Shown here: positions 1 through 64,000 of the stretch, in pieces
How positions within the stretch are numbered: position 1 is the first letter of the stretch
Layout: every line of letters begins with the position of its first letter
DNA from: an uncultured delta proteobacterium
GTDB taxonomy: Bacteria; Desulfobacterota; Zymogenia; Zymogenales; Zymogenaceae
Length of the DNA stretch: 64,000 nucleotides
Direction: 5' to 3'
Assembly: GCA_963792965.1 (NCBI GenBank)
Contig: CAWBYW010000007.1
Span: forward strand, 640,001-704,000
Program-made: the position numbers and the translations under genes
The notes under the pieces: generated by a model
Told to the model about the DNA's origin: nothing
The model's database searches: none
Seen by the model: the letters and a program-made list of their open reading frames with translations, nothing else

Positions 1-932
1 AGGAAATAGGGGTACTGGATCAGCATCGTGGTCCATTCCCCGGCGTCCGGATGTCCGGGGACGTGTGCCGTCAGCTCGCCCAGGAGGTACTGGGCGGCGG
101 GAACAGAAGTGACGAAGTAGAGGATGACGGCCCACGAATGGCCCGCCTGGACGGCCTCTTCCGGGCAGAAGGCGATGCAGTGCATGCAGCTTTCGCACCG
201 GTACGTCCAGTAGGGACGCGGCCGTTTCTTGCCGAGCATCTTGATGGCTCCCGTCGGGCAGTCGCGGGCACAGAGGCCGCACCCGTTGCAGCGATTGTCC
301 GCAAAGAAGAGCTTTGCAAACAGAAAACGCCCGTACAGGAGGTATCCCGCGGATACAGGCAGAAGAAGAATGCCAAACAGCAGGCAGATGATACGGCCGT
401 ATCGCCGCTTATCCTCGAGAAGGCCGTCGATGAAGGCCGTGGCTTTCGGTCGGGCCCGCTCGATGATGGCACGTGCGTTATCTTCCCGAAAGCCGGGGTG
501 AAGGGCGATCCAGTTTGACGGCATGTCGACTCCCGCGACCCCCCGCACCGCATAGCCTTTGAGAAGAAGGATCAACGCAATCAAAAAGCCCGCCGTTCCC
601 TCCATGCCGGGGAGGAACACCCGCCCGAATTTCGACCCGGCGCAGCTTGAGACGACGACGGCATGCGTCCCCTCCCCCCACGGCATCCTGAGGGCAAAAC
701 GGATCATGTGCCACGGGGCGGTGAAGCCGTGGGTCGGCATGAAAAGCCCGACGAGCCGTCGCCGTCCCTTCCCGGCCTCGGCGTTCGGCCTCCCCTCGGC
801 GAGGGGAACGACACGAGACGAAATGCCCGCCTCCTCGGCCCGCTCGGCCATCCATCGGGCGACGCGTAGCGTGTTGCCGGTGCCGCTCATCACATAGAAA
901 AGGGCCTCTTTATAGCTCGTCATCTTCTTCAT
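1..932 (-). CDS. EFR1-family ferrodoxin (flavodoxin-like N-terminus + 2x4Fe-4S), runs off the left edge
   Basis: Translated by hand (not in the ORF track): MKKMTSYKEALFYVMSGTGNTLRVA...VDMPSNW...CNGCGLCARDCP...CESCMHCIAFCP. The frame stays open to base 1. Confidence 0.85.
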   Translation of the reverse strand, partial: MKKMTSYKEALFYVMSGTGNTLRVARWMAERAEEAGISSRVVPLAEGRPNAEAGKGRRRLVGLFMPTHGFTAPWHMIRFALRMPWGEGTHAVVVSSCAGSKFGRVFLPGMEGTAGFLIALILLLKGYAVRGVAGVDMPSNWIALHPGFREDNARAIIERARPKATAFIDGLLEDKRRYGRIICLLFGILLLPVSAGYLLYGRFLFAKLFFADNRCNGCGLCARDCPTGAIKMLGKKRPRPYWTYRCESCMHCIAFCPEEAVQAGHSWAVILYFVTSVPAAQYLLGELTAHVPGHPDAGEWTTMLIQYPYF

Positions 933-1069
933 CGTTTACGGCGACCGCCGGGCACAGCCGCATTAAACGCGCGGACACGGCAAAGCGTGTATCGTCGACA
1001 GGCCCCGCGCAGACATTTCAAGTCAGATCCATCCCCTGCCCCTTGGCGAGATAGCGGGGAGGCATCTCA

Positions 1070-1541
1070 TCATCTCGTGAAGATGAGCACACAGTATCCA
1101 TCGTACGCCCCGACGCCGACCTTCGTGAAGTCCCCGAGGATGTTGGCCCGGTGACCCGACGACCCCATCCAGAGCGACACGACACCGGCGTGCCGAGGTC
1201 TCCCCATACGCGATGTTTTCCCCGGCCAAATGATACACGACGTGAAACTCGGCCAGTCGTCCGGCAAGGTCCTTCCCGCTCGGGTTGGTATGGCTGAAAA
1301 AATTGCGCCGATCCATATCCTCGGCGTGATCCTGGGCGATCCTGGCCAGAATTTCGTCGCAGACGAGCGCTGGGCGGTTATACTGTTCCCGCTCCCGGTT
1401 GACCAGCAGCAGGATTTCCTCCCTCAGCCCCTGCTGGGTCGGGCCGACGCAGGAGGACGATACCTCCCCGCACAGAGCCGCGGCGGTGAGTACGGGCAAG
1501 AGAACCAACAGAAACCAGGTAATCACGCAGAGCTTTTTCAT
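1070..1541 (-). CDS. CAP/SCP-domain exported protein (apparent +1 indel near 1190)
   Basis: Signal peptide and LVNRER...AQDHAEDM..RNFFSH..GENIAYG in one frame; WMGSSGHRANIL..VGVG in the next frame. Confidence 0.8.
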
Positions 1542-1631
1542 AGGGACTACAGAAAACGAGGGGAGATACCCCCCCTCGCATTTATCACCTTTCGTCAATA
1601 TATCTAACTCGAAAACGGCCCCTTGCTGCGC

Positions 1632-3173
1632 CTAATCGTCTCCAAGCCCGTTATGGTGCGCCGGCCCCGGAGAGGCGTCCTTTGCCGCTATCTCTTTGAC
1701 CGACCGGGCGGCCCTCGTGATTGCGTCGGAAACGGCGTTCTTGATGTCGCTCGTCCTCCGTTTCAGGTCGATATTTACGATATAGGACTCAGTCGTCTCT
1801 ATCAGCTTTATCACCCTGAGGTAGAGGCGATTCTCTTTAACCCAGCCCCTGCTGAGCCGCTTCGCGTAGGCGGCCACCATCACCCCGAAGAAATCGAATC
1901 GACAGAAGCGCCTGATGACCTCCGCCGTGGAATAGAACCGTGCGTGTCCCCTGATCTGCGCCCGCTGGAGATGATAGGGACTCAGCTGTTTCGGAACAAA
2001 AACGACATGGTGGCCGTCATAGAAGCTCCAGTCCCTGAGCATGATTCGGCCTTCCTTTTCAAGCTCCCGATAGACCGGGGTCCCCGGGAAGGGGGTCAGG
2101 ATGAGAAATTGGACGGTATCGAGCATCTTCCTCTTGGCAAACGCAACGGTCTTGGCCAGCGTCTTCTTGTCGTCGGTATCAAAGCCGAAAACGAACATAC
2201 CGTGGACGTCTATGCCGAACTTACTGAATCCCGCCAGCCCCTCTTCCATGTCGGCGACCGTCTGCTTCTTGTTCATGCACGTGAGGCTCTCGGGGCTGAT
2301 GCTCTCGAGCCCCACGAAGACCGTCTTGAGCCCCGCCTCTTTCATGAGGCCGACGAGCTCCAAATCTTTCCCCGTGTCCACCCGGACCTGGGCCGAGGAG
2401 AGAAACGAGAAACCCTCGGCGATCATCTTCCTCAAGAGCTCCTTGGTCCTTTTCGGATCGGCCGCGAAGTTATCATCGTAAAAGAAGATGGAATTCTTTT
2501 TTTTGTCGTACTGTCTGAGCTCCTCGATCACCTTATCCACGTCGCGGTATCTCATCTTCCTCCCGAACATGCCGGTCACAGAGCAGAAGCTGCAGTTGTA
2601 CGGGCACCCGCGAGAGGTCTGGATCGGGATAACGGGGTTCGTCCACCGACGTTTTTGAAACACGCCGCCCGCGATCAGAGAGATATCCGGCTGGGGCAAC
2701 TGGTTAAGGTCGACGAACGATGAATCGATTTCGTTATGGAAAACACGCCCGTCCCGGACATACGAAAGGCCCGGCACGTCGTCCGGTTTGCGTCCCGCCG
2801 CAAGCGCCTCCACAAGAAGAGGGAACGACCGCTCGCCTTCCCCTCTGATAACGTAATCCGAAAAGGTAAGGGCCTCATCGGTCATGAACGTCACATGGGG
2901 GCCGCCCATGACCGTGGGAACGCCGGAAAATTTCAGTGCCGCGGCCATCTCGTAGGCCCTCGGTGCGGTGGAGGTGGTGGTCGATATGCCCACGAGCTCG
3001 GAGCCGAGGACTCTATCCCATGAGATCGGCTCGATAGACTCGACCATAACGGAAACATCATGGCCCTGTTGTTTGAGGATGGTGCCCAAAAGCACCGTGC
3101 CGAGGCGCGGCAGGGCATAAAGGGAAAAGATATGGGAATCGGGACTCTTGGGCTCGATGAGCGTTATCTTCAT
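1632..3173 (-). CDS. B12-binding-domain radical SAM protein
   Basis: N-terminal cobalamin-binding-like region (GGPHVT), SRGCPYNCSFC (CxxxCxxC), DDNF, GLES. Confidence 0.9.
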   Translation of the reverse strand: MKITLIEPKSPDSHIFSLYALPRLGTVLLGTILKQQGHDVSVMVESIEPISWDRVLGSELVGISTTTSTAPRAYEMAAALKFSGVPTVMGGPHVTFMTDEALTFSDYVIRGEGERSFPLLVEALAAGRKPDDVPGLSYVRDGRVFHNEIDSSFVDLNQLPQPDISLIAGGVFQKRRWTNPVIPIQTSRGCPYNCSFCSVTGMFGRKMRYRDVDKVIEELRQYDKKKNSIFFYDDNFAADPKRTKELLRKMIAEGFSFLSSAQVRVDTGKDLELVGLMKEAGLKTVFVGLESISPESLTCMNKKQTVADMEEGLAGFSKFGIDVHGMFVFGFDTDDKKTLAKTVAFAKRKMLDTVQFLILTPFPGTPVYRELEKEGRIMLRDWSFYDGHHVVFVPKQLSPYHLQRAQIRGHARFYSTAEVIRRFCRFDFFGVMVAAYAKRLSRGWVKENRLYLRVIKLIETTESYIVNIDLKRRTSDIKNAVSDAITRAARSVKEIAAKDASPGPAHHNGLGDD

Positions 3174-3445
3174 GGAAGTACTCCGTTATATCTTTTTATC
3201 ATGATACTAACCGCACGACCGCCGTTTCTCTGCTGATATCACCTGTACGAAATGCGCTCCTAAGACTCATCGGCGCCAAGGGCTATCTATCGCTCTTCGC
3301 GGCGTTCCGCGTGTGAGATGGAGGGATATTAGTAGAATTCTCGAGCTGGCCGGAGCGTGCAGAATACCTTCTTATTGTCTCTCGTTTTTAATAAGTATAT
3401 ACCACAGTCAATCGTTTTTCAAGCGACCTATTGATTTTTCTTTCT

Positions 3446-3886
3446 CTAAAGGTCCTTGCTCATGATCAAAATCTCATCGTCGCGAGAAAACCATCCCCTC
3501 TTCTCATAGAATGCGGAGGCCCCGTTGTCCCGGTAGATCATAAGGTGGATGCGCTGCGCCCCGAGTTTCTTTAATAAACGCTCCACTTCGTCCATCAACG
3601 AGGAGCCGGCCCCGTGTCCCCAGAAGTCTCTGGCTACCGCCAGGTGGTAGATATACCCCCGCCTCCCGTCCCACCCGCCGAGCACCGTGCCGACGATCCG
3701 TCCGCCGTTCTCCATTACGAGGCACGTCTCACGGTTTTTTTCCAGGAAGGCCGAAAGGCTTGTCCGCTCGTCGGCCGACGAAAGCCCCATGCCCGGCAGC
3801 CCCTTCCATATCTCGACGACCGCATCGTAGTCTTCAATCGTCATCTCCCGGATATGGCCACGGTCAAGCTCCCCTGTTTCCTTCAT
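3446..3886 (-). CDS. GNAT-family N-acetyltransferase (YpeA-like)
   Basis: GGWDGRRGYIYHLAV...GHGAG, FYEKRGW. GGAG precedes the ATG at 3886. Confidence 0.85.
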   Translation of the reverse strand: MKETGELDRGHIREMTIEDYDAVVEIWKGLPGMGLSSADERTSLSAFLEKNRETCLVMENGGRIVGTVLGGWDGRRGYIYHLAVARDFWGHGAGSSLMDEVERLLKKLGAQRIHLMIYRDNGASAFYEKRGWFSRDDEILIMSKDL

Positions 3887-4075
3887 TTCATCGACTCCAC
3901 CGGTTGTTTCACTGGATACACGGCCCGCGTTGTCAAAGGACGCTGTTCCCCCTTCCGCTCGTCCTTCAAACATTACTATACACAAAAAGAGATTGGCGGT
4001 CAACAGCGCCCGTAAAAAATGGTGAAATCCGACAATCTATGTTATAATTCCGCATCATCTCAAAAGGAGGACCCG

Positions 4076-5254
4076 ATGGACCTCATCCAAATCATGTCGC
4101 ATTTTGCCGTGCCGCGGCCCAACCAGAGCGACGCCCTCGAAAAAACCGCCGCCTATATCAAGTCGCTGTTGACCGACTGGGGTATCCCGTTTTCCATCCA
4201 GGAGTTTCCGCTCCGCCCTTACATGCAGCTTATCCTCGGCGCCGCGGTGCTTGTCCTCGCGGTCCTGCTCTTTGTGCTCATCCTCAAGAAACGGCCGATC
4301 GCCGCGCTCGTCGTGGCGCTCTTGATCCCCCTACTCCTTGTCGTCGAGTTTGAGCTCTTTGTTCCCGTCGTCACGGGTATCGTCAAGAAAACCGGCCAGG
4401 ATATCGTCGTCTCATTTACCGTCCCCCATCCCGCCCGGGAGCTGATATTTGCCGCCCATTATGATTCCAAGACCGATTTCTGGGATCACGTGCAGCGCGC
4501 GAAGATCTACCAGTTCATTCCCCTGGCTTTTTTACTCGGCCTTGCCCTGGCGGTCTTTACCTTCTTTACGAGGCGATACGCCTCACTCAAGAAAAAGCTG
4601 GTCACGGCCGTCACGGTGATCCTCGCCGGGGTCCTCGTCGTCTATTGGGGCCTCGTCTTTCTCGGCTTCGGGGGGTACATCTTCATACCGAAAGACAGGC
4701 AGTCGTTCGGGGCAGTGGACGACGGATCGGCGGTGGTGACACTCCTTGCGCTTGCCAAGGACATCAAAGACGGCAAGGTCCAACTCGGCAATTCCAATGT
4801 TACCATCGTCTTCACCGCGGGTGAAGAAGTCACCCTGCAGGGGGCCGACTGGTACGTCAGAGAGCGATTCGGACACGGCAAGAAACCCGCCCTTCCCACG
4901 ACTCTCGTCGATCTGGAGCTCGTCGCCCAGAACGGCACGATGATCTACTGGAAGAAGGACGGGATCTTTCTGAAGTACTACAGCGCCGATCCCGGGCTGG
5001 CGGCAATGCTCGGCGCCGCCTGGGAGGGCGTCTCCGGGATGAGGATGGAGTCCCGCCCGACGATCACCGATGACGCGCAGCGCTTCATGGCGGCAGGCAT
5101 TCCCTCCATCACCGTGGGTAACGCGGGCGTTCCGGGCCTGGGCGAGGGTGGTTTCCATTCTCCAAAGGACAATATCCAGCGCGTGAATATGGATAACCTT
5201 AAAATGATGATCGAGACGCTGGAGAAATACATCGGGTTCTATCTGACCAAGTAG
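4076..5254 (+). CDS. Membrane-bound M28-family peptidase
   Basis: AAHYDSK, GAVDDGS, AGEE, FHSPKD zinc-ligand motifs; several TM helices; AAGGAGG RBS. Confidence 0.85.
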   Translation: MDLIQIMSHFAVPRPNQSDALEKTAAYIKSLLTDWGIPFSIQEFPLRPYMQLILGAAVLVLAVLLFVLILKKRPIAALVVALLIPLLLVVEFELFVPVVTGIVKKTGQDIVVSFTVPHPARELIFAAHYDSKTDFWDHVQRAKIYQFIPLAFLLGLALAVFTFFTRRYASLKKKLVTAVTVILAGVLVVYWGLVFLGFGGYIFIPKDRQSFGAVDDGSAVVTLLALAKDIKDGKVQLGNSNVTIVFTAGEEVTLQGADWYVRERFGHGKKPALPTTLVDLELVAQNGTMIYWKKDGIFLKYYSADPGLAAMLGAAWEGVSGMRMESRPTITDDAQRFMAAGIPSITVGNAGVPGLGEGGFHSPKDNIQRVNMDNLKMMIETLEKYIGFYLTK

Positions 5255-5366
5255 CCGCCGACAGCGAATCCCCTTGGGGTGACGCACGGCATCGTAATTC
5301 ACGTAACGGGAGGGGCCCAGTCTCGATCGGGCTCCCGGATATTTATGCACATTTCAGGGATCTAAT

Positions 5367-6365
5367 ATGGAATCTCATGCGAAAGTTCATCAGGGCTGTA
5401 TTGCCTGCGGGACGGACGGGTTTCTCATCAGGGGATACGAATCGACGGCCGATGGGGGGCTCAGGGCTCCCATCGTCATGGACGAGCGGACGGAGGGATG
5501 GATCGGCATCCCCCACGGCGGCGTCGGGATGGGGGCGATCCTGGAGCTCTTCTCGTTTCACCCGTCCTACCCCGAGAGCCCGTCGGCGATCTTTCCCCTC
5601 TCGGTCGATTTCCGCATGGGAGGGGCGCAGGTCTTTGTGGGGGACACCGTGTCGCTGACGGTCACGAAAAAGGACGGCGGCGCAACCGGCGTCATCGAGA
5701 AGGAGGGAGAGGCTCACCCCTATATCACGGGTGATATCACCCTCAAGAAAGACGACCCGGAGGGAAGGGCGCTGCTCGCATCCTACCTTCCCTCCAACTA
5801 CGCACAGATCGAAAAGAGGCTCGTTCCCCTTCCCTACTACAGGAACTGCCTCGTCTGCGGCGTCGACCGCAAATATCCGGGGTTACGGCGCATGTTTCGT
5901 CTCGTCGACGACAGCCCCGATCGTATCGTCATCGCGCCGATCGGCTTTGACGCGCACGATAAAGACACCGTCTGTCGGTTCCGCCGGGGTGAACACCTGC
6001 ATCCCCTCTGTTTTCTGGCCCTCGGAGACGAGACGATGGGCTGGGGCGCATTCTTTCTTTCCAAGAACGGCGGCGTCTCGGTGAGGCTCTCCTACACCTT
6101 CCTGCGCGACGTGAGGGTCGACGAGCGGCTCGTCTTCTTCGGCCATGGAGAGCGGGTCAAGGGCGACATCTCGAAGCGGATGATGTTCTGGGGCTCGGGA
6201 GGGGCGGCCGTCGTAAAGGATGACGGCACCTTCGAGATCGTGATGACCTCCTCCGGCCAGTGGCTGGCCATCGAGGCGCTGACCCACCAGATGCGGCAGA
6301 ACCTCATCCCCGAAGAGATGACCAGCCGCGCCTTCCAGATCGCTGAGGGGGCACGTAAAGAGTAG
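5367..6365 (+). CDS. Tandem hotdog-fold (PaaI-like) thioesterase
   Basis: Two repeats, each with CxxCG (CIACG, CLVCG); EGWIGIPHGG and DETMGW motifs. Confidence 0.7.
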   Translation: MESHAKVHQGCIACGTDGFLIRGYESTADGGLRAPIVMDERTEGWIGIPHGGVGMGAILELFSFHPSYPESPSAIFPLSVDFRMGGAQVFVGDTVSLTVTKKDGGATGVIEKEGEAHPYITGDITLKKDDPEGRALLASYLPSNYAQIEKRLVPLPYYRNCLVCGVDRKYPGLRRMFRLVDDSPDRIVIAPIGFDAHDKDTVCRFRRGEHLHPLCFLALGDETMGWGAFFLSKNGGVSVRLSYTFLRDVRVDERLVFFGHGERVKGDISKRMMFWGSGGAAVVKDDGTFEIVMTSSGQWLAIEALTHQMRQNLIPEEMTSRAFQIAEGARKE

Positions 6366-6445
6366 CCCCCGGCCGTTCGCTGTATTTCGCACGCACAATC
6401 GGCGCGCATAATTCTCATCGCACGCAAGAATACTTTCCTGACTGC

Positions 6446-6473
6446 TTGACAGGGGAAAGAATCGGCGTATAAT
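6446..6473 (+). promoter_or_regulatory. Sigma70 promoter of the outer-membrane protein gene
   Basis: TTGACA-N16-TATAAT; both hexamers match consensus exactly. Confidence 0.75.
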
Positions 6474-6509
6474 TCGGAACATTAAATTGTCTTAATGGAG
6501 AACGCGAGA

Positions 6510-8270
6510 ATGAAAAAGAGGATTGTCTTTCTGATCGCCCTTACCGGTATCCTGATCACGGCCTTCGCGGCCGTGGCGGCGGCCGGCGAGGTCATCTACG
6601 TCTCTGAGCCTTCCGTCTTCGATACGCCCAAGATGTTCCCGCGGGCCGACGCATCGTTGTGGAACATGGACTATCGGTGCAACCCCGCCCTGTTGAAGCT
6701 CGACTGTCCCTACGGGCTCATCTTCGATACCTACTATGAGGGCAGTTTCTACAAGATGGACAACAAGGATTACGGCAACTCATTATTGCTGCCCGGCTCT
6801 TTCGTAAGAGGCTCCCTCACCAGCGAGTACGTGACGGACGTTGTCGGCGGAGACGCCGGTTTTGCCGTGAAGCTGAACGACCGGTCGAACCTCGCCTTCA
6901 TCTTCAACTACCGGTACGGCAATCTGCTGGGCGACGGCGACTTCACGAATGCCTTTGATGACGGTACCGGACTTGCCGGAAGAATCGACGGCTCGTTCGT
7001 GCAGAGGCTCGATTCCCACACCTTCTCACCGTCGGTGCTGTTTGACTTTAAGGTGAACGACGCCCTCACCCTGGGCGCCGCCTTGAAGTACGCCTATATC
7101 AGCGAGCGTTTCCAGGACGACATAACGGGAGCCGGTTCATGGACCGCGCTACCCGAGCATCTCCTCATCGATAAGGACCTGTGGCTGAAGTACCACTACC
7201 TTTCACCCGAGGTCGGCGTCTCGTTCGTGCCGTCCGACCGGTTCACCCTGAACGCCTCTCTCGCCGCGGGGTTCTACTTCGGGAGGGTCGATAAGGACGC
7301 GAGCATGCACGATGATGCCCTTATAGGAGCCGATAATACGTACACCGAGGATCTCGATTCTTCCGGCGTATCCGGGTGGGACATCGCCGCAAAGGTGCGG
7401 CCTCAGTTCAAGGTGAACGATAAGGTCTCGATCCCGCTGGTCCTCGACTTCTGGTACAAGGACTTCAAATGGGCCGTCGACGGCCCCTCCTCCGGTTATT
7501 TCGCGGCCATGAGCTACGGCGGCCCCTTCCAGGGCCCGGGGACCATCGACTATCATAACGACGCGACCACCTGGGATATTACCGCCGGCGCGGGCGTGAA
7601 GTACGACGCCGGGTGGGCGACACTGTCGGGGCTTGCCTCCTATACCCACTGGTCCTTTGACAACAACTACGATCAGGAGAACATGATTTCCAGTCCCGTT
7701 GTTTTCACTGGCTTTAACGGCCTGACGTCATTCAGCCAGGACGATAAGGAGACCCGGGACTTCGTCTCGCTCGGCCTCACCATCGAAAAGGAGTTTTCAC
7801 CCACGTTCTCCGCTGATTTCGGCATGCGCTACGATTTCGGCTGGGGACACCGGCAGTATGACCTCGCCTACACCTCACGGTGGGAGACGAACCCCCTAGC
7901 ACCCCTTACGATCTCAACCGACGGACGGGACACGTACCAGGACCTGACCCTCTCCAACCACTTCACCATCACGCCGATCGAGCACCTGAGCGTCGTCTTC
8001 GGCGGATTTGTGAAGATACCGGTCGACAGCATCGACTATGACCTGAACGGGACGGCCGCCGGTTTGACGACAGCCAACGCAGTTGTTCGCCAATGGGGAT
8101 TTGAAGGTGGCGTCCTACGCGCGGCGTCTGATGATAACGAAAACACCGGTTGGGAATACGGCGGCCTCCTCTCGATCAGCTACGAGTTTGGCTGCCCGAA
8201 GCCGGTTCCGCCGGTCGTTCCAGCCCCGCCCGCTCCTGCTCCTCAGCTGACGCCGATGAGCCAGAAGTAA
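6510..8270 (+). CDS. Outer-membrane beta-barrel protein, possibly FadL/OmpP1-like
   Basis: Signal peptide, DASL..NPALL near the N-terminus, alternating aromatic beta strands, ..SYEF followed by a Pro-rich tail. Confidence 0.7.
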   Translation: MKKRIVFLIALTGILITAFAAVAAAGEVIYVSEPSVFDTPKMFPRADASLWNMDYRCNPALLKLDCPYGLIFDTYYEGSFYKMDNKDYGNSLLLPGSFVRGSLTSEYVTDVVGGDAGFAVKLNDRSNLAFIFNYRYGNLLGDGDFTNAFDDGTGLAGRIDGSFVQRLDSHTFSPSVLFDFKVNDALTLGAALKYAYISERFQDDITGAGSWTALPEHLLIDKDLWLKYHYLSPEVGVSFVPSDRFTLNASLAAGFYFGRVDKDASMHDDALIGADNTYTEDLDSSGVSGWDIAAKVRPQFKVNDKVSIPLVLDFWYKDFKWAVDGPSSGYFAAMSYGGPFQGPGTIDYHNDATTWDITAGAGVKYDAGWATLSGLASYTHWSFDNNYDQENMISSPVVFTGFNGLTSFSQDDKETRDFVSLGLTIEKEFSPTFSADFGMRYDFGWGHRQYDLAYTSRWETNPLAPLTISTDGRDTYQDLTLSNHFTITPIEHLSVVFGGFVKIPVDSIDYDLNGTAAGLTTANAVVRQWGFEGGVLRAASDDNENTGWEYGGLLSISYEFGCPKPVPPVVPAPPAPAPQLTPMSQK

Positions 8271-8297
8271 AGCGGTATTTAAACAACTCACCTACCG

Positions 8298-8330
8298 GGA
8301 GGGGCGGCCGAAAGCCGCCCCTTCTTCTTC
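8298..8330 (+). terminator. Intrinsic terminator after the OMP gene
   Basis: GAGGGGCGGC-CGAAA-GCCGCCCCTT stem followed by a pyrimidine tract. Confidence 0.65.
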
Positions 8331-8482
8331 ATCCCTATCCCACGAGAATGAATACCGTCTCGATGAGGCGGTTATATTCTTTTCTTGCCCCTTTCGGGAC
8401 GTCCTGAGAATCAAGGAGTGACACGCGACGTGGGTGTTTCTTATCGGGAGGAAGAATCCAAGAGCAACGGGTCCTTATGGGT

Positions 8483-8510
8483 AGCGAAGGGGGGCGTCCC
8501 CCCCTTCGCT
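8483..8510. terminator. Hairpin between convergent genes (likely terminator of the TPP enzyme gene)
   Basis: AGCGAAGGGGGG-CGTC-CCCCCCTTCGCT, a perfect 12-bp stem. Confidence 0.55.
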
Positions 8511-8520
8511 CTTCCTGTGC

Positions 8521-10177
8521 CTACACGTTTAGTCCCGCGACAAAGAGATGAGTGGCGGGGCTGGTCACCGTCGGGTCGGTAATGACGTTGACCACGGCGA
8601 CTTTCCCCGAATCCTTTGCCCGCTTGAGGGCCGGGATGATCTCCTTGGGCTCGGTCACGTACTCCGCGTGTGCGCCGAATCCCTGTGCCATCAGGTCATA
8701 GCGCACCGGGCCCAGGTTCGTCCCCACGACCCGCCCGTACTGGAGCTCCTGCCCGTGTTTGACCATCCCCCAGGCCTGGTCGTTGGCAACCACGATAATC
8801 ACGGGGATGTTGTGGCGGATGGCCGTCTCCACCTCCATGCCGTTGAGGCCGAATGACCCGTCACCCGTGATCACTACCGAATGATATTTCGGATGGGCGA
8901 GCTTGCCCGCGATGCCGAAGGGGATGCCGCTGCCGAGGCAGCCCATCAGGTTTCCGCCGTTGGAGAGGAACCTCCCCGGCCCACCCGCCCTGAGGTGCAT
9001 CTGGGAAAAATAGGTGATGTCGCCACCGTCGGTGGAGTAGACGGCGTCGTTGCCGAAGACCTTATAGACGTCCGAGACAAGCCTTACCGGATGGATCGGC
9101 GGCTCGTCCGGATCCTTTTTCTTGTTTTCGTCGGCCATGAGGGCCACCGAGGATTCCTGGATCTGCTTGGTCCATGCCGAGTGATCACATTTCCCGATCT
9201 TGTCGGCGATACCCTCGAGCACCAGACCTGCGTCCCCGACGATCCCGACCTCATGGGGGAGGTTCTTGCCCACCTCACTACCCGCGATGTCGACCCGGAT
9301 GATCTTCGCTGTGGGAAATATCTTGCCGTACATCGTCAGCCACGTCATCCGAAGGCCCAAGACCAGCGCCACGTCGCACTGGGCCGCAGCTACCGTCAGC
9401 CCCATTAACCCGCCGTTCCAGAGCGAGAGCGGGTGGTTGTCCGGCACCATCCCCCTCCCCTCGTTGAGGAGGATAAAGGGGATGTTCGTCTTTTCGAGGA
9501 GTTTTTTCAGCGCGCCGCCTCCCATGGCCCAGCGGAGTCCCCCACCGCCGACGATGATCGGTCGGGAGGCTTTGCACAGCAGCTCCGCCGCCTTCTCGAT
9601 CGCCCTCGGGTCACCCGCGGGCTTATATTCGGTCCGGCTCCCCGAGGGAAAGACGACGGTGTCGCTGTTTACCTTGTTGCCGAGGATATCCACCGGGATC
9701 TCGAGATAGACCGGTCCCGGCCGGTCGGAAAGCGCGTAGCGAAACGCGGTGGCGATATACTCGGGTATGCGGTGCGTGTCGTTGACGATAAACGTCGCCT
9801 TCGTGATGGGGCGCATGAGCGCCGCCTGGTCGATATCCTGCAGCGCCCCGAGGTCATTTTCCTTTCTCGGGCTGCGTCCGGAGATGACAAGCATCGGGAT
9901 GTGCGACGCCATCGCGTCCACCACCCCGGTGATCGGCGTTGGTAAGCCCCGGGCCCGCGGTGACCAGGCATACCCCGAGCTTGCCGGTTGCCATCGACCA
10001 GCCATAGGCCATCATGGCGGCCGCCTGCTCATGGCGCACGTCGATGACGGAAATCTTGCTCTCCGCGCAGGCGTCAAGGATCTTGTCTATGTGTCCGCCT
10101 GAAAGGGTAAAGAGATGGGTGACGCCCTCTTTCTCGAGCGCCTGTACCACCAGCTGACCGCCGTGAACTTCCGCCAT
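8521..10177 (-). CDS. Thiamine-pyrophosphate enzyme (acetolactate synthase / 2-hydroxyacyl-CoA lyase-like), indel near 9934
   Basis: DVRHEQAAAMMA and VTAGPGLTNA, then after a frame switch ITGVVDA...RPGPVYLEIP...GDGSFG..ND (TPP motif). Confidence 0.85.
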
Positions 10178-10420
10178 GGTTGGTCCTCCTCTCAATGGGT
10201 AATGCGTATCCTATACCACGAATCGGGACGCCGGTCAAGGGAATGCGAAGCACGATGCGTGAGACAACACATGGTAACTTACTACTTGACTTTTCGAAAA
10301 AAAGGTATAGAAAATACAGTATTTAGAGATGTTGAGAATTCCCTCCTGAACAAGAAAGCACGAAAATGAAGAAGAAGTCGCCGCGCGTCGTTCTTTTACT
10401 CCATTCTGATTCTTTCACTA

Positions 10421-11908
10421 TTGATATTCCTCTTTCCTTTGCCGTCTTATGGCGGCAGCGCGTACCTGCCCATCAGCGACCGGTATGTCTATCTGTCGGA
10501 ATCCCGCCAGACCGTCATAGCCGCATGGAACGGGACTGAGGAGGTCCTCATCCTCACGGCCGAGCCCGCGTCGTCGCGGGAGACAAAGGTCATCCGGTTC
10601 ATTCCCTTCCCCACAAAGCCGACCGTCGAGGATGTGCCTTCCGCGATCCTTGATCGGATCCAAAAATTAATCGCAAGAAATGCCCCCAAGATCGGCGTCT
10701 TTGTCGACGGCAGGAGGACGAACAAGAGCGCCGTGATCGGGATAGATCTGATGATCGAGACCAAGCTCGGACCTCATAATATCGCCGTCGTCAAAATCGA
10801 GAGCACGGAGGCGTTCGATCAGTGGATTACCGACTACCTCAAAAAGCAGGGGATCAAGGACCCGGCCCCGGATACCGGTAGGTACAAGGCCGTCGTCAAT
10901 GATTACCTGGCCCGAAACATCAAATACTTCGTCTTCGACGTCGTGACGGTGCCGGAAAAACCAACGGCGATAAATCCCCTCGCGTTCACCTTCGAGACGG
11001 ACTCATTGTTTGTCCCGTTCGTGATTTCATCGAGGAACTCGGGGAGTCCCCAGGTCGATCTCTTCCTGGTTACCCCCGGTGCGCCTAAGAAGTGGGTGAT
11101 CCCCTCCGCGTTTTCGCCGGTCACGTACAAATTCCCCGAGGGAATCGATTTCTCGAAAAATCCCGGGATAGTCGAGAAGTATAACCTCATGACCTTTTCG
11201 CCCGACCACCCGGTCGCCTTTCCGATGAGCCTGCTTGATCGCGTCTTTCTCTCCCCACTCATCGCCCGCGTCATCCCGGGGTGGAAGACGAAGGCCTACT
11301 TCACCGCCCTCAGGTACAAGGGATCCCTCTCATATCTTGGGTCCGATATCATGCTTACCGCGGCCGATCTCCAGTCCCCGGATTTTGACGCGGTCAAGAA
11401 GGCTGTCTCCGACGCAGATGAATTTCGGGAGAGAGTCCCGGAGGATATCTTCGATATGGTCGCCGGTCCGTCGGCCGTTCCGTTTGTGACCGGTGGAACC
11501 GATGCGTATACGTCGCGGGCGGCCGTCGACGGCGACCCATCTACTCCCTACATCCTCCCCCTCAAGGGCGAGTGGACCATCGACCTTTCGGACCGTCGAA
11601 GGATCGAGGGGATTGAGATCATCGCCGCCGTGACGAAGCCCGACATCGTGCCGTCAAAAAACAAACTCTATCTCTACGCTTCCGATACAGGGGAATTTAA
11701 GGGAGAAGAGCGGCGGGTGGATACCTGTGTGGTGCGCAGCTCCACGTCCACGAGGGATGTGGACGACCCGTCCCGTCGGGCGGAAAAAGTAGTGCTCACG
11801 GACAGGACCTTTTCCGCCCGATGGCTGAAGATCAAATACTCCTATTCGGAGTCGATCAGCAATCTCTATCTCTTCGAGGTGATGATCTGGGGCGATAAGG
11901 AAAGATAG
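10421..11908 (+). CDS. Exported DUF2330-like protein with a C-terminal discoidin/F5-8-like domain (true start may be ATG 10366 with an indel)
   Basis: Q.VIAAWNGTEEVLIL, FIPFPTKPTV; C-terminal AVDGDPST..WTIDL..ARWLKI..LFEVMIWG. Confidence 0.6.
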   Translation: MIFLFPLPSYGGSAYLPISDRYVYLSESRQTVIAAWNGTEEVLILTAEPASSRETKVIRFIPFPTKPTVEDVPSAILDRIQKLIARNAPKIGVFVDGRRTNKSAVIGIDLMIETKLGPHNIAVVKIESTEAFDQWITDYLKKQGIKDPAPDTGRYKAVVNDYLARNIKYFVFDVVTVPEKPTAINPLAFTFETDSLFVPFVISSRNSGSPQVDLFLVTPGAPKKWVIPSAFSPVTYKFPEGIDFSKNPGIVEKYNLMTFSPDHPVAFPMSLLDRVFLSPLIARVIPGWKTKAYFTALRYKGSLSYLGSDIMLTAADLQSPDFDAVKKAVSDADEFRERVPEDIFDMVAGPSAVPFVTGGTDAYTSRAAVDGDPSTPYILPLKGEWTIDLSDRRRIEGIEIIAAVTKPDIVPSKNKLYLYASDTGEFKGEERRVDTCVVRSSTSTRDVDDPSRRAEKVVLTDRTFSARWLKIKYSYSESISNLYLFEVMIWGDKER

Positions 11909-12054
11909 TCGGTCCCGGGCGTTCACCCTCGTACACGCGCACGATTCCCCACCCTGTATGACCAAAAGTCTCACCCTCAACCCCCACGGATCTCCCCTCA
12001 AAGCACGAAGGATGCGGGACTGATATCGGTCTTATCTCCGCCGTGTCGGCGTGC

Positions 12055-12729
12055 TCACGCCCCCGGCGGCGCACCCGCCCCGCGGTCACGTTTCCTTTCC
12101 GGCCGGCACGCCCCCGATCGCACCTGTCTGACGATATCCCCGATCTCTGCGACCTCTTCGTTAAACTCCGTGAAGGCTTTCCCCACGCCCCAGGGGAAGT
12201 GTGCGTCGCTCCCGCCGACCTCCGGGACGCCGTAAGGGTTATAGAAGACGCCCCTTGACCCGTTGAACCGCTCGATTGCGTGGGGCCGCGCCTTCGGATA
12301 GGTGTGCGGGTGGGCAAGGACAACAAGCGCCCCCGTGCGTTCGGCGGCCCCGATCACCTCGTCGACCTCAAAGTCCATCCGGCCCAGCCCGCCGGGGAGC
12401 GTGTCGATAAAGATTGAGATATCCGGCGGATAGACCAGGAGGTCGCCCTCACGGGTGGTGACCTCCATGCCGAGGAGCATGATAAGCCCGCGATCCCGAA
12501 AGGCCGCTGCGAGATTGTCGTAGGCATCCGGCGCGAGCGCGTTCTCCGCCCAGCCGAAGTTATGGTCGGTGACGACCACGCCGTCAAGCCCCTCGATCTC
12601 GGCGTAGCGCGGGATATCCAGCGGGTCGTAAAAGGCGCACGGGGAGCCGATCCGCGTGTGGACGTGGAGGTCAATACGGGAGCCTTGAGCGGCCCGATCA
12701 ACTTTCTTCTCCGTTTTATCTTTTTTCAC
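12055..12729 (-). CDS. PHP-domain metal-dependent phosphoesterase
   Basis: IDLHVHT, VTDHN, GMEVTT, AHP, GGSDAH. Confidence 0.85.
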   Translation of the reverse strand: MKKDKTEKKVDRAAQGSRIDLHVHTRIGSPCAFYDPLDIPRYAEIEGLDGVVVTDHNFGWAENALAPDAYDNLAAAFRDRGLIMLLGMEVTTREGDLLVYPPDISIFIDTLPGGLGRMDFEVDEVIGAAERTGALVVLAHPHTYPKARPHAIERFNGSRGVFYNPYGVPEVGGSDAHFPWGVGKAFTEFNEEVAEIGDIVRQVRSGACRPERKRDRGAGAPPGA

Positions 12730-12751
12730 GGTCCAAAGCCATGAGTTTCAT

Positions 12752-13570
12752 CTATCCAACGGGCGCGTAAGATACCTCCCTGGTTATCACGATACCCAGC
12801 TCACGGTGTCTTCGAAGGAGCGACACCGGAAAACGGGGCGAGATGTCGCCGAACAAAAAGAGCCTGACCGCCGCCCGCTGCCAGGGATGGTTCATGAAGA
12901 CGACGATCCGCCGGGCCGAGAGGATCTCGGCCATCCCGACGGTAACGGCCCGTTTCGGGATATAGTCGATGGCCCCACCCGCCTCCGTGACCGCGTTGAT
13001 CGTCCTGGTCTCGGGCCTGAGCGAGACGATCCGGGTGGTCAACTGAGAGAATTCTTCCGTGCTCATGCCCGGCTCCGGCTCGTTAAAGGCGACGTGCCCA
13101 TCGATCCCGACGCCGCACAGGGCCACATCGATCCCGCCTGCCCTCTCGATCCGTCGACCGTAGTCTTCGGGACACCCGGGCTCGGGGAACAACACCCGCG
13201 CCGGGTCAAATCCGCCCGTGCCTCGCAGCGGCTCCGTCAGGTTCTTGGCCACGAAGCCCCTGAACGACAGGGGGTGATCTTCGGGGACGTAGCCGTCGTC
13301 GTCGAGAATATACTCGTCCATGAAGAAGAAGGTCGTCCCCGACAGGTCGATCGGCCCCGCCTTGGCCAGTTTGACGAACTCGGGGTATCCCCCCCGCGGC
13401 CCGACCGGCAGGATCAGGCTTGTCGCCTTCTTATTCCGGTTGTTCTTCCGTATCTCATCTGCCATCTCGAGCGCAAAACGCCGGGAGAGCGCCGCATCGT
13501 TGGGCACGATCTCAACCGGTATACCACCCGCACGCGACAGCGCCTCCGGGGCGACGGAGAGGATCTCCAT
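12752..13570 (-). CDS. nagB: Glucosamine-6-phosphate deaminase/isomerase-like protein
   Basis: FFMDEY, HPLSF, GGIDVALCGVGIDGHVAFNEP, AVTVGM. Confidence 0.75.
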   Translation of the reverse strand: MEILSVAPEALSRAGGIPVEIVPNDAALSRRFALEMADEIRKNNRNKKATSLILPVGPRGGYPEFVKLAKAGPIDLSGTTFFFMDEYILDDDGYVPEDHPLSFRGFVAKNLTEPLRGTGGFDPARVLFPEPGCPEDYGRRIERAGGIDVALCGVGIDGHVAFNEPEPGMSTEEFSQLTTRIVSLRPETRTINAVTEAGGAIDYIPKRAVTVGMAEILSARRIVVFMNHPWQRAAVRLFLFGDISPRFPVSLLRRHRELGIVITREVSYAPVG

Positions 13571-13597
13571 GAGCCGGCTCTTCTTGTGTGGCGGCGG

Positions 13598-14452
13598 TCA
13601 TTTCGGTGTCACGGCCGTCGGGTTTCTCGTGGCCTTATCCAACAGCGCGCGTGCCCCCTCATACTCCCGTCGGGCCCCCCAGGGTGAGTTCATCCCATAG
13701 AGCGCGCCGGAGAGCACCAGATGCAACAGTACGGAGTCCGGCCGGCGCTTGATCTCCTTATCCAATAGCTGCCCTTCCTCCATGAAGAGCCCCGACCCCT
13801 CCAGTGTGAGGGCGATCAGCGCGGCCTCCTCCTCGGACCCCGACATCCCCCGCTCCCGGCACCATTCCCTCACGGCATCGAGGTCCTCCGTGACCCTTTT
13901 GCCTGCCTCGTCGGAAAGGAGCGTGAACTTCGGCCGCAGCTGGGGGCGTGAGGAGAGGTGCAGGCCGCATCGCTCGACGCACAGCGAGACGTCCCACGAA
14001 TATTCGATGTCGGGAAGAAACGCGGCCTCCGACTCGGAAACGGTCGCCCGGTGCGCCGATCCCATTTCGCGTTTTATTACTTCGTTGTCGCCACGATAGA
14101 TGTGGAGGATATAGTCCCTCCCCCTCTCGGCGAGGTTCCAGCGAAACGTCCGGTCCCACGCTTCCGGGCGGATCTTCGTGTTTCGGGGCGAGAGCAGGAA
14201 TATCTCATCGCTGTTCTTGCCCTCCTCCTTGGCCGCGAAGACAGGCGGATACGCGATCTTCTGCTCGATCCGTTCCCTGAGAGACGCAAACGGCTCGCCC
14301 TTCGTATCGGCGACTTTCACAAGGAGCCCGCGCCAAACCGGGGACGACCACGGCTCCGGGCTACCCGGCGCCGGGCGGGGGAAGAGCGCGCAAGAGACCA
14401 CGAATAATTGAACCAGCATCACTACGGCACATCGCGCTGCGGCACGTCTCAT
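13598..14452 (-). CDS. Hypothetical lipoprotein
   Basis: Hydrophobic leader ending VVSC; co-oriented with and closely spaced to nagB. Confidence 0.6.
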   Translation of the reverse strand: MRRAAARCAVVMLVQLFVVSCALFPRPAPGSPEPWSSPVWRGLLVKVADTKGEPFASLRERIEQKIAYPPVFAAKEEGKNSDEIFLLSPRNTKIRPEAWDRTFRWNLAERGRDYILHIYRGDNEVIKREMGSAHRATVSESEAAFLPDIEYSWDVSLCVERCGLHLSSRPQLRPKFTLLSDEAGKRVTEDLDAVREWCRERGMSGSEEEAALIALTLEGSGLFMEEGQLLDKEIKRRPDSVLLHLVLSGALYGMNSPWGARREYEGARALLDKATRNPTAVTPK

Positions 14453-14823
14453 AAGACTTCCCTTCCAGGTGTTTTTCCCGAAGCCGAGACAACGGGGGAC
14501 GCCTCGGGTTCCGTGTCGGGCCCCGCTTCCTTACTATTTACTATACCTCAACTTCTATTGGCGGACAACCTTTTACCTTGAAAAACAGATTCGAATCGGT
14601 TTGCTGCCCCGCTCATCCGGTCTTCTTCACAATGCCGGCGATGCTCTCTCTTGTCGCCAACCCGGAACGTGGCAACGCCGGGCCTCAAGAGCATAGCGTC
14701 GGGGACGGCGGTCTTTGTTATCTATGTGCCCGGAGGAGCCCGGCCGGGTGGGATTATCTCCGGCGGCCCCGGGAAAACGGCTATCCCTCCCGGTCCGAAA
14801 ATAGGCCTCCGTCACGAAAAGTG

Positions 14824-14852
14824 TTGACAAGCCCTGCTGACTCTGCTATATA
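14824..14852 (+). promoter_or_regulatory. Sigma70 promoter of the fatty-acid operon
   Basis: TTGACA-N17-TATATA. Confidence 0.65.
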
Positions 14853-14861
14853 GGCATAAAG

Positions 14862-14880
14862 CTTAAAGTTATACTTTAAG
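14862..14880. promoter_or_regulatory. Palindromic operator
   Basis: CTTAAAGT-TAT-ACTTTAAG, a perfect inverted repeat just downstream of the -10 box. Confidence 0.7.
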
Positions 14881-14965
14881 TTGCTCATATGCAGGCAGCT
14901 CAGAATCGAAAACCGATAGCCGATCGTACAGTCGGCACCGTACCCATACAGAACAGGAGGACCTC

Positions 14966-15955
14966 ATGTTCAAGACCAGGATCACCGAGATGTTCGGCGT
15001 CAAGTATCCTATCATCTGCGGCGCCATGATGTGGCTGTGTACCCCCAAGCTTTGCGCCGCTATCTCCAAGGCCGGCGGCATCGGAAACATCACCGCGGGC
15101 AACTACAACACCGAAGACGAATTCAGAAATGCCATTAAGGAGACAAGGAAGCTCACCGATAAGCCCTTTACCGTCGGCATCACGATCCTTCCTTCCGTGC
15201 GCATCTCTCCGGAACACCATAAAATGTACGTCAAGGTCTGCGCCGAAGAGCACGTAGCGGCCGTCGAGATCTCAGGCGCGCCGCTCGATCGCGGCATCGG
15301 CCCGGATGCCATCGAGACGCTCAAGAAGGCGAACGTGAAGATCTTCCACAAGGTCGGCTCGGTCCGGCACGCCGTACACGCCGAAAAGGTCGGTTACGAC
15401 GGCATCTATGCCGCCGGCATCGAGGAGGGCGGCCATCCCCTCAATGACGACGTCACCACCATGATCCTCACCCCGCGGATCGTCGACTCGGTGAAGATCC
15501 CCGTGGTCACCGTGGGCGGCATCAGCGACGGTCGGTCGGTCGCCGCGGCGCTGACGCTCGGCGCCGAGGGCGTCATGATGGCCAGCCGCTTCATCGCCAC
15601 CAAAGAGTGCGTCTGCCACGAGAACATCAAGAAGGAGCTGATCAAGCGGCAGGAGTTTGAGACCACGCTCTTCGGAAAAAGCATCGGGCTGCAGGGCCGT
15701 GGCCTGAAAAATAAGAACATCACGGATATCCTGGCTATCGAGGCGCGCGGTGGCGGCCTCGAGGAGCTCATCCCCCTCATGGGAGGTGAGCGTATAAAGA
15801 ACTCGTGGGACAACGGCGACGTCGACTACGCCCCCCTCATGGTGGGCCAGTCCATCGGCCTCATCAACGACATCCCGACCGTGCAGGAGCTGCTTGACCG
15901 GATGGCGAAAGGGGCGGTAGAGCAGCTCCAGAAAACGCAGAAGAAGGTAAGCTGA
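14966..15955 (+). CDS. Nitronate monooxygenase / FabK-like flavoprotein
   Basis: KTRITEMFGVKYPII, GIEEGGH, VGGISDGR, GQSIGLINDIP. Confidence 0.88.
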   Translation: MFKTRITEMFGVKYPIICGAMMWLCTPKLCAAISKAGGIGNITAGNYNTEDEFRNAIKETRKLTDKPFTVGITILPSVRISPEHHKMYVKVCAEEHVAAVEISGAPLDRGIGPDAIETLKKANVKIFHKVGSVRHAVHAEKVGYDGIYAAGIEEGGHPLNDDVTTMILTPRIVDSVKIPVVTVGGISDGRSVAAALTLGAEGVMMASRFIATKECVCHENIKKELIKRQEFETTLFGKSIGLQGRGLKNKNITDILAIEARGGGLEELIPLMGGERIKNSWDNGDVDYAPLMVGQSIGLINDIPTVQELLDRMAKGAVEQLQKTQKKVS

Positions 15956-16011
15956 GGTTTCACGGCGGCTCCCCCGATGACCCGTCGTTGGGCCGTAGCA
16001 AGGAGAACACG

Positions 16012-16821
16012 ATGTCCGAAAAAATGGTCCTCGGAGAAAAGAAAGGAAACATTTTCTATCTGACCCTCAACCGGCCGGACAAGAGGAACGCCATCTCCTT
16101 CGACATGCTCCAGACGATGTCCGAGATGCTCGATGACCTGGTGGTCGATCCCGATATCCGGGCGATCATCGTCAAGGGCGAGGGGAAGGTCTTCTCGGCC
16201 GGGGTCGATTTCAATTCGCTCGGGATGCTGGTCAGTCGCTTCATGCCCGATTCCGCGGCCGGCGGCGGCCCGATCCGGGCCGATATCCACAAGTACCAGC
16301 AATTCATGAACCGATTCGAGACCGTCGAGATCCCCATCATCTGCGCCATCCACAACCGCATCTACGGGATGGGCGTGGAGTTCACGCTCGCCTGCGATAT
16401 CCGGCTCATGAGCGACGACTGCCTGTGGGGGATGCAGGAGCTCAAATTCGGCGTCATCCCCGACCTCGGCGGCACGGCCCGCCTCGCGCGCATCGTCGGC
16501 CAGTCCCGCGCGATGGAGATCCTCATGACGGGCCGCATGTATACGGCGCAGCAGGCGCTCGACTGGGGGCTGGTCAACTACATCTACCCGCCCGACCAGC
16601 TGCTCGCCGAGGCGGAGAAGCTCGCGCAGGATATCACGAAAAACGCCCCCCTGGCCGTCGGTGCCGCCAAGAAGGTCATCAAGCGGGGAGAGGGAGTCGA
16701 CCTGATGACTCATCTGGACATGGAGGTAAATCTCCAGAGCATCCTTCTGCGCAGCGACGACTTCAAGGAGGGCGTGCAGGCCCTCATGGAGAAACGGGAC
16801 CCCCAATGGAAAAGGAAATAG
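16012..16821 (+). CDS. Enoyl-CoA hydratase/isomerase (crotonase)
   Basis: TLNRPDKRNAI, FSAGVD, LACDIR, ELKFGVIPDLGG, DFKEGV. Confidence 0.92.
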   Translation: MSEKMVLGEKKGNIFYLTLNRPDKRNAISFDMLQTMSEMLDDLVVDPDIRAIIVKGEGKVFSAGVDFNSLGMLVSRFMPDSAAGGGPIRADIHKYQQFMNRFETVEIPIICAIHNRIYGMGVEFTLACDIRLMSDDCLWGMQELKFGVIPDLGGTARLARIVGQSRAMEILMTGRMYTAQQALDWGLVNYIYPPDQLLAEAEKLAQDITKNAPLAVGAAKKVIKRGEGVDLMTHLDMEVNLQSILLRSDDFKEGVQALMEKRDPQWKRK

Positions 16822-16857
16822 CGTTACATCATACACACTCTATACCGAGGATGAGAA

Positions 16858-17334
16858 ATGATCGAAGAAAAGTATAAGGCGATCGCCGACTACTGCCAGA
16901 ACGGCATCCCGGCCATAAAGCGGACGGGACTGCGGATTACCGACATGCGCGACCGCTACGTCAAGATGGTCATGCCGATTGAGGGCAATTCCAACCACAT
17001 CGGGATCATGTACGCCGGGTCCCTCTTCTCCATCGGGGAGATATCGGGCGGCGTCATCCACGGGGCGAGCTTCGACACCGACAAGTACGTGCCGATCGTC
17101 AAAGAGGTCAATATCCGCTTTCGGCGGCCGGCCGTTACCGACGTGACGCTTGAGGTCACCATCACCAAGGAAGAGGCCGCGCGAATCCAGAAGGAAGCCG
17201 CCGAGAAGGGAAAGGCCGACTTTGCGCTCGACCTCGAGATCAAGGACGCCAACGGCGAGGCGGTCTCCATCGTCCACGGCATCTGGCAGATCAGGACGAT
17301 GCCCGAGGGTATCAAGAGCCCGTTCCCGAAATAG
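16858..17334 (+). CDS. PaaI/YiiD-type thioesterase
   Basis: NSNHIGIMYAGSLF, IRFRRPA. Confidence 0.8.
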   Translation: MIEEKYKAIADYCQNGIPAIKRTGLRITDMRDRYVKMVMPIEGNSNHIGIMYAGSLFSIGEISGGVIHGASFDTDKYVPIVKEVNIRFRRPAVTDVTLEVTITKEEAARIQKEAAEKGKADFALDLEIKDANGEAVSIVHGIWQIRTMPEGIKSPFPK

Positions 17335-17534
17335 ACCTCAACAAGGCGCGGCCTTCCCGGGGCCCCGGTCATTCCCACACGAGTCCTGCTTGCATGGGTT
17401 CGCCGGGGGAAAGAGAGAGCCGCGTTTCGATTTCATGAAAGGCGGCGCTCTCCTCTTCAGCTCGTCCGAGAAATGAGCTCCCCTCAGGCTCCCCGGGAAA
17501 GCCGAGGCTTTTACCGGAGAGAAAAAGGAAAGTC

Positions 17535-19541
17535 ATGGATTTCATCAAGCTCTTCGAGCCGATCACGATTAACAAAACAAAGATCAAGAACCGGATCGTC
17601 ATGCCGGCGATGGGCCTCTTCTATACCGACGATTACTCCTTCAACGAGCGCTACCACGGCTTCTACCGCGAGCGCGCCAAAGGAGGGGTCGGCCTGATGA
17701 TCGTGGGCCCCTCGCGATCGACCTTGGTCGGGAGCGCCCGATTTATGCCCGGCATCTTCGACGACTCGCACATCGGGCCCCTCAAGAAATTCGTGGACGA
17801 GATGCATAAGACGACCGATGTGACCGTCGGGACCCAGCTCTTCCAGATGGGCCGCTACGCCTTTTCGTACTATTCCGGCATGGCTCCAATCGCCCCGTCG
17901 GCGATCCCGAGCCGCCTTACCGGCGAGACGCCGCGGGAAATGACCAAAGACGACATCGAGACGGTCAAGGAATCGTTCGCCGGCGCCGCCCGGCGCGCCC
18001 AAGAAGCGGGCTTTGACTATATCGAGATCATCGCCTGTACCGGCTACCTCATCAGCCAGTTCCTGTCCCCCGTCACCAACAAGCGGACCGACGACTACGG
18101 CGGGTCCATCGAAAACCGGATGCGGTTCGGGCTGGAAGTGATCAAGAAGGTGAGAGAGGCCGTGGGCCCGCATCAGGCCATCGGGATCAGGATCGCGGGA
18201 AACGACTTCATGGACGGCGGCCACACGAACACCGAGTCCGCCCTCTTTGCCGCCGCGGCCGAGCATGCGGGCGTCGACGCCGTCAACGTCACCGGCGGGT
18301 GGCACGAGACCTATGTCCCCCAGCTGACCACCAACGTCCCCCCCGGCGTCTTCGTCTACCTCGCCCGCGGGATAAAGGAGAAAGTCACCGTCCCGGTATT
18401 TGCCTCAAACCGGCTGGGCGATCCCGAGCTCGCCGAGAAGGTGCTGCGGGCGGGCTCGGCCGATATGATCTGCTGGGCGCGGCCCCTGATCGCCGACCCG
18501 GAGCTCCCCAACAAGGTGCGCGAGGGGAGGCTTGACGAGATCACCTGGTGCGTCTCCTGTAACCAGGGATGTTTCGACGCGATCTTTTACCGCACCTCCG
18601 TCGGATGCGTACTGAATCCCGCCGCCGGGAGGGAGAACGAGGTCTCGCTGAGGGCTGCCGACAAGAAGAAGAGGATCCTGGTTGCCGGCGGAGGGCCGGG
18701 GGGCATGGAGTTCGCCCTGACGGCCGCCCGGCGCGGGCATACCGTGACCCTGTTTGAGAAGGAAGACCGCCTCGGCGGGCAGATAAACCTCGCCAAGACC
18801 CCGCCGGGAAAACGGGAGCTTGTCCGCATCATCGACAGCATGCGCGACCGGATGAAACATTTCGGTGTCGTGGTGAACACCGGATTTCCCCTCACCTCCG
18901 AAGTAGTCAGGGAAGAACGGCCCGACTATCTTGTCGTCGCCACGGGGGCGCGCCCGATCGACATTCGCGTCCCCGGCATCGATAAGCCCCACGTGGTGAG
19001 CGCCTGGGACGTGCTGTCAGACAGGGTGGCCGAGATCGGCAAGAAGGTCGTCATCGTCGGCGGGAGCGCCACGGGCTGCGAGACCGCGCACACCATCGCC
19101 TCGATGGGCGTGCCCGACGCCGAGGCCTTCACGTTCCTGATGTACCACCACGCCGAGGACCCCGCCTATGCCATGGACCTCCTCCACAAGCCGGGCCGGG
19201 AGGTGACGGTGATCGACCTGGTAGAGCGGATGGCCGACAACGTCAGCAAGACCGCCCGCTGGTCGCTCATGAAGAGCCTCAAACTCATGGGGGTGAGCCT
19301 CATGCCCAAGACGAAACTCTGCGAGATCACGGACGACGCCGTAATCGTCGAGACCCACACGGGCAAACAGACGATCCCGGCCGACACCGTCGTGATCGCC
19401 GTGGGGGCGCACTCCGTCAATGACCTTGTCGAGGCAGCAAAGGCCGACGGGATAAAGGTCATCACCATCGGTGACGCCAAGGCCCCCCGAAAGATCATGG
19501 ACGCCGTGCGCGAAGGCTTTGACGAGGCACTGACGATATAG
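17535..19541 (+). CDS. fadH: 2,4-dienoyl-CoA reductase-like NADH:flavin oxidoreductase (OYE + Fe-S + FAD)
   Basis: KNRIVMPAM, GYLISQFLSP.TNKRTDDYGGS.ENR, CVSCNQGC, GGGPGG. A compensated indel pair is likely at 17710-17727. Confidence 0.85.
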   Translation: MDFIKLFEPITINKTKIKNRIVMPAMGLFYTDDYSFNERYHGFYRERAKGGVGLMIVGPSRSTLVGSARFMPGIFDDSHIGPLKKFVDEMHKTTDVTVGTQLFQMGRYAFSYYSGMAPIAPSAIPSRLTGETPREMTKDDIETVKESFAGAARRAQEAGFDYIEIIACTGYLISQFLSPVTNKRTDDYGGSIENRMRFGLEVIKKVREAVGPHQAIGIRIAGNDFMDGGHTNTESALFAAAAEHAGVDAVNVTGGWHETYVPQLTTNVPPGVFVYLARGIKEKVTVPVFASNRLGDPELAEKVLRAGSADMICWARPLIADPELPNKVREGRLDEITWCVSCNQGCFDAIFYRTSVGCVLNPAAGRENEVSLRAADKKKRILVAGGGPGGMEFALTAARRGHTVTLFEKEDRLGGQINLAKTPPGKRELVRIIDSMRDRMKHFGVVVNTGFPLTSEVVREERPDYLVVATGARPIDIRVPGIDKPHVVSAWDVLSDRVAEIGKKVVIVGGSATGCETAHTIASMGVPDAEAFTFLMYHHAEDPAYAMDLLHKPGREVTVIDLVERMADNVSKTARWSLMKSLKLMGVSLMPKTKLCEITDDAVIVETHTGKQTIPADTVVIAVGAHSVNDLVEAAKADGIKVITIGDAKAPRKIMDAVREGFDEALTI

Positions 19542-19658
19542 GGCCCCGCAGGGGAAAAAGGCGGCTTATTGGTCTCTTCCCGGACAGGTAAAATAGGCCT
19601 ACCGGACAAATTCCTGACGTCTCGCTACATCGGGAATCAATTATAACTACGGAGTCAT

Positions 19659-21164
19659 ATGATGCCTAAACAGTACGACGCAGTCGTCATCGGCGCCGGG
19701 CTCGGTGGCCTCTCGGCGGCGACGTTCCTTGCCAAGAACGGGAGGAGCGTGCTGCTCCTTGAGCGACACAACATTCCCGGCGGATACGCCACCTCGTTCT
19801 GCCGGGGGCGCTTTGAGTTCGACGTCTCGCTCCACGAGCTCTCGGGCATCGGGACCCCGGATGCGCGCGGGAGTCTCTATAATTACCTCGACTACCTCGG
19901 CGTCGCCCAGAAGATGAAATTCCTTCACATGCCCGACCTCTTCCGGGTGGCCGATGATAGGATGGACCTCACCATCCCCGCCGGGAGGGACAAGTGCCAG
20001 GAATACTTCATCAGCAATTTCCCCAAGCAGGCCGCCCAGATCGAGAAATATTTCGAAACGGTCAAGGATTTTTCGGCCGAGTTCTCGGGCGTCGTGATCG
20101 GCGCGGCGAGTAGATCCACCGACCTTTCTCCCGAGAAATTCCCTAACTTCGTCAAATACGGCATGAAGACCTATAAGGAGGTCGTCGACACGATCATTAC
20201 CGACGAAACGCTCAAGGCCGCCCTCTCGCCCTACTGGGGCTACGCGGGCCTGCCTCCCTCCAAGATTCCGTTCCACCTGATGGCATCCATCTGGGAGACG
20301 TTCCTCCAGGATCCGCCCAACCATATCCGCGGACGGTGCCAGGCACTTTCCAACGCCTTTGTCGACACCTTCACCGGGCTCGGCGGAGAGGTGAAATTCA
20401 ACTGCGGCGCCAAGAAGATCGTCACCAGAGACGGGAAGGTCTCCGGCGTGATCACCGATGATGATCGGGAGATAGGCACGAAAGTCGTCGTCTCCAACGC
20501 GAACCCTCTGTTCACCATGATCAACCTCGTGGGCGGCGAACACACGCCCCGGAACTATATGCAGGACCTCAACAGCCGCCTCCCCGGGTTTTCGACCGTC
20601 AATGTCTTCCTGGGGCTTGACTGCCCGCCTGAGACGATCGGGGCCAGGGTCCACGAGAACTTCCTCAACTTCTCCCGCGACATCGACGCGATCTGGGAAA
20701 AGGGATTTACGCTCGCGCCCCCCGAAGGGATCCTTGTCACCAACTATAATGTCACCGATCCCGAGTTTTCCCCTCCCGGCACCTCGGTCATGGTCATGAT
20801 CGCCGGCTCCTACTCACGCCCGTGGTATCTGTTGCCGCCCGAGCAATATGTGGACGCCAAGAACGCCTTCGCGCGGGGGATGTTAGATGTCGCCGAGAAG
20901 TACTACCCCGGGCTCAATGACCATATCGAGGTCATTGAGGTCGCCACCCCCATCACCAACATGCGCTACACCGGTAACATCGGCGGGGCCATCTACGGCT
21001 TCGAGAGTATCGTATCCGACTCGGGGATCCTTCGCATCCGCCACAACACCCCCATCGACGGGCTCTTCTTCGCCTCGGCATGGACGATCCCCGGCGGCGG
21101 CTATCAGCCGTCTATTTCGTCGGGATCCATTGCCGGCGGCAGGGCGCTTAAAAAACTACTGTAA
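19659..21164 (+). CDS. Phytoene desaturase-family (COG1233) FAD oxidoreductase
   Basis: VVIGAGLGGL, ERHNIPGGY, EVATPIT..RYTGN.GGAIYG, PGGG. Confidence 0.85.
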   Translation: MMPKQYDAVVIGAGLGGLSAATFLAKNGRSVLLLERHNIPGGYATSFCRGRFEFDVSLHELSGIGTPDARGSLYNYLDYLGVAQKMKFLHMPDLFRVADDRMDLTIPAGRDKCQEYFISNFPKQAAQIEKYFETVKDFSAEFSGVVIGAASRSTDLSPEKFPNFVKYGMKTYKEVVDTIITDETLKAALSPYWGYAGLPPSKIPFHLMASIWETFLQDPPNHIRGRCQALSNAFVDTFTGLGGEVKFNCGAKKIVTRDGKVSGVITDDDREIGTKVVVSNANPLFTMINLVGGEHTPRNYMQDLNSRLPGFSTVNVFLGLDCPPETIGARVHENFLNFSRDIDAIWEKGFTLAPPEGILVTNYNVTDPEFSPPGTSVMVMIAGSYSRPWYLLPPEQYVDAKNAFARGMLDVAEKYYPGLNDHIEVIEVATPITNMRYTGNIGGAIYGFESIVSDSGILRIRHNTPIDGLFFASAWTIPGGGYQPSISSGSIAGGRALKKLL

Positions 21165-21178
21165 GGGAGACGATCCTC

Positions 21179-22339
21179 ATGGATATCAGGGAATTCTTGG
21201 GACACGTGGAGGGGTTCAAAGAGGTTATAGAGGAGCGTGAGAGCCTGAAGCGCGTCTTCGGCGATATCTCCATCCCGAGGGACTTCGCCGATAATTACAT
21301 CAGGCTATTGCATCCGAAAAAGATCGCGGTAACAGTGGTAGAGATCGTCGATGAGACCGCCTCGGCCAAGACCTTCCGGCTCGCCCCGGAGGACGGCTAC
21401 CTCCCCCCCTTCCGGGCGGGGCAGTACGTCAACTGGGAGGTCACCATCGGAAACGTGAAGACCGGCCGCGCCTTCTCGATCTCGTCGCCCCCGCACCAGC
21501 GCGGCTTTTACGAGCTGACCGTGCGCAGGATGAGCGAGGGATTTGTCTCTCATTACCTGCTGGACAAGGTGAGAGTCGGCGATCGGTTTACGATCTCGGG
21601 GCCGGCGGGCGCCTTCTACCATGAGCCGCTGATCGACACGAAAGAGCTCGTCTTTATCGCCGGCGGCTCGGGGGTCACTCCCTTTAGGAGCATCATCAGG
21701 GAGGCGGCCGAGCGGGGGCGGGACCTTTCGATCTGGCTCGTCTACGGCAGCCGCACGGACGAAGACGTCATTTTCGGAGAAGAGCTCGCGCGGATCGCCA
21801 AACACCATCCTCATGTGAAGTACCGGCTCGTCGTCTCGGAGCCGTCGGCCCGATACAAAGGCAAGACCGGCTTCATCACCGCCGACGTGATAAGAGAATT
21901 CGTGGGGGACGTGAAGGGGAAGACCTTCTACCTCTGCGGGCCGGAGCTGATGTATCGGTTCGTGGGGCCCGAGCTTTCAAAACTCGGTGTCTCGCCCCGG
22001 CGCGTCAGGCGCGAGTCGTACGGCCCACCCGCCGACGTCACCAAAGAATCCGGGTGGCCCACCGATATCACGGCCGACAGGCGATTCAAGGTCATCGTCA
22101 ATGGGGAGGCTACCATCGAGGCGCGCGCGGGCGAGCCGCTCATCGTAGCGCTCGAGCGGGCCGGTCTCATCGTCCCCAGCCTCTGCAGGAGCGGCGAGTG
22201 CAGCCTCTGCCGCACGAAGATCGTCAAGGGATCGACCTTTATGCCCGACCGCGCGGCCGTCAGGGAGTCGGACCGATGGTATAACTATGTCCACTCTTGC
22301 ATGGCCTACCCCCTCTCCGACCTCGAGATCCGCTTTTGA
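21179..22339 (+). CDS. FAD/NAD-binding reductase with a C-terminal 2Fe-2S ferredoxin (PaaE-like)
   Basis: FRAGQY, RAFSISS, IAGGSGVTP, YLCGP, CRSGECSLC..C. Confidence 0.9.
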   Translation: MDIREFLGHVEGFKEVIEERESLKRVFGDISIPRDFADNYIRLLHPKKIAVTVVEIVDETASAKTFRLAPEDGYLPPFRAGQYVNWEVTIGNVKTGRAFSISSPPHQRGFYELTVRRMSEGFVSHYLLDKVRVGDRFTISGPAGAFYHEPLIDTKELVFIAGGSGVTPFRSIIREAAERGRDLSIWLVYGSRTDEDVIFGEELARIAKHHPHVKYRLVVSEPSARYKGKTGFITADVIREFVGDVKGKTFYLCGPELMYRFVGPELSKLGVSPRRVRRESYGPPADVTKESGWPTDITADRRFKVIVNGEATIEARAGEPLIVALERAGLIVPSLCRSGECSLCRTKIVKGSTFMPDRAAVRESDRWYNYVHSCMAYPLSDLEIRF

Positions 22340-22352
22340 CCGAAAAAGACAA

Positions 22353-22389
22353 CGGCCCCGATACCGAAGGGTAAGGGGCCGCTCTTCTT
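22353..22389. terminator. Hairpin between convergent genes
   Basis: CGGCCCC..TACC-GAAG-GGTA..GGGGCCG. Confidence 0.5.
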
Positions 22390-22396
22390 GTTCCGA

Positions 22397-22591
22397 CTAA
22401 TCCTCGACCCAGCTGATACATTCCACCGGACAGGAATCGATGGCCTCCTGGATCTCTTCCTCCTTTGCCCCCGTGGGGTCAAAGACCTCGGCCACCATAT
22501 CGTCGGTGAGCCTGAAAACCCCCGGACAGAGGTCCACGCAGGTCTCGCAGCCGGTGCAGATATCCTGGTCAACGTGCGGCTTCTTTGCCAT
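22397..22591 (-). CDS. Monocluster ferredoxin
   Basis: CTGCETCVDLCP...SCPVECI; GGAGG RBS. Confidence 0.9.
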   Translation of the reverse strand: MAKKPHVDQDICTGCETCVDLCPGVFRLTDDMVAEVFDPTGAKEEEIQEAIDSCPVECISWVED

Positions 22592-22811
22592 TGGCTACCC
22601 TCCACCTTATACCCCATGAGGACTTCGTTTTCATGGGGGCGCAGGTCAAAGAATGAGATGAATCCCGTGTATGTCCGCCGGGCCGCCGCTGGGCCGCCCG
22701 GAATTATCCCAGCCCGTCGCCGGACGGGGTCAAGCGCAGGCCCTTACCGATTGTGATAGGTACGACAAAAAGGCTGGCCGGCCGAAGGATGGTCTTTTCA
22801 CGCCGCGGCCC

Positions 22812-23960
22812 TCAGGCGATTTCTCTCCCGCCGACCCATGTCTTCAGTATATCCAACTTCCCGTCCAAAAGCAAGAGGTCGGCCTCTTTTCCGACCGCGA
22901 TGCTCCCGACCCGGTCATCGACCCCTATGAGGGTTGCCGGATTCAGGGAGGCGGCCCGGACGATGTGCACCAGAGGAATATCAGTGTTATTGTAGACGTT
23001 TCTCACACCTTTCATGAGGGGGCTCGCGCTTCCGGCCAGCACACCGGACCCAGCGATGAAGATTCTCCCTTCCACAAGGCGCACTTTCGCGCCGAAAAAG
23101 TCGTACTCGCCCTCCGGCAGTCCCAGAACCGCCACCGCGTCCGAGACCATGATCATTCGATCCGGACCCTTGAGCCGATAGCCCATCTCGACCATCGGCG
23201 CGGCAAGGTGAAACCCGTCGCAGATGAATTCGCTGTAAACCTCGCCCGACAAGAGCGCCGCGACCGCAATCCCCGGCTCCCGGTGATGGATGGGGCGCAT
23301 GGCGTTGAACGTATGACAGGTGACCCTCAGTCCCCTCTCTATCGCCTGGGTCCCCTCAGCAAACGTCGCGTCGGTGTGGACGGCACCCGGGATGATTCCC
23401 TCACGGGAAAGCTCTCCGATCAGATCCATTCCCCCGTCGAGCTCCGGGGCCAGCCCCATCATCGTGAGGAATCCTTCGGAGGCCTCGATGTATCTTTTCA
23501 GATCACCCTTTTCATATTTCCTCAGCGCGTCGAACCGCTGTGCCCCGGCCCGGGCCGGATTGAGGTACGGTCCCTCCATGTGGATGCCGAGGATACGGGC
23601 ACCCGTGAGCGTTTCCCTCGCCTGTCGGATCGTCGAGAGCGCCGTCAGCGTCTCCTCCATCCGGGAGGACTCTACCGTCGGGAGAAATGACGTTGTACCG
23701 AGGCCGGGCAACGCCTCCGACATCCTCTGGAGGTCCTCCACGCGTGCCGACTGGCACATGATTCCGAACGCCCCATGGATATGCTCGTCCACAAGCCCCG
23801 GGCTCAGATACGCGCCCTTTGCATGTACACGCTCGGAGTCCGCGCCGCCGAGGCCCGGACCGATCTCGGCAATCTTACCGTCTCGGACCAACACGTCGTT
23901 GCCCTCGGAGATCGCATCGGGGAGGATGAGCCTTGCCCCCGTAATGATGAAATCTTTCAC
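22812..23960 (-). CDS. nagA: N-acetylglucosamine-6-phosphate deacetylase
   Basis: PGLVDEHIHG, GIHMEGPYLN, HTFNAM, CDGFH, LAGS, GSIAVGKEAD. Confidence 0.93.
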   Translation of the reverse strand: MKDFIITGARLILPDAISEGNDVLVRDGKIAEIGPGLGGADSERVHAKGAYLSPGLVDEHIHGAFGIMCQSARVEDLQRMSEALPGLGTTSFLPTVESSRMEETLTALSTIRQARETLTGARILGIHMEGPYLNPARAGAQRFDALRKYEKGDLKRYIEASEGFLTMMGLAPELDGGMDLIGELSREGIIPGAVHTDATFAEGTQAIERGLRVTCHTFNAMRPIHHREPGIAVAALLSGEVYSEFICDGFHLAAPMVEMGYRLKGPDRMIMVSDAVAVLGLPEGEYDFFGAKVRLVEGRIFIAGSGVLAGSASPLMKGVRNVYNNTDIPLVHIVRAASLNPATLIGVDDRVGSIAVGKEADLLLLDGKLDILKTWVGGREIA

Positions 23961-25228
23961 TGTCTTCCTTCAATGAGATCGTATGCCACCTTCACAACGG
24001 CACCGATGGACTCCGGCGATAAGAACGCCGACGTCGATTCATAGCGGTCTTCGCCGACCGCGAGATACCCGAAGTAGTCTTCCGCATAGCCACATACCAT
24101 CAGATCAAAAGAGGCCCGCGCCTTCAGGGCAAGCGCCGTTTCACTCATGACCTCTCCGGGAAGAAAGATGATGCCGAGTGTCCCGATCTTCACAAGGATA
24201 ACCCTCAGCTCCATGTTGCGAGGCCCCATGATATGCTCAAATCCCCCTCCCCCGATGAAGTAGAGGGTGACAAGGATACCCTCCCGGATCGATTCGAGCC
24301 GACGAATGCCGCCGGTGGAGAGCCCGCCCGAGCACGCCTTCTTGATCCTTCCTTCGATCTCCGCCAGCCTCCGTTCGACCTGTTCCCTGTCCGGAAGAAC
24401 CCGGTACCCGACCGGGACGGGAATAAACCCCACACTGATCTCTTCACCGACCAGGGGCCGGCTCACGTCCTCGGCATCACGAACGGAGTTAAAGAACAGA
24501 TCGGTAAAGCGGCCCAGCTCCCGCTGGTCTCTTCCGCGTCTCGTGAACCGGGTGCTTACGTCGGCCGAGCCACCGTTGAGAAGAAGGGAAGTCCCTCCCA
24601 ATAGCCCGTCAGACTTCGCCAGTCCCCTTCCGACCCAGTCCGCGGAGAACATGAGGTTCTCCGGCCCCAGGACCGTCGGGTGGCACCCGTAATTGACGAT
24701 CCTCGAGACGGTCTTCCCGTCCCCTTTCTTCGCCGTCAGGATGATGAGCTCATCGTCGACGGGCCGCTCCGGATCATTTCGGTGCGCGCCGAGGCCGCTG
24801 ACGCCCGCCTTCCCGATCCATAGGGTTACCGGGCGGGCGGACGCTGTCAGACTCTGCGCCGCCTCGACGAGCCTTCGTGCCGTCCCCTCAAGATAGGAAT
24901 CCTCATCCAAAGCCGGAACCGCGGACGATCTGAAGACTCCCGGGCCGGAATGCGTGTGGACGGCGCTGATGATGATCTGGTCTTCATCGATCCCGACCTC
25001 GCGTGCGATCGCCTCTTTAATGATCGTGGTCCAGCGGCCGTCCAGGAATACCCAGTCGAGGCTCACCAAGAGCAGCCGATCGCTTCCCGCCGAAAGGAAA
25101 AGGAGCCGCGCCCTGATCGGATCCAGGATGCCCTGTGACACCCCCGTGCGGAACAGATATCCGCCGAGGGGAAAACCAAGCGGTGGGGTTATGTCTATCG
25201 ACGCCGTCGACGCGAGAAATTCCCCCAT
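23957..25228 (-). CDS. Neutral/alkaline ceramidase-family amidohydrolase
   Basis: DITPP..PLGGY, SAVHTHSGP, NYGCHPT, SADW.G, PGE. Confidence 0.8.
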   Translation of the reverse strand: MGEFLASTASIDITPPLGFPLGGYLFRTGVSQGILDPIRARLLFLSAGSDRLLLVSLDWVFLDGRWTTIIKEAIAREVGIDEDQIIISAVHTHSGPGVFRSSAVPALDEDSYLEGTARRLVEAAQSLTASARPVTLWIGKAGVSGLGAHRNDPERPVDDELIILTAKKGDGKTVSRIVNYGCHPTVLGPENLMFSADWVGRGLAKSDGLLGGTSLLLNGGSADVSTRFTRRGRDQRELGRFTDLFFNSVRDAEDVSRPLVGEEISVGFIPVPVGYRVLPDREQVERRLAEIEGRIKKACSGGLSTGGIRRLESIREGILVTLYFIGGGGFEHIMGPRNMELRVILVKIGTLGIIFLPGEVMSETALALKARASFDLMVCGYAEDYFGYLAVGEDRYESTSAFLSPESIGAVVKVAYDLIEGRQ

Positions 25229-26205
25229 TACCGAAGGCCTTGGATCAGATGATCGCGAACCGCGGCAAAATCGAGATAGAGACGCTCAAAAGCGATTTTC
25301 ACTCCCCCACCGATCGCGGGCATCTCGGGGGGCCTGATCTCCGCCTTATGAAACACGTCCCTGATGGACTGGCAAAACGGTGCGATGACGAGATCCCGCG
25401 CCAAAAAGACGCTGCCCGACCAGGAGACCTTCACCTCTTCGGGGGGGATCTTAAGGTTTCGCGCGACAGTGACTACCCCGAGGGCGAGCTCCCGCCCCGC
25501 ATCACTCATGATTCGGCGGGCGACCTCGTCCCCGTCTCGCGCCGCCTCGGCCACGACGACCGCGCCCTCGGCAATCCGGTCGCGCGTCACGCTCTTGTCC
25601 AGATAGACGGTAATCGCCACGGCGATCATATCGGGGACACCGAAAAGTTTCGGTAACTCCTCAACCAGCCGTGTCGGAGCGTCCCGCCCGTCAAAAGCCC
25701 GGGCCGCCGCCCTCAGACCCCTCACCGCGATGTCGTAGGCGCTCCCTTCATCGCCGAGTATGTGTCCCCACCCCCCGGCCTGAAGCCCCTCGCCCCGCTT
25801 ATTTCTCCCGTAGACCGTCGAGCCGGTTCCGGCCGTCGCCACCACGCCCCACCCATAGGGGAGCGCCCCAAAAAATCCCGCCACCATGTCTCCCACCAGA
25901 TAAACCGGCACGCCCGGAAAATATTCCGAGATGATCCCTTCAACGTAGTCGGCCCCCTCCCTCAGGTAGCCGATACCGGCGGTGTCGCCGGCAATGATAC
26001 GCACATCGGCCGGATCGATGCCCGCCGATTTCATCGATTCGGCGATCGCCTCTTTCAGTGAGGCCCTGACCACCTCGATGGGGGAAAGGACATGGTTTGC
26101 CGGCCCGGAAGAGCCCCTCCCGATGATCTCGCCCTTCGTCGTCACGGCGATCGCCGTCGTGTGCGTCCCCCCGCCGTCTACCGAGATGATGATATCTTTA
26201 CCCAT
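25228..26205 (-). CDS. BadF/BadG/BcrA/BcrD-type N-acetylglucosamine kinase
   Basis: VDGGGTHT, AGTGS, GGWGHILGDEGSAY. Confidence 0.88.
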   Translation of the reverse strand: MGKDIIISVDGGGTHTTAIAVTTKGEIIGRGSSGPANHVLSPIEVVRASLKEAIAESMKSAGIDPADVRIIAGDTAGIGYLREGADYVEGIISEYFPGVPVYLVGDMVAGFFGALPYGWGVVATAGTGSTVYGRNKRGEGLQAGGWGHILGDEGSAYDIAVRGLRAAARAFDGRDAPTRLVEELPKLFGVPDMIAVAITVYLDKSVTRDRIAEGAVVVAEAARDGDEVARRIMSDAGRELALGVVTVARNLKIPPEEVKVSWSGSVFLARDLVIAPFCQSIRDVFHKAEIRPPEMPAIGGGVKIAFERLYLDFAAVRDHLIQGLR

Positions 26206-27551
26206 TACTGTTCCTTGATCCCCATGATCTTTCTGGTCTCCTCGGGATTGTCACCGAGCTTATATCCGAGCAGGATAACAAAGCCGATAAGAGAGACGAC
26301 TCCGAGCACGATCCACACAAGCTTGATGCCGAGTGGATGTTCTTTCGTATTCCCAAAAGCCGAAAATAGCACGGGAAGAACCACGGTGGAAAGCGCGAAC
26401 CCGACCTTCCGTGAAAACCCGAAAACCCCGTAATACATCGCCTCCCGACGCTTGCCCGTCAGCATCTGGTCGTAGTCGGCGATGTCGCCCATCATGGCAT
26501 AGACGAGGATCATGAACCCGCCCAGAGGGATGCTCACCGGCGGAAGGAGGATAAAGCCCTGGACGGCGATCGGAATGCCGGGAATCGAGCCGACCAGGAA
26601 GATCAGGGGAAAGAAGGCCGCCAGCAAGAGCGAGACAACCTGCAACAGCCGCCTCTTGCTATATCGATGGGAAAGCCACATCCAGAGGGGAACCGACGCA
26701 ACCATGCAGAGGATGAACTCGGCCTGGTAATACATCACGAACGACTCGGGCTTATCCACAACGGACTTGACAAAGTAGGGCATGATCACCAGCAGCACCT
26801 CGTAGCACATATAGAGGGCGACGATCGCGAGGCCGAAGAAAAGAAACTGCTTGTTGGTGAAGGTCGCCTTGAACGAGTCCCACAGTTTTATCTTCACATC
26901 GGCCCGGGAAAATTCCACCGGCAGCTCCTTGATCCCCGGAAGGCAGATGTACATCGTGACCAGACCGATGGCCGCCGTTACAATCGCCATCGTGACCGGT
27001 CCCTTATTCTGGAAGAGATTTGGTGCGATGAATGCCACCATCAGAAAACCGACGATGGCGTAGATCAGCTTCCACGAGGTGAGCTTGACCCGGTCATCGG
27101 AGGTGAGGGCGATCTCGGCCAGGAGGGCGTCGTATGGGATGCCGATGACGTCGTAGAATAAGAAATAGACAAAAAACACGCCCATCAGATATATCACGTT
27201 AAGGCTCGATACCCCGGCCACAGGTGGGAGCCAAAGGAAGATGAACGCAATGATCATCAGGGGTGTGCCGATGACGATGAACGGTTTCCTCCGTCCCCAT
27301 CGGGTCTTGGTATTGTCTGAAATGTGGCCGATGAGGGGATTTATGACCGCGTCGAAAACCCGCCCTACGGTAAGGATCAGGCCGACGGCCATGATCGGAA
27401 TATAGGAATGCCTTCCCGAATCGGACGGCGGGGCATAAAAATACATGATCCAGGTAAAGAGCACACCTTCCACGAAGTTGAGGCTGATCGAGCCCCAGTT
27501 ATAGAAAAAGACCTCCTTATTGGTGAGCCGCTTGATGACTTCCTTTTCCAT
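26205..27551 (-). CDS. MFS (GPH/MelB-like) sugar transporter
   Basis: DAVINPLIGHISDNTKTRWGRRKPF, GKRREAMYYG; about 12 TM helices. Confidence 0.9.
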   Translation of the reverse strand: MEKEVIKRLTNKEVFFYNWGSISLNFVEGVLFTWIMYFYAPPSDSGRHSYIPIMAVGLILTVGRVFDAVINPLIGHISDNTKTRWGRRKPFIVIGTPLMIIAFIFLWLPPVAGVSSLNVIYLMGVFFVYFLFYDVIGIPYDALLAEIALTSDDRVKLTSWKLIYAIVGFLMVAFIAPNLFQNKGPVTMAIVTAAIGLVTMYICLPGIKELPVEFSRADVKIKLWDSFKATFTNKQFLFFGLAIVALYMCYEVLLVIMPYFVKSVVDKPESFVMYYQAEFILCMVASVPLWMWLSHRYSKRRLLQVVSLLLAAFFPLIFLVGSIPGIPIAVQGFILLPPVSIPLGGFMILVYAMMGDIADYDQMLTGKRREAMYYGVFGFSRKVGFALSTVVLPVLFSAFGNTKEHPLGIKLVWIVLGVVSLIGFVILLGYKLGDNPEETRKIMGIKEQ

Positions 27552-27991
27552 CGTGTCGCCTCCTGATAGAGTTTATCCGATCGCCACCCGTATCGACCAT
27601 CTCCGCTCATCCCCCGCGAAGAAATAGAGCAGATAAAACCCTCCGAGGAGCAGACCCCAGGCTGACACCCGAACCGGGAAGAGTTAGGGTGAGACTCTCC
27701 TCGGCGCAGAGAGGCTCGGGGGCTCGATACTTCCGACTCCAACCGGTTGATCTGCCCGGGTCGGAGGGGGGAGATTACAACAGTCGAGCGGAAAGGACGG
27801 AGAAATCGTCGGTGAAGCCGGGGCCCGCCGTCTGATCTTTCGGCGATGAGGTCGGGGTAAGGCGATATTCGCCCCCGGTAACGAAGTCGTCGATCCGCCC
27901 GCCGGAAAGAGGCCGTACGGAAGGTCCCGTCGGCTCCCATAGAATCGTCGGAAAGGAGAGCTCGATCCACCCGCCCTTGGTCCCGTCCGTT

Positions 27992-28726
27992 TCAAATATG
28001 CTTGATCCTTCCCCGGTATTTCATGAATTCCTGAATGAGCTCTCCGAGTTTAGCGGCCTCCATGTTCACGGAAACATAGACCGCCGGCGGCTTCTTTTTC
28101 TCGGCAAGGATATGGGTGGCTTCGATGATGACACAGTGGAGAAGGATCGATCCGATGATGGTCGAAGTGGGGCCCATCATTGCCTTTACTCGCGGCACCT
28201 GGACGGAGGCGTCACCGGGGAGGACGCCGGTATCCAGCACGACATCCGCGACCTCGAAGAGACGCTTCCCCGAAGGGTGGCCCGACTTGATCGCCATCGT
28301 ATGCTTCATGCTCGTGACGGCGATGAGCTTTAGTCCCATATCTTTCATCCGGAGGGCCATCTCGATGGGGGCCTGGTTCTTGCCCGAGTTGGAGATGATG
28401 ATCGCTACGTCACTGCTCCTGATCTGGTATCCCGAAAGCGTCATCGATGCGACGCCGGCCAGCCGCTCCATGTTCGTACTGCGTAGTGCACCGTGGGAAA
28501 GGAGAAACGAGGGATCCAGGATCGCGTTTACCGGCACGATCCCCCCCGCCCGGCAAAAGATCTCCTGCGCCACGAGCGCCGAATGTCCACTGCCGAATGT
28601 GTGGACGACACCTTCCAGTTCAATGGCCTTGGCCACTAAGGCGGCGGCTTCGTTAATTTTTTCCCTCTGCGAGTCGGCGACCTCTTTGATCTGACGACCG
28701 ACCTCCTCTACAAATGCCTCCCACAT
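27992..28726 (-). CDS. SIS-domain sugar isomerase-like protein
   Basis: FGSGHS, RAGG, ISNSGKN, HPSGKRL, GPTST. Confidence 0.88.
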   Translation of the reverse strand: MWEAFVEEVGRQIKEVADSQREKINEAAALVAKAIELEGVVHTFGSGHSALVAQEIFCRAGGIVPVNAILDPSFLLSHGALRSTNMERLAGVASMTLSGYQIRSSDVAIIISNSGKNQAPIEMALRMKDMGLKLIAVTSMKHTMAIKSGHPSGKRLFEVADVVLDTGVLPGDASVQVPRVKAMMGPTSTIIGSILLHCVIIEATHILAEKKKPPAVYVSVNMEAAKLGELIQEFMKYRGRIKHI

Positions 28727-28751
28727 GCGGTGTGACCCCCATAGCTATATG

Positions 28752-29561
28752 TTAACGCGCCAGTAACGCCCTCACCTTCGGACAGAACGGACAGAGCTCC
28801 CACGAACAGAGGAGAAATAAGGGATCTTCCTTAAGTATTCCGGTCACCGTCGTAAGCAGGCCCTTTCCCGACACCCGCTGGATCAGGGCGCCGCCCATCC
28901 GGTAGTACGTGATAAGCCCTCGCTGTTTCAACGGCTCCTCCACGGCAACAAAGTTGATACTGCATCCCGGATTTTCCCTCGGCGGGAATTCCCGCGTGGT
29001 GCCGTCCGCAAGTCGGGAAAGTAATGGACGGGCGTACTCGTCGCTATACGGGATGTCGAGGTAAGGGACGGCCGCCATGGCCTCCGCGACGTGGACGGCG
29101 GAGTTTGCCCAGTGCCCCACACCGAGAAGCAGGATATCTCCCCCCTCCTGGAGGATCAGGTCTACCGGTGAGCCAACCCCGAGGGCGGTAGCGGTTTCAT
29201 GGGCACGGACGTAGTGCTCCTTGTCTTTTCCCCATACGGCGACCGAGTGGGAGGGATGGATGCTCCGAACAACGTCCGCGCGCCTTCGAAAAATCTCGGA
29301 GATCACCCCGAGGGTGGTCGGAGTGCTCCCCGGATCGAAGATCCGTGCGGGGGGAAAGGTGAACGTTGGCATCATGATGGTGCCGGACTCCGTAACCGAC
29401 CGAACCAGCGAATCGATAACCGTGTTCGCCCCGCCCTCGACCCACCCGAGCATTTTCAGGCTTGAGTGGACGAGGAATCTCTCCCCCTCTTTGGCTCCAA
29501 TACTCCTCAGGGCTTTTTCGAGGTCGGAGCGGGTGATCTTCTCTTGGTCTGCCGCCGTCAC
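28752..29561 (-). CDS. AAC(3)/YokD-family N-acetyltransferase
   Basis: LVHSSL..LGWVEGGA, MMPTFT, RSIHPSHS, LLLGVG...NSAVHVAE. Confidence 0.85.
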   Translation of the reverse strand: MTAADQEKITRSDLEKALRSIGAKEGERFLVHSSLKMLGWVEGGANTVIDSLVRSVTESGTIMMPTFTFPPARIFDPGSTPTTLGVISEIFRRRADVVRSIHPSHSVAVWGKDKEHYVRAHETATALGVGSPVDLILQEGGDILLLGVGHWANSAVHVAEAMAAVPYLDIPYSDEYARPLLSRLADGTTREFPPRENPGCSINFVAVEEPLKQRGLITYYRMGGALIQRVSGKGLLTTVTGILKEDPLFLLCSWELCPFCPKVRALLAR

Positions 29562-29844
29562 GTTTTGTTTCAGGTCAGTAAGAAATCAGGTCTATAAAAG
29601 GAATGATCGACACGCGCCGCTCAGTCTTTCCCAGCCAACGCGAGGAAACGACCTCATCGCCGGCGTCACCCGAAAAAAGGGGCACGGGAATATGTCGTAT
29701 CGAGCACGCCACCACGACCCTATGAACGCACGGGTGAACGAGGGCATAAGTCCTCGATATATAACCCCTTTTCGGGACGGCTCTATCTGCGGACCCCGCC
29801 TCGCATCGACGGCAACGCCGGCTGACGTTCAGCGCTTAGCAGAG

Positions 29845-29860
29845 TGTGATGTCTGTCACA
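29845..29860. promoter_or_regulatory. CRP/FNR-family-like binding site
   Basis: TGTGA-TGTCTG-TCACA, an exact TGTGA-N6-TCACA, in the divergent intergenic region. Confidence 0.6.
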
Positions 29861-29948
29861 TTCGGTATGTTACCCATTGTATTCCTTTTTTTTCTCCTTT
29901 TTCAAGACTTTTCTGTAGGTTTGACAACTTTATGAAATATTTTTCTCC

Positions 29949-29977
29949 TTGAGCAAAGACGGCAAATGGGATATACT
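29949..29977 (+). promoter_or_regulatory. Putative sigma70 promoter of the AAA+/VWA pair
   Basis: TTGAGC-N17-TATACT. Confidence 0.45.
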
Positions 29978-30008
29978 CTTAATCTTACATATCGCATAAG
30001 GACAGCAC

Positions 30009-30857
30009 ATGAATACCTACGCCGGAACCAAGACTTATATCGTGTCGCCCGAGCTCAGAGATTCCGTTAATGTCTCTATTGCCCTGTCACGTCCGCTCCT
30101 CGTCAAGGGCGAGCCGGGAACGGGCAAGACGCTCCTTGCCCACTCGATCGCCGAGGATCTCAACAAGAGGATCATCGTCTGGAACGTCAAGTCCACGACG
30201 AAAGCCCGGGACGGGCTCTACGTCTATGATACCGTCCAGAGACTCAACGACGCCCGCTTCGGAGAAGGAGACGTCTCCGACATCAAACGGTATATCAAGC
30301 TGGGGAAACTGGGCCAGGCATTCACGACCGACGAGCAGGTGGTGCTCCTGATCGACGAGATCGACAAGGCCGACCTCGAATTTCCCAACGATCTTCTCGG
30401 GGAAATGGATGTCATGACATTTCACATCCCCGAGACCGACGAGACCATCACGGCCAGGCACAGACCCATCGTCATCATCACGAGCAATGCCGAAAAAGAG
30501 CTGCCGGACGCCTTCCTGCGCCGGTGTGTATTTCACTACATAGAGTTCCCCCCTGAAGAGCTGATGGAGCGGATTATCCACGTTCACTTCCCCTCCATCG
30601 AGGATCAGCTCCTTTCGTCCGTCCTCAAGAAGTTCTATTGGATACGCACGATTGATCAGCTCCGGAAGAAGCCTTCCACATCCGAGCTCGTCGATTGGGT
30701 GAGGGCGCTCATGGTGGGAGGGATTACGCCCGATCGCATAGAGACCGAGATACCGTTCCTCGGGGCGCTGCTCAAGAAACGGGAGGATTTTAGCGTGCTG
30801 GAACGTCAAGGGGAAAACCAGAAGATATACGAGAAGTACCGCTCCCAGTCCCGGTAG
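30009..30857 (+). CDS. MoxR-family AAA+ ATPase
   Basis: GEPGTGKT (Walker A), LLIDEIDKAD (Walker B), ELPDAFLRRC, KKPSTSE. Confidence 0.92.
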   Translation: MNTYAGTKTYIVSPELRDSVNVSIALSRPLLVKGEPGTGKTLLAHSIAEDLNKRIIVWNVKSTTKARDGLYVYDTVQRLNDARFGEGDVSDIKRYIKLGKLGQAFTTDEQVVLLIDEIDKADLEFPNDLLGEMDVMTFHIPETDETITARHRPIVIITSNAEKELPDAFLRRCVFHYIEFPPEELMERIIHVHFPSIEDQLLSSVLKKFYWIRTIDQLRKKPSTSELVDWVRALMVGGITPDRIETEIPFLGALLKKREDFSVLERQGENQKIYEKYRSQSR

Positions 30858-30977
30858 GCGACCCCACGTCCGTGGGGGGGCGCGGCTTTCGGCCTCGTGC
30901 CGAGATATCTCCGCTACTCCTCCGAAGGAACTCGAAGGGTTGTTGCGCCGGTGCCCCTGATTATATCAGAATAGACT

Positions 30978-32144
30978 ATGTTTACTGACTTCTTCTTTGA
31001 GCTCAAGGCCGCGGGCGTCCCGGTGACGCTCCACGAATGGATCGCCCTGCACGAGGCGCTGGCCAAGAACCTGAATTTCGCAAGCCTCGACCACTTTTAC
31101 GGCGTCGCGCGGGCGATCCTCATCAAGGATGAATCTCTTTTCGATAAGTATGACGTCGCCTTCGCCTCATATTTCAAAGGGATCCAGACGCCCGACGAGA
31201 TCATAGACGAGATCCTCAAGGGCCTCAAGAAGGTCGACGCGCTGGCCCTGACCCCTGAGGAGATGGCGCTGCTTTCGGCGCTGGATCTTGAGCAGGTCCG
31301 GGCGAACTTCGAGCGGCAGTGGCGTGAGGGCCACTACAAGGACCACTCCGGCGGCAACCGGGCCATCGGGACGGGTGGCACCTCCACCCAGGGCGCCTTC
31401 GGCTACCATCCGACGGGCATCCGCATCGGGCAGGGGGTATCGCGCTATCGACGCGCGATACAGGTCGCCGAGGAGCGCCGCTTCAAGAACTACGCGTCCG
31501 ACGTGATCCTCGATACGAGAAACATGCGTGTCGCCCTCTCACGGCTCCGGACGCTGCTGCCCGAGGGGTCGGAGGACGAGCTCTCGCTTGAGAAGACGAT
31601 CGATAAGACGGCACGAAACGCGGGGGAGATCGATCTCGTCTGGCAGAAGAGCCTCACCAACGCCGCGAAGGTGATCCTGTTGATGGACGCCGGTGGCTCA
31701 ATGGACTCGTACGTCGATCTGGCCAGTCGGCTCTTTTCGGCCGCCAAGGCCCAGATCAGGGACCTGAAATATTTCTACTTTCATAACTGCATCTACCAGG
31801 ACATTTACACGGATATGCGGCGCCGGTCCTCCTTACCGACCCACGATTTCCTCACCAAGTTCGGCCCGGAGTATAAGTGCATCGTGCTGGGGGACGCCGA
31901 CATGGGGCCGACCGAGCTCCTGAACCGGAACGGGGCGATCCACTATTTCTACTATAACGACGTCCCGGGGATAGAGTGGCTGCGTCGCGTCAAGGATCAC
32001 TTCAGGAAGACGATCTGGCTCAACCCTCAGCCCGCCCGCGTCTGGCCCGTGACGGATACGATCCCAATGGTGGAAGAGATTTTCCCGATGTACGAGCTCT
32101 CCATCGACGGCCTGACCGACGGCATCCGACGGCTCATGCGCTAA
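30978..32144 (+). CDS. VWA-domain (CoxE-like) partner protein
   Basis: LMDAGGSMD (MIDAS-like), FYFHNCIY, GDADM.P.E, WLNP. Confidence 0.85.
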   Translation: MFTDFFFELKAAGVPVTLHEWIALHEALAKNLNFASLDHFYGVARAILIKDESLFDKYDVAFASYFKGIQTPDEIIDEILKGLKKVDALALTPEEMALLSALDLEQVRANFERQWREGHYKDHSGGNRAIGTGGTSTQGAFGYHPTGIRIGQGVSRYRRAIQVAEERRFKNYASDVILDTRNMRVALSRLRTLLPEGSEDELSLEKTIDKTARNAGEIDLVWQKSLTNAAKVILLMDAGGSMDSYVDLASRLFSAAKAQIRDLKYFYFHNCIYQDIYTDMRRRSSLPTHDFLTKFGPEYKCIVLGDADMGPTELLNRNGAIHYFYYNDVPGIEWLRRVKDHFRKTIWLNPQPARVWPVTDTIPMVEEIFPMYELSIDGLTDGIRRLMR

Positions 32145-32280
32145 CCCAACCCGTTAACTTAAGAACCGGCGTTTCACTTCATCAGGCGCCGCTGAAAAAG
32201 CGGGGCCGCCGGATAGGACACGAAATGCCCCTCTGTTGCGATGGCGGGGCGCGAACGTTAGAGTATCCACGACCCGCTGA

Positions 32281-32823
32281 TTAGTCTTTCTTGTTCTCAA
32301 AGACGCACGCCGGATCCCCCTTTGCCACACACTGGGTTTCCACGATTCGCATCTCGCCAAATCCTCCCGCATGACACATCGCTTCAAACGCGCCCGCCAG
32401 GAAATCGCAGACCGACACCTTTGAGCTATCGGCAAACCGTATGACGAAAGGGGAAAAAGACGCCCGGCACAGGAAGATGCCCTCTTTACCGTCTATTTTC
32501 TCAACCTCACCAAACGACCAGCCCCTCTTACCGCCGCTCTTCGTGTAGTGCCTCACGAGCTCTTCGCCCCCAAGGCCGAGCTTCTCGATCATGGACTGGG
32601 AGACCTTGTACGCCGCCTCGTAGCCGGCCCGGCGCATGAAGACTTTTGCCAGGTTAATGCCGCCGATATCCGCGGCGGCGCGGATCATGTCGCTGAAGGT
32701 ATCCTGCGGGGTGAGGACAAAACGCTTTCCGAGATAGGTCAACATCCCCTCGTCATCAAGCAGTATATTCTTCTTCAGCTCTTCCAGATCCGCAGGACTA
32801 TTGACTCGTTTTCCATCGGCCAT
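32281..32823 (-). CDS. Stand-alone V4R (4-vinyl reductase) domain protein
   Basis: RGW, VCDFLAGAF, ETQCVAKGDPACVF. Confidence 0.8.
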   Translation of the reverse strand: MADGKRVNSPADLEELKKNILLDDEGMLTYLGKRFVLTPQDTFSDMIRAAADIGGINLAKVFMRRAGYEAAYKVSQSMIEKLGLGGEELVRHYTKSGGKRGWSFGEVEKIDGKEGIFLCRASFSPFVIRFADSSKVSVCDFLAGAFEAMCHAGGFGEMRIVETQCVAKGDPACVFENKKD

Positions 32824-33361
32824 GATACGATCTCCTTTGTCATGAGGTAGGCTGTCCCTCCATCGGGAGGTGATATGGTATCGGTCCTTACGTCCCGATC
32901 GTTAGGTGGACTGAAGGAAAAGCGGGGGTGCGGCCCCGACTTAATAGAAATGACGGAAGTCCTGACACGGATGCATAAATATTTTATATTGTAAACTTTA
33001 GCTATTCGCCTTCATAATATAGTACGCCTTTAGGCGATGCAAGTAATTTATTATTACGTCGTCCGTTTATCCCCGGGACCTCGATACGCCCTTCCGAGCG
33101 TCGGAGCCAGGGCGAATCTTCCAATTTGCTCAGATTTCGGCGTTTACGAGACCTCGGCCACTGCTCACCGCTACCGAGTATGCCTGATCGGGGCTCCTTC
33201 GTCCCCGGTAGTGCCCCGGGTGAGGAAAAGGACCCCGGAAGACAAACGTGTCGGGTCAGTTTATGACGATGTCTTTGACAACCGGCCTCGATCCCCCATA
33301 TAATACTTGTGCAGGAAACTCATTGGAGACACCCTCTGAAAGTGCGTGGAGAGGATACGAT

Positions 33362-34540
33362 TTGGTACATTCTCGACATAAAGATATCGACCCCCGCGCC
33401 TCGATAGCGGGGCTGTTTCTTTCTTTTCTCAGGCTGGGCGCCACGGCCTTCGGGGGGCCGGCCATGGTGGCCAATGTCCGTGCAATGGCCGTCGAGAAGA
33501 AGGGATGGCTCACCGAGGAATCGTTTCGTCAGGGAGTGGCCCTGTGCCAGACGATCCCCGGGGCGACGGCCATGCAGAGTTGCGCCTACGTGGGCCTGAG
33601 GGTGCGCGGCGTACCGGGGGCCCTGGCGTGCTTCGCGGGATTCGGCCTGCCGGCCTTCATCATCATGATGGGACTTTCGGCCTTGTATGTGCGCGCGAGT
33701 TCCCTGCCCGCGGCGGTCTCGATATTCAACGGGCTTCGGGTGATAACCGTCGCCATTGTCGCCCATTCTTTCATATCGTTCGGCAGAGCCTATCTGAAAA
33801 AGTGGAGCGATAGCATCATCGCCCTTATTGCCGCAGGCATATTCGGATTGGAGGTGAACCCGATCCTCGTGATACTGTTGGCCGGCCTTCTGGGGATGTT
33901 GTTCTATCGCCAAGAAACGATCCCGCAAGGGATTCACGGGACGGCAGGTGACTCCCGGAATCGCAGATACCTGTTGGCGATCCTGCTCTCGGCGACGATC
34001 GGATATCTCATCCTCTTCATCGTCCACCGGAAGCTCTTCGACATCGGCGTCCTCATGCTCAGGATAGACCTCTTTGCCTTCGGGGGAGGATTCGCCTCGG
34101 TGCCCCTCCTCTTTCACGAGGTGGTCGACGTCCGCTCCTGGATGGACGGCCCCACGTTTCTGAACGGAATAGCGATGGGACAGATCACCCCCGGCCCGAT
34201 AGTGGTGACGGCGACGTTCGTGGGCTACCTGATGTACGGCGTCATGGGGGCAATCGTGGCCACGGTCAGCATTTTCTTGCCCTCGATCCTGCTCCTCATT
34301 GGGATCGTCCCCTATTTTGACCGGTTGCGCGCCTCCTCCTACTTCAACAGGGCCGTTGAGGGTATACTCTTTTCTTTCGTCGGGCTGCTGTTGATCGTCA
34401 CGATTCGGTTTGCCTTGTACATCCCCTGGGATACCTATCGAGTGGTCCTGGTTCTGGCGGCCTTTGTCGCCCTCCTTCTCAGGGTTGATATCGTCTGGGT
34501 CGTCCTTATAGGGACAGTGGTCTCTTGGATCATATTATGA
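33362..34540 (+). CDS. chrA: Chromate efflux transporter (long-chain CHR)
   Basis: FLRLGATAFGG, QTIPG, FGGGFA, GQITPGPI. Probable TTG start after GAGAGG. Confidence 0.9.
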   Translation: MVHSRHKDIDPRASIAGLFLSFLRLGATAFGGPAMVANVRAMAVEKKGWLTEESFRQGVALCQTIPGATAMQSCAYVGLRVRGVPGALACFAGFGLPAFIIMMGLSALYVRASSLPAAVSIFNGLRVITVAIVAHSFISFGRAYLKKWSDSIIALIAAGIFGLEVNPILVILLAGLLGMLFYRQETIPQGIHGTAGDSRNRRYLLAILLSATIGYLILFIVHRKLFDIGVLMLRIDLFAFGGGFASVPLLFHEVVDVRSWMDGPTFLNGIAMGQITPGPIVVTATFVGYLMYGVMGAIVATVSIFLPSILLLIGIVPYFDRLRASSYFNRAVEGILFSFVGLLLIVTIRFALYIPWDTYRVVLVLAAFVALLLRVDIVWVVLIGTVVSWIIL

Positions 34541-34660
34541 TTCGATGTCTCCCCGCCCGGAATAGAGACTCCTTCCTTGTGCGCCAGTCGGGGGCCGAGC
34601 TATAACCACTCATTAAAAAGAAACAATAAAGATACATTCCCCTGCTCCGTAAGAAAGTGC

Positions 34661-34697
34661 TTGACAGATGACGACTACTTTGCTATATTACCAAATA
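34661..34697 (+). promoter_or_regulatory. arsR promoter with overlapping putative ArsR operator
   Basis: TTGACA-N17-TATATT; imperfect palindrome TTTGCTATATTACCAAA over the -10 box. Confidence 0.65.
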
Positions 34698-35044
34698 TGC
34701 TAATAGATTCTAAAAAGATGGAAGCACAAAACAGAGCATATCTCGAGGTCAAGTCCCGTATCTTCAAGGCGCTCGGCCACCCGACAAGACTCTTTATCGT
34801 CGAGCAGCTGGCACAAAAAGAACGGTGTGTAAACGAGCTGACGGAAATGGTGGGGTCGGACATGTCGACCATCTCCAAGCATCTTTCGATTCTCAAGAAC
34901 GCTTACATAATCCAGGACAGCAAGAAAGGGAACCACGTATTCTACTCCTTGAGCATGCCGTGTGTTCTCAACCTGTTCGGCTGTGTCGATACCGTCATCA
35001 AGTCCGTGGTCGAAGAACAGAGGGGCTGGGTTGCTGAGAGATAA
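34697..35044 (+). CDS. arsR: ArsR/SmtB-family regulator (alternative start 34718)
   Basis: FKALGHPTRL, ERCVNEL, STISKHLSILK, PCV...GC. Confidence 0.9.
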   Translation: MLIDSKKMEAQNRAYLEVKSRIFKALGHPTRLFIVEQLAQKERCVNELTEMVGSDMSTISKHLSILKNAYIIQDSKKGNHVFYSLSMPCVLNLFGCVDTVIKSVVEEQRGWVAER

Positions 35045-35066
35045 AGGGATTCTTTTTTGCTTAAAT

Positions 35067-35090
35067 GTGGCTATTTAGCCAAATAGCCAC
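35067..35090. promoter_or_regulatory. Second putative ArsR operator / inverted repeat before the permease
   Basis: GTGGCTATTT-AGCC-AAATAGCCAC, perfect 10-bp arms; resembles the site at 34676-34697. Confidence 0.6.
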
Positions 35091-35128
35091 GTAGTTGGCT
35101 CTTTAAGATATTTTTCGGAGGCGACTGG

Positions 35129-36076
35129 GTGTTCAAGTACATTGCCGACAGGCTGGTGTATGGCCTGCTGCACATAGCGCCGGACACGATGCTCGGCGGG
35201 GCCCTCAACTTTTTCTTCTACGACACGATGAAGATCTTTTTCCTGCTCATCGTGATTATTTATGTCGTGGCGGTCATTCGATCCTTCTTCCCGCCGGAGC
35301 GGGCGCGCCGCCTCCTGGGAAACCGGCGTGAATACGCCGGCAACTTTCTTGCGGCCCTGCTCGGCATCGTAACGCCGTTTTGCTCCTGCTCGGCGGTGCC
35401 GATGTTCATCGGCTTCGTCGAGGCGGGCCTGCCGCTCGGCGTTACGTTCTCGTTTCTTATTTCTTCGCCCACCGTCAACGAGGTCGCCCTCGTGATGCTC
35501 TGGGGACTTTTCGGATGGAAGATAGCGCTCCTCTATATCGCCACGGGCGTCACCCTGGCCTTTTTGAGCGGTATCCTCATCGGGAAGCTGAATCTCGAAA
35601 ACCAGGTCGAAGACTACGTCTATAAGATTCGTATGGGCCAAAGCGAGACCGCGGCCCTCACGTGGCGCGACCGCTCAAGCTATGCGTTTGGATATGTGTA
35701 CGACATCCTGAAGCGGGTCTGGCTCTTCGTGCTCATCGGCATCGCCATCGGCGCCTGGATTCATGGCTACGCGCCGATTGACTTCGTCGTGAAATATGCC
35801 GGGGCGGACAACCCCCTGGCCGTGCCGATTGCCGTGCTAATCGCCATACCGCTCTATTCCAACGCGGCCGGCACCATTCCTATCGTCCAGGCGCTGGTGG
35901 AAAAAGGCATGCCGATAGGGACGGCGCTCGCGTTCATGATGGCGATCGTCGCCATCTCCGTCCCGGAGATGGTGATCCTGCGCAAAGTGATAAAGCCCAA
36001 ACTGATCGCTATCTTTGTGGGCATTGTGTCCATTGCGATTATTATTATTGGATATCTATTCAACGCCGTCTTATGA
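35129..36076 (+). CDS. arsP: ArsP-family (DUF318) permease
   Basis: FFFYDT.K, TPFCSCSAVPMF, ISSP.VNE, PLYSNAAG. Confidence 0.88.
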   Translation: MFKYIADRLVYGLLHIAPDTMLGGALNFFFYDTMKIFFLLIVIIYVVAVIRSFFPPERARRLLGNRREYAGNFLAALLGIVTPFCSCSAVPMFIGFVEAGLPLGVTFSFLISSPTVNEVALVMLWGLFGWKIALLYIATGVTLAFLSGILIGKLNLENQVEDYVYKIRMGQSETAALTWRDRSSYAFGYVYDILKRVWLFVLIGIAIGAWIHGYAPIDFVVKYAGADNPLAVPIAVLIAIPLYSNAAGTIPIVQALVEKGMPIGTALAFMMAIVAISVPEMVILRKVIKPKLIAIFVGIVSIAIIIIGYLFNAVL

Positions 36077-36108
36077 GAACTGGATAATGAAGCAGAAAGG
36101 AGTAAGCA

Positions 36109-36343
36109 ATGAAGAAAATACAGATACTCGGCATGGGCTGTGCCAACTGCAAACGGCTGGAAAAGAACGCGCGAACGGCCGTCGAAGAGCTCGGCATCAA
36201 ATGCGAGGTAGAGAAAGTAGAAGACATTGAAAAGATCATGTCGTTTGGCGTGATGGCGACCCCGGGCCTGGCCGTGGACGGCAAGGTCGTATCGGCGGGC
36301 GAAGCTGCTGACACCCGACGAGATCAAGGAGTTTCTGAAGTAG
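36109..36343 (+). CDS. Small thioredoxin-family protein (MTH895/ArsE-like), extra base at ~36301
   Basis: ILGMGCANC, GVMATPGLAVDGKVVSAG. Removing one base restores KLLTPDEIKEFLK-stop. Confidence 0.85.
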
Positions 36344-36422
36344 GCGACCGCCGGCAAACACGTTCGGTATTCGACACACGCACAAGGCAGACTCGTAACA
36401 TCTATTGTTGGAGGAATATTCC

Positions 36423-36803
36423 ATGAGTTCGAAAAATGATTGTCAATGTTCAACTGCCCCTAAACTGATCTTCCCCTGCTCCGGGGCCGCGGACGTTGGG
36501 GGAATTGCCGACCAGGCAGGGCGGAAGCTATCCCGTGAAGGCATCGGAAACATGTTCTGCCTCGCTGGAATCGGCGGCGGGGTCTCTGGGATGATCGAAT
36601 CGACAAAGGCCGCCTCGGCGGTCCTTGCCATCGACGGCTGCCCCATTGACTGCGCTAAAAAGACGCTGGAGAAGGCGGGCATCACCGATTTTGTCCATCT
36701 CAGGGTCACCGACCACGGAATGAAAAAGGGAGAGTCTCCCGTTACCGACGAGAGTATTGATAATATCGCAGATAGGGGCGCGGCCCTCCTTATGGGTCGT
36801 TGA
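36423..36803 (+). CDS. DGC-domain putative zinc-binding protein
   Basis: IFPCSGAADVG, MFCLAGIG, IDGCPIDCAK. Confidence 0.88.
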   Translation: MSSKNDCQCSTAPKLIFPCSGAADVGGIADQAGRKLSREGIGNMFCLAGIGGGVSGMIESTKAASAVLAIDGCPIDCAKKTLEKAGITDFVHLRVTDHGMKKGESPVTDESIDNIADRGAALLMGR

Positions 36804-37022
36804 CAGATACGCCTTTCGCGAATAACGATGCCCCATATGTTCATTATACCGGCGTGTCTGTAATCTTGGCAGGCAATCGTCTTCGCTCACGGTCCGGACG
36901 CGCCCAAGAACTTTCGGGCGACTCTGAATCGACCCGGACGTAGCGGCGCAAGGGAGACACGGCCGGCGTCCCGTAGTCCCACATGGGTCACCGTTTTTGT
37001 GAACAAAGCAAAGGAGAAGAAG

Positions 37023-37649
37023 ATGAAAACACAATTCGTACCGCCGGGATGGGCATTTGACTTTCATGGGCATCGCTGTCCTTTCATGCCGATCGGCTAC
37101 CGGATGGGGATGCTGGCAATGGAGAAACTCGGGATCGAGCGCGAGAAGGATCACGGCTTCTTCATATTCCCCGAGATGGGAGAAGGCCATCCGCAGAGCT
37201 GCATCATGGACGGCATGCAGGCGGCGACCGGCGCAACCTACGGTAAGGCCCTGATGGCCAAAACCTTTTACGGCAAACTGGCCGCGACCTTTTATCACCC
37301 CAAGAAAGGGGCCGTCCGCTTTTCTCTCACCCCGGCATTTCTGGACGCGATGGGCAAATTCGAGTTCTTCGCATACCGCAAGCGTGGCGTGGAGCCGTCG
37401 GGCATCCCTTCTGTGGTCGGCGATGAAGTCATCGACTGGATCGCCGAGCAACCGGACGACGCGATCTTTAAGGTCGAGGATAAACCGGACTTCACCTATA
37501 CGCCGGTGAAGGGTTCGTTCAACAAGACGCTCTGTACTGAATGCGGGGAATATGTATTCGATCGGTTCGTACGTATCAAAGACGGCAAGCCCTTTTGCAT
37601 ACCCTGCTCCGGATATCAAAAAACGGTCAAGCGTGAGAGCGGGGCATGA
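37023..37649 (+). CDS. FmdE-family protein with C-terminal zinc finger
   Basis: FHGHRCP, CIMDGMQAATGATYGK, GKLAATF, CTECGE...CIPC. Confidence 0.85.
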   Translation: MKTQFVPPGWAFDFHGHRCPFMPIGYRMGMLAMEKLGIEREKDHGFFIFPEMGEGHPQSCIMDGMQAATGATYGKALMAKTFYGKLAATFYHPKKGAVRFSLTPAFLDAMGKFEFFAYRKRGVEPSGIPSVVGDEVIDWIAEQPDDAIFKVEDKPDFTYTPVKGSFNKTLCTECGEYVFDRFVRIKDGKPFCIPCSGYQKTVKRESGA

Positions 37650-38389
37650 CGGCGGTTATTGCGGGGATCATCACCTTTGCCTTTACGACCCTGCTCACCA
37701 TCGCAGGCGTGGGAGCGGCCTTCATCCTGATTCCCGTTTTTATTGCGCTTGGGATCGAGCTCCACGCGGCGATGGCGACGGCCCTGCTGCTGAACTCAAT
37801 CAGTATGTCGGTCGCCTCTGTCAATTTCATCAGACGCAAGCTGGTCGTATGGCGAATCGCAATTCCGATTCTCATCATCGCCAGCGCGCTCTCTCCCATC
37901 GGCGCGCGAGTGAGCCAGCAGCTTGACAAAAACCTGCTGCTCTGGATGTTTGTGGGCTTCCTGGTCTTCGCGGCGGCAATGATGCTCTTTTACACTCCCA
38001 GACTGAGGGAGAGCTCTTACAAAACGGGGACGCTTCTGGGGGTGGGAATGAGCGTCGGCGGCGTTGCCGGGTTTCTGGGCGGGCTGCTCGGCGTTGGCGG
38101 TGGAAACTTCATCGTGCCGGCGCTGGTGGGATTTGGATTTGATCCGAAGAAAGCCTCGGCAACCACCGCATTCGTGGTGATCTTTGCGTCATTCGCGGGC
38201 TTCCTGGGGCATGTGACGCTCGGCGGCATGAACTACCTATTGCTCGGCTTGACCGCGATCGGCTCTGCCGCCGGGGCCGCTCTCGGGTCGTATCTGATGT
38301 CTGATAAGCTCAAGGGAAGACAGGTCAAAATCATCATCGGCCTCGTGTTGATCGGCATCGCCGTCAAGATGATCTGGGATCTTCTGTAA
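37646..38389 (+). CDS. TauE/SafE (sulfite exporter / TSUP) family membrane protein
   Basis: GVGAAFILIP, GLLGVGGG.FIVP, about 8 TM helices; ATGA overlap with fmdE. Confidence 0.85.
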   Translation: MTAVIAGIITFAFTTLLTIAGVGAAFILIPVFIALGIELHAAMATALLLNSISMSVASVNFIRRKLVVWRIAIPILIIASALSPIGARVSQQLDKNLLLWMFVGFLVFAAAMMLFYTPRLRESSYKTGTLLGVGMSVGGVAGFLGGLLGVGGGNFIVPALVGFGFDPKKASATTAFVVIFASFAGFLGHVTLGGMNYLLLGLTAIGSAAGAALGSYLMSDKLKGRQVKIIIGLVLIGIAVKMIWDLL

Positions 38390-38486
38390 TGTATTGGACA
38401 TGCCGCGCCGAAACGGATAAGCGTGCTGAAAAACAATATGAATACGGTAATAGGAAAGCTGAATCGGGTGACAAAGGAGATAACGC

Positions 38487-38925
38487 ATGGAAACAAAACC
38501 TGAGAATCGAATAAACAAGCCCCGGATTTCTTCCGTGGTTAAGATTATCCTTTTGGTATTGGTTGTATTCGTGGCGGCAGGTGTGTTATACATCTCTGCA
38601 ATACGGCCCGGCGTAATTGGCCGACACCGCCGTCGCCCGTGATTCGCTTCCCGTCCTCGTGGACCTGGGCGCGGACAGGTGTATACCCTGCAAGATGATG
38701 GCGCCGATTCTTGAGGAACTCAGAAAGGAATACAAGGGTAAGCTTGAGGTTGTCTTTTATGATGTATGGAAAGACCCCGCTCCCGCCGATAAATTCAAAA
38801 TATACGGCATTCCGACACAGATATTCCTTGATGAAACCGGAAAGGAGCTGTATCGTCACGCAGGCTATTTCTCAAAAGAAGAAATACTGCGTAAATGGAA
38901 AGAGTTAGGCTATGATTTTCAATAG
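38487..38925 (+). CDS. Membrane-anchored thioredoxin (indel near 38615)
   Basis: AAGGAG RBS, then METKPEN...a TM helix; next frame VDLGADRCIPCKMM...IPTQIF..YRHAG. Confidence 0.8.
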
Positions 38926-39052
38926 GAACCGGTGTCCCGCGGGAAAGAGATATGTTCTTTCAAAAGACGTATACGTCGTGCTGTGATGAGACAGGCAACA
39001 AACGAAACGCGGTAGTACCGTACCGCTCTTACATCTGAGGAGTTGTTAGTTC

Positions 39053-39662
39053 ATGAAACCAAAGACCGTCGTCACCATAATCCTGCTGCTTTTCGTCGCG
39101 GCCAGCGTCGCCTACCTTGTTGTGGGAGAACGCGGAGGGCAAACCAAAAGCCGAGACCATTCCCTCCGGGTCCGCCCTGACCGATCCCGTTCCTAACAAT
39201 TCTGTCGATACTAATAGCTCTCGTGGGACGCCTCCGGCTGTCGCTTCTCCGGCGGACACATCGTCAGAGGGTAGAACCCCCCCGAGTAACCGCGTACCGC
39301 CGGCGACAGTGTCTCCCGACACCTATGTCGTCGTTTACTATTTCCACGGCTACTATCGCTGTATGACCTGCCGGACGATCGAGATGTACACGCGGGAGGC
39401 CGTCAACGAGGCCTTTCTCAAGGAGCTCGGCGACGGCAGCCTTCACCTGCGCGTTCTCAACATGCAGGATCCGGTCAATGAGGCATATGTGAAGGACTTC
39501 AAATTGGAGTACTACGTCGTCGTGCTTGAGAAGGTGGTTAATGGCAAACGGGTCGAATGGAAGAAGCTCGAGGGGGTGTGGGACCTCCTCAAGGATAAGG
39601 ACGCGTTCAAGAAATACGTCGTAAGCGAGACACGGGACTACCTGAAGGGAATTAACCAATGA
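39053..39662 (+). CDS. arsF: ArsF-family thioredoxin-like protein (indel at ~39120-39190)
   Basis: GAGGAG RBS, MKPKTVVTIILLLFVAASVAYLV anchor; next frame VYYFHGYYRCMTCRTIE...WKKLEGVW. Confidence 0.75.
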
Positions 39663-40351
39663 CGGACCTTATCATTGCCGTCGCTTCCGCCTTCTGGCTG
39701 GGGATACTCACCACCGTCAGCCCCTGTCCCCTGGCGACCAATGTCGCCGCCGTATCGTATGTTGGGAGAAACGTCACAAGCTCATGGAAGGTCTTTTTTT
39801 CCGGCCTTCTCTACACACTGGGGAGAACGACGGTCTATGTTATCATCGGGGTGATCCTGGTCAAGAGCCTGCTTACGGCCGTGAATCTATCTTTGTTTCT
39901 CCAAAACCATGTCAACCAGATACTTGGCCCCATCCTCGTCGTTGTGGGTATGGTCCTGGTCGGGTTGATCAATTTTAACATCTCCGGGTTTGGCCAGAGC
40001 AAGCGGCTCGAGCGATGGGTTGACGCCTTGGGCTTGGGAGGGGCGTTCCTCCTGGGGGCGGTCTTTGCGCTCTCGTTCTGCCCGGTCTCGGCGGCGCTGT
40101 TTTTCGGGAGCCTGATTCCCGTTGCAGTGGCCAGCGGATCGGTCCTAATCGTCCCCTCCGCCTACGGGGCGGCAACGGGCCTGCCGGTGCTGGTTTTCGC
40201 GGTGCTGTTGGCCGCCGGGGTAAAACAAATCACCCCTGTATTCGACAAGATCGTCCGTTACGAGATATGGATCAGGCGTATCACCGGCATCGTTTTCATC
40301 CTCGTGGGAATCTATTATTCCCTCGTATACATCTTTCGGATCTATGGTTGA
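39659..40351 (+). CDS. arsG: ArsG-family / CcdA-like membrane protein
   Basis: LGILTTVSPCPLATNVAA, YTLGR, ALSFCPVSAALFFG. Confidence 0.8.
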   Translation: MTDLIIAVASAFWLGILTTVSPCPLATNVAAVSYVGRNVTSSWKVFFSGLLYTLGRTTVYVIIGVILVKSLLTAVNLSLFLQNHVNQILGPILVVVGMVLVGLINFNISGFGQSKRLERWVDALGLGGAFLLGAVFALSFCPVSAALFFGSLIPVAVASGSVLIVPSAYGAATGLPVLVFAVLLAAGVKQITPVFDKIVRYEIWIRRITGIVFILVGIYYSLVYIFRIYG

Positions 40352-40486
40352 AGGTATATAATACGGGCACGCGGGTCGGCAGTGGCGTCTAATAAGCCCA
40401 ACAAGAACCGCAAAAATCCGATCGTCCATCGATCGCTGCCATAAGGTGTATTGCTTTTGTCATTTACCGGTTAATAGGAGAATGGC

Positions 40487-41545
40487 GTGAAAACTGTGGT
40501 AGTGGAAGAAAAGAAGCTCTCGTTCGTCGACCGGTTTCTCACCGTCTGGATCTTCGTCGCCATGGCCCTTGGAATTGGGATCGGGAACTACTTCACGTCG
40601 GTCACCGATTTCATATCGGGGCTCCAAATCGGCACCACGTCCATCCCCATCGCCGTGGGTCTCATCCTCATGATGTACCCGCCGCTGGCCAGGGTCAAGT
40701 ACGAGGAGATGGGAAAGATCTTCCGGAACAAGAAGCTTCTTGTCCTTTCTCTCGTTCAGAACTGGATCATCGGGCCGCTCTTCATGTTCGGCCTTGCGGT
40801 GCTGTTCTTGCACCATTACCCGCACTACATGATCGGCGTCATCCTCGTGGGGCTTGCCCGCTGCATCGCCATGGTTATCGTCTGGAACGAGCTGGCGGGG
40901 GGTGACCGGGAGCTCACCGTGGGACTCGTGGCCTTCAACGCCGTCTTCCAGGTTCTCTTCTATGCGGTCTATATCTACCTCTTCATCACGGTGGGGCTCA
41001 ACTGGCTGGGCCTTGCCAACGGTGTTCAGGCGCAGATTTCGTTCTGGGACGCCGCCAAGACCGTCTTCGTCTACCTCGGGATACCGTTCGTGGGCGGCAT
41101 TGTCACCCGATTTTCACTCCTCAAGCTGAAAGGGAAACAGTGGTTTGAGGAGGTGTTTGCGCCGCGGATCGGCCCGATCACCCTTGTCGCACTCCTCTTC
41201 ACGATCGTCGTCATGTTCTCCCTCAAGGGAGGCTATATCATCCGGCAGCCCTTTGACGTATTGATCATCGCGGTGCCACTGGTCATCTATTTCCTCGTCA
41301 TGTGGTTCGTAACCTACTTCATCGCATATAAGATTGGGGCAAACTACGGCCAGTCGACCGCCGTCTCCTTTACCGCCGCCAGCAACGATTTTGAGCTTGC
41401 CATCGCCGTCGCGGTGGCCATCTTCGGGATCGCGTCCAGCGAGGCGTTTGCCACGGTGATCGGCCCGCTCTTGGAGGTGCCCATCCTGATCTCGCTGGTC
41501 AACGTGGCCCTCCGGTTCAAGACGCGCCTCTTTGCCCGCGCGTAA
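40487..41545 (+). CDS. acr3: ACR3 arsenite efflux transporter
   Basis: [48 protein letters not shown]. Confidence 0.95.
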
Positions 41546-41565
41546 AGAGACGTTTTTCCACCCAT

Positions 41566-41603
41566 AAAAAAGCATCCCAACGACCTCTTGGTCGTTGGGA
41601 TGC
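41566..41603 (-). terminator. Intrinsic terminator between acr3 and the convergent Rrf2 operon
   Basis: 14-bp stem GCATCCCAACGACC-TCTT-GGTCGTTGGGATGC with a U tract on the minus strand. Confidence 0.75.
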
Positions 41604-41652
41604 CGCCTGACCTGTTCCTGTCCTGACCAACCCCCTACCCGCTATCGCATCG

Positions 41653-42402
41653 TCACTTCGACCCGGTCGGCCCGAGGATCGCCCGTGCTCGCTCCCTGCC
41701 AGTCTCGGTTCGGAAAACCGTGCCGATGACGCGCTCCAACTGTTGCTCCGTCTCCGGCATCTTCATGTCCCCTTCGAGGAAATTGACGATCGTATCGGCG
41801 TCCCAGATGATCCGAAACTCGAGCGTGTCGATATCGCGCGCGCTGTGGTGGCTTCCCACGATGCGGCAAACGTGCTCAATCACATCCTTGTCCATCCCGA
41901 GATGCTCCATGATCCCTTTTGCGATGGGAGGCCCCTCCATCTCCTGGTACCTCGGCGCGCTCGAGCCGTGCTTTTGTTCCGCCGCCTGAATGCCGATGTC
42001 GTGCAGGAGGGCCGCGGCCGTGACGACCGGTCCGTCTCCGCCCTCCCCCCTGCGGATCGCCTCGGCGTGAGAGAGGACCGCCAGCGCATGGGCGACACGT
42101 TTTGCATCGCTTCCGAATTGGGCCTTCATCGACTCGATCAGCCGAACCTTTAAGGGCGAGGGAACGTTGGACTGGGCGATGTCCCCCCTATTTCTGCCGA
42201 GGCATTGTTCGGCCCGCCCGCACCAACGGGCACACCCGAGCCCCACACGCGGGTTTTCGATGCGCTGCCCGCACCGGCACCTGCGCGAAACCTCATCCTT
42301 GAAAAACTCGACCGAGCCGCCACACGCGCTGCATTTCACCTCGAAGATATCCCCCGGCTTCCAGTAGCGGGAGTCCTGTCCCGGACAGATGGACTGTGTC
42401 AT
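41653..42402 (-). CDS. HD-domain phosphohydrolase with Cys-rich N-terminal domain
   Basis: CPGQD..CSACG..EFFKDE..CRCG..GCARWC..C; HAL.V, LHDIG, HH, WDAD. Confidence 0.85.
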   Translation of the reverse strand: MTQSICPGQDSRYWKPGDIFEVKCSACGGSVEFFKDEVSRRCRCGQRIENPRVGLGCARWCGRAEQCLGRNRGDIAQSNVPSPLKVRLIESMKAQFGSDAKRVAHALAVLSHAEAIRRGEGGDGPVVTAAALLHDIGIQAAEQKHGSSAPRYQEMEGPPIAKGIMEHLGMDKDVIEHVCRIVGSHHSARDIDTLEFRIIWDADTIVNFLEGDMKMPETEQQLERVIGTVFRTETGRERARAILGPTGSK

Positions 42403-42444
42403 GGCGCCGCCCTCATTTGAAAATATGAAATGTCTCCATTTCCA

Positions 42445-43248
42445 TCACCGACCGACACCCCGTACCTCCCCCTTTCCCGCTCCCGGCTCGATATACTCCT
42501 GGAGGATTTCCCCGCTCCGCGATATGATCACGGCGCGCAGGATCGTGTCGTTGCCGGCAAGACCCACGGCTTCCTTTGCCATCGTCATGAGCCCGTGGCA
42601 GCAGGGGACCTCCATATGGGCCACGGTGAGCGATCGCACGCCGGCCTCTCGTATGATATCGGAGAGTCGCTCGACGTAGTCCTCTGAATCGTCGAATTTA
42701 GGACAGGCCAACGCCACGGATCTGCCCCTCAGGAGCAGCGTGTGGAGGTTCGGGAACGCCGCAGCGGCGCAATCGGCGAGGAGCACGAGATCGCATCCCT
42801 CAAGAAAGGACGCCTGTGGATTCAACAATCTCAGCTTTATGGGCCAGTGCGTCAGCTCGGATTGGATATCTGAAGCATGACCCTCCTTGCCGCCATGCGG
42901 GACCGTCCGCTCTATCGTCATCTCGTGGCTCCCCGGACAGCCGCATGCAAGGGGTGCGACAGACGGCTTGGTCGCGCTCTCGGGGCCTCCATGGGTGTGG
43001 CCATGCGTCGCATCGACGTGGTCGTTTGACCGATCTTCGTCGAACTCGTCCGCTTCGCGCTCAATGACCCTGAGAGCGCCTGTCGGACACTCCCCGATGC
43101 AGGCCCCCAGACCGTCACAATAGACGTCGGAGACGAGCTGGGCCTTCCCGTCGACAAGCACAAGCGCCCCCTCGGCACAGGCGTCGACACACTGACCGCA
43201 GCCGCTGCACGCGGATCGGTCGATTTCAATGATCTCTCTCTTGCTCAC
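42445..43248 (-). CDS. 4Fe-4S-binding protein
   Basis: CSGCGQCVDAC, CDGLGACIGECP, CGCPGS, WPIKL, ACPK, MEVPCC. Confidence 0.88.
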   Translation of the reverse strand: MSKREIIEIDRSACSGCGQCVDACAEGALVLVDGKAQLVSDVYCDGLGACIGECPTGALRVIEREADEFDEDRSNDHVDATHGHTHGGPESATKPSVAPLACGCPGSHEMTIERTVPHGGKEGHASDIQSELTHWPIKLRLLNPQASFLEGCDLVLLADCAAAAFPNLHTLLLRGRSVALACPKFDDSEDYVERLSDIIREAGVRSLTVAHMEVPCCHGLMTMAKEAVGLAGNDTILRAVIISRSGEILQEYIEPGAGKGEVRGVGR

Positions 43249-43667
43249 GTTTTCCCTCCAAAGGTGGTCATCACATCCGAGATGCGCGTGTTCATCAGGT
43301 ATCCTCTCAGCTCCTCATTGATCCTCTTCACCAGATCCCCGAAGATGCAGTTCCCCTTGTCGCACAACGGCGTCTCCAGCAGACACGCCTGCCCGACGAA
43401 TTTCCCCTCGATTACCTCCCAGACGGCCATCAGCGGCGTGGCGTCGGCGCCGTCCATCAGCACGAATCCTCCCCCACGCCCGCGCGTGGACGATACGAGT
43501 CCCTCTTTGGCCAGCCGCTGGAGCACCTTGGCCAGGTGCGCCTCCGACGCGTGAAGGGTGGCCGCCATATCCCTTGCCGATAGCGGTTTTTCCCTATCCA
43601 TCGAAAGAAGCGCCATCGTGTGGACGGCCAGCGACGCGGCCTGGGAGATCTTGAGTACGGTGGTCAT
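43245..43667 (-). CDS. Rrf2-family transcriptional regulator
   Basis: HLAKVLQRL..GLVSSTRGRGGGF, three C-terminal Cys. Confidence 0.9.
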   Translation of the reverse strand: MTTVLKISQAASLAVHTMALLSMDREKPLSARDMAATLHASEAHLAKVLQRLAKEGLVSSTRGRGGGFVLMDGADATPLMAVWEVIEGKFVGQACLLETPLCDKGNCIFGDLVKRINEELRGYLMNTRISDVMTTFGGKT

Positions 43668-43700
43668 GGCATGTTCACCTCATGGTGACTAATAGGCATT

Positions 43701-43718
43701 CAGGTATCAGTATACCTG
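43701..43718. promoter_or_regulatory. Putative Rrf2 operator
   Basis: CAGGTAT-CAGT-ATACCTG palindrome upstream of rrf2, beside a minus-strand TTGACA (43730-43735). Confidence 0.65.
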
Positions 43719-43995
43719 TTTATACTGATTGTCAACTCTTCTTTCACGTCGAAATAGGAAAAATCGGCTCTTGTGAGGCGCTTCGGGATGAAGCGCCGAG
43801 GGATGGGAGGGGAGCGATACTACGGTGCGAGAAATCGGACAAGACGAAGGGGCGGATCGGGGAATTCGGCGGACGTGCCGCGGCCGGCGGGACCTACAGA
43901 GGGTCGCGTCAGGCTCGGATCGCCTGCATCACACCGTGTCTCTCTCGCAATTCCGCCCGTATCCGCGTGGAGGGCCGCATCTGGATACGACCTCG

Positions 43996-44208
43996 CTACC
44001 GCCATGCCGCCAGAAACCGCGCCAGCGACCTGTCGTAGCTCTTCTCAACGTCCTCGGGGAAGAGGCAGCCCGGCAGCTCGTTCTTCTTCCTGTGGTGGGC
44101 GATGCACTCGCAGCACCTCCCCTTCCGGCTGCAGGCAACATACGTGCAGCCGCACCGGTCAAGGTTCTTCTGAAGGCTCGGGCACTGCGCTTTCGTCGTT
44201 TCCGTCAT
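43996..44208 (-). CDS. Small Cys-rich protein (DUF6485-like)
   Basis: CGCTY..CSRKGRCCECIAHH...LPGCLFP; GGAGG RBS. Confidence 0.75.
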   Translation of the reverse strand: MTETTKAQCPSLQKNLDRCGCTYVACSRKGRCCECIAHHRKKNELPGCLFPEDVEKSYDRSLARFLAAWR

Positions 44209-44226
44209 CTCACGGTGCGCCTCCCG

Positions 44227-45042
44227 TCAGATCCCAAGGAGCGCCTTGGGGTTGGTCTCGGTCATCTGCACAAACGTCGTCTCTTTCAGTTTGAGCTCTT
44301 TTAGCTCCTTCATGATCCTGACCCGCGTAAGCAGCGGGTAGTCGCTGCCGAAGAGGACTTTCCCTGTAAGCGCCGTATCGGCAAGCCGGATGACCCCCTC
44401 GGGAATGTAGCGCGGGGCCCATCCCGCGATGTTGAAATAGACGAAAGGATTTCGCCTCACCACCGCCAGCGCCTCCTCCCACCAGGGGTAGCCGAAGTGG
44501 GCGATGATGAGCTTGAGCCGTGGGAAGTCCACCGCCACGTCGTCCACGGGCAGGGGCCGGCAATACTTGATCTTTGTGCCGAAATGGAACTGGGTGCCGG
44601 TGTGAAAGAGGACCGGTACGTTCAACGACTGGGCGGCCTCGTAGAGGGGGTATATCTTCTTGTCGTTGATATCAAGCTCCACAAGATGCGGGAGCAGCTT
44701 GAGCCCCCTGAGCTTGAGCTCGCCTACCGCCCGCTCGAATTCCTTCAGGCCGTCCTTGCCCTTGTGAGGGTCGACGCTCGCAAAGCCGATGAGCCGGTCC
44801 GGGTATTTTGCGACGGTCTCGGCGACGAGATCGTTTGAGACCCGGTATTTGTGGATCGTCTCGGCGTCCACGGCGACGATGACCGCCTTATCGACGCCGG
44901 CGGCGTCCATGTCTTTCAGCGTATCCTCGATGGACGGAAACCCCATGTCTTTGAACATGGACTTGTAGCCCTCGGCCATCGCCTTGGGGAAGCTCTCGAT
45001 GGCCTCTTTCGTCCAGAGCTGCGAGTGGGTGTCGATGATCAT
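44227..45042 (-). CDS. Amidohydrolase_2-family protein
   Basis: IIDTH, GFASVDP, LFHTG, AHFGYPW, FGSDYP. Confidence 0.88.
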   Translation of the reverse strand: MIIDTHSQLWTKEAIESFPKAMAEGYKSMFKDMGFPSIEDTLKDMDAAGVDKAVIVAVDAETIHKYRVSNDLVAETVAKYPDRLIGFASVDPHKGKDGLKEFERAVGELKLRGLKLLPHLVELDINDKKIYPLYEAAQSLNVPVLFHTGTQFHFGTKIKYCRPLPVDDVAVDFPRLKLIIAHFGYPWWEEALAVVRRNPFVYFNIAGWAPRYIPEGVIRLADTALTGKVLFGSDYPLLTRVRIMKELKELKLKETTFVQMTETNPKALLGI

Positions 45043-45091
45043 GTAATGCTCCTTATGCATGCGAGTGAGGGAGAATCCTCCCGCTTGAGGA

Positions 45092-45593
45092 TTACCTTTT
45101 CCTGTTCAGCACCGTACTCTCAATAAAATCGGCCATTGCCCCCACGTCGGCAAGATCGATTACGCGCGCGTCCGTCTCCACGGGGCAGTCGGACGCGACG
45201 GCGATGAGGTTATCGTCCTTCGTGCAGAGGAGCTTGTCCCTGATCCCCTCGCGGAAGACCTCGATCTTGGGGTGGACGTCCTTCTTGAAACCCTCGGAGA
45301 TGATGATATCGACGTCACCGATGAACCTCTCCCTGATCTCCGAGAGCGTGAGGTCGTCGATTCGTGTCGGCGATCACGGCGATCCTGGTGGGGGAGGAGA
45401 TCACGGTCACGGCGGCGCCGGCCTCCCGCAGCCTGAAGCTGTCTTTGCCCGGCACGTCGATCTCAAAGCCGTGCACGTCGTGCTTGATCGCGCAGATCCT
45501 GAGCCCCCTTCCCACGAGCTCGGGGATCAACCGTTCAAGGTAGGTCGTCTTGCCGCTGTCGGACCACCCGACGACGCTGATGATGGGAATCAC
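45092..45593 (-). CDS. mobB: Molybdopterin-guanine dinucleotide biosynthesis protein B (indel near 45360)
   Basis: GWSDSGKTT, IKHD.H, GKDS; next frame DVDIIISEGFK..HPKIEVFR to TAA at 45092-45094. Confidence 0.88.
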
Positions 45594-46192
45594 AGGTTCT
45601 TCTCCCGGGCGATGAGCTTTGCCCGCTCGTAGTCCTGGGGGGTGTTGATGTTGAAAAAAGAGAGAAGCTCCCGATCCACGGCCAAAAGCTCCTCCTCGCC
45701 GACTAACCGCACGTTCACATCGTTCAGAAAAGAGATCGCCTGCTGCGTTCCGGAGCTAATCCTCTTCTGGACGGCCGCGAGACACCGCTTACTGTACGCC
45801 GCAAAAAGCGGCTCGTAATAGCCGTTGAAATACGGTACCGCGGCATCGCTGTCCCCTCGCGCCGCGACGAGATATTCGATAAGCTCCCGTTTAATGAAGG
45901 GCATGTCGGAGGCCGCGAAAAAGGCCGCGTTGTCCACAAGGTAGAAGAGCCCGGCGTGGATGCCCCCGAGCGTTCCGATGCCCGGCATCACGTCACGCCT
46001 GGTTTCAAGGCCGAAACGGGCGTATTTTTCCGGCTCATTGGTAACGATGATAGTGCGGGAAAACACCGATCCGAAAACATCGATTACGCGCTCGATAAGC
46101 GCTTTTCCCCCCACCTCCAGAAACGACTTATCCGTGCCCATTCGACGCGACGACCCACCCGCAAGGATCACGCCGGTCACGGATCCTTCCAT
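45590..46192 (-). CDS. mobA: Molybdenum cofactor guanylyltransferase
   Basis: ILAGGSSRRMGTDK, GTLGGI, SDMPF, EPLFAAY, FFNINTP. Confidence 0.93.
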   Translation of the reverse strand: MEGSVTGVILAGGSSRRMGTDKSFLEVGGKALIERVIDVFGSVFSRTIIVTNEPEKYARFGLETRRDVMPGIGTLGGIHAGLFYLVDNAAFFAASDMPFIKRELIEYLVAARGDSDAAVPYFNGYYEPLFAAYSKRCLAAVQKRISSGTQQAISFLNDVNVRLVGEEELLAVDRELLSFFNINTPQDYERAKLIAREKNL

Positions 46193-47152
46193 CTACTGCT
46201 CGTCCGCCGTATCGGGTGGACTGCCGGCCGACTCCGGGGTGTTCTTCTGGAGCCACCGATAGTATTCATTTTCAAGCTTATTGAGCACCGAGTCCCGGAA
46301 AATCAGCGACCCGACCGGAACCATCTCGCCGGTCATCCGGTACGGGCGGGCGGCACCTATGGTCACGGTGACCCTCCCGAGCCGCTTCCCCTTCTCGTCG
46401 GCCGAGACCATATAGACGCCTTCGTGAAGCGTGGGTATGGGGATCGGTTGGGGCTCGCTCGTGGTGATGATGAGGTCCACGCCCGGGACGGCCTTGGCGA
46501 AGTCGTAGGCGTCCTTGCGGTCCATGGCCAGGAGCGCAACAATAAGGGTTGCCTTGCCCGACAGCTCCTTGACCATCTTTCTCCCCGTCTCTCTGGGGTC
46601 CGTAAAGGTGAAGGTGTCCACATCGTGGGCGCCGGAGACTCCCCCTCCCGCGATGCCGAAGAAGCCGACCTTGACGCCGCCGACATTCTTGACAAAGGAG
46701 GTCTCGAAGACCGGCGCTCCCGTCTTCTTTAATACGATATTGGAGCTGATAATCTTGAAGCTCGACGTATCCCTGATCTTCACCAGGAAGTCGAGCCCGG
46801 CCGCCAGATCGTTGGGGCCGACGTTGGCGACGTCATACTTCACCAGGCTCATGCCTTTTGCGACATACTCTGCGGCTACCTTGTCCTCGGCCTCAGTTAT
46901 TGAGGAGAGGCTGATGCCGTTAAAAAGAGAATTTCCCGCGTCCACCACGATGACGTTCGGGTTACCCTTCCTTATTTCGTTAAGGACGGTGGCTCGCCGG
47001 GCGAACCCGCCCAGCCGTTTATTCTCTCACCCGCAGGGGATAACTTCGCCATAGTTGTCGCAGGAATGGACGATCGTCACCATCGCGGCGACGGCCGCAA
47101 GCGGCCAGCTCAGGAAAAGCACCAGCAACGACAGCGCATAAAGTTTCTTCAT
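46193..47152 (-). CDS. UshA-like (5'-nucleotidase-fold) exported selenoprotein; in-frame TGA at 47027-47029 read as Sec42
   Basis: AGAGGAG RBS, signal peptide, TIVHSCDNYGEVIPCG-TGA-ENKRLGGFARRAT..VVDAGN in one continuous frame; hairpin after the TGA. Confidence 0.85.
46996..47015 (-). promoter_or_regulatory. Putative SECIS element
   Basis: GCUGGGCG-GGUU-CGCCCGGC, an 8-bp stem with 11 nt between it and the UGA. Confidence 0.7.
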
Positions 47153-47171
47153 AAGGGGCCGTTCTCCTCTT

Positions 47172-47387
47172 TTATCTACTTGTCCAAACGCCGATCAACA
47201 GCACAATGAGCCACAATAAAAAGAGTCCGATTATGGCCTTGGTGACAAGCGACAGCTTCCGCCGGTCGCCCTTTCCCCTCAGCGACCGGATGTAGTAGTA
47301 GAGATAGACGAAAAACAGGACGCCCAGCAATGCCCCGACGCCCAAAAAAGTGATGACGATGATCTTGATCGCGATAGGATTTGACAT
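47172..47387 (-). CDS. Small two-TM membrane protein
   Basis: Two hydrophobic helices; fills the gap in a co-oriented gene run. Confidence 0.65.
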   Translation of the reverse strand: MSNPIAIKIIVITFLGVGALLGVLFFVYLYYYIRSLRGKGDRRKLSLVTKAIIGLFLLWLIVLLIGVWTSR

Positions 47388-47398
47388 GGAAGAGCCCC

Positions 47399-48742
47399 TT
47401 ACTTTTTCGTCGACTGTGCCGTCCGAATGATCTCCCTGACCTCGGCCAGCGGCGCGTCCCCTGAAAACGGTACGAAGACGAGGCTGAGACTGTCGATTCC
47501 CGAGAGACTCGACGCGGCCTTCTCGAGCTCAGTCGATCCGACCGGCTCTCCACTATCCCAATCCCTCACCTGGAGCTTTATCCCGACCCGGCCCGGATCC
47601 TCCGTGAGCGTGGTGGCCCGTGACGAGATATCGGCGAGGAGCCCGAGGGCGTCGCCTATATTTGAGAACCCCTTTTCCTTCATCATCTGGCGGTGGTAGG
47701 CCATGATGAAGAAATAGTCCGCTCCACTTTTCTTGTACTCGGTGATATCCTCCGAGAGCCACGCGAGCGCCTTCTCCGGACGGCAGGCCGCTTCGTACGA
47801 AAGATTGACGGCGAACTCCATATCGGGACGGATTTCGTGCACTCCGTCAATAATCGCGCGTGCAACCCCGGCAAGGCGCCGGGCCTTGAAGCGCGACCAT
47901 TTCCAGAAATCATCCGTGTAGCCCCGTGCGTAAAACTTTGTCCCGTCCGGCGACGGGTACGGGTCGACATAGAAAGATTCGGGACGAATCGGGGCGCCGT
48001 AGAGCTTCTCCGCGTGTTCCCCCATTCCCTCGTTATGTTTGAGGACGAGGTCATCCTGAAAGAGGATTCCGTCGATGTCGTAGGCCGCCAGGTCCCTATA
48101 GAGCGAGACCAGGTCGTCCACCCGCGCATCGTCGAAGAGGTCCCTCCCGAAGGCCGGCACGATCATCTTCTTACTGAAATCGTAGACACGAAGCCCGTAA
48201 GCACTATCCCCCCACGACGCGTATCGCGTGGTCATCCACGCCCACACAGAGAGCCTGTTCTTCTTGGCCGCCGAGATAATCGCGTTGAGCACGTCGTCCA
48301 CAACCGGCGCGTGGGTAGTATTGAAATAGACCCCCGCGTCCGTCTTGGGATGTGCGAAGGGATAGAAGTGATCTCCTTTATTATGGAATACCCGGACGAT
48401 AACCGTGTCCGCACCTGTATCCGAGATCGCCTTCATCTCCCGATCCAGCTGTTCGGGGGTCCGCGACGAAAAGAGGAGCACCTGGAAGCCCAGGATACGC
48501 TTCACCGGCTTTTCCTTGAGCACGGTTGTCTTATTTCCTTCAGGTATTGCGCCGATACCTGAGTCGTTCGGCGAAGGAAGCGTGCGGGTGGAGATGAAGT
48601 TGGAGGGGGCAGAGGTATGTATCGGTTCCGGTGCGCACCCGATAAAAAAAAGAAGCGCACAGGAGATCCCGACCGTGATCCCGGCGGCGCGCTTCCCATG
48701 TCGTGTCTTACGGATCACGTGTACACCGGTAAGAATGGCCAA
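47399..48742 (-). CDS. Lipoprotein with PgaB C-terminal-like (GH153/GHL13) glycoside-hydrolase domain
   Basis: FIGC lipobox; GVYF, VWAWM, LYRDLAAYDIDGILFQDD, AWLSED, IMAY. Confidence 0.7.
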   Translation of the reverse strand: MAILTGVHVIRKTRHGKRAAGITVGISCALLFFIGCAPEPIHTSAPSNFISTRTLPSPNDSGIGAIPEGNKTTVLKEKPVKRILGFQVLLFSSRTPEQLDREMKAISDTGADTVIVRVFHNKGDHFYPFAHPKTDAGVYFNTTHAPVVDDVLNAIISAAKKNRLSVWAWMTTRYASWGDSAYGLRVYDFSKKMIVPAFGRDLFDDARVDDLVSLYRDLAAYDIDGILFQDDLVLKHNEGMGEHAEKLYGAPIRPESFYVDPYPSPDGTKFYARGYTDDFWKWSRFKARRLAGVARAIIDGVHEIRPDMEFAVNLSYEAACRPEKALAWLSEDITEYKKSGADYFFIMAYHRQMMKEKGFSNIGDALGLLADISSRATTLTEDPGRVGIKLQVRDWDSGEPVGSTELEKAASSLSGIDSLSLVFVPFSGDAPLAEVREIIRTAQSTKK

Positions 48743-48745
48743 CGA

Positions 48746-49403
48746 TTACTGAAAATGCGCGGGGAGCTCCGAGATGTCCTCGATGATGATCTCCGCCCCG
48801 GCGTCTTTCAGGTCTTTACGTGTTCCGAACCCGTAGGTAACGCCACAGGGGATGACGCCCGCGGCCCGTGCCGCCTTGATGTCGTCAGGGGTGTCTCCCA
48901 CCATTACGGTGCGGGAGGGGTCGGCGCCGAACTCGCTTCACGGCAAAGATAATTGGCTCGGGATACGGCTTCATGCTCCCCGCGGTATCGGCCCCCACCA
49001 CGAGGTCGATCATATCGGTAAGCCCCAGCCCTTCAATGACTCGGTCGGCCATATGTTTGAGCTTATTGGTCACCACCGCCTTCTTCTTGGTGATGCCGGA
49101 GAGGGTTTCGATGACCCCGGGGAACGGTTTGGTAGTAACCAGAAGGTGCTTGTCGAGATGCTCGAGGTAGACCCGGAAGGTCTCATACTTCGCGGCGCCG
49201 TCACCGCCGGAAAACCTCGAAAGGAGCTGAGATACACCTTTGCCCAGGAGGGTGGCGATACGCTCCTCGGAGAGCTCGCGAAATCCAAAGGATTTGAGGG
49301 TCTGGTTGATAGCGGCCACGAGATCTTTCTTGGAGTCAGACAGCGTGCCGTCGAGGTCGAAGAGGAAGAGGTCTATTTCCTTTTTATGGTTTTTCTTTTC
49401 CAT
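48746..49403 (-). CDS. HAD-family phosphatase (phosphoglycolate phosphatase-like), indel near 48935
   Basis: FDLDGTL, VTNK, KPYPEP; next frame MVGDTPDDIKAARAAG..VTYGFG. Confidence 0.88.
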
Positions 49404-49486
49404 CGGAGTCTTGTGCTCACCCCCCTCGTATTGATGTCTATCGTTAACCGGACGCCATAATAGATCGTAGAAACCCAAGTTTTTGA

Positions 49487-49565
49487 ACTATAGCACCAAT
49501 ATAAATAAATTGTCAACATGAGAGAATACTTATTTCTTGATCGAAAGACTATTTTTTTATATACT
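49487..49565. promoter_or_regulatory. Divergent sigma70 promoters (HAD operon / arsN2)
   Basis: Minus strand TTGACA-N18-TATAGT with a TG extension; plus strand TTGATC-N17-TATACT; AT-rich gap. Confidence 0.55.
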
Positions 49566-49617
49566 TGAGAGGCCGACAACAATCGCCGCGGTCAACGGGT
49601 GCCCAAGAGAGACCAAT

Positions 49618-50063
49618 ATGGAAGCAGTAATTACGCTCAGGAAGGCGCACAAGGACGACATCCCGTTTATCACGCGGTGCTTCAGGAAAACGAGCTTCCC
49701 TGCAGACGACGTGCCGGAAAAGATAGACTCGCTCTTCGTCGTCCTTTCCGATCGGCGGGACGTAGGCACCGGCGGGGTGGAGCTCCTCGGCCGGTACGGG
49801 CTCCTCCGATCTCTGGCAGTCCGGCACGAGGAGCGGAACAAGGGGATATGGCGCGGCGGCCGTGCGTGGGTTGGTGCGGCACGCAAAGGAGCGGGGAGTC
49901 GAGGAGCTCTACCTGCTGACGACGGACGCGGAGGCCTTCTTCGAGAAGCTCGGGTTTGAGCGAATCGACCGGGACTCCGCACCTCTGTCCCGTCAAAGAG
50001 ACGAGCCAGTTCTCGGGCCTCTGACCAGACTCGGCCGTCCTGCTGGTCAGCAGGCTCGCGTAG
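49618..50063 (+). CDS. arsN2: ArsN2-type GNAT acetyltransferase, candidate selenoprotein (TGA 50022-50024); four apparent indels
   Basis: GGVELLGRYGLLRSLAV, LYLLTTDAEAFFEKLGF, then KETSQFSGL-TGA-PDSAVLLVSRLA-TAG, matching the family's F..LCP.SA motif. Confidence 0.75.
50039..50054 (+). promoter_or_regulatory. Putative SECIS element
   Basis: CCUGCU-GGUC-AGCAGG, a perfect stem 14 nt after the UGA. Confidence 0.6.
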
Positions 50064-50156
50064 CCTCCCATGCGCCCTTCAGAGATCCCTGGGACTGGGC
50101 AGATGATTCCCCGGGAAAAGAGCGTTCTCGTTTTTCGAGAAAGCTCTCTCTATTTC

Positions 50157-50807
50157 TCACCGCTTTTCAAGATAACGCGCGATCATCCGGGCCGTTTCCC
50201 GAAAGACGCGGTCGCGGTCGATCGGTACCTCGTAGAATAAGAGGTACTGAATAATCTCATCCATAGCTTTGTGGACGACGAGCGTTGCGGCATCGGCGTC
50301 TCTCACCTCGATTCGGTCTCCATAGCGCTCTAAGAAGGCCCCGACGATAACCTTCCGTGCCTCCCGCTCGAAGGACTCATGGACCGCCCTGATCTCGTCG
50401 TCGATGAGCGAAAGGATTACGACATCTCGCTGTATCCTGAGACGGCGTGAGAGAATTCCGGCAAACCGCTTGATGACGCGGTATATGGACTCCTCGATAT
50501 CGACGGTGTCGGAGGGGTCATCGTTGGTTTGACCCAACAACTCATCTCTGAATTCATCCGAATAAGACGCAAAGATCTCGACGAAGATATTCTTCTTATC
50601 GGAAAAATATGCATATACGGTCCCGATCGAGACTCCGGCGGCGGCCGCGATATCTCGCATTCCGACGGCATCGTACCCTCTCCGGGAAAAGAGCTCAAAG
50701 GCCGCTTCCACGATCCTCGCTTTCTTTTCCCTGGCGCGATCCTGCACCGGTGTGCGTGCGGTGCTTCTTCTTCTCCCTCCCGGTTTACCTCTATTATCCA
50801 TCTCCAC
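50157..50807 (-). CDS. TetR/AcrR-family regulator
   Basis: IVEAAFELFSRRGY..MRDIAAAAGVSIGTVYAYFSDK. Confidence 0.92.
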   Translation of the reverse strand: MEMDNRGKPGGRRRSTARTPVQDRAREKKARIVEAAFELFSRRGYDAVGMRDIAAAAGVSIGTVYAYFSDKKNIFVEIFASYSDEFRDELLGQTNDDPSDTVDIEESIYRVIKRFAGILSRRLRIQRDVVILSLIDDEIRAVHESFEREARKVIVGAFLERYGDRIEVRDADAATLVVHKAMDEIIQYLLFYEVPIDRDRVFRETARMIARYLEKR

Positions 50808-50917
50808 GACTCCATGAACGGTCTTGGCAAGACGTCATCTCCGTGAGCGACCGGTGATCATCATATCGGGTTTCCTTTCGTTTATCAAGAATAATAAGAA
50901 CCGTGTTCGCTTTTCTC

Positions 50918-50969
50918 TTGACAGAGAGAAACAGAGCGTATAGAATCATAATATGAACGCCGTTCATAT
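50918..50969 (+). promoter_or_regulatory. Hydrolase promoter and putative TetR operator
   Basis: TTGACA-N17-TAGAAT, then the palindrome ATATGAACG-C-CGTTCATAT (50951-50969) over the expected +1. Confidence 0.75.
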
Positions 50970-51019
50970 GGACCCTATTCCTCGGCTACGTCCATGCCGG
51001 GGCTCCAAAGGAGGATACC

Positions 51020-52236
51020 ATGAAACAATTCAGGCCACACGTCGGGTACCATCATTTTCACGACGAGGTGAACATGAACTTCCAACTCAATCGTGCTCTC
51101 TCGTTCGGGGAGGGCACCGCCCCCGAGATCGACGCGATTGCCCGGAGAATAAAGAACCTCGCCGATTGGAAGCGGGAGTTTCTGGGGCTTGCCCGGATGG
51201 CGGAACGCGAAGGGAGGACGGCCGTCGCCCTGTCTTCCTATCGGCTTGCCGAGTTCTACATGACCACGGGCGACCCCGACAAAGAGCGGGCATACGATCG
51301 GTTCATCGAGCTCTTCCACGATTATATGGAGGATGAATATGCGAAGGGACGCATCATCGAAGATCGTGTAACTTACCAGCGGGGATATCTTCCCGTGATG
51401 AGACTCCCGGTGACCGAGGGGAAGAAGAAGGGTACGCTTGTGGCGCACGGCGGGTACGACTCATTTATCGAGGAGCTCTACCCATTGATGACCTATTTTC
51501 GCGATCATGGATACGAAGTATACGCCTTCGAGGGGCCGGGCCAGGGGGGATGTCTCAGGAGGTACGGACTCGTGATGACTCCCGAGTGGGAAAAACCGGT
51601 CTCCGCGATCCTCGATCATTATAAGCTCGAGCGACGTGACGCTGTTGGGAATTTCGCTCGGCGGGTATCTGGCGCCCCGCGCCGGCGGCATTTGAAAAAA
51701 GAATAGCGCGAGTAATCGCCTACGACGTGATCTACGACTTCTTCGGATGCATCGCGTCGGCTCGGGGACCTCTTTTGGCGACCGTGATACGCGCCCTCAC
51801 GGCTCTGAGGGCCGCGCCGTTGCTCAATGCGATCGTCCGTGCCCGGATGAAACACGACCCCTTCGTCTCGTGGGGAGTGAGCCAAGGATACCATGTATTC
51901 GGAGTGAAAAGGCCCTACAACTATTTTAAGGAAACGATGGAATACTCGACGAAAAAGATTTCCCGCCTCGTCATCCAGGATGTCCTTTTGCTGGCCGGCA
52001 CCCACGACCATTTCGTCCCGACCGAGATGCTCTACCGCCAGGCAAAAGCGCTCACAAGCGTCCGCTCCCTGACTTGTCGTCTCTTCACCGAGGCAGAGTT
52101 CGCCCAAAGCCATTGTCAGGTCGGAAACATCGAGCTCGCGCTCTCGTGTATCGTTGCGTGGATGGACGAGATGGGGGACGAGAAAAGAAGTGAGCGGCCG
52201 ATGAATACTTCGAGAAAGATTCGTTCACTCCGTTGA
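51020..52236 (+). CDS. Alpha/beta hydrolase (FrsA / dihydroxypseudooxynicotine hydrolase-like), indels near 51631 and 51684
   Basis: GGYDS, FEGPGQG, repaired GISLGG nucleophile elbow, HCQVGN. Confidence 0.85.
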
Positions 52237-52258
52237 GGGCCGCGAGGAGCAACAAATG

Positions 52259-52285
52259 AAAACGGGGGGCGCATGCCCCCCCGTT
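52259..52285 (-). terminator. Intrinsic terminator between convergent genes
   Basis: AACGGGGGG..CCCCCCGTT stem with a short U tract on the minus strand. Confidence 0.6.
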
Positions 52286-52308
52286 GTGTCTATCCTGAAT
52301 CTTCCTCG

Positions 52309-54764
52309 TTACAGCCCGAGATCTTCCTTCCAGAAGCGGCTCCCCTCAGAGGGCCGGCCGTAGTCGCCGCCCTCGCTCGGAAGGCTGTCGGACTTGAAGC
52401 ATTCGATCACCGAGCCCATCGACTCATCGGTGACGACCCCTCCCGTTTCCGGGTCGACCCGCTCAAAGACGACGCCCTCCGGGACCGGGAAGCTCTCCAC
52501 CGGCATACCCTTGACCGCCTCCACCATGTAGTTGAGCCAGATGGGGGCGGCGGCCATCGCTCCGGTCTCGTTGTGGCCGATCGTCTTTTCATCGTCGAAC
52601 CCGACCCAGACGCCGGTCGTCAGCTGGGGAACGTATCCCATGAACCAGGCGTCGACGAACTCATCGGTCGTCCCGGTCTTTCCCGGCACAGGGCCGCCCG
52701 ATGGCCGCAACGCGCGAGCCGGTCCCGCTCTGCACGACGCTTTCCATGAGGCTCGTCATGATGTACGCGGTGGCGGGGGAAATAACCGGCTCCGATTTGG
52801 GGAGATTCTCCTCGAGGACCTTTCCGTCACGATCGACGATCTTGGTGACATAGATCGGCTGGACGCGGTTACCCTGATCGTTGAAGACGCAGTAGACGTT
52901 GGTGAGCTCCAGAGAGCGAAACGCCCACCGAGCCGAGCGCAAGCGAGGGCACCGGATCAAGCGGCGACGTGATGCCGAGCCGTTTGGCGTAGTCCACGAC
53001 GTAGTCGGGGCCGATATCCATGATGATCTTTACCGTTACGATATTGCGGGAGAGCATCAGCGCCTTACGGAACGTGGTTGGTCCGTAGAACTCCCCGTCA
53101 TAGTTCTTCGGCTTCCAGACGCCTCCCCGCGAGTACTTATCCCGATAGACAACCGGGGAGTCATAGATAACCGTGGCCGGGGTGTATCCCTTGTCGAGGG
53201 CCGCCGAATAAATGATCGGCTTGAACGAAGAGCCGGGCTGCCGCCGCCCCTGTACGCACCGATTGAATTCGCTCCGGCCAAAGTCATACCCGCCCACCAT
53301 GACCCGGACGTACCCGGTATCGGGCTCCATCGCAAAAACCGCGCCTTCAACGAGGGGTTCCTGGTCCAGCGCAAGCCGGTACTGGCCACTGGCGTCGTCG
53401 CGGCTTTTGATCGAAACGAGGATAATGTCCCCCTTCTTAAGGGCCGAAGACGGTTTCGAAATGCTGTAGGAGTAGACGTCCGGGTTGAACTCCCGCGCCC
53501 AGCTCATGTCCGAAAGGGCGATGGTTCCGGTGAAGTTGCCCAGATCGACGGTGACGAGGTTCTTTGAATCGTCCACCTTGGTCACGAGTCCCTTATAGGT
53601 CGATCCGATCACCAGCGGTTTCGTTCCATATTGTTCCTGGAGTCCGGTGACAAATTTCTGGGCGTCCTCTCCCGATACGTTGTCCGCGGCTCCCCTCCAC
53701 CCCTGGCGCTTGTCAAGCTCCTTGAGACCTTTTCTCAGGGCGACGAGGGCCGATTTGTGCATATCCGCGTCGGCGGTGGTGTAGACCGAGAGCCCCTCCC
53801 GATAGAGGACCGTCGATCCATATTTGTCCTCGATGTATCGACGAACATATTCCGAAAAGTACGGGCATTTCTCCCTGGTAGGGCTTTCGATCGGCTTGAG
53901 GGAGATAGGCGCCTTGAGCGCCTCCTCGATCTCCTTGTTGTTGATGAAGTTTTCCTTGACCATCATCGACAGGACGTAACGCTGCCGCTCCTTGGCCTTT
54001 TCCCAATGTTTATAGGGGGAGAAGCTGTCCGGCGCCTTGGGAAGCCCCGCCAGCAGCGCACATTCGGCCAGATTGAGCTGGTCGACCGGCTTTCCAAAAT
54101 AGACCTCCGAGGCCGCCTCAACCCCATAAGCGCCGTAGCCCAAGTAGATCTGGTTAAGGTAGAGGTAGAGGATCTCCTCCTTCGTCAGGTAGTTTTCAAT
54201 GCGGTAGGCAAGGATCGCCTCCTTGATTTTGCGCGTGAAATCGACGTTAGGCGTCAACAGGAGCGTCTTGATAAGCTGCTGGGTGATGGTGCTGCCGCCT
54301 TCTACGATCCGTCCCGCTTCGAGATTGTGGATGAAGGCGCGGATGATCCCGCGGATGTCTATCCCCGGGTGCCTGAAAAAGCCGCCGTCTTCCGCGGCGA
54401 CAAACGCCAGCACCAGCGTCTTAGGTATCTTATCGTAGGAGACGACGACCCTCCGCTCTACGAAGTATTCGCCGATCAGATCGCCCTTATCTCCGTAGAT
54501 CTTTGTAATGATACTCGGTCGGTAATCCTTAAGCGCGGTGCCGCTCGGGAGGTCACGCGAGAAAAAGAGATAGACTCCGAGGAAGATAGAGGAGGTAAGC
54601 ACCAGAAAGACGAGGGTTATGAACAGAAAGATAACGAGAGCCATCTTCCTCTTCTGGGTCTTGCTGTCCGCAAGCATCATCAGGCTCTCTTCCGACGTCT
54701 TGTAGCCCTTGTCTCTAAACATGGTGAATCGGGGGAATTTCGCTTTAACGTTCAATTTTATCAC
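52309..54764 (-). CDS. mrcA: Penicillin-binding protein 1A (indels near 52912 and 52682)
   Basis: AAED, GGSTITQQ, RKIKE, YLNQIYLG, QPGSSFKP (SxxK), SRN, GKTGTT, spread over three frames. Confidence 0.92.
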
Positions 54765-54833
54765 TCAATCCGTAACATTTCAATCATATAGTTCGACACA
54801 TACGCCGCCACGAGGTTCCGAAAAACAGAGCGA

Positions 54834-55814
54834 TCACAGCATTTTCTCTACGAAGGCCTTGCTCCGAAGCTCTTTCATCCACTGCTCGAAGTAGCCCATC
54901 GTTCTTTCCCGCTTGATGGCCTCAATGATCTCGGGCTTCACGTCTTCGACCGTGACGCTTTCGATAGGCTTGGAATCCGTGACCTTAAAAAGGAGGAACC
55001 CGTTTCCGGTGGCGACCACGTCGCTGACCTGGCCGGTCTTCATGGTGCCGAGCAGGGCCGCAAAGCCGGGGTCGAGAGTCGTGGAATTGATGAAGCCCAT
55101 GTCGCCGCCCTTATCGGCGTCAGGAGCCGCCGAATATTCGCTGGCCATCGCCTCAAAGCTCGCTCCCGCTCGTATTTTCTTCATTACCATATCGGCCTTC
55201 TTCCCGACCTCGGCCACCGCATCGCTGGTTGCGTCCGCGGGAACCGGGAAGACGATTTCGCTGATGCGAAACTGCTTGCGGCCCGCGAACTCCGCCTTAT
55301 GTTCGTCAAAATACTTCGCGATCTCATCGTCGGTTACGATGATGTGAGTAGCAAGCTTTCGGCCGATCAGCCTCTCCTTCTTGATCGAGTATTCGACTTC
55401 TTTTCGATACTCCTGATAGGTCTTGCCCTCTTTGGCCAGGAGATCCATGAGGTCCTGTCTGTTAAGTCCCTTCATCTTCAGCTGCTCGGCGATGGCCCGA
55501 TCCACATCGATCTCGGTAATATCCAGTCCGTATCCCTTGACGGCCTGATCGAGGAGCTTCCTCAGGATGAGCTGCTCAAGCACGATATCCCGGGCCTCTT
55601 TGACGGTCATCCCGTTCTTGAGAACGGTGGAAGGCTCGCCCTGAACGTTACTGCCGCCTTCGGAGAGGAGTTCGCTCATCGTGATTACGTCATCGTTGAC
55701 AATCGCGATCACCCTATCATTGACATCGGCGGCGTTGACACCCTTGGCAAAGAAGGCCCCGAGCAAGAGCGCCGCGCCTACCGGAACGTATCTGAGGAGA
55801 GTACTTCTTTTCAT
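54834..55814 (-). CDS. SurA-like peptidyl-prolyl isomerase
   Basis: RVIAIVNDDVIT.SEL, FEAMASEYS..GGDMG. Confidence 0.85.
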   Translation of the reverse strand: MKRSTLLRYVPVGAALLLGAFFAKGVNAADVNDRVIAIVNDDVITMSELLSEGGSNVQGEPSTVLKNGMTVKEARDIVLEQLILRKLLDQAVKGYGLDITEIDVDRAIAEQLKMKGLNRQDLMDLLAKEGKTYQEYRKEVEYSIKKERLIGRKLATHIIVTDDEIAKYFDEHKAEFAGRKQFRISEIVFPVPADATSDAVAEVGKKADMVMKKIRAGASFEAMASEYSAAPDADKGGDMGFINSTTLDPGFAALLGTMKTGQVSDVVATGNGFLLFKVTDSKPIESVTVEDVKPEIIEAIKRERTMGYFEQWMKELRSKAFVEKML

Positions 55815-55848
55815 CTCACGAGCCTCCAATAGTTGTATCTATCTTTCG

Positions 55849-56826
55849 CTACATCTTTATCTTCTCAAGGACCGATGGATTTATCTCGATCTTCTTGTTC
55901 TTCCTCATCCCTTCGAACCACGCCGCGTATTTTTCTTCCTTCTTGGCACGTTTGAGCTTTTCTTCGATCTCGGGCCGTGCCTCTTCGAGGGTGAGCACCT
56001 TGGCTTCCCGCCGATCGATGACCTTGAAGATGTGAAAGCCATACTCGCTCTCGATCACCCCTGACATCTCCCCCGGCTTCATGGAAAAGACGACGGAGAA
56101 TGCGGGGGGCATTTCGTCCTGGCTGAAGTATCCGAGGTCGCCACCCTTCTCAGAGTCCGGTGAGATGGAATAGGTCTTGGCAAGCTCCGAGAAATCCGCC
56201 CCGCCCTTGATCTTATCGAGGATGGTCTGGGCCTGATCTTTGGTCTCGACCATTATCTGAAGCGCCTTGACACGCGTGGGGGCGTTATACTGATCCTGAT
56301 TATCCTTATAGTATTTTTCGATCTCTTCCGGCGTTACCGAAATATCGTTGCCCGCCACGGCCGACACCAGTTTATTGAGCATGATCTGATACTGGATCTC
56401 CTTCTTCCACGCCTCGGGGTCGATCTTCTCCTCTTTCATTCTCGAGGCAAAGGCGTTTGAATCCGGGTAATCGCCCACGATCTTCTTGATCTGCTCGTTG
56501 ATTTCCGCGTCGGAGACCGTAATGCCCATCTTTTGCGCCTCGGATGTGAGGAGCTTTTTCTCGATAAGCTGATTGAGCAGGTTCACTTTCAGGGTCTTGG
56601 CCCCTTCGGCGTTGAGGGATTCGCCCGGGGGAAGCTGCGCCTTCAGCTTTTCGAGGCCCGATTTGTATTCGGAGAGGGTAATCGTGGCACCGTCCACCGT
56701 TGCGAGGACTTCATCGCCCTGGCCTTCTTTTTCCCGCAGACCACAGCCGAACAAAAGCGTGAAGCCAAGCGGGATCAGGATCAGGATAATGGGAACGAGT
56801 CTCATTTGTTTCATGGATCTTCTCAC
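55849..56826 (-). CDS. PrsA-like parvulin PPIase lipoprotein
   Basis: LFGC lipobox, FSELAKTYS..GGDLGYF, YGFHIF. Confidence 0.88.
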   Translation of the reverse strand: MRRSMKQMRLVPIILILIPLGFTLLFGCGLREKEGQGDEVLATVDGATITLSEYKSGLEKLKAQLPPGESLNAEGAKTLKVNLLNQLIEKKLLTSEAQKMGITVSDAEINEQIKKIVGDYPDSNAFASRMKEEKIDPEAWKKEIQYQIMLNKLVSAVAGNDISVTPEEIEKYYKDNQDQYNAPTRVKALQIMVETKDQAQTILDKIKGGADFSELAKTYSISPDSEKGGDLGYFSQDEMPPAFSVVFSMKPGEMSGVIESEYGFHIFKVIDRREAKVLTLEEARPEIEEKLKRAKKEEKYAAWFEGMRKNKKIEINPSVLEKIKM

Positions 56827-57653
56827 AATTTCTTTAAGCGGTCTTCATCTATCTCTATCGTAATTCCCTTTTCAAGCTTCTTGACAAAGTTCTCGAAGAA
56901 CTGTTTCTCTTTTTGGTCGGCAATGAGCTGCCGTATTTTCTTGGCCGCCTCCTCATACGGGACGGTCTTTATCATCTTGGGTCTGTCCAGACGGATGATG
57001 TGAAATCCGAAATCGGTCTCGATAATGGGACTGATGTCTCCCGGTTTCTTCAGTGAAAAGAGCGCGTCCTCAAATTCGGGGATCATCTGACCCCGCGTGA
57101 TTTCGCCGATGCTTCCCCCCGACTCCGCCCCCGGGCCTATGGAAAACTTCTTCGCCAGCTCGGAAAAGCTCTCGCCCCTTTTGAGGAGCGCCATGATCAT
57201 CTCCGCGTCCTGACGGGTCCTCACCACAATGTAGCTTGCCTCCACCGTCTCCGTCGTGAATTGCCCCTTGTGGGTGTCGTAATATTCCCTTATCTCCTTA
57301 TCGCTGACGACGGTCTCTCCCTCGAACTGACGGTTAAGAAGTTCGCTGATGAGGAGGTTGCGCCGGTAGTTTTCGATCTTATATCGAATCTCCTCATTGT
57401 TTTGCAGCCCGAGACGCAACGCTTCCTGCAACAGAAGCTCTCGGACGATGATCTTATTGAGGAATTCCTTCTTATCTTCAATTGTCCTGAGGGCATTTCT
57501 CTGGGCCTCGGGAAGATTGTCCTTCTCCCAGAGGTATTCATCCACGGTGATCGTATGACCGTCAAAGCGAGCCAATACCTTGTCTTTGCTGCATCCCGCA
57601 ACGTAGAGCAAGAGAAAAATGACAAAAAATAGCTTCAGAGCCCTGCGATCCAT
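56823..57653 (-). CDS. PpiC-type PPIase lipoprotein
   Basis: VAGC lipobox, GQMIPEFE, FGFHII. Confidence 0.88.
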   Translation of the reverse strand: MDRRALKLFFVIFLLLYVAGCSKDKVLARFDGHTITVDEYLWEKDNLPEAQRNALRTIEDKKEFLNKIIVRELLLQEALRLGLQNNEEIRYKIENYRRNLLISELLNRQFEGETVVSDKEIREYYDTHKGQFTTETVEASYIVVRTRQDAEMIMALLKRGESFSELAKKFSIGPGAESGGSIGEITRGQMIPEFEDALFSLKKPGDISPIIETDFGFHIIRLDRPKMIKTVPYEEAAKKIRQLIADQKEKQFFENFVKKLEKGITIEIDEDRLKKL

Positions 57654-57676
57654 AGGATCCTATTTAGGGAAATTCC

Positions 57677-60600
57677 TTAAAGTGTAACATACTGAGACAG
57701 TCTCTGCAATACATTTCTCAGAGCGCCTAAAAGCTCGCCCTTTGCCGCCAGTTGTGCGCGATATTTGAGCGTTCCGTCCGGGGTAATCGCGAATAGATGG
57801 GGGGATTCTTTTACGAGAGCGACAATTCCCTCCGTATCGATCCGAGCCTTCTCGTGAAACGTTATCGTGACGACCCCCTTTCGATGTTTCATCCCGGTGA
57901 TCGTTGCCGCACGCGCGAGCGTTTTGAGCTCCATGAGATCGATGAGGTTTTTCACCTCCATCGGCGGAGGTCCGAACCGGTCGATGATCTCTGCAGCTAT
58001 CTCCTTCAGGTACGTTGTGTTCTTGGTCCCGATCAATCGCCGATAGATGCCGAGGCGAACGTCGGAATCGGAAATATAGTCCGAGGGAATATAGGCGGAA
58101 AGAGGTATCACGATCTCCGGATCGATCTCGACGGGGACGCTCTCTCCCTTGATCTCCAACAGCGCTTCCTCGACCATCTCTTTATACATCTCGTAACCGA
58201 CGGCATTGATGTGTCCCGATTGGTCGGCGCCAAGCAAGTTTCCCGCACCCCTGATCTCGAGGTCATATTCGGCGATCTTGAGCCCCGAGCCGAGCTCAGT
58301 GAACTCGCTGATGACCTTGAGCCTTTTTTTTGCGTCGGCGGTCATCGAGAGCGACCCCGGCACGAGGAGATAGGCGTATGCGCGGACGGTTGAGCGGCCG
58401 ACCCGTCCGCGAATCTGATAGAGCTGCGCCAGGCCGAACATATCGGCGCGGTTGATGATGATCGTATTGGCCGATGGGATGTCAAGACCCGATTCGATGA
58501 TGGCGGTCGAAAGGAGCATATCGATTTTCTTGTCAACAAAGTCGAGCATCACGCGCTCCAGCTCATGCTCGTCCATCTGGCCGTGGGCAACGCCGATCCT
58601 GACCTCGGGCACGAGGCGTTCGAGGAATTTCCTGATCGCCGGCATGCTTCTTATGCGGTTGTGGACAAAGAAGACCTGCCCGGAGCGGGATATTTCCCGC
58701 GTGATCGCTTCTTTAATCACCTCCGGGTCAAACTCCGACACGTAGGTCTTAACGGAGAGACGATTGGGCGGCGGGGTATTGATGATGGAGATGTCCCGTA
58801 TGCCCATGACGGACATCGACAGGGTTCGCGGTATCGGCGTCGCGGTCATCGTCAACACATCGAGCTGCGTCTTTATTTTGACGATCTTTTCTTTGTGGGC
58901 GACCCCGAACCGATGTTCTTCGTCGACGATAAGGAGGCCGAGGTTCGAGAAATGGATATCCTTGCTGAGGAGTCGGTGGGTCCCGATTACGATATCGACC
59001 GTGCCGGCCGCAAGTCCCTCAATGACCTCCTGCTGCTCTTTCTTGGTGAGAAACCGGGAGAGCATTCGCACCTCTATGGGCCAGTCGCGAAATCGTTCCC
59101 TGAAAGAATTGAAATGCTGTTCGGCAAGGATCGTGGTCGGCACGATCAGCGCCACCTGCTTATGATCCATGACGGCGATGAACGCGGCCCGCATCGCTAC
59201 CTCGGTCTTTCCGTAACCCACGTCGCCGGCGACCAGCCGGTCCATCGGGGTGGGGCTTGTCATATCGGCGATGATGTCTTTCACGGCGGACAGCTGATCG
59301 GGCGTCTCCTCGAACGCAAAGAGCGCCTCGAATTCCGAGAAATCGTCCCCCGGTCTTGAAAAGTGGTGCCCGGGGAGCGCCTTGCGCGCCGCGTAAAGCC
59401 GCGCGAGCTCACACGCCATGGCGAAGATCTCAACCCTCACCCTCTTCTTGGATTTTTCCCAGGCACCGCTCCCGAGCTTGTTGAGTATCGGCGGCTTGCC
59501 GTCGGCCCCACGGTAACGGTGGATGAGGGAAAGCTTATCTATCGGGATGTAGAGTCGATCATCTTCATCATACACCAGGTGGATGAAATCTCCGGTGATC
59601 CCCATCACCGTGAGATTAGCCAGGCCGATATATTTTCCGACGCCGAAGCGGGTATGCACCACGAAGTCACCGGGGACAAGGGAATCGGTGGTATCGATGG
59701 CGTCGCCCATCTGGGGCTGCCTCGGCTTCCTTATTTTTATCTTTGTGCCGAAGATCTCTTCTTCGGTGATCACCACAAGACCGCGCGCCGGGTCTTCGAA
59801 ACCTTCCCGCAAGGCGCCGATGAGGATTTCGGCACCGGGCCCTCCGGAAACGAAGCGGGCCAGCGACTTGTCCGATACTTCGATATCTACCCCGTGTGCC
59901 GCAAGGAGGTTTCTCATCCGCTCTCCCTGGGCGGGCGTGATGCAGATGAAGGCGGCGCTCCCGCCCCCTTCCCGCGTCTCGGTAATCTTCTTGACGAGAG
60001 GGGAGAGAATAGTCTGGCCTTTCCTGCTCCTGTCGATTTTGGCGCGAAGCTCCCGGTGATCGGCGGAGATGGCAGTGATAAGGGTGTCCGCCGGAGAGGT
60101 GCGGATTGGGTTGAGCTCGATCATCTTCATGGCGGCCAGCGCCCGCCGTGTCTCATCGGGAGCAACGAACAGCTCCTCTGGAGGCGGCACCGTCTCCTTT
60201 CTCTCAAGCGCCCGTTCGTAGTTGCCCTGAGCCTCGATGAAGTACTTTTCGGCCTCATCCCACACGACTTCCGGCTCGTCGACGAAGACCATGCACCCCG
60301 TGGGGAGGTAGTCGAAGACTGTTTGCAGCCGGCCGTAAAACGCGCCCAATGCCCAGAGGAGGCCGGGTCCGACCCGGTAGCCCTCGAGCTCCTGGGCCGT
60401 CTCCCTGATCCGTCTGATCGGGGTGTCGATCTCGGCGCCCCGCTGTCTGACCCAGCGTATCGCCCTCTTGAGGGCGTCTTCGGTGAGGATCACTTCAGAC
60501 ACGGGGATGACCTCCTGCGCGGTAATCTCCCCGATGGATCGCTGCGTGAATGGATCAAAGATCCTGAGGGACTCGATCGTATCGCCGACAAGCTCCACCC

Positions 60601-61170
60601 TGACGGGGTTGGACCCGTTCGGACAGAAAAGATCGAGAATCCCTCCCCTCGTCGAGAAATCGCCGGGGGTGGTCACGAGGCTTGTCTGAACGTAGCCGGA
60701 TTGCATGAGATGCGCGATGATCGATTCTCGAGTCCTTTCGTGGCCGACCGTGAGCATGAGACGTGACGCGATCAGGCTCGTCTTCGGCATGACCCGTGTC
60801 ATGAGCGAGCCGATGGGGGAAGCCAGGACGAAACGGGGCGCTGCCCCGGCAAGCGAAAAGAGGGTGCTTATCCTTGTAATCGACGTATCCAACAGGGGGG
60901 TAAGCCGCTCGTAAGGGGCCAGACCCCAGGAGGGGAAGGCGAGCATGGTATGGCCCGAAGGGGCGTCCCGGATATAGAACTCAAGGTCCTCGCAAACCTG
61001 ATCGAATCGCTTCTCGGTCGTGATGAAAAGGGCGGGAGTCTTCAGGCGAATTGACGCGTCGGCCGCGAGGTACTCGGCAGACGAGCCCGAAAGCCCGGTG
61101 ACCTTCAGGCCCGTCTTTGTCCCCCCGATCTTCTCAACGGCCTGGTCTAAACTTTCTTCTCTTCTTCCAT
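57677..61170 (-). CDS. mfd: Transcription-repair coupling factor (true ATG likely 61170 with one base missing near 61160)
   Basis: RGGILD, GDVGYGKTEVA, DEEH, TATPIPRTL, QIRGRVGRS. The frame is open upstream of 60946 (VTGLSGS). Confidence 0.95.
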
Positions 61171-61207
61171 AGAGGTGTGTGTGGGCAATGCGGGAGTGGG
61201 CGCGGCA

Positions 61208-62245
61208 TCAGGGGAAGAGGGGCGGTGCCGTAAGCCCGGTTGTTTCGGGGATATTCAAGAGGATATTCATGTTTTGTATCGCCTGCCCCGCGGCGCCTTT
61301 GATCAGGTTGTCGATCGCGGTGATGACGATGAGCTTTCCCGTATCGGGAAAAGAACAGACCCCGATATCGATGAAGTTGGATCCCCTCACCCATGCGGTG
61401 TCGGGGAATATCCCCTCGGGGAGAAGTCTGACGAAGGGCTCCTTCCCGTAGTGGCGGCCGAAGAGTTCCCTTATTTCCCCGGTCGCACACCTTTTCTTCG
61501 TTTCGGCATAGATCGTCGTCAGTATGCCCCGATTAATGGGGAGCAGATGTGGGGTGAAGACGACCCTGATGTTCGATCGGGCCGCCTCGGAGAGCTTCTC
61601 CTCGATCTCCGGGCCATGGCGGTGACTGCCGACCTTATAGGCGTGGAATCCCTCGCTGATCTCGGTATAGAGCGTTGAAAGCGAAGGGCCTCTCCCCGCC
61701 CCGGAGACGCCGGACTTCGAATCGATGATGATCCTCCCGGTATCGATTGACCCTTCCCTGAGGAGGGGAACCAGGCCGAGGATGGCGCCGGTCGGATAGC
61801 AGCCCGGGTTTCCCACGATCTTCTTCTTCGCGATTGATTCCCGGTAGACCTCCGGCAGGCCGTAAGCCGCATCCGTCAGCATAGAGGGCCGTGTGTGCGC
61901 TGAATAGGCGGCCCTGTAGGTTGCTTCGCTCTTGAATCGAAAATCGGCGCTGAGGTCGACAACCGGGATGCCCGCGCGCGAGAGCTCGTATACCGCTTCC
62001 GTCGCGGCCTGATGTGGCAACGCCGTGAAGGCCCCGTCCACCCGATCCCGGATCGCCGGGTAATCGGGAGGCACGAACGTGAGGTCACTGTACCCCGCAA
62101 GATGCGGGAAGACCTCACCAAGCCGTTTTCCCTGGTGTTCCCGCGAAGTAATGACCGAGACCGTCATATCGGGGTGCGAGGAAAGGATACGCACCAGTTC
62201 GCCTCCCGTGTAGCCGCTTGCCCCTATGATTGCGATCTTCTTCAT
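61208..62245 (-). CDS. argC: N-acetyl-gamma-glutamyl-phosphate reductase
   Basis: GASGYTG, DLSADFR, NPGCYPT, SGVSGAG, DNLIKGAAGQA. Confidence 0.96.
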   Translation of the reverse strand: MKKIAIIGASGYTGGELVRILSSHPDMTVSVITSREHQGKRLGEVFPHLAGYSDLTFVPPDYPAIRDRVDGAFTALPHQAATEAVYELSRAGIPVVDLSADFRFKSEATYRAAYSAHTRPSMLTDAAYGLPEVYRESIAKKKIVGNPGCYPTGAILGLVPLLREGSIDTGRIIIDSKSGVSGAGRGPSLSTLYTEISEGFHAYKVGSHRHGPEIEEKLSEAARSNIRVVFTPHLLPINRGILTTIYAETKKRCATGEIRELFGRHYGKEPFVRLLPEGIFPDTAWVRGSNFIDIGVCSFPDTGKLIVITAIDNLIKGAAGQAIQNMNILLNIPETTGLTAPPLFP

Positions 62246-62494
62246 TGGACTTCATGTAAACGGAGAGTTGGAGCATAGTACCCGGCCCTCTCCGGTGGGT
62301 GAGGAGATGATTATCGTAAAATGGGTGAGCACCCGATAGGGATGAGACGCTCTTTGACTAAGCGATGAGCCCGCGTCGATTCGCGCATATAAGAAAACAG
62401 GCCGTCTCCTCCCCATGACGGACGGACACGGCCCTCTCTCCGTTTGCCACTGATAGCAGCTCAGACAACCCCGTGAAACGACAAGACGCGATGA

Positions 62495-62896
62495 CTACCG
62501 CTTGGAGAACTGGAACCGGGCCCGTGCACCCCTCTGTCCGTATTTCTTTCGCTCCTTAATCCGGGAGTCACGCGTGATGAGGCCGGCCCTCTTCAGGACC
62601 TGACGGCATTCCGGGTCGTATTCAAGGAGGGCCTTACTGATCCCGTGTTTTATCGCTCCGGCCTGGCCGGCGATGCCACCCCCGGTGACATTAACGGTGA
62701 TGTCGAACTTATCAAGCGTCTTGGTCAGCTCGAGGGGTTGGTATATGACCATCTTGGCCGTCTCGCGGGAGAAGTATTCGCCGACGTCCTTGCTGTTGAC
62801 CATGATTCTTCCCATACCGGGTCTCATGAAGACCCTGGCGATGGAGGTCTTGCGTTTTCCCGTCGCGTAATATGTCGTTGTCGTTTCGTTTGCCAT
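62495..62896 (-). CDS. rpsI: 30S ribosomal protein S9
   Basis: [33 protein letters not shown]. Confidence 0.98.
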
Positions 62897-62917
62897 TGAT
62901 AGGATTCCCTCTGCTTT

Positions 62918-63349
62918 TTAGTGGATGGTCAGGGTCTTCGGGTTCTGCGCCGCGTGCGGATGCTCCGGTCCCGCGTATATCTTGAGCTTCTTGATCATTT
63001 TGCGACCGAGCCGATTCTTCGGAAGCATGCCCGTTACGGCCCTGGCGATCACCTCTTGCGGTTTCTCTTTCAGGAGTTTTTCAGCGGTGGTCTCTTTCAG
63101 CCCTCCCGGATACCCCGAGTGCCGATAATATTTCTTGTCCTTGAGCTTCTTCCCGGTCAGCTTCACCTTATCGGCGTTGATCACGATGATAAAATCACCG
63201 GTATCCATATGTGGGGCGAAGATCGGTTTGTTCTTCCCCCGAAGGACCATGGAGATCTTGGTGGCAAGCCTTCCGAGGACCTTCCCTTTCGCGTCCACAA
63301 CATACCAGTTTTGAACGATATCTGATTCCTTCGCGATAAATGTCTTCAT
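62918..63349 (-). CDS. rplM: 50S ribosomal protein L13
   Basis: [30 protein letters not shown]. Confidence 0.98.
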
Positions 63350-63392
63350 GGCTCTTCTCGATTCGGATATGGTGTCAATGTCAAATTCTACT

Positions 63393-63421
63393 TTTATAAA
63401 ATATTTTCATGGGAATGTCAA
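63393..63421 (-). promoter_or_regulatory. rplM promoter
   Basis: TTGACA-N17-TATAAA on the minus strand. Confidence 0.65.
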
Positions 63422-63651
63422 GCTTTTTTTGTCTCGCTTAGGCGACGTGGCCGTGAGAATAATGTGACATCAATCTCCCCTCCCGGCGTGCTGGCATCCC
63501 TTTTTAGCCGCCCTATTTTCGCCCCATCCCATCGACCGTTGCGGTACGCTTGGACTCAGCTACGTCCAATCAATCGCTAAACAAGGACCCATGTCACTTC
63601 TCACGATCCGCGCGTCCTTTCGGAAGCGGCGGCTCGGACGATGTCACCGGC

Positions 63652-64000
63652 TTATTCCTTCGAGTTCGGGCCACGCTTCTGCTTTTCGTAATACTTCGGG
63701 TAATGTTTTTTGAGACAGTCGGAGCATATGCCGTGACTGAATCTCGCGTCCGAGTGCTCTTCGATATAGCTCTCCAGCTTCAGCCAGTAACCCTCGTCCG
63801 TACGAATCTTCCTGCAATATGAACATATCGGCAACAGGCCTTTCAGTGTCTTGATCTCGGCCAGCGCTCCTCTCAGCTCCTGTGTCAGTCTCTCCCTCTC
63901 CTCTTCCACCTGGCGGTGTTCCGTCACGTCGGTCAAAACACCCACTAAACCCGCCACTGAGCCGTCCTTATCGATGAAACAAGCCTTATGGAAGATGATG
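63652..64000 (-). CDS. C-terminus of a PAS-domain signalling protein (partial)
   Basis: PAC end (GVLTDVTE), coiled coil, LKGLLPICSYCRKIR..GYW...SHGICSDC tail. Confidence 0.8.
   Translation of the reverse strand, partial: IIFHKACFIDKDGSVAGLVGVLTDVTEHRQVEEERERLTQELRGALAEIKTLKGLLPICSYCRKIRTDEGYWLKLESYIEEHSDARFSHGICSDCLKKHYPKYYEKQKRGPNSKE

Follow-up and report, generated by a model that had tools for sequence, protein, structure and literature searches.

Within the window, the whole 64,000-nt stretch of DNA analyzed here (from genome G000), a 446-nt gene of the ArsN2-type GNAT family occupies positions 49618-50063 of the plus strand. It is flanked by a divergently oriented gene for a HAD-family hydrolase (48749-49403, minus strand), which contains one frame break, and by a convergent gene for a TetR-family regulator (50160-50807, minus strand). 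The order HAD-GNAT-TetR is common to the window and to the related genome G005, where both flanking genes are kept; the other neighbors are GHL13-like or are open reading frames without assignment. In the AT-rich intergenic region between the HAD and GNAT genes there is a sigma-70-like promoter candidate (TTGATC, a 17 nt spacer and TATACT; 49537-49565, plus strand), identified by consensus match only; two sigma-70-like consensus sites were counted, compared with a mean of 0.3 in shuffled sequences. At the other end, 3' of the TAG stop codon, a terminator-like hairpin with a T run (50112-50140, plus strand) is shared tail to tail with the TetR gene. It lies within an inverted repeat (50102-50150) that scores as terminator-like on both strands, and that also gave a chance-level Rfam microRNA match. 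We consider this repeat likely to be a shared two-way terminator. The promoter-like and terminator-like sites together fit a single-gene transcript running through the TGA codon that is the subject of this analysis.

The GNAT gene is read along a path of several frames: frame 0 (49618-49674), frame 2 (49674-49700), frame 0 again (49705-49845), frame 1 (49847-49987, 47 codons) and frame 2 (49992-50063), all on the plus strand. The frame 0 translation runs from MEAVITLRKAHKDDIPFIT... to ...RNKG, and that of frame 1 from YGAAAVRGL... to ...DRDSAPL; the brief detour into frame 2 (AVLQENELP, 49674-49700) brings back the family block LLEENGLP. The last segment in frame 2 reads VKETSQFSGL, TGA (50022-50024, plus strand), PDSAVLLVSRLA and TAG (50061-50063), just as an earlier note on this DNA had described the gene end. 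The same note had assigned the gene to the ArsN2-type GNATs, and the profile NF040501 indeed matches all three frame pieces, over positions 5-65, 64-111 and 113-131 of 133. The last of these matches comes from the 30-residue tail with the TGA taken as Cys (E 4.7e-4). The piecewise scores are 42.8, 53.0 and 19.8 bits, below the curated equivalog cut-off of the profile (125 bits), because the frame breaks split the scoring pieces. The TGA falls where the family has the conserved Cys of its C-P-x-S-A motif, and the post-UGA tail with its stop (50025-50063, plus strand) corresponds to the last beta strand in a structural model of the ortholog from G007. We conclude that the gene is very probably a selenocysteine (Sec)-containing member of the ArsN2 (N-acetylglutamate-synthase-like) branch of GNATs. 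The Sec reading of the UGA, put forward in the earlier note, is supported by orthologs with an aligned TGA, by the presence of genes for Sec machinery and by the suppression of synonymous change over the hairpin that follows the codon.

A search of 61 related genomes with an ArsN2 profile recovered orthologs in G005, G007 and G009 (133.6-137.9 bits), each with one in-frame TGA, and in G002 (105.8 bits), where a TGA is accompanied by a TAG. A search of genome contigs with one protein returned only three close relatives, all of them already found by the profile. The TGA of the orthologs lies at the same column and is followed by the same tail and a stop, their ends reading ...SEFCGL-TGA-PNSAVLLVSRLA-stop, ...SEFCGL-TGA-PDSAVLLVSRL-stop, ...SEFTGL-TGA-PDSADLLVSRLG-stop and ...SEFSVL-TGA-PGSAVLLVSRLV-stop. 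Two metagenome contigs, L083 and L084, carry the same TGA column and downstream peptide. Thus, homologs in which the TGA aligns and the sequence after it is conserved, as the earlier note had proposed looking for, do exist, in four genomes and two metagenome contigs. Counting the window copy, TGA stands at the Cys column in 7/7 clade sequences with readable DNA (window, G005, G007, G009, G002, L083 and L084), and in every one of them it is followed by P-x-S-A-[VD]-L-L-V-S-R-L and, 12-13 codons on, by a stop. Cys forms are found in the same phylum, ending in ...EEFRQLCPLSAIVMVKELT (G036) and ...TEFSLLCPETAVLMKRAI (G004). In a phylum sample of 401 genomes, searched with a threshold of E <= 1e-20, an ArsN2-like match was obtained in 23, and TGA was seen only in four genomes of genus g3; G000 falls under this threshold because its gene is split. 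At 80 metagenome loci the column holds Cys in 49 and TGA in 2, the other 29 being off-pattern (partial or more distant genes). On the minus strand of L088 and L151, opposite two distant ArsN2 loci, we also noticed ...QQFS[VD]R-TGA-P..A..., which is probably due to chance.

Protein databases show the same division. Among the 120 database homologs listed, 24 end at ...[EQ]F..L, one residue short of the column; these 24 clusters are all 58-100% identical to the G007 protein, and are named plainly "amino-acid N-acetyltransferase" or not at all. Cys occupies the column in 95 of the 96 other listed homologs, the exception being a 265-residue fusion. In the 95 Cys-form tails, the next residue is P in 92, position +3 is S or T in 89, position +4 is A or S in all 95 and position +5 is V in 69, which bears out the F..LCP.SA motif that the earlier note had attributed to the family. 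The tails after the UGA read P, x, S, A, V, as in the Cys forms, and the motif [EQ]F..x-C-P-x-S-A appears in the window as QFSGL-U-PDSA, with Sec in place of Cys. Read through with U as C, the G007 and G009 proteins score 144.5 and 141.7 bits on NF040501, and a Cys member, P0013, scores 144.3. If the UGA is read as Sec, at least 24 database protein clusters of the Sec clade are annotated 12-13 residues too short.

The perfect hairpin CCUGCU-GGUC-AGCAGG reported in the earlier note lies at 50039-50054, 14 nt past the TGA (CCTGCT 50039-50044, GGTC 50045-50048, AGCAGG 50049-50054). Including its immediate flanks, we regard positions 50037-50055 of the plus strand as a candidate bacterial SECIS element, made of a G, a bulged U, the 6-bp stem CCUGCU/AGCAGG with its GGUC loop, and a closing C. 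The 6-bp stem with a GGUC loop is present 14 nt past the UGA in 7/7 clade sequences; pairing is kept in 49/49 cells, with six of the seven pairs invariant, and the stem differs at one site only, where C-G is replaced by U-G. At third codon positions, variation is seen in 9/10 codons before the TGA and in 4/4 directly after it (codons +1 to +4, where all changes are synonymous or conservative), compared with 1/7 over the hairpin. Two folds were considered, and for neither did the seven sequences show covariation, because they hardly vary there and are nearly identical over the hairpin. RNAalifold favors the alternative fold, which buries the UGA by pairing CUCUGACC (50019-50026) with GGUCAG.AGG (50045-50054); this fold and the hairpin are mutually exclusive. 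Single-sequence folds were no stabler than shuffles (z +0.47 to -1.91), with inconsistent minimum-energy structures, and an Rfam scan of 49950-50150 gave two chance-level matches and no SECIS family.

The SECIS element of Escherichia coli fdhF is a stem-loop in the coding sequence soon after the UGA, with a G-rich GGUC loop and a bulged U. The candidate resembles it in its position within the coding sequence, its GGUC loop and its bulged U, and differs from it in stem length and spacing. A hairpin with the same GGUC loop, GCGCA-GGUC(A)-UGCGC, follows the UGA of the selD gene of G000 itself. A family search for FdhA in G000 brought up only distant molybdopterin enzymes without in-frame stops, and so no further SECIS for comparison. 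We also scanned the genome for a TGA followed by a GGUC-loop hairpin within open frames; the scan returned 415 hairpins and 24 candidates and proved too noisy, and stops and frame breaks close by hid both selD and the GNAT gene from it. In the same scan, on the minus strand of G000:C3 (reverse-complement position 1380), there is an in-frame TGA, ...VLGETEPCG-TGA-KSNQLGGLARKATYIG..., with frames open on both sides and a 6-bp hairpin with a GGUC-type loop 12 nt later; this locus may encode a further selenoprotein, one containing the motif C-G-U.

Genes for Sec incorporation are present in G000. Of the four genes named in the earlier note (selA, selB, selC and selD), three were clear: selB (363.8 bits, open over 646 aa), selD, which has an in-frame TGA of its own (product ...AAG-U-AAK...) and a frame that is otherwise open, and the tRNA-Sec (72.9 bits). 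The fourth, selA, is present yet fragmented: at G000:C16:161118-162382, outside the window, the family model matches in four or five pieces in different frames. G002, G007, G009 and G004 each have the gene as an uninterrupted frame, and in G005 it is split in two; all four TGA-bearing relatives have both a selA above the cut-off and a tRNA-Sec. The split selA of G000 may reflect either patchy assembly error or a real loss of Sec synthesis in the organism; since the gene lies in at least four frame pieces, Sec synthesis in the source organism is not assured.

The four apparent indels listed in the earlier note were all recovered by comparison with relatives, as one missing and three extra bases on the plus strand. 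A base is missing at about 49674, in the context ACGCGGTG, and one base is extra at each of 49701-49704, 49840-49846 (in AAGGGGA) and 49988-49991 (in a TCCC context). Independent sequence was available from two matching sequencing runs (0.05 share of words each), with no RNA run among the runs found for this stretch. Contigs of run X2 cover 49732-49883 and 50023-50173, and therefore the third of the four breaks, and run X1 covers parts of the neighboring genes. The first X2 contig, 98% alike, is one base shorter at 49841 and reads C instead of A at 49840; it thereby encodes ERNRGYG in frame, the family consensus. Hence the caution of the earlier note about local base quality was warranted, one of the four indels being absent from an independent contig. 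The second X2 contig is identical to the window over 50023-50063; as it is unchanged at 50023-50024, the codon ends in GA, not in GC or GT. The inspection of reads at 50022-50024 suggested in the earlier note is thus answered for its last two bases, the contig beginning at 50023.

For a background rate, frames open over 150 aa or more were taken from 120 kb of G005 sequence, a set that includes some spurious overlapping frames, and aligned to G000. Over the 25,778 residues aligned, the frame switched 17 times, or about 0.22 times per kb. With four breaks within its 446 nt, the GNAT gene exceeds this background about 40-fold. The breaks are patchy along the genome: the HAD neighbor has one, genes at about 44.8-45.6 kb and 51.1-52.2 kb of the window have one or two each, and selA has several. 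The HAD gene (48749-49403, minus strand) lies in two frames; the unassigned frames at 51020-51706 and 51727-52236 (plus strand) look like the two parts of a single gene, separated by one switch relative to a frame of G005; and one or two switches occur at about 44849-45629. The GNAT gene of G002 (L039) is itself broken about 150 nt in, where it shows eight consecutive G in place of the GGCGGGG of relatives; a genuine mutation, a phase-variable tract and an error of the assembly are all conceivable.

These breaks could mean that, in a family of true selenoproteins, the window copy is a recently decayed pseudogene, perhaps accompanied by the loss of Sec use in the organism. The excess of breaks over background speaks for decay, as do the fragmentation of selA in G000 when it is intact in G002, G007, G009 and G004, the fact that independent sequence contradicts only one break in four, and the break in the related G002 gene. 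Against decay, the frame-corrected window protein keeps 36/36 clade-invariant residues of a 25-sequence alignment at an overall identity of 53-64%, when indels accumulated under neutrality should be accompanied by many substitutions. Moreover, the TGA, the tail, the hairpin and the stop are all intact; the 98%-alike X2 contig is in frame at 49841; three of the four breaks fall within short single-base runs, as is typical of length errors; neighboring genes share in the clustering of breaks; and, as far as Sec use is concerned, the selB frame runs uninterrupted for 646 aa and that of selD is open around its UGA. We therefore regard decay of the window copy as unlikely, though with a weight that should not be neglected, and, given the surviving invariant residues and the X2 contig without the extra base, we read the four breaks as probably assembly errors for the most part. 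In any case, pseudogene status would touch the window copy alone, and the assignment of Sec to the clade would stand.

Two other readings concern the codon itself. If the TGA were an ordinary stop, the GNAT would be 12 residues shorter, and the conserved 3' stretch would be an RNA element (a terminator or regulator) or a leftover. Gene callers do end 24 database clusters at this TGA, and the stretch is able to fold, without covariation and without an Rfam SECIS match. Yet 12-13 codons pass before the next stop in 7/7 sequences and spell P-x-S-A-V as in the Cys forms, codons +1 to +4 show no changes other than synonymous or conservative ones, and the terminator-like site falls 3' of the TAG rather than of the TGA. 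Furthermore, truncation would remove the last strand of a confidently modeled fold, and the Cys member P0013, nested within the clade, has the full tail. Taken together, these observations make an ordinary stop very improbable. A base-calling error for TGC or TGT might be suspected in an assembly rich in indel errors, but the same TGA occurs in six other independent assemblies that differ at many nearby synonymous sites, and the X2 contig gives G and A at 50023-50024; we consider a miscall ruled out by these sequences for all practical purposes. Of the refuting conditions set out in the earlier note, as far as they could be tried, none overturned the reading of the UGA as Sec.

In a maximum-likelihood tree of 44 rows (leaving out P0003 and P0021, duplicates of P0001 and P0002, as well as P0046-P0122), 25 Sec-labeled rows, 22 of which are inferred solely from truncated database proteins, form one clade with a single Cys row, P0013 (support 100/99). 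The window copy and P0027 are the earliest branches of this clade. P0013 is nested within it, and its tail reads ...SSLCPNSAVPLVGRLD. The simplest account is one Cys-to-Sec change and one reversal. The Sec form would then have arisen once from a Cys ancestor, within one family of Desulfobacterota, with at least one return to Cys.

The AlphaFold model of the G007 ortholog (mean pLDDT 90.5) places U140 in the loop between a helix (134-138) and the last strand (145-150). As this strand lies downstream of the UGA, stopping at the TGA removes a strand of the core sheet. According to Foldseek, the nearest solved folds are those of N-acetylglutamate synthases (NAGS), namely 2r8v (TMq 0.80), 5yo2 and 5yge (E 1.6e-12 to 1e-10 and TMq 0.72-0.80 for these three), and of Mycobacterium tuberculosis Rv2747. 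In GNATs, the acceptor-substrate site is lined by the loop that precedes the last strand, and, to our knowledge, Sec takes the place of Cys almost exclusively at positions where the thiol is chemically active. For these two reasons, we suggest that the residue makes contact with the acceptor or reacts with it, and we think that it is not merely structural. We propose that SelB and tRNA-Sec would recode the UGA at 50022-50024 to Sec, directed by the stem-loop within the last eight codons, whose GGUC apical loop lies 20 nt past the UGA. Translation would run for 12 further codons to the TAG, finishing the last beta strand. The Sec residue, standing in for the family-conserved Cys of C-P-x-S-A in the loop before this strand, would act on the substrate as a soft ligand (e.g., for trivalent arsenic), as a nucleophile or as a redox-active residue. 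Candidate partners for a redox pair are a second Cys at +6, found in 43/95 Cys forms (about 45%) and absent from the Sec forms, and, in G005, G007 and L083, a Cys at -3 relative to U (C-G-L-U); both are too weakly conserved to define such a pair. More speculatively, the swap of Cys for Sec might mark this position as the working residue of the enzyme, one that either binds a thiophilic part of the substrate (for example, of a trivalent arsenical amino-acid analog) or takes up the acetyl group covalently, as a (seleno)ester. The mechanism of ArsN2 would then be unlike the direct transfer of ordinary GNATs, and the enzyme might even serve a pathway unrelated to arsenic, together with a PLP-dependent decarboxylase encoded nearby (see below). 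We offer this idea tentatively and think it more probably wrong than right in this form.

As far as the text of its description goes, ArsN2 is the NAGS-like clade 2 of arsN genes, which were collected by their location in ars operons, and is not itself characterized there (Nadar et al. 2019; PMC6465285). The genes described here agree with ArsN2 in that their read-through orthologs pass the equivalog cut-off and share the NAGS-like GNAT fold and the [EQ]F..x-C-P-x-S-A motif; they differ in having Sec for Cys, in lacking the +6 Cys and, for the window gene and that of G005, in lying outside an ars operon. The GNAT domains of NAGS (2r8v, 5yge and 5yo2) are the nearest folds, yet sequence similarity to them is weak (identity about 20%), the C-P-x-S-A motif is absent from the aligned part of the NAGS chains, and NF040501 far outscores the NAGS models. 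Among selenoproteins, the metalloid enzymes named in the text of a recent review are Sec forms of arsenite methyltransferase and of arsenate reductase(-like) proteins; the same text implicates many newer selenoproteins in metal or metalloid resistance, where Sec may act as a ligand (PMC13188914). The present case is likewise a change from Cys to Sec in a metalloid family of Sec-rich anaerobes, and it differs in fold and in chemistry, GNATs being acetyl-CoA-dependent.

A full-text search of the literature returned no paper linking a selenoprotein with arsN, and broader searches turned up no acetyltransferase among selenoproteins. The words "acetyltransferase" and "acetylglutamate" are absent from the main text, though the supplements may list such a family, of the 2026 review of prokaryotic selenoproteomes (PMC13188914), a 2022 review (PMC9312934), the deep-Sep paper (PMC12013277), the GOS survey (PMC2398784) and the survey of Olavius symbionts (PMC1976440). 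In the main text of the two surveys, the occurrences of "gnat" are fragments of other words such as "designated" (PMC2398784; PMC1976440). NCBIfam release 20 has no selenoprotein-specific model that matches these GNATs. The gene thus seems to represent a Sec version, not yet catalogued, of an enzyme family known in its Cys form. ArsN2 is a widespread enzyme named for arsenic resistance, with a substrate and mechanism not described in the literature we reached. Since Sec occurs mostly where the thiol is chemical, a natural Sec form singles out the C-terminal Cys for mutagenesis (U/C/S variants) and for the search for a substrate. In addition, a selenoproteome dominated by oxidoreductases would gain an acetyl-CoA-dependent GNAT.

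As for the arsenic connection, no ars gene is found among the genes flanking the GNAT at the window locus or in G005, so that an arsenic role is hypothetical and is suggested by the family name. A different neighbor recurs, a PLP-dependent decarboxylase (PF00282), which may form with the GNAT a functional pairing unrelated to arsenic. The decarboxylase gene adjoins the GNAT gene both in G007, which has the Sec form, and in G004, which has the Cys form (456-1409 of L036, minus strand; 13-1365 of L038, plus strand). It lies 2.5-3 kb from the GNAT gene in G005 and G002, and about 50 kb from it in G000, at G000:C7:638316-639641, just before the start of the window.
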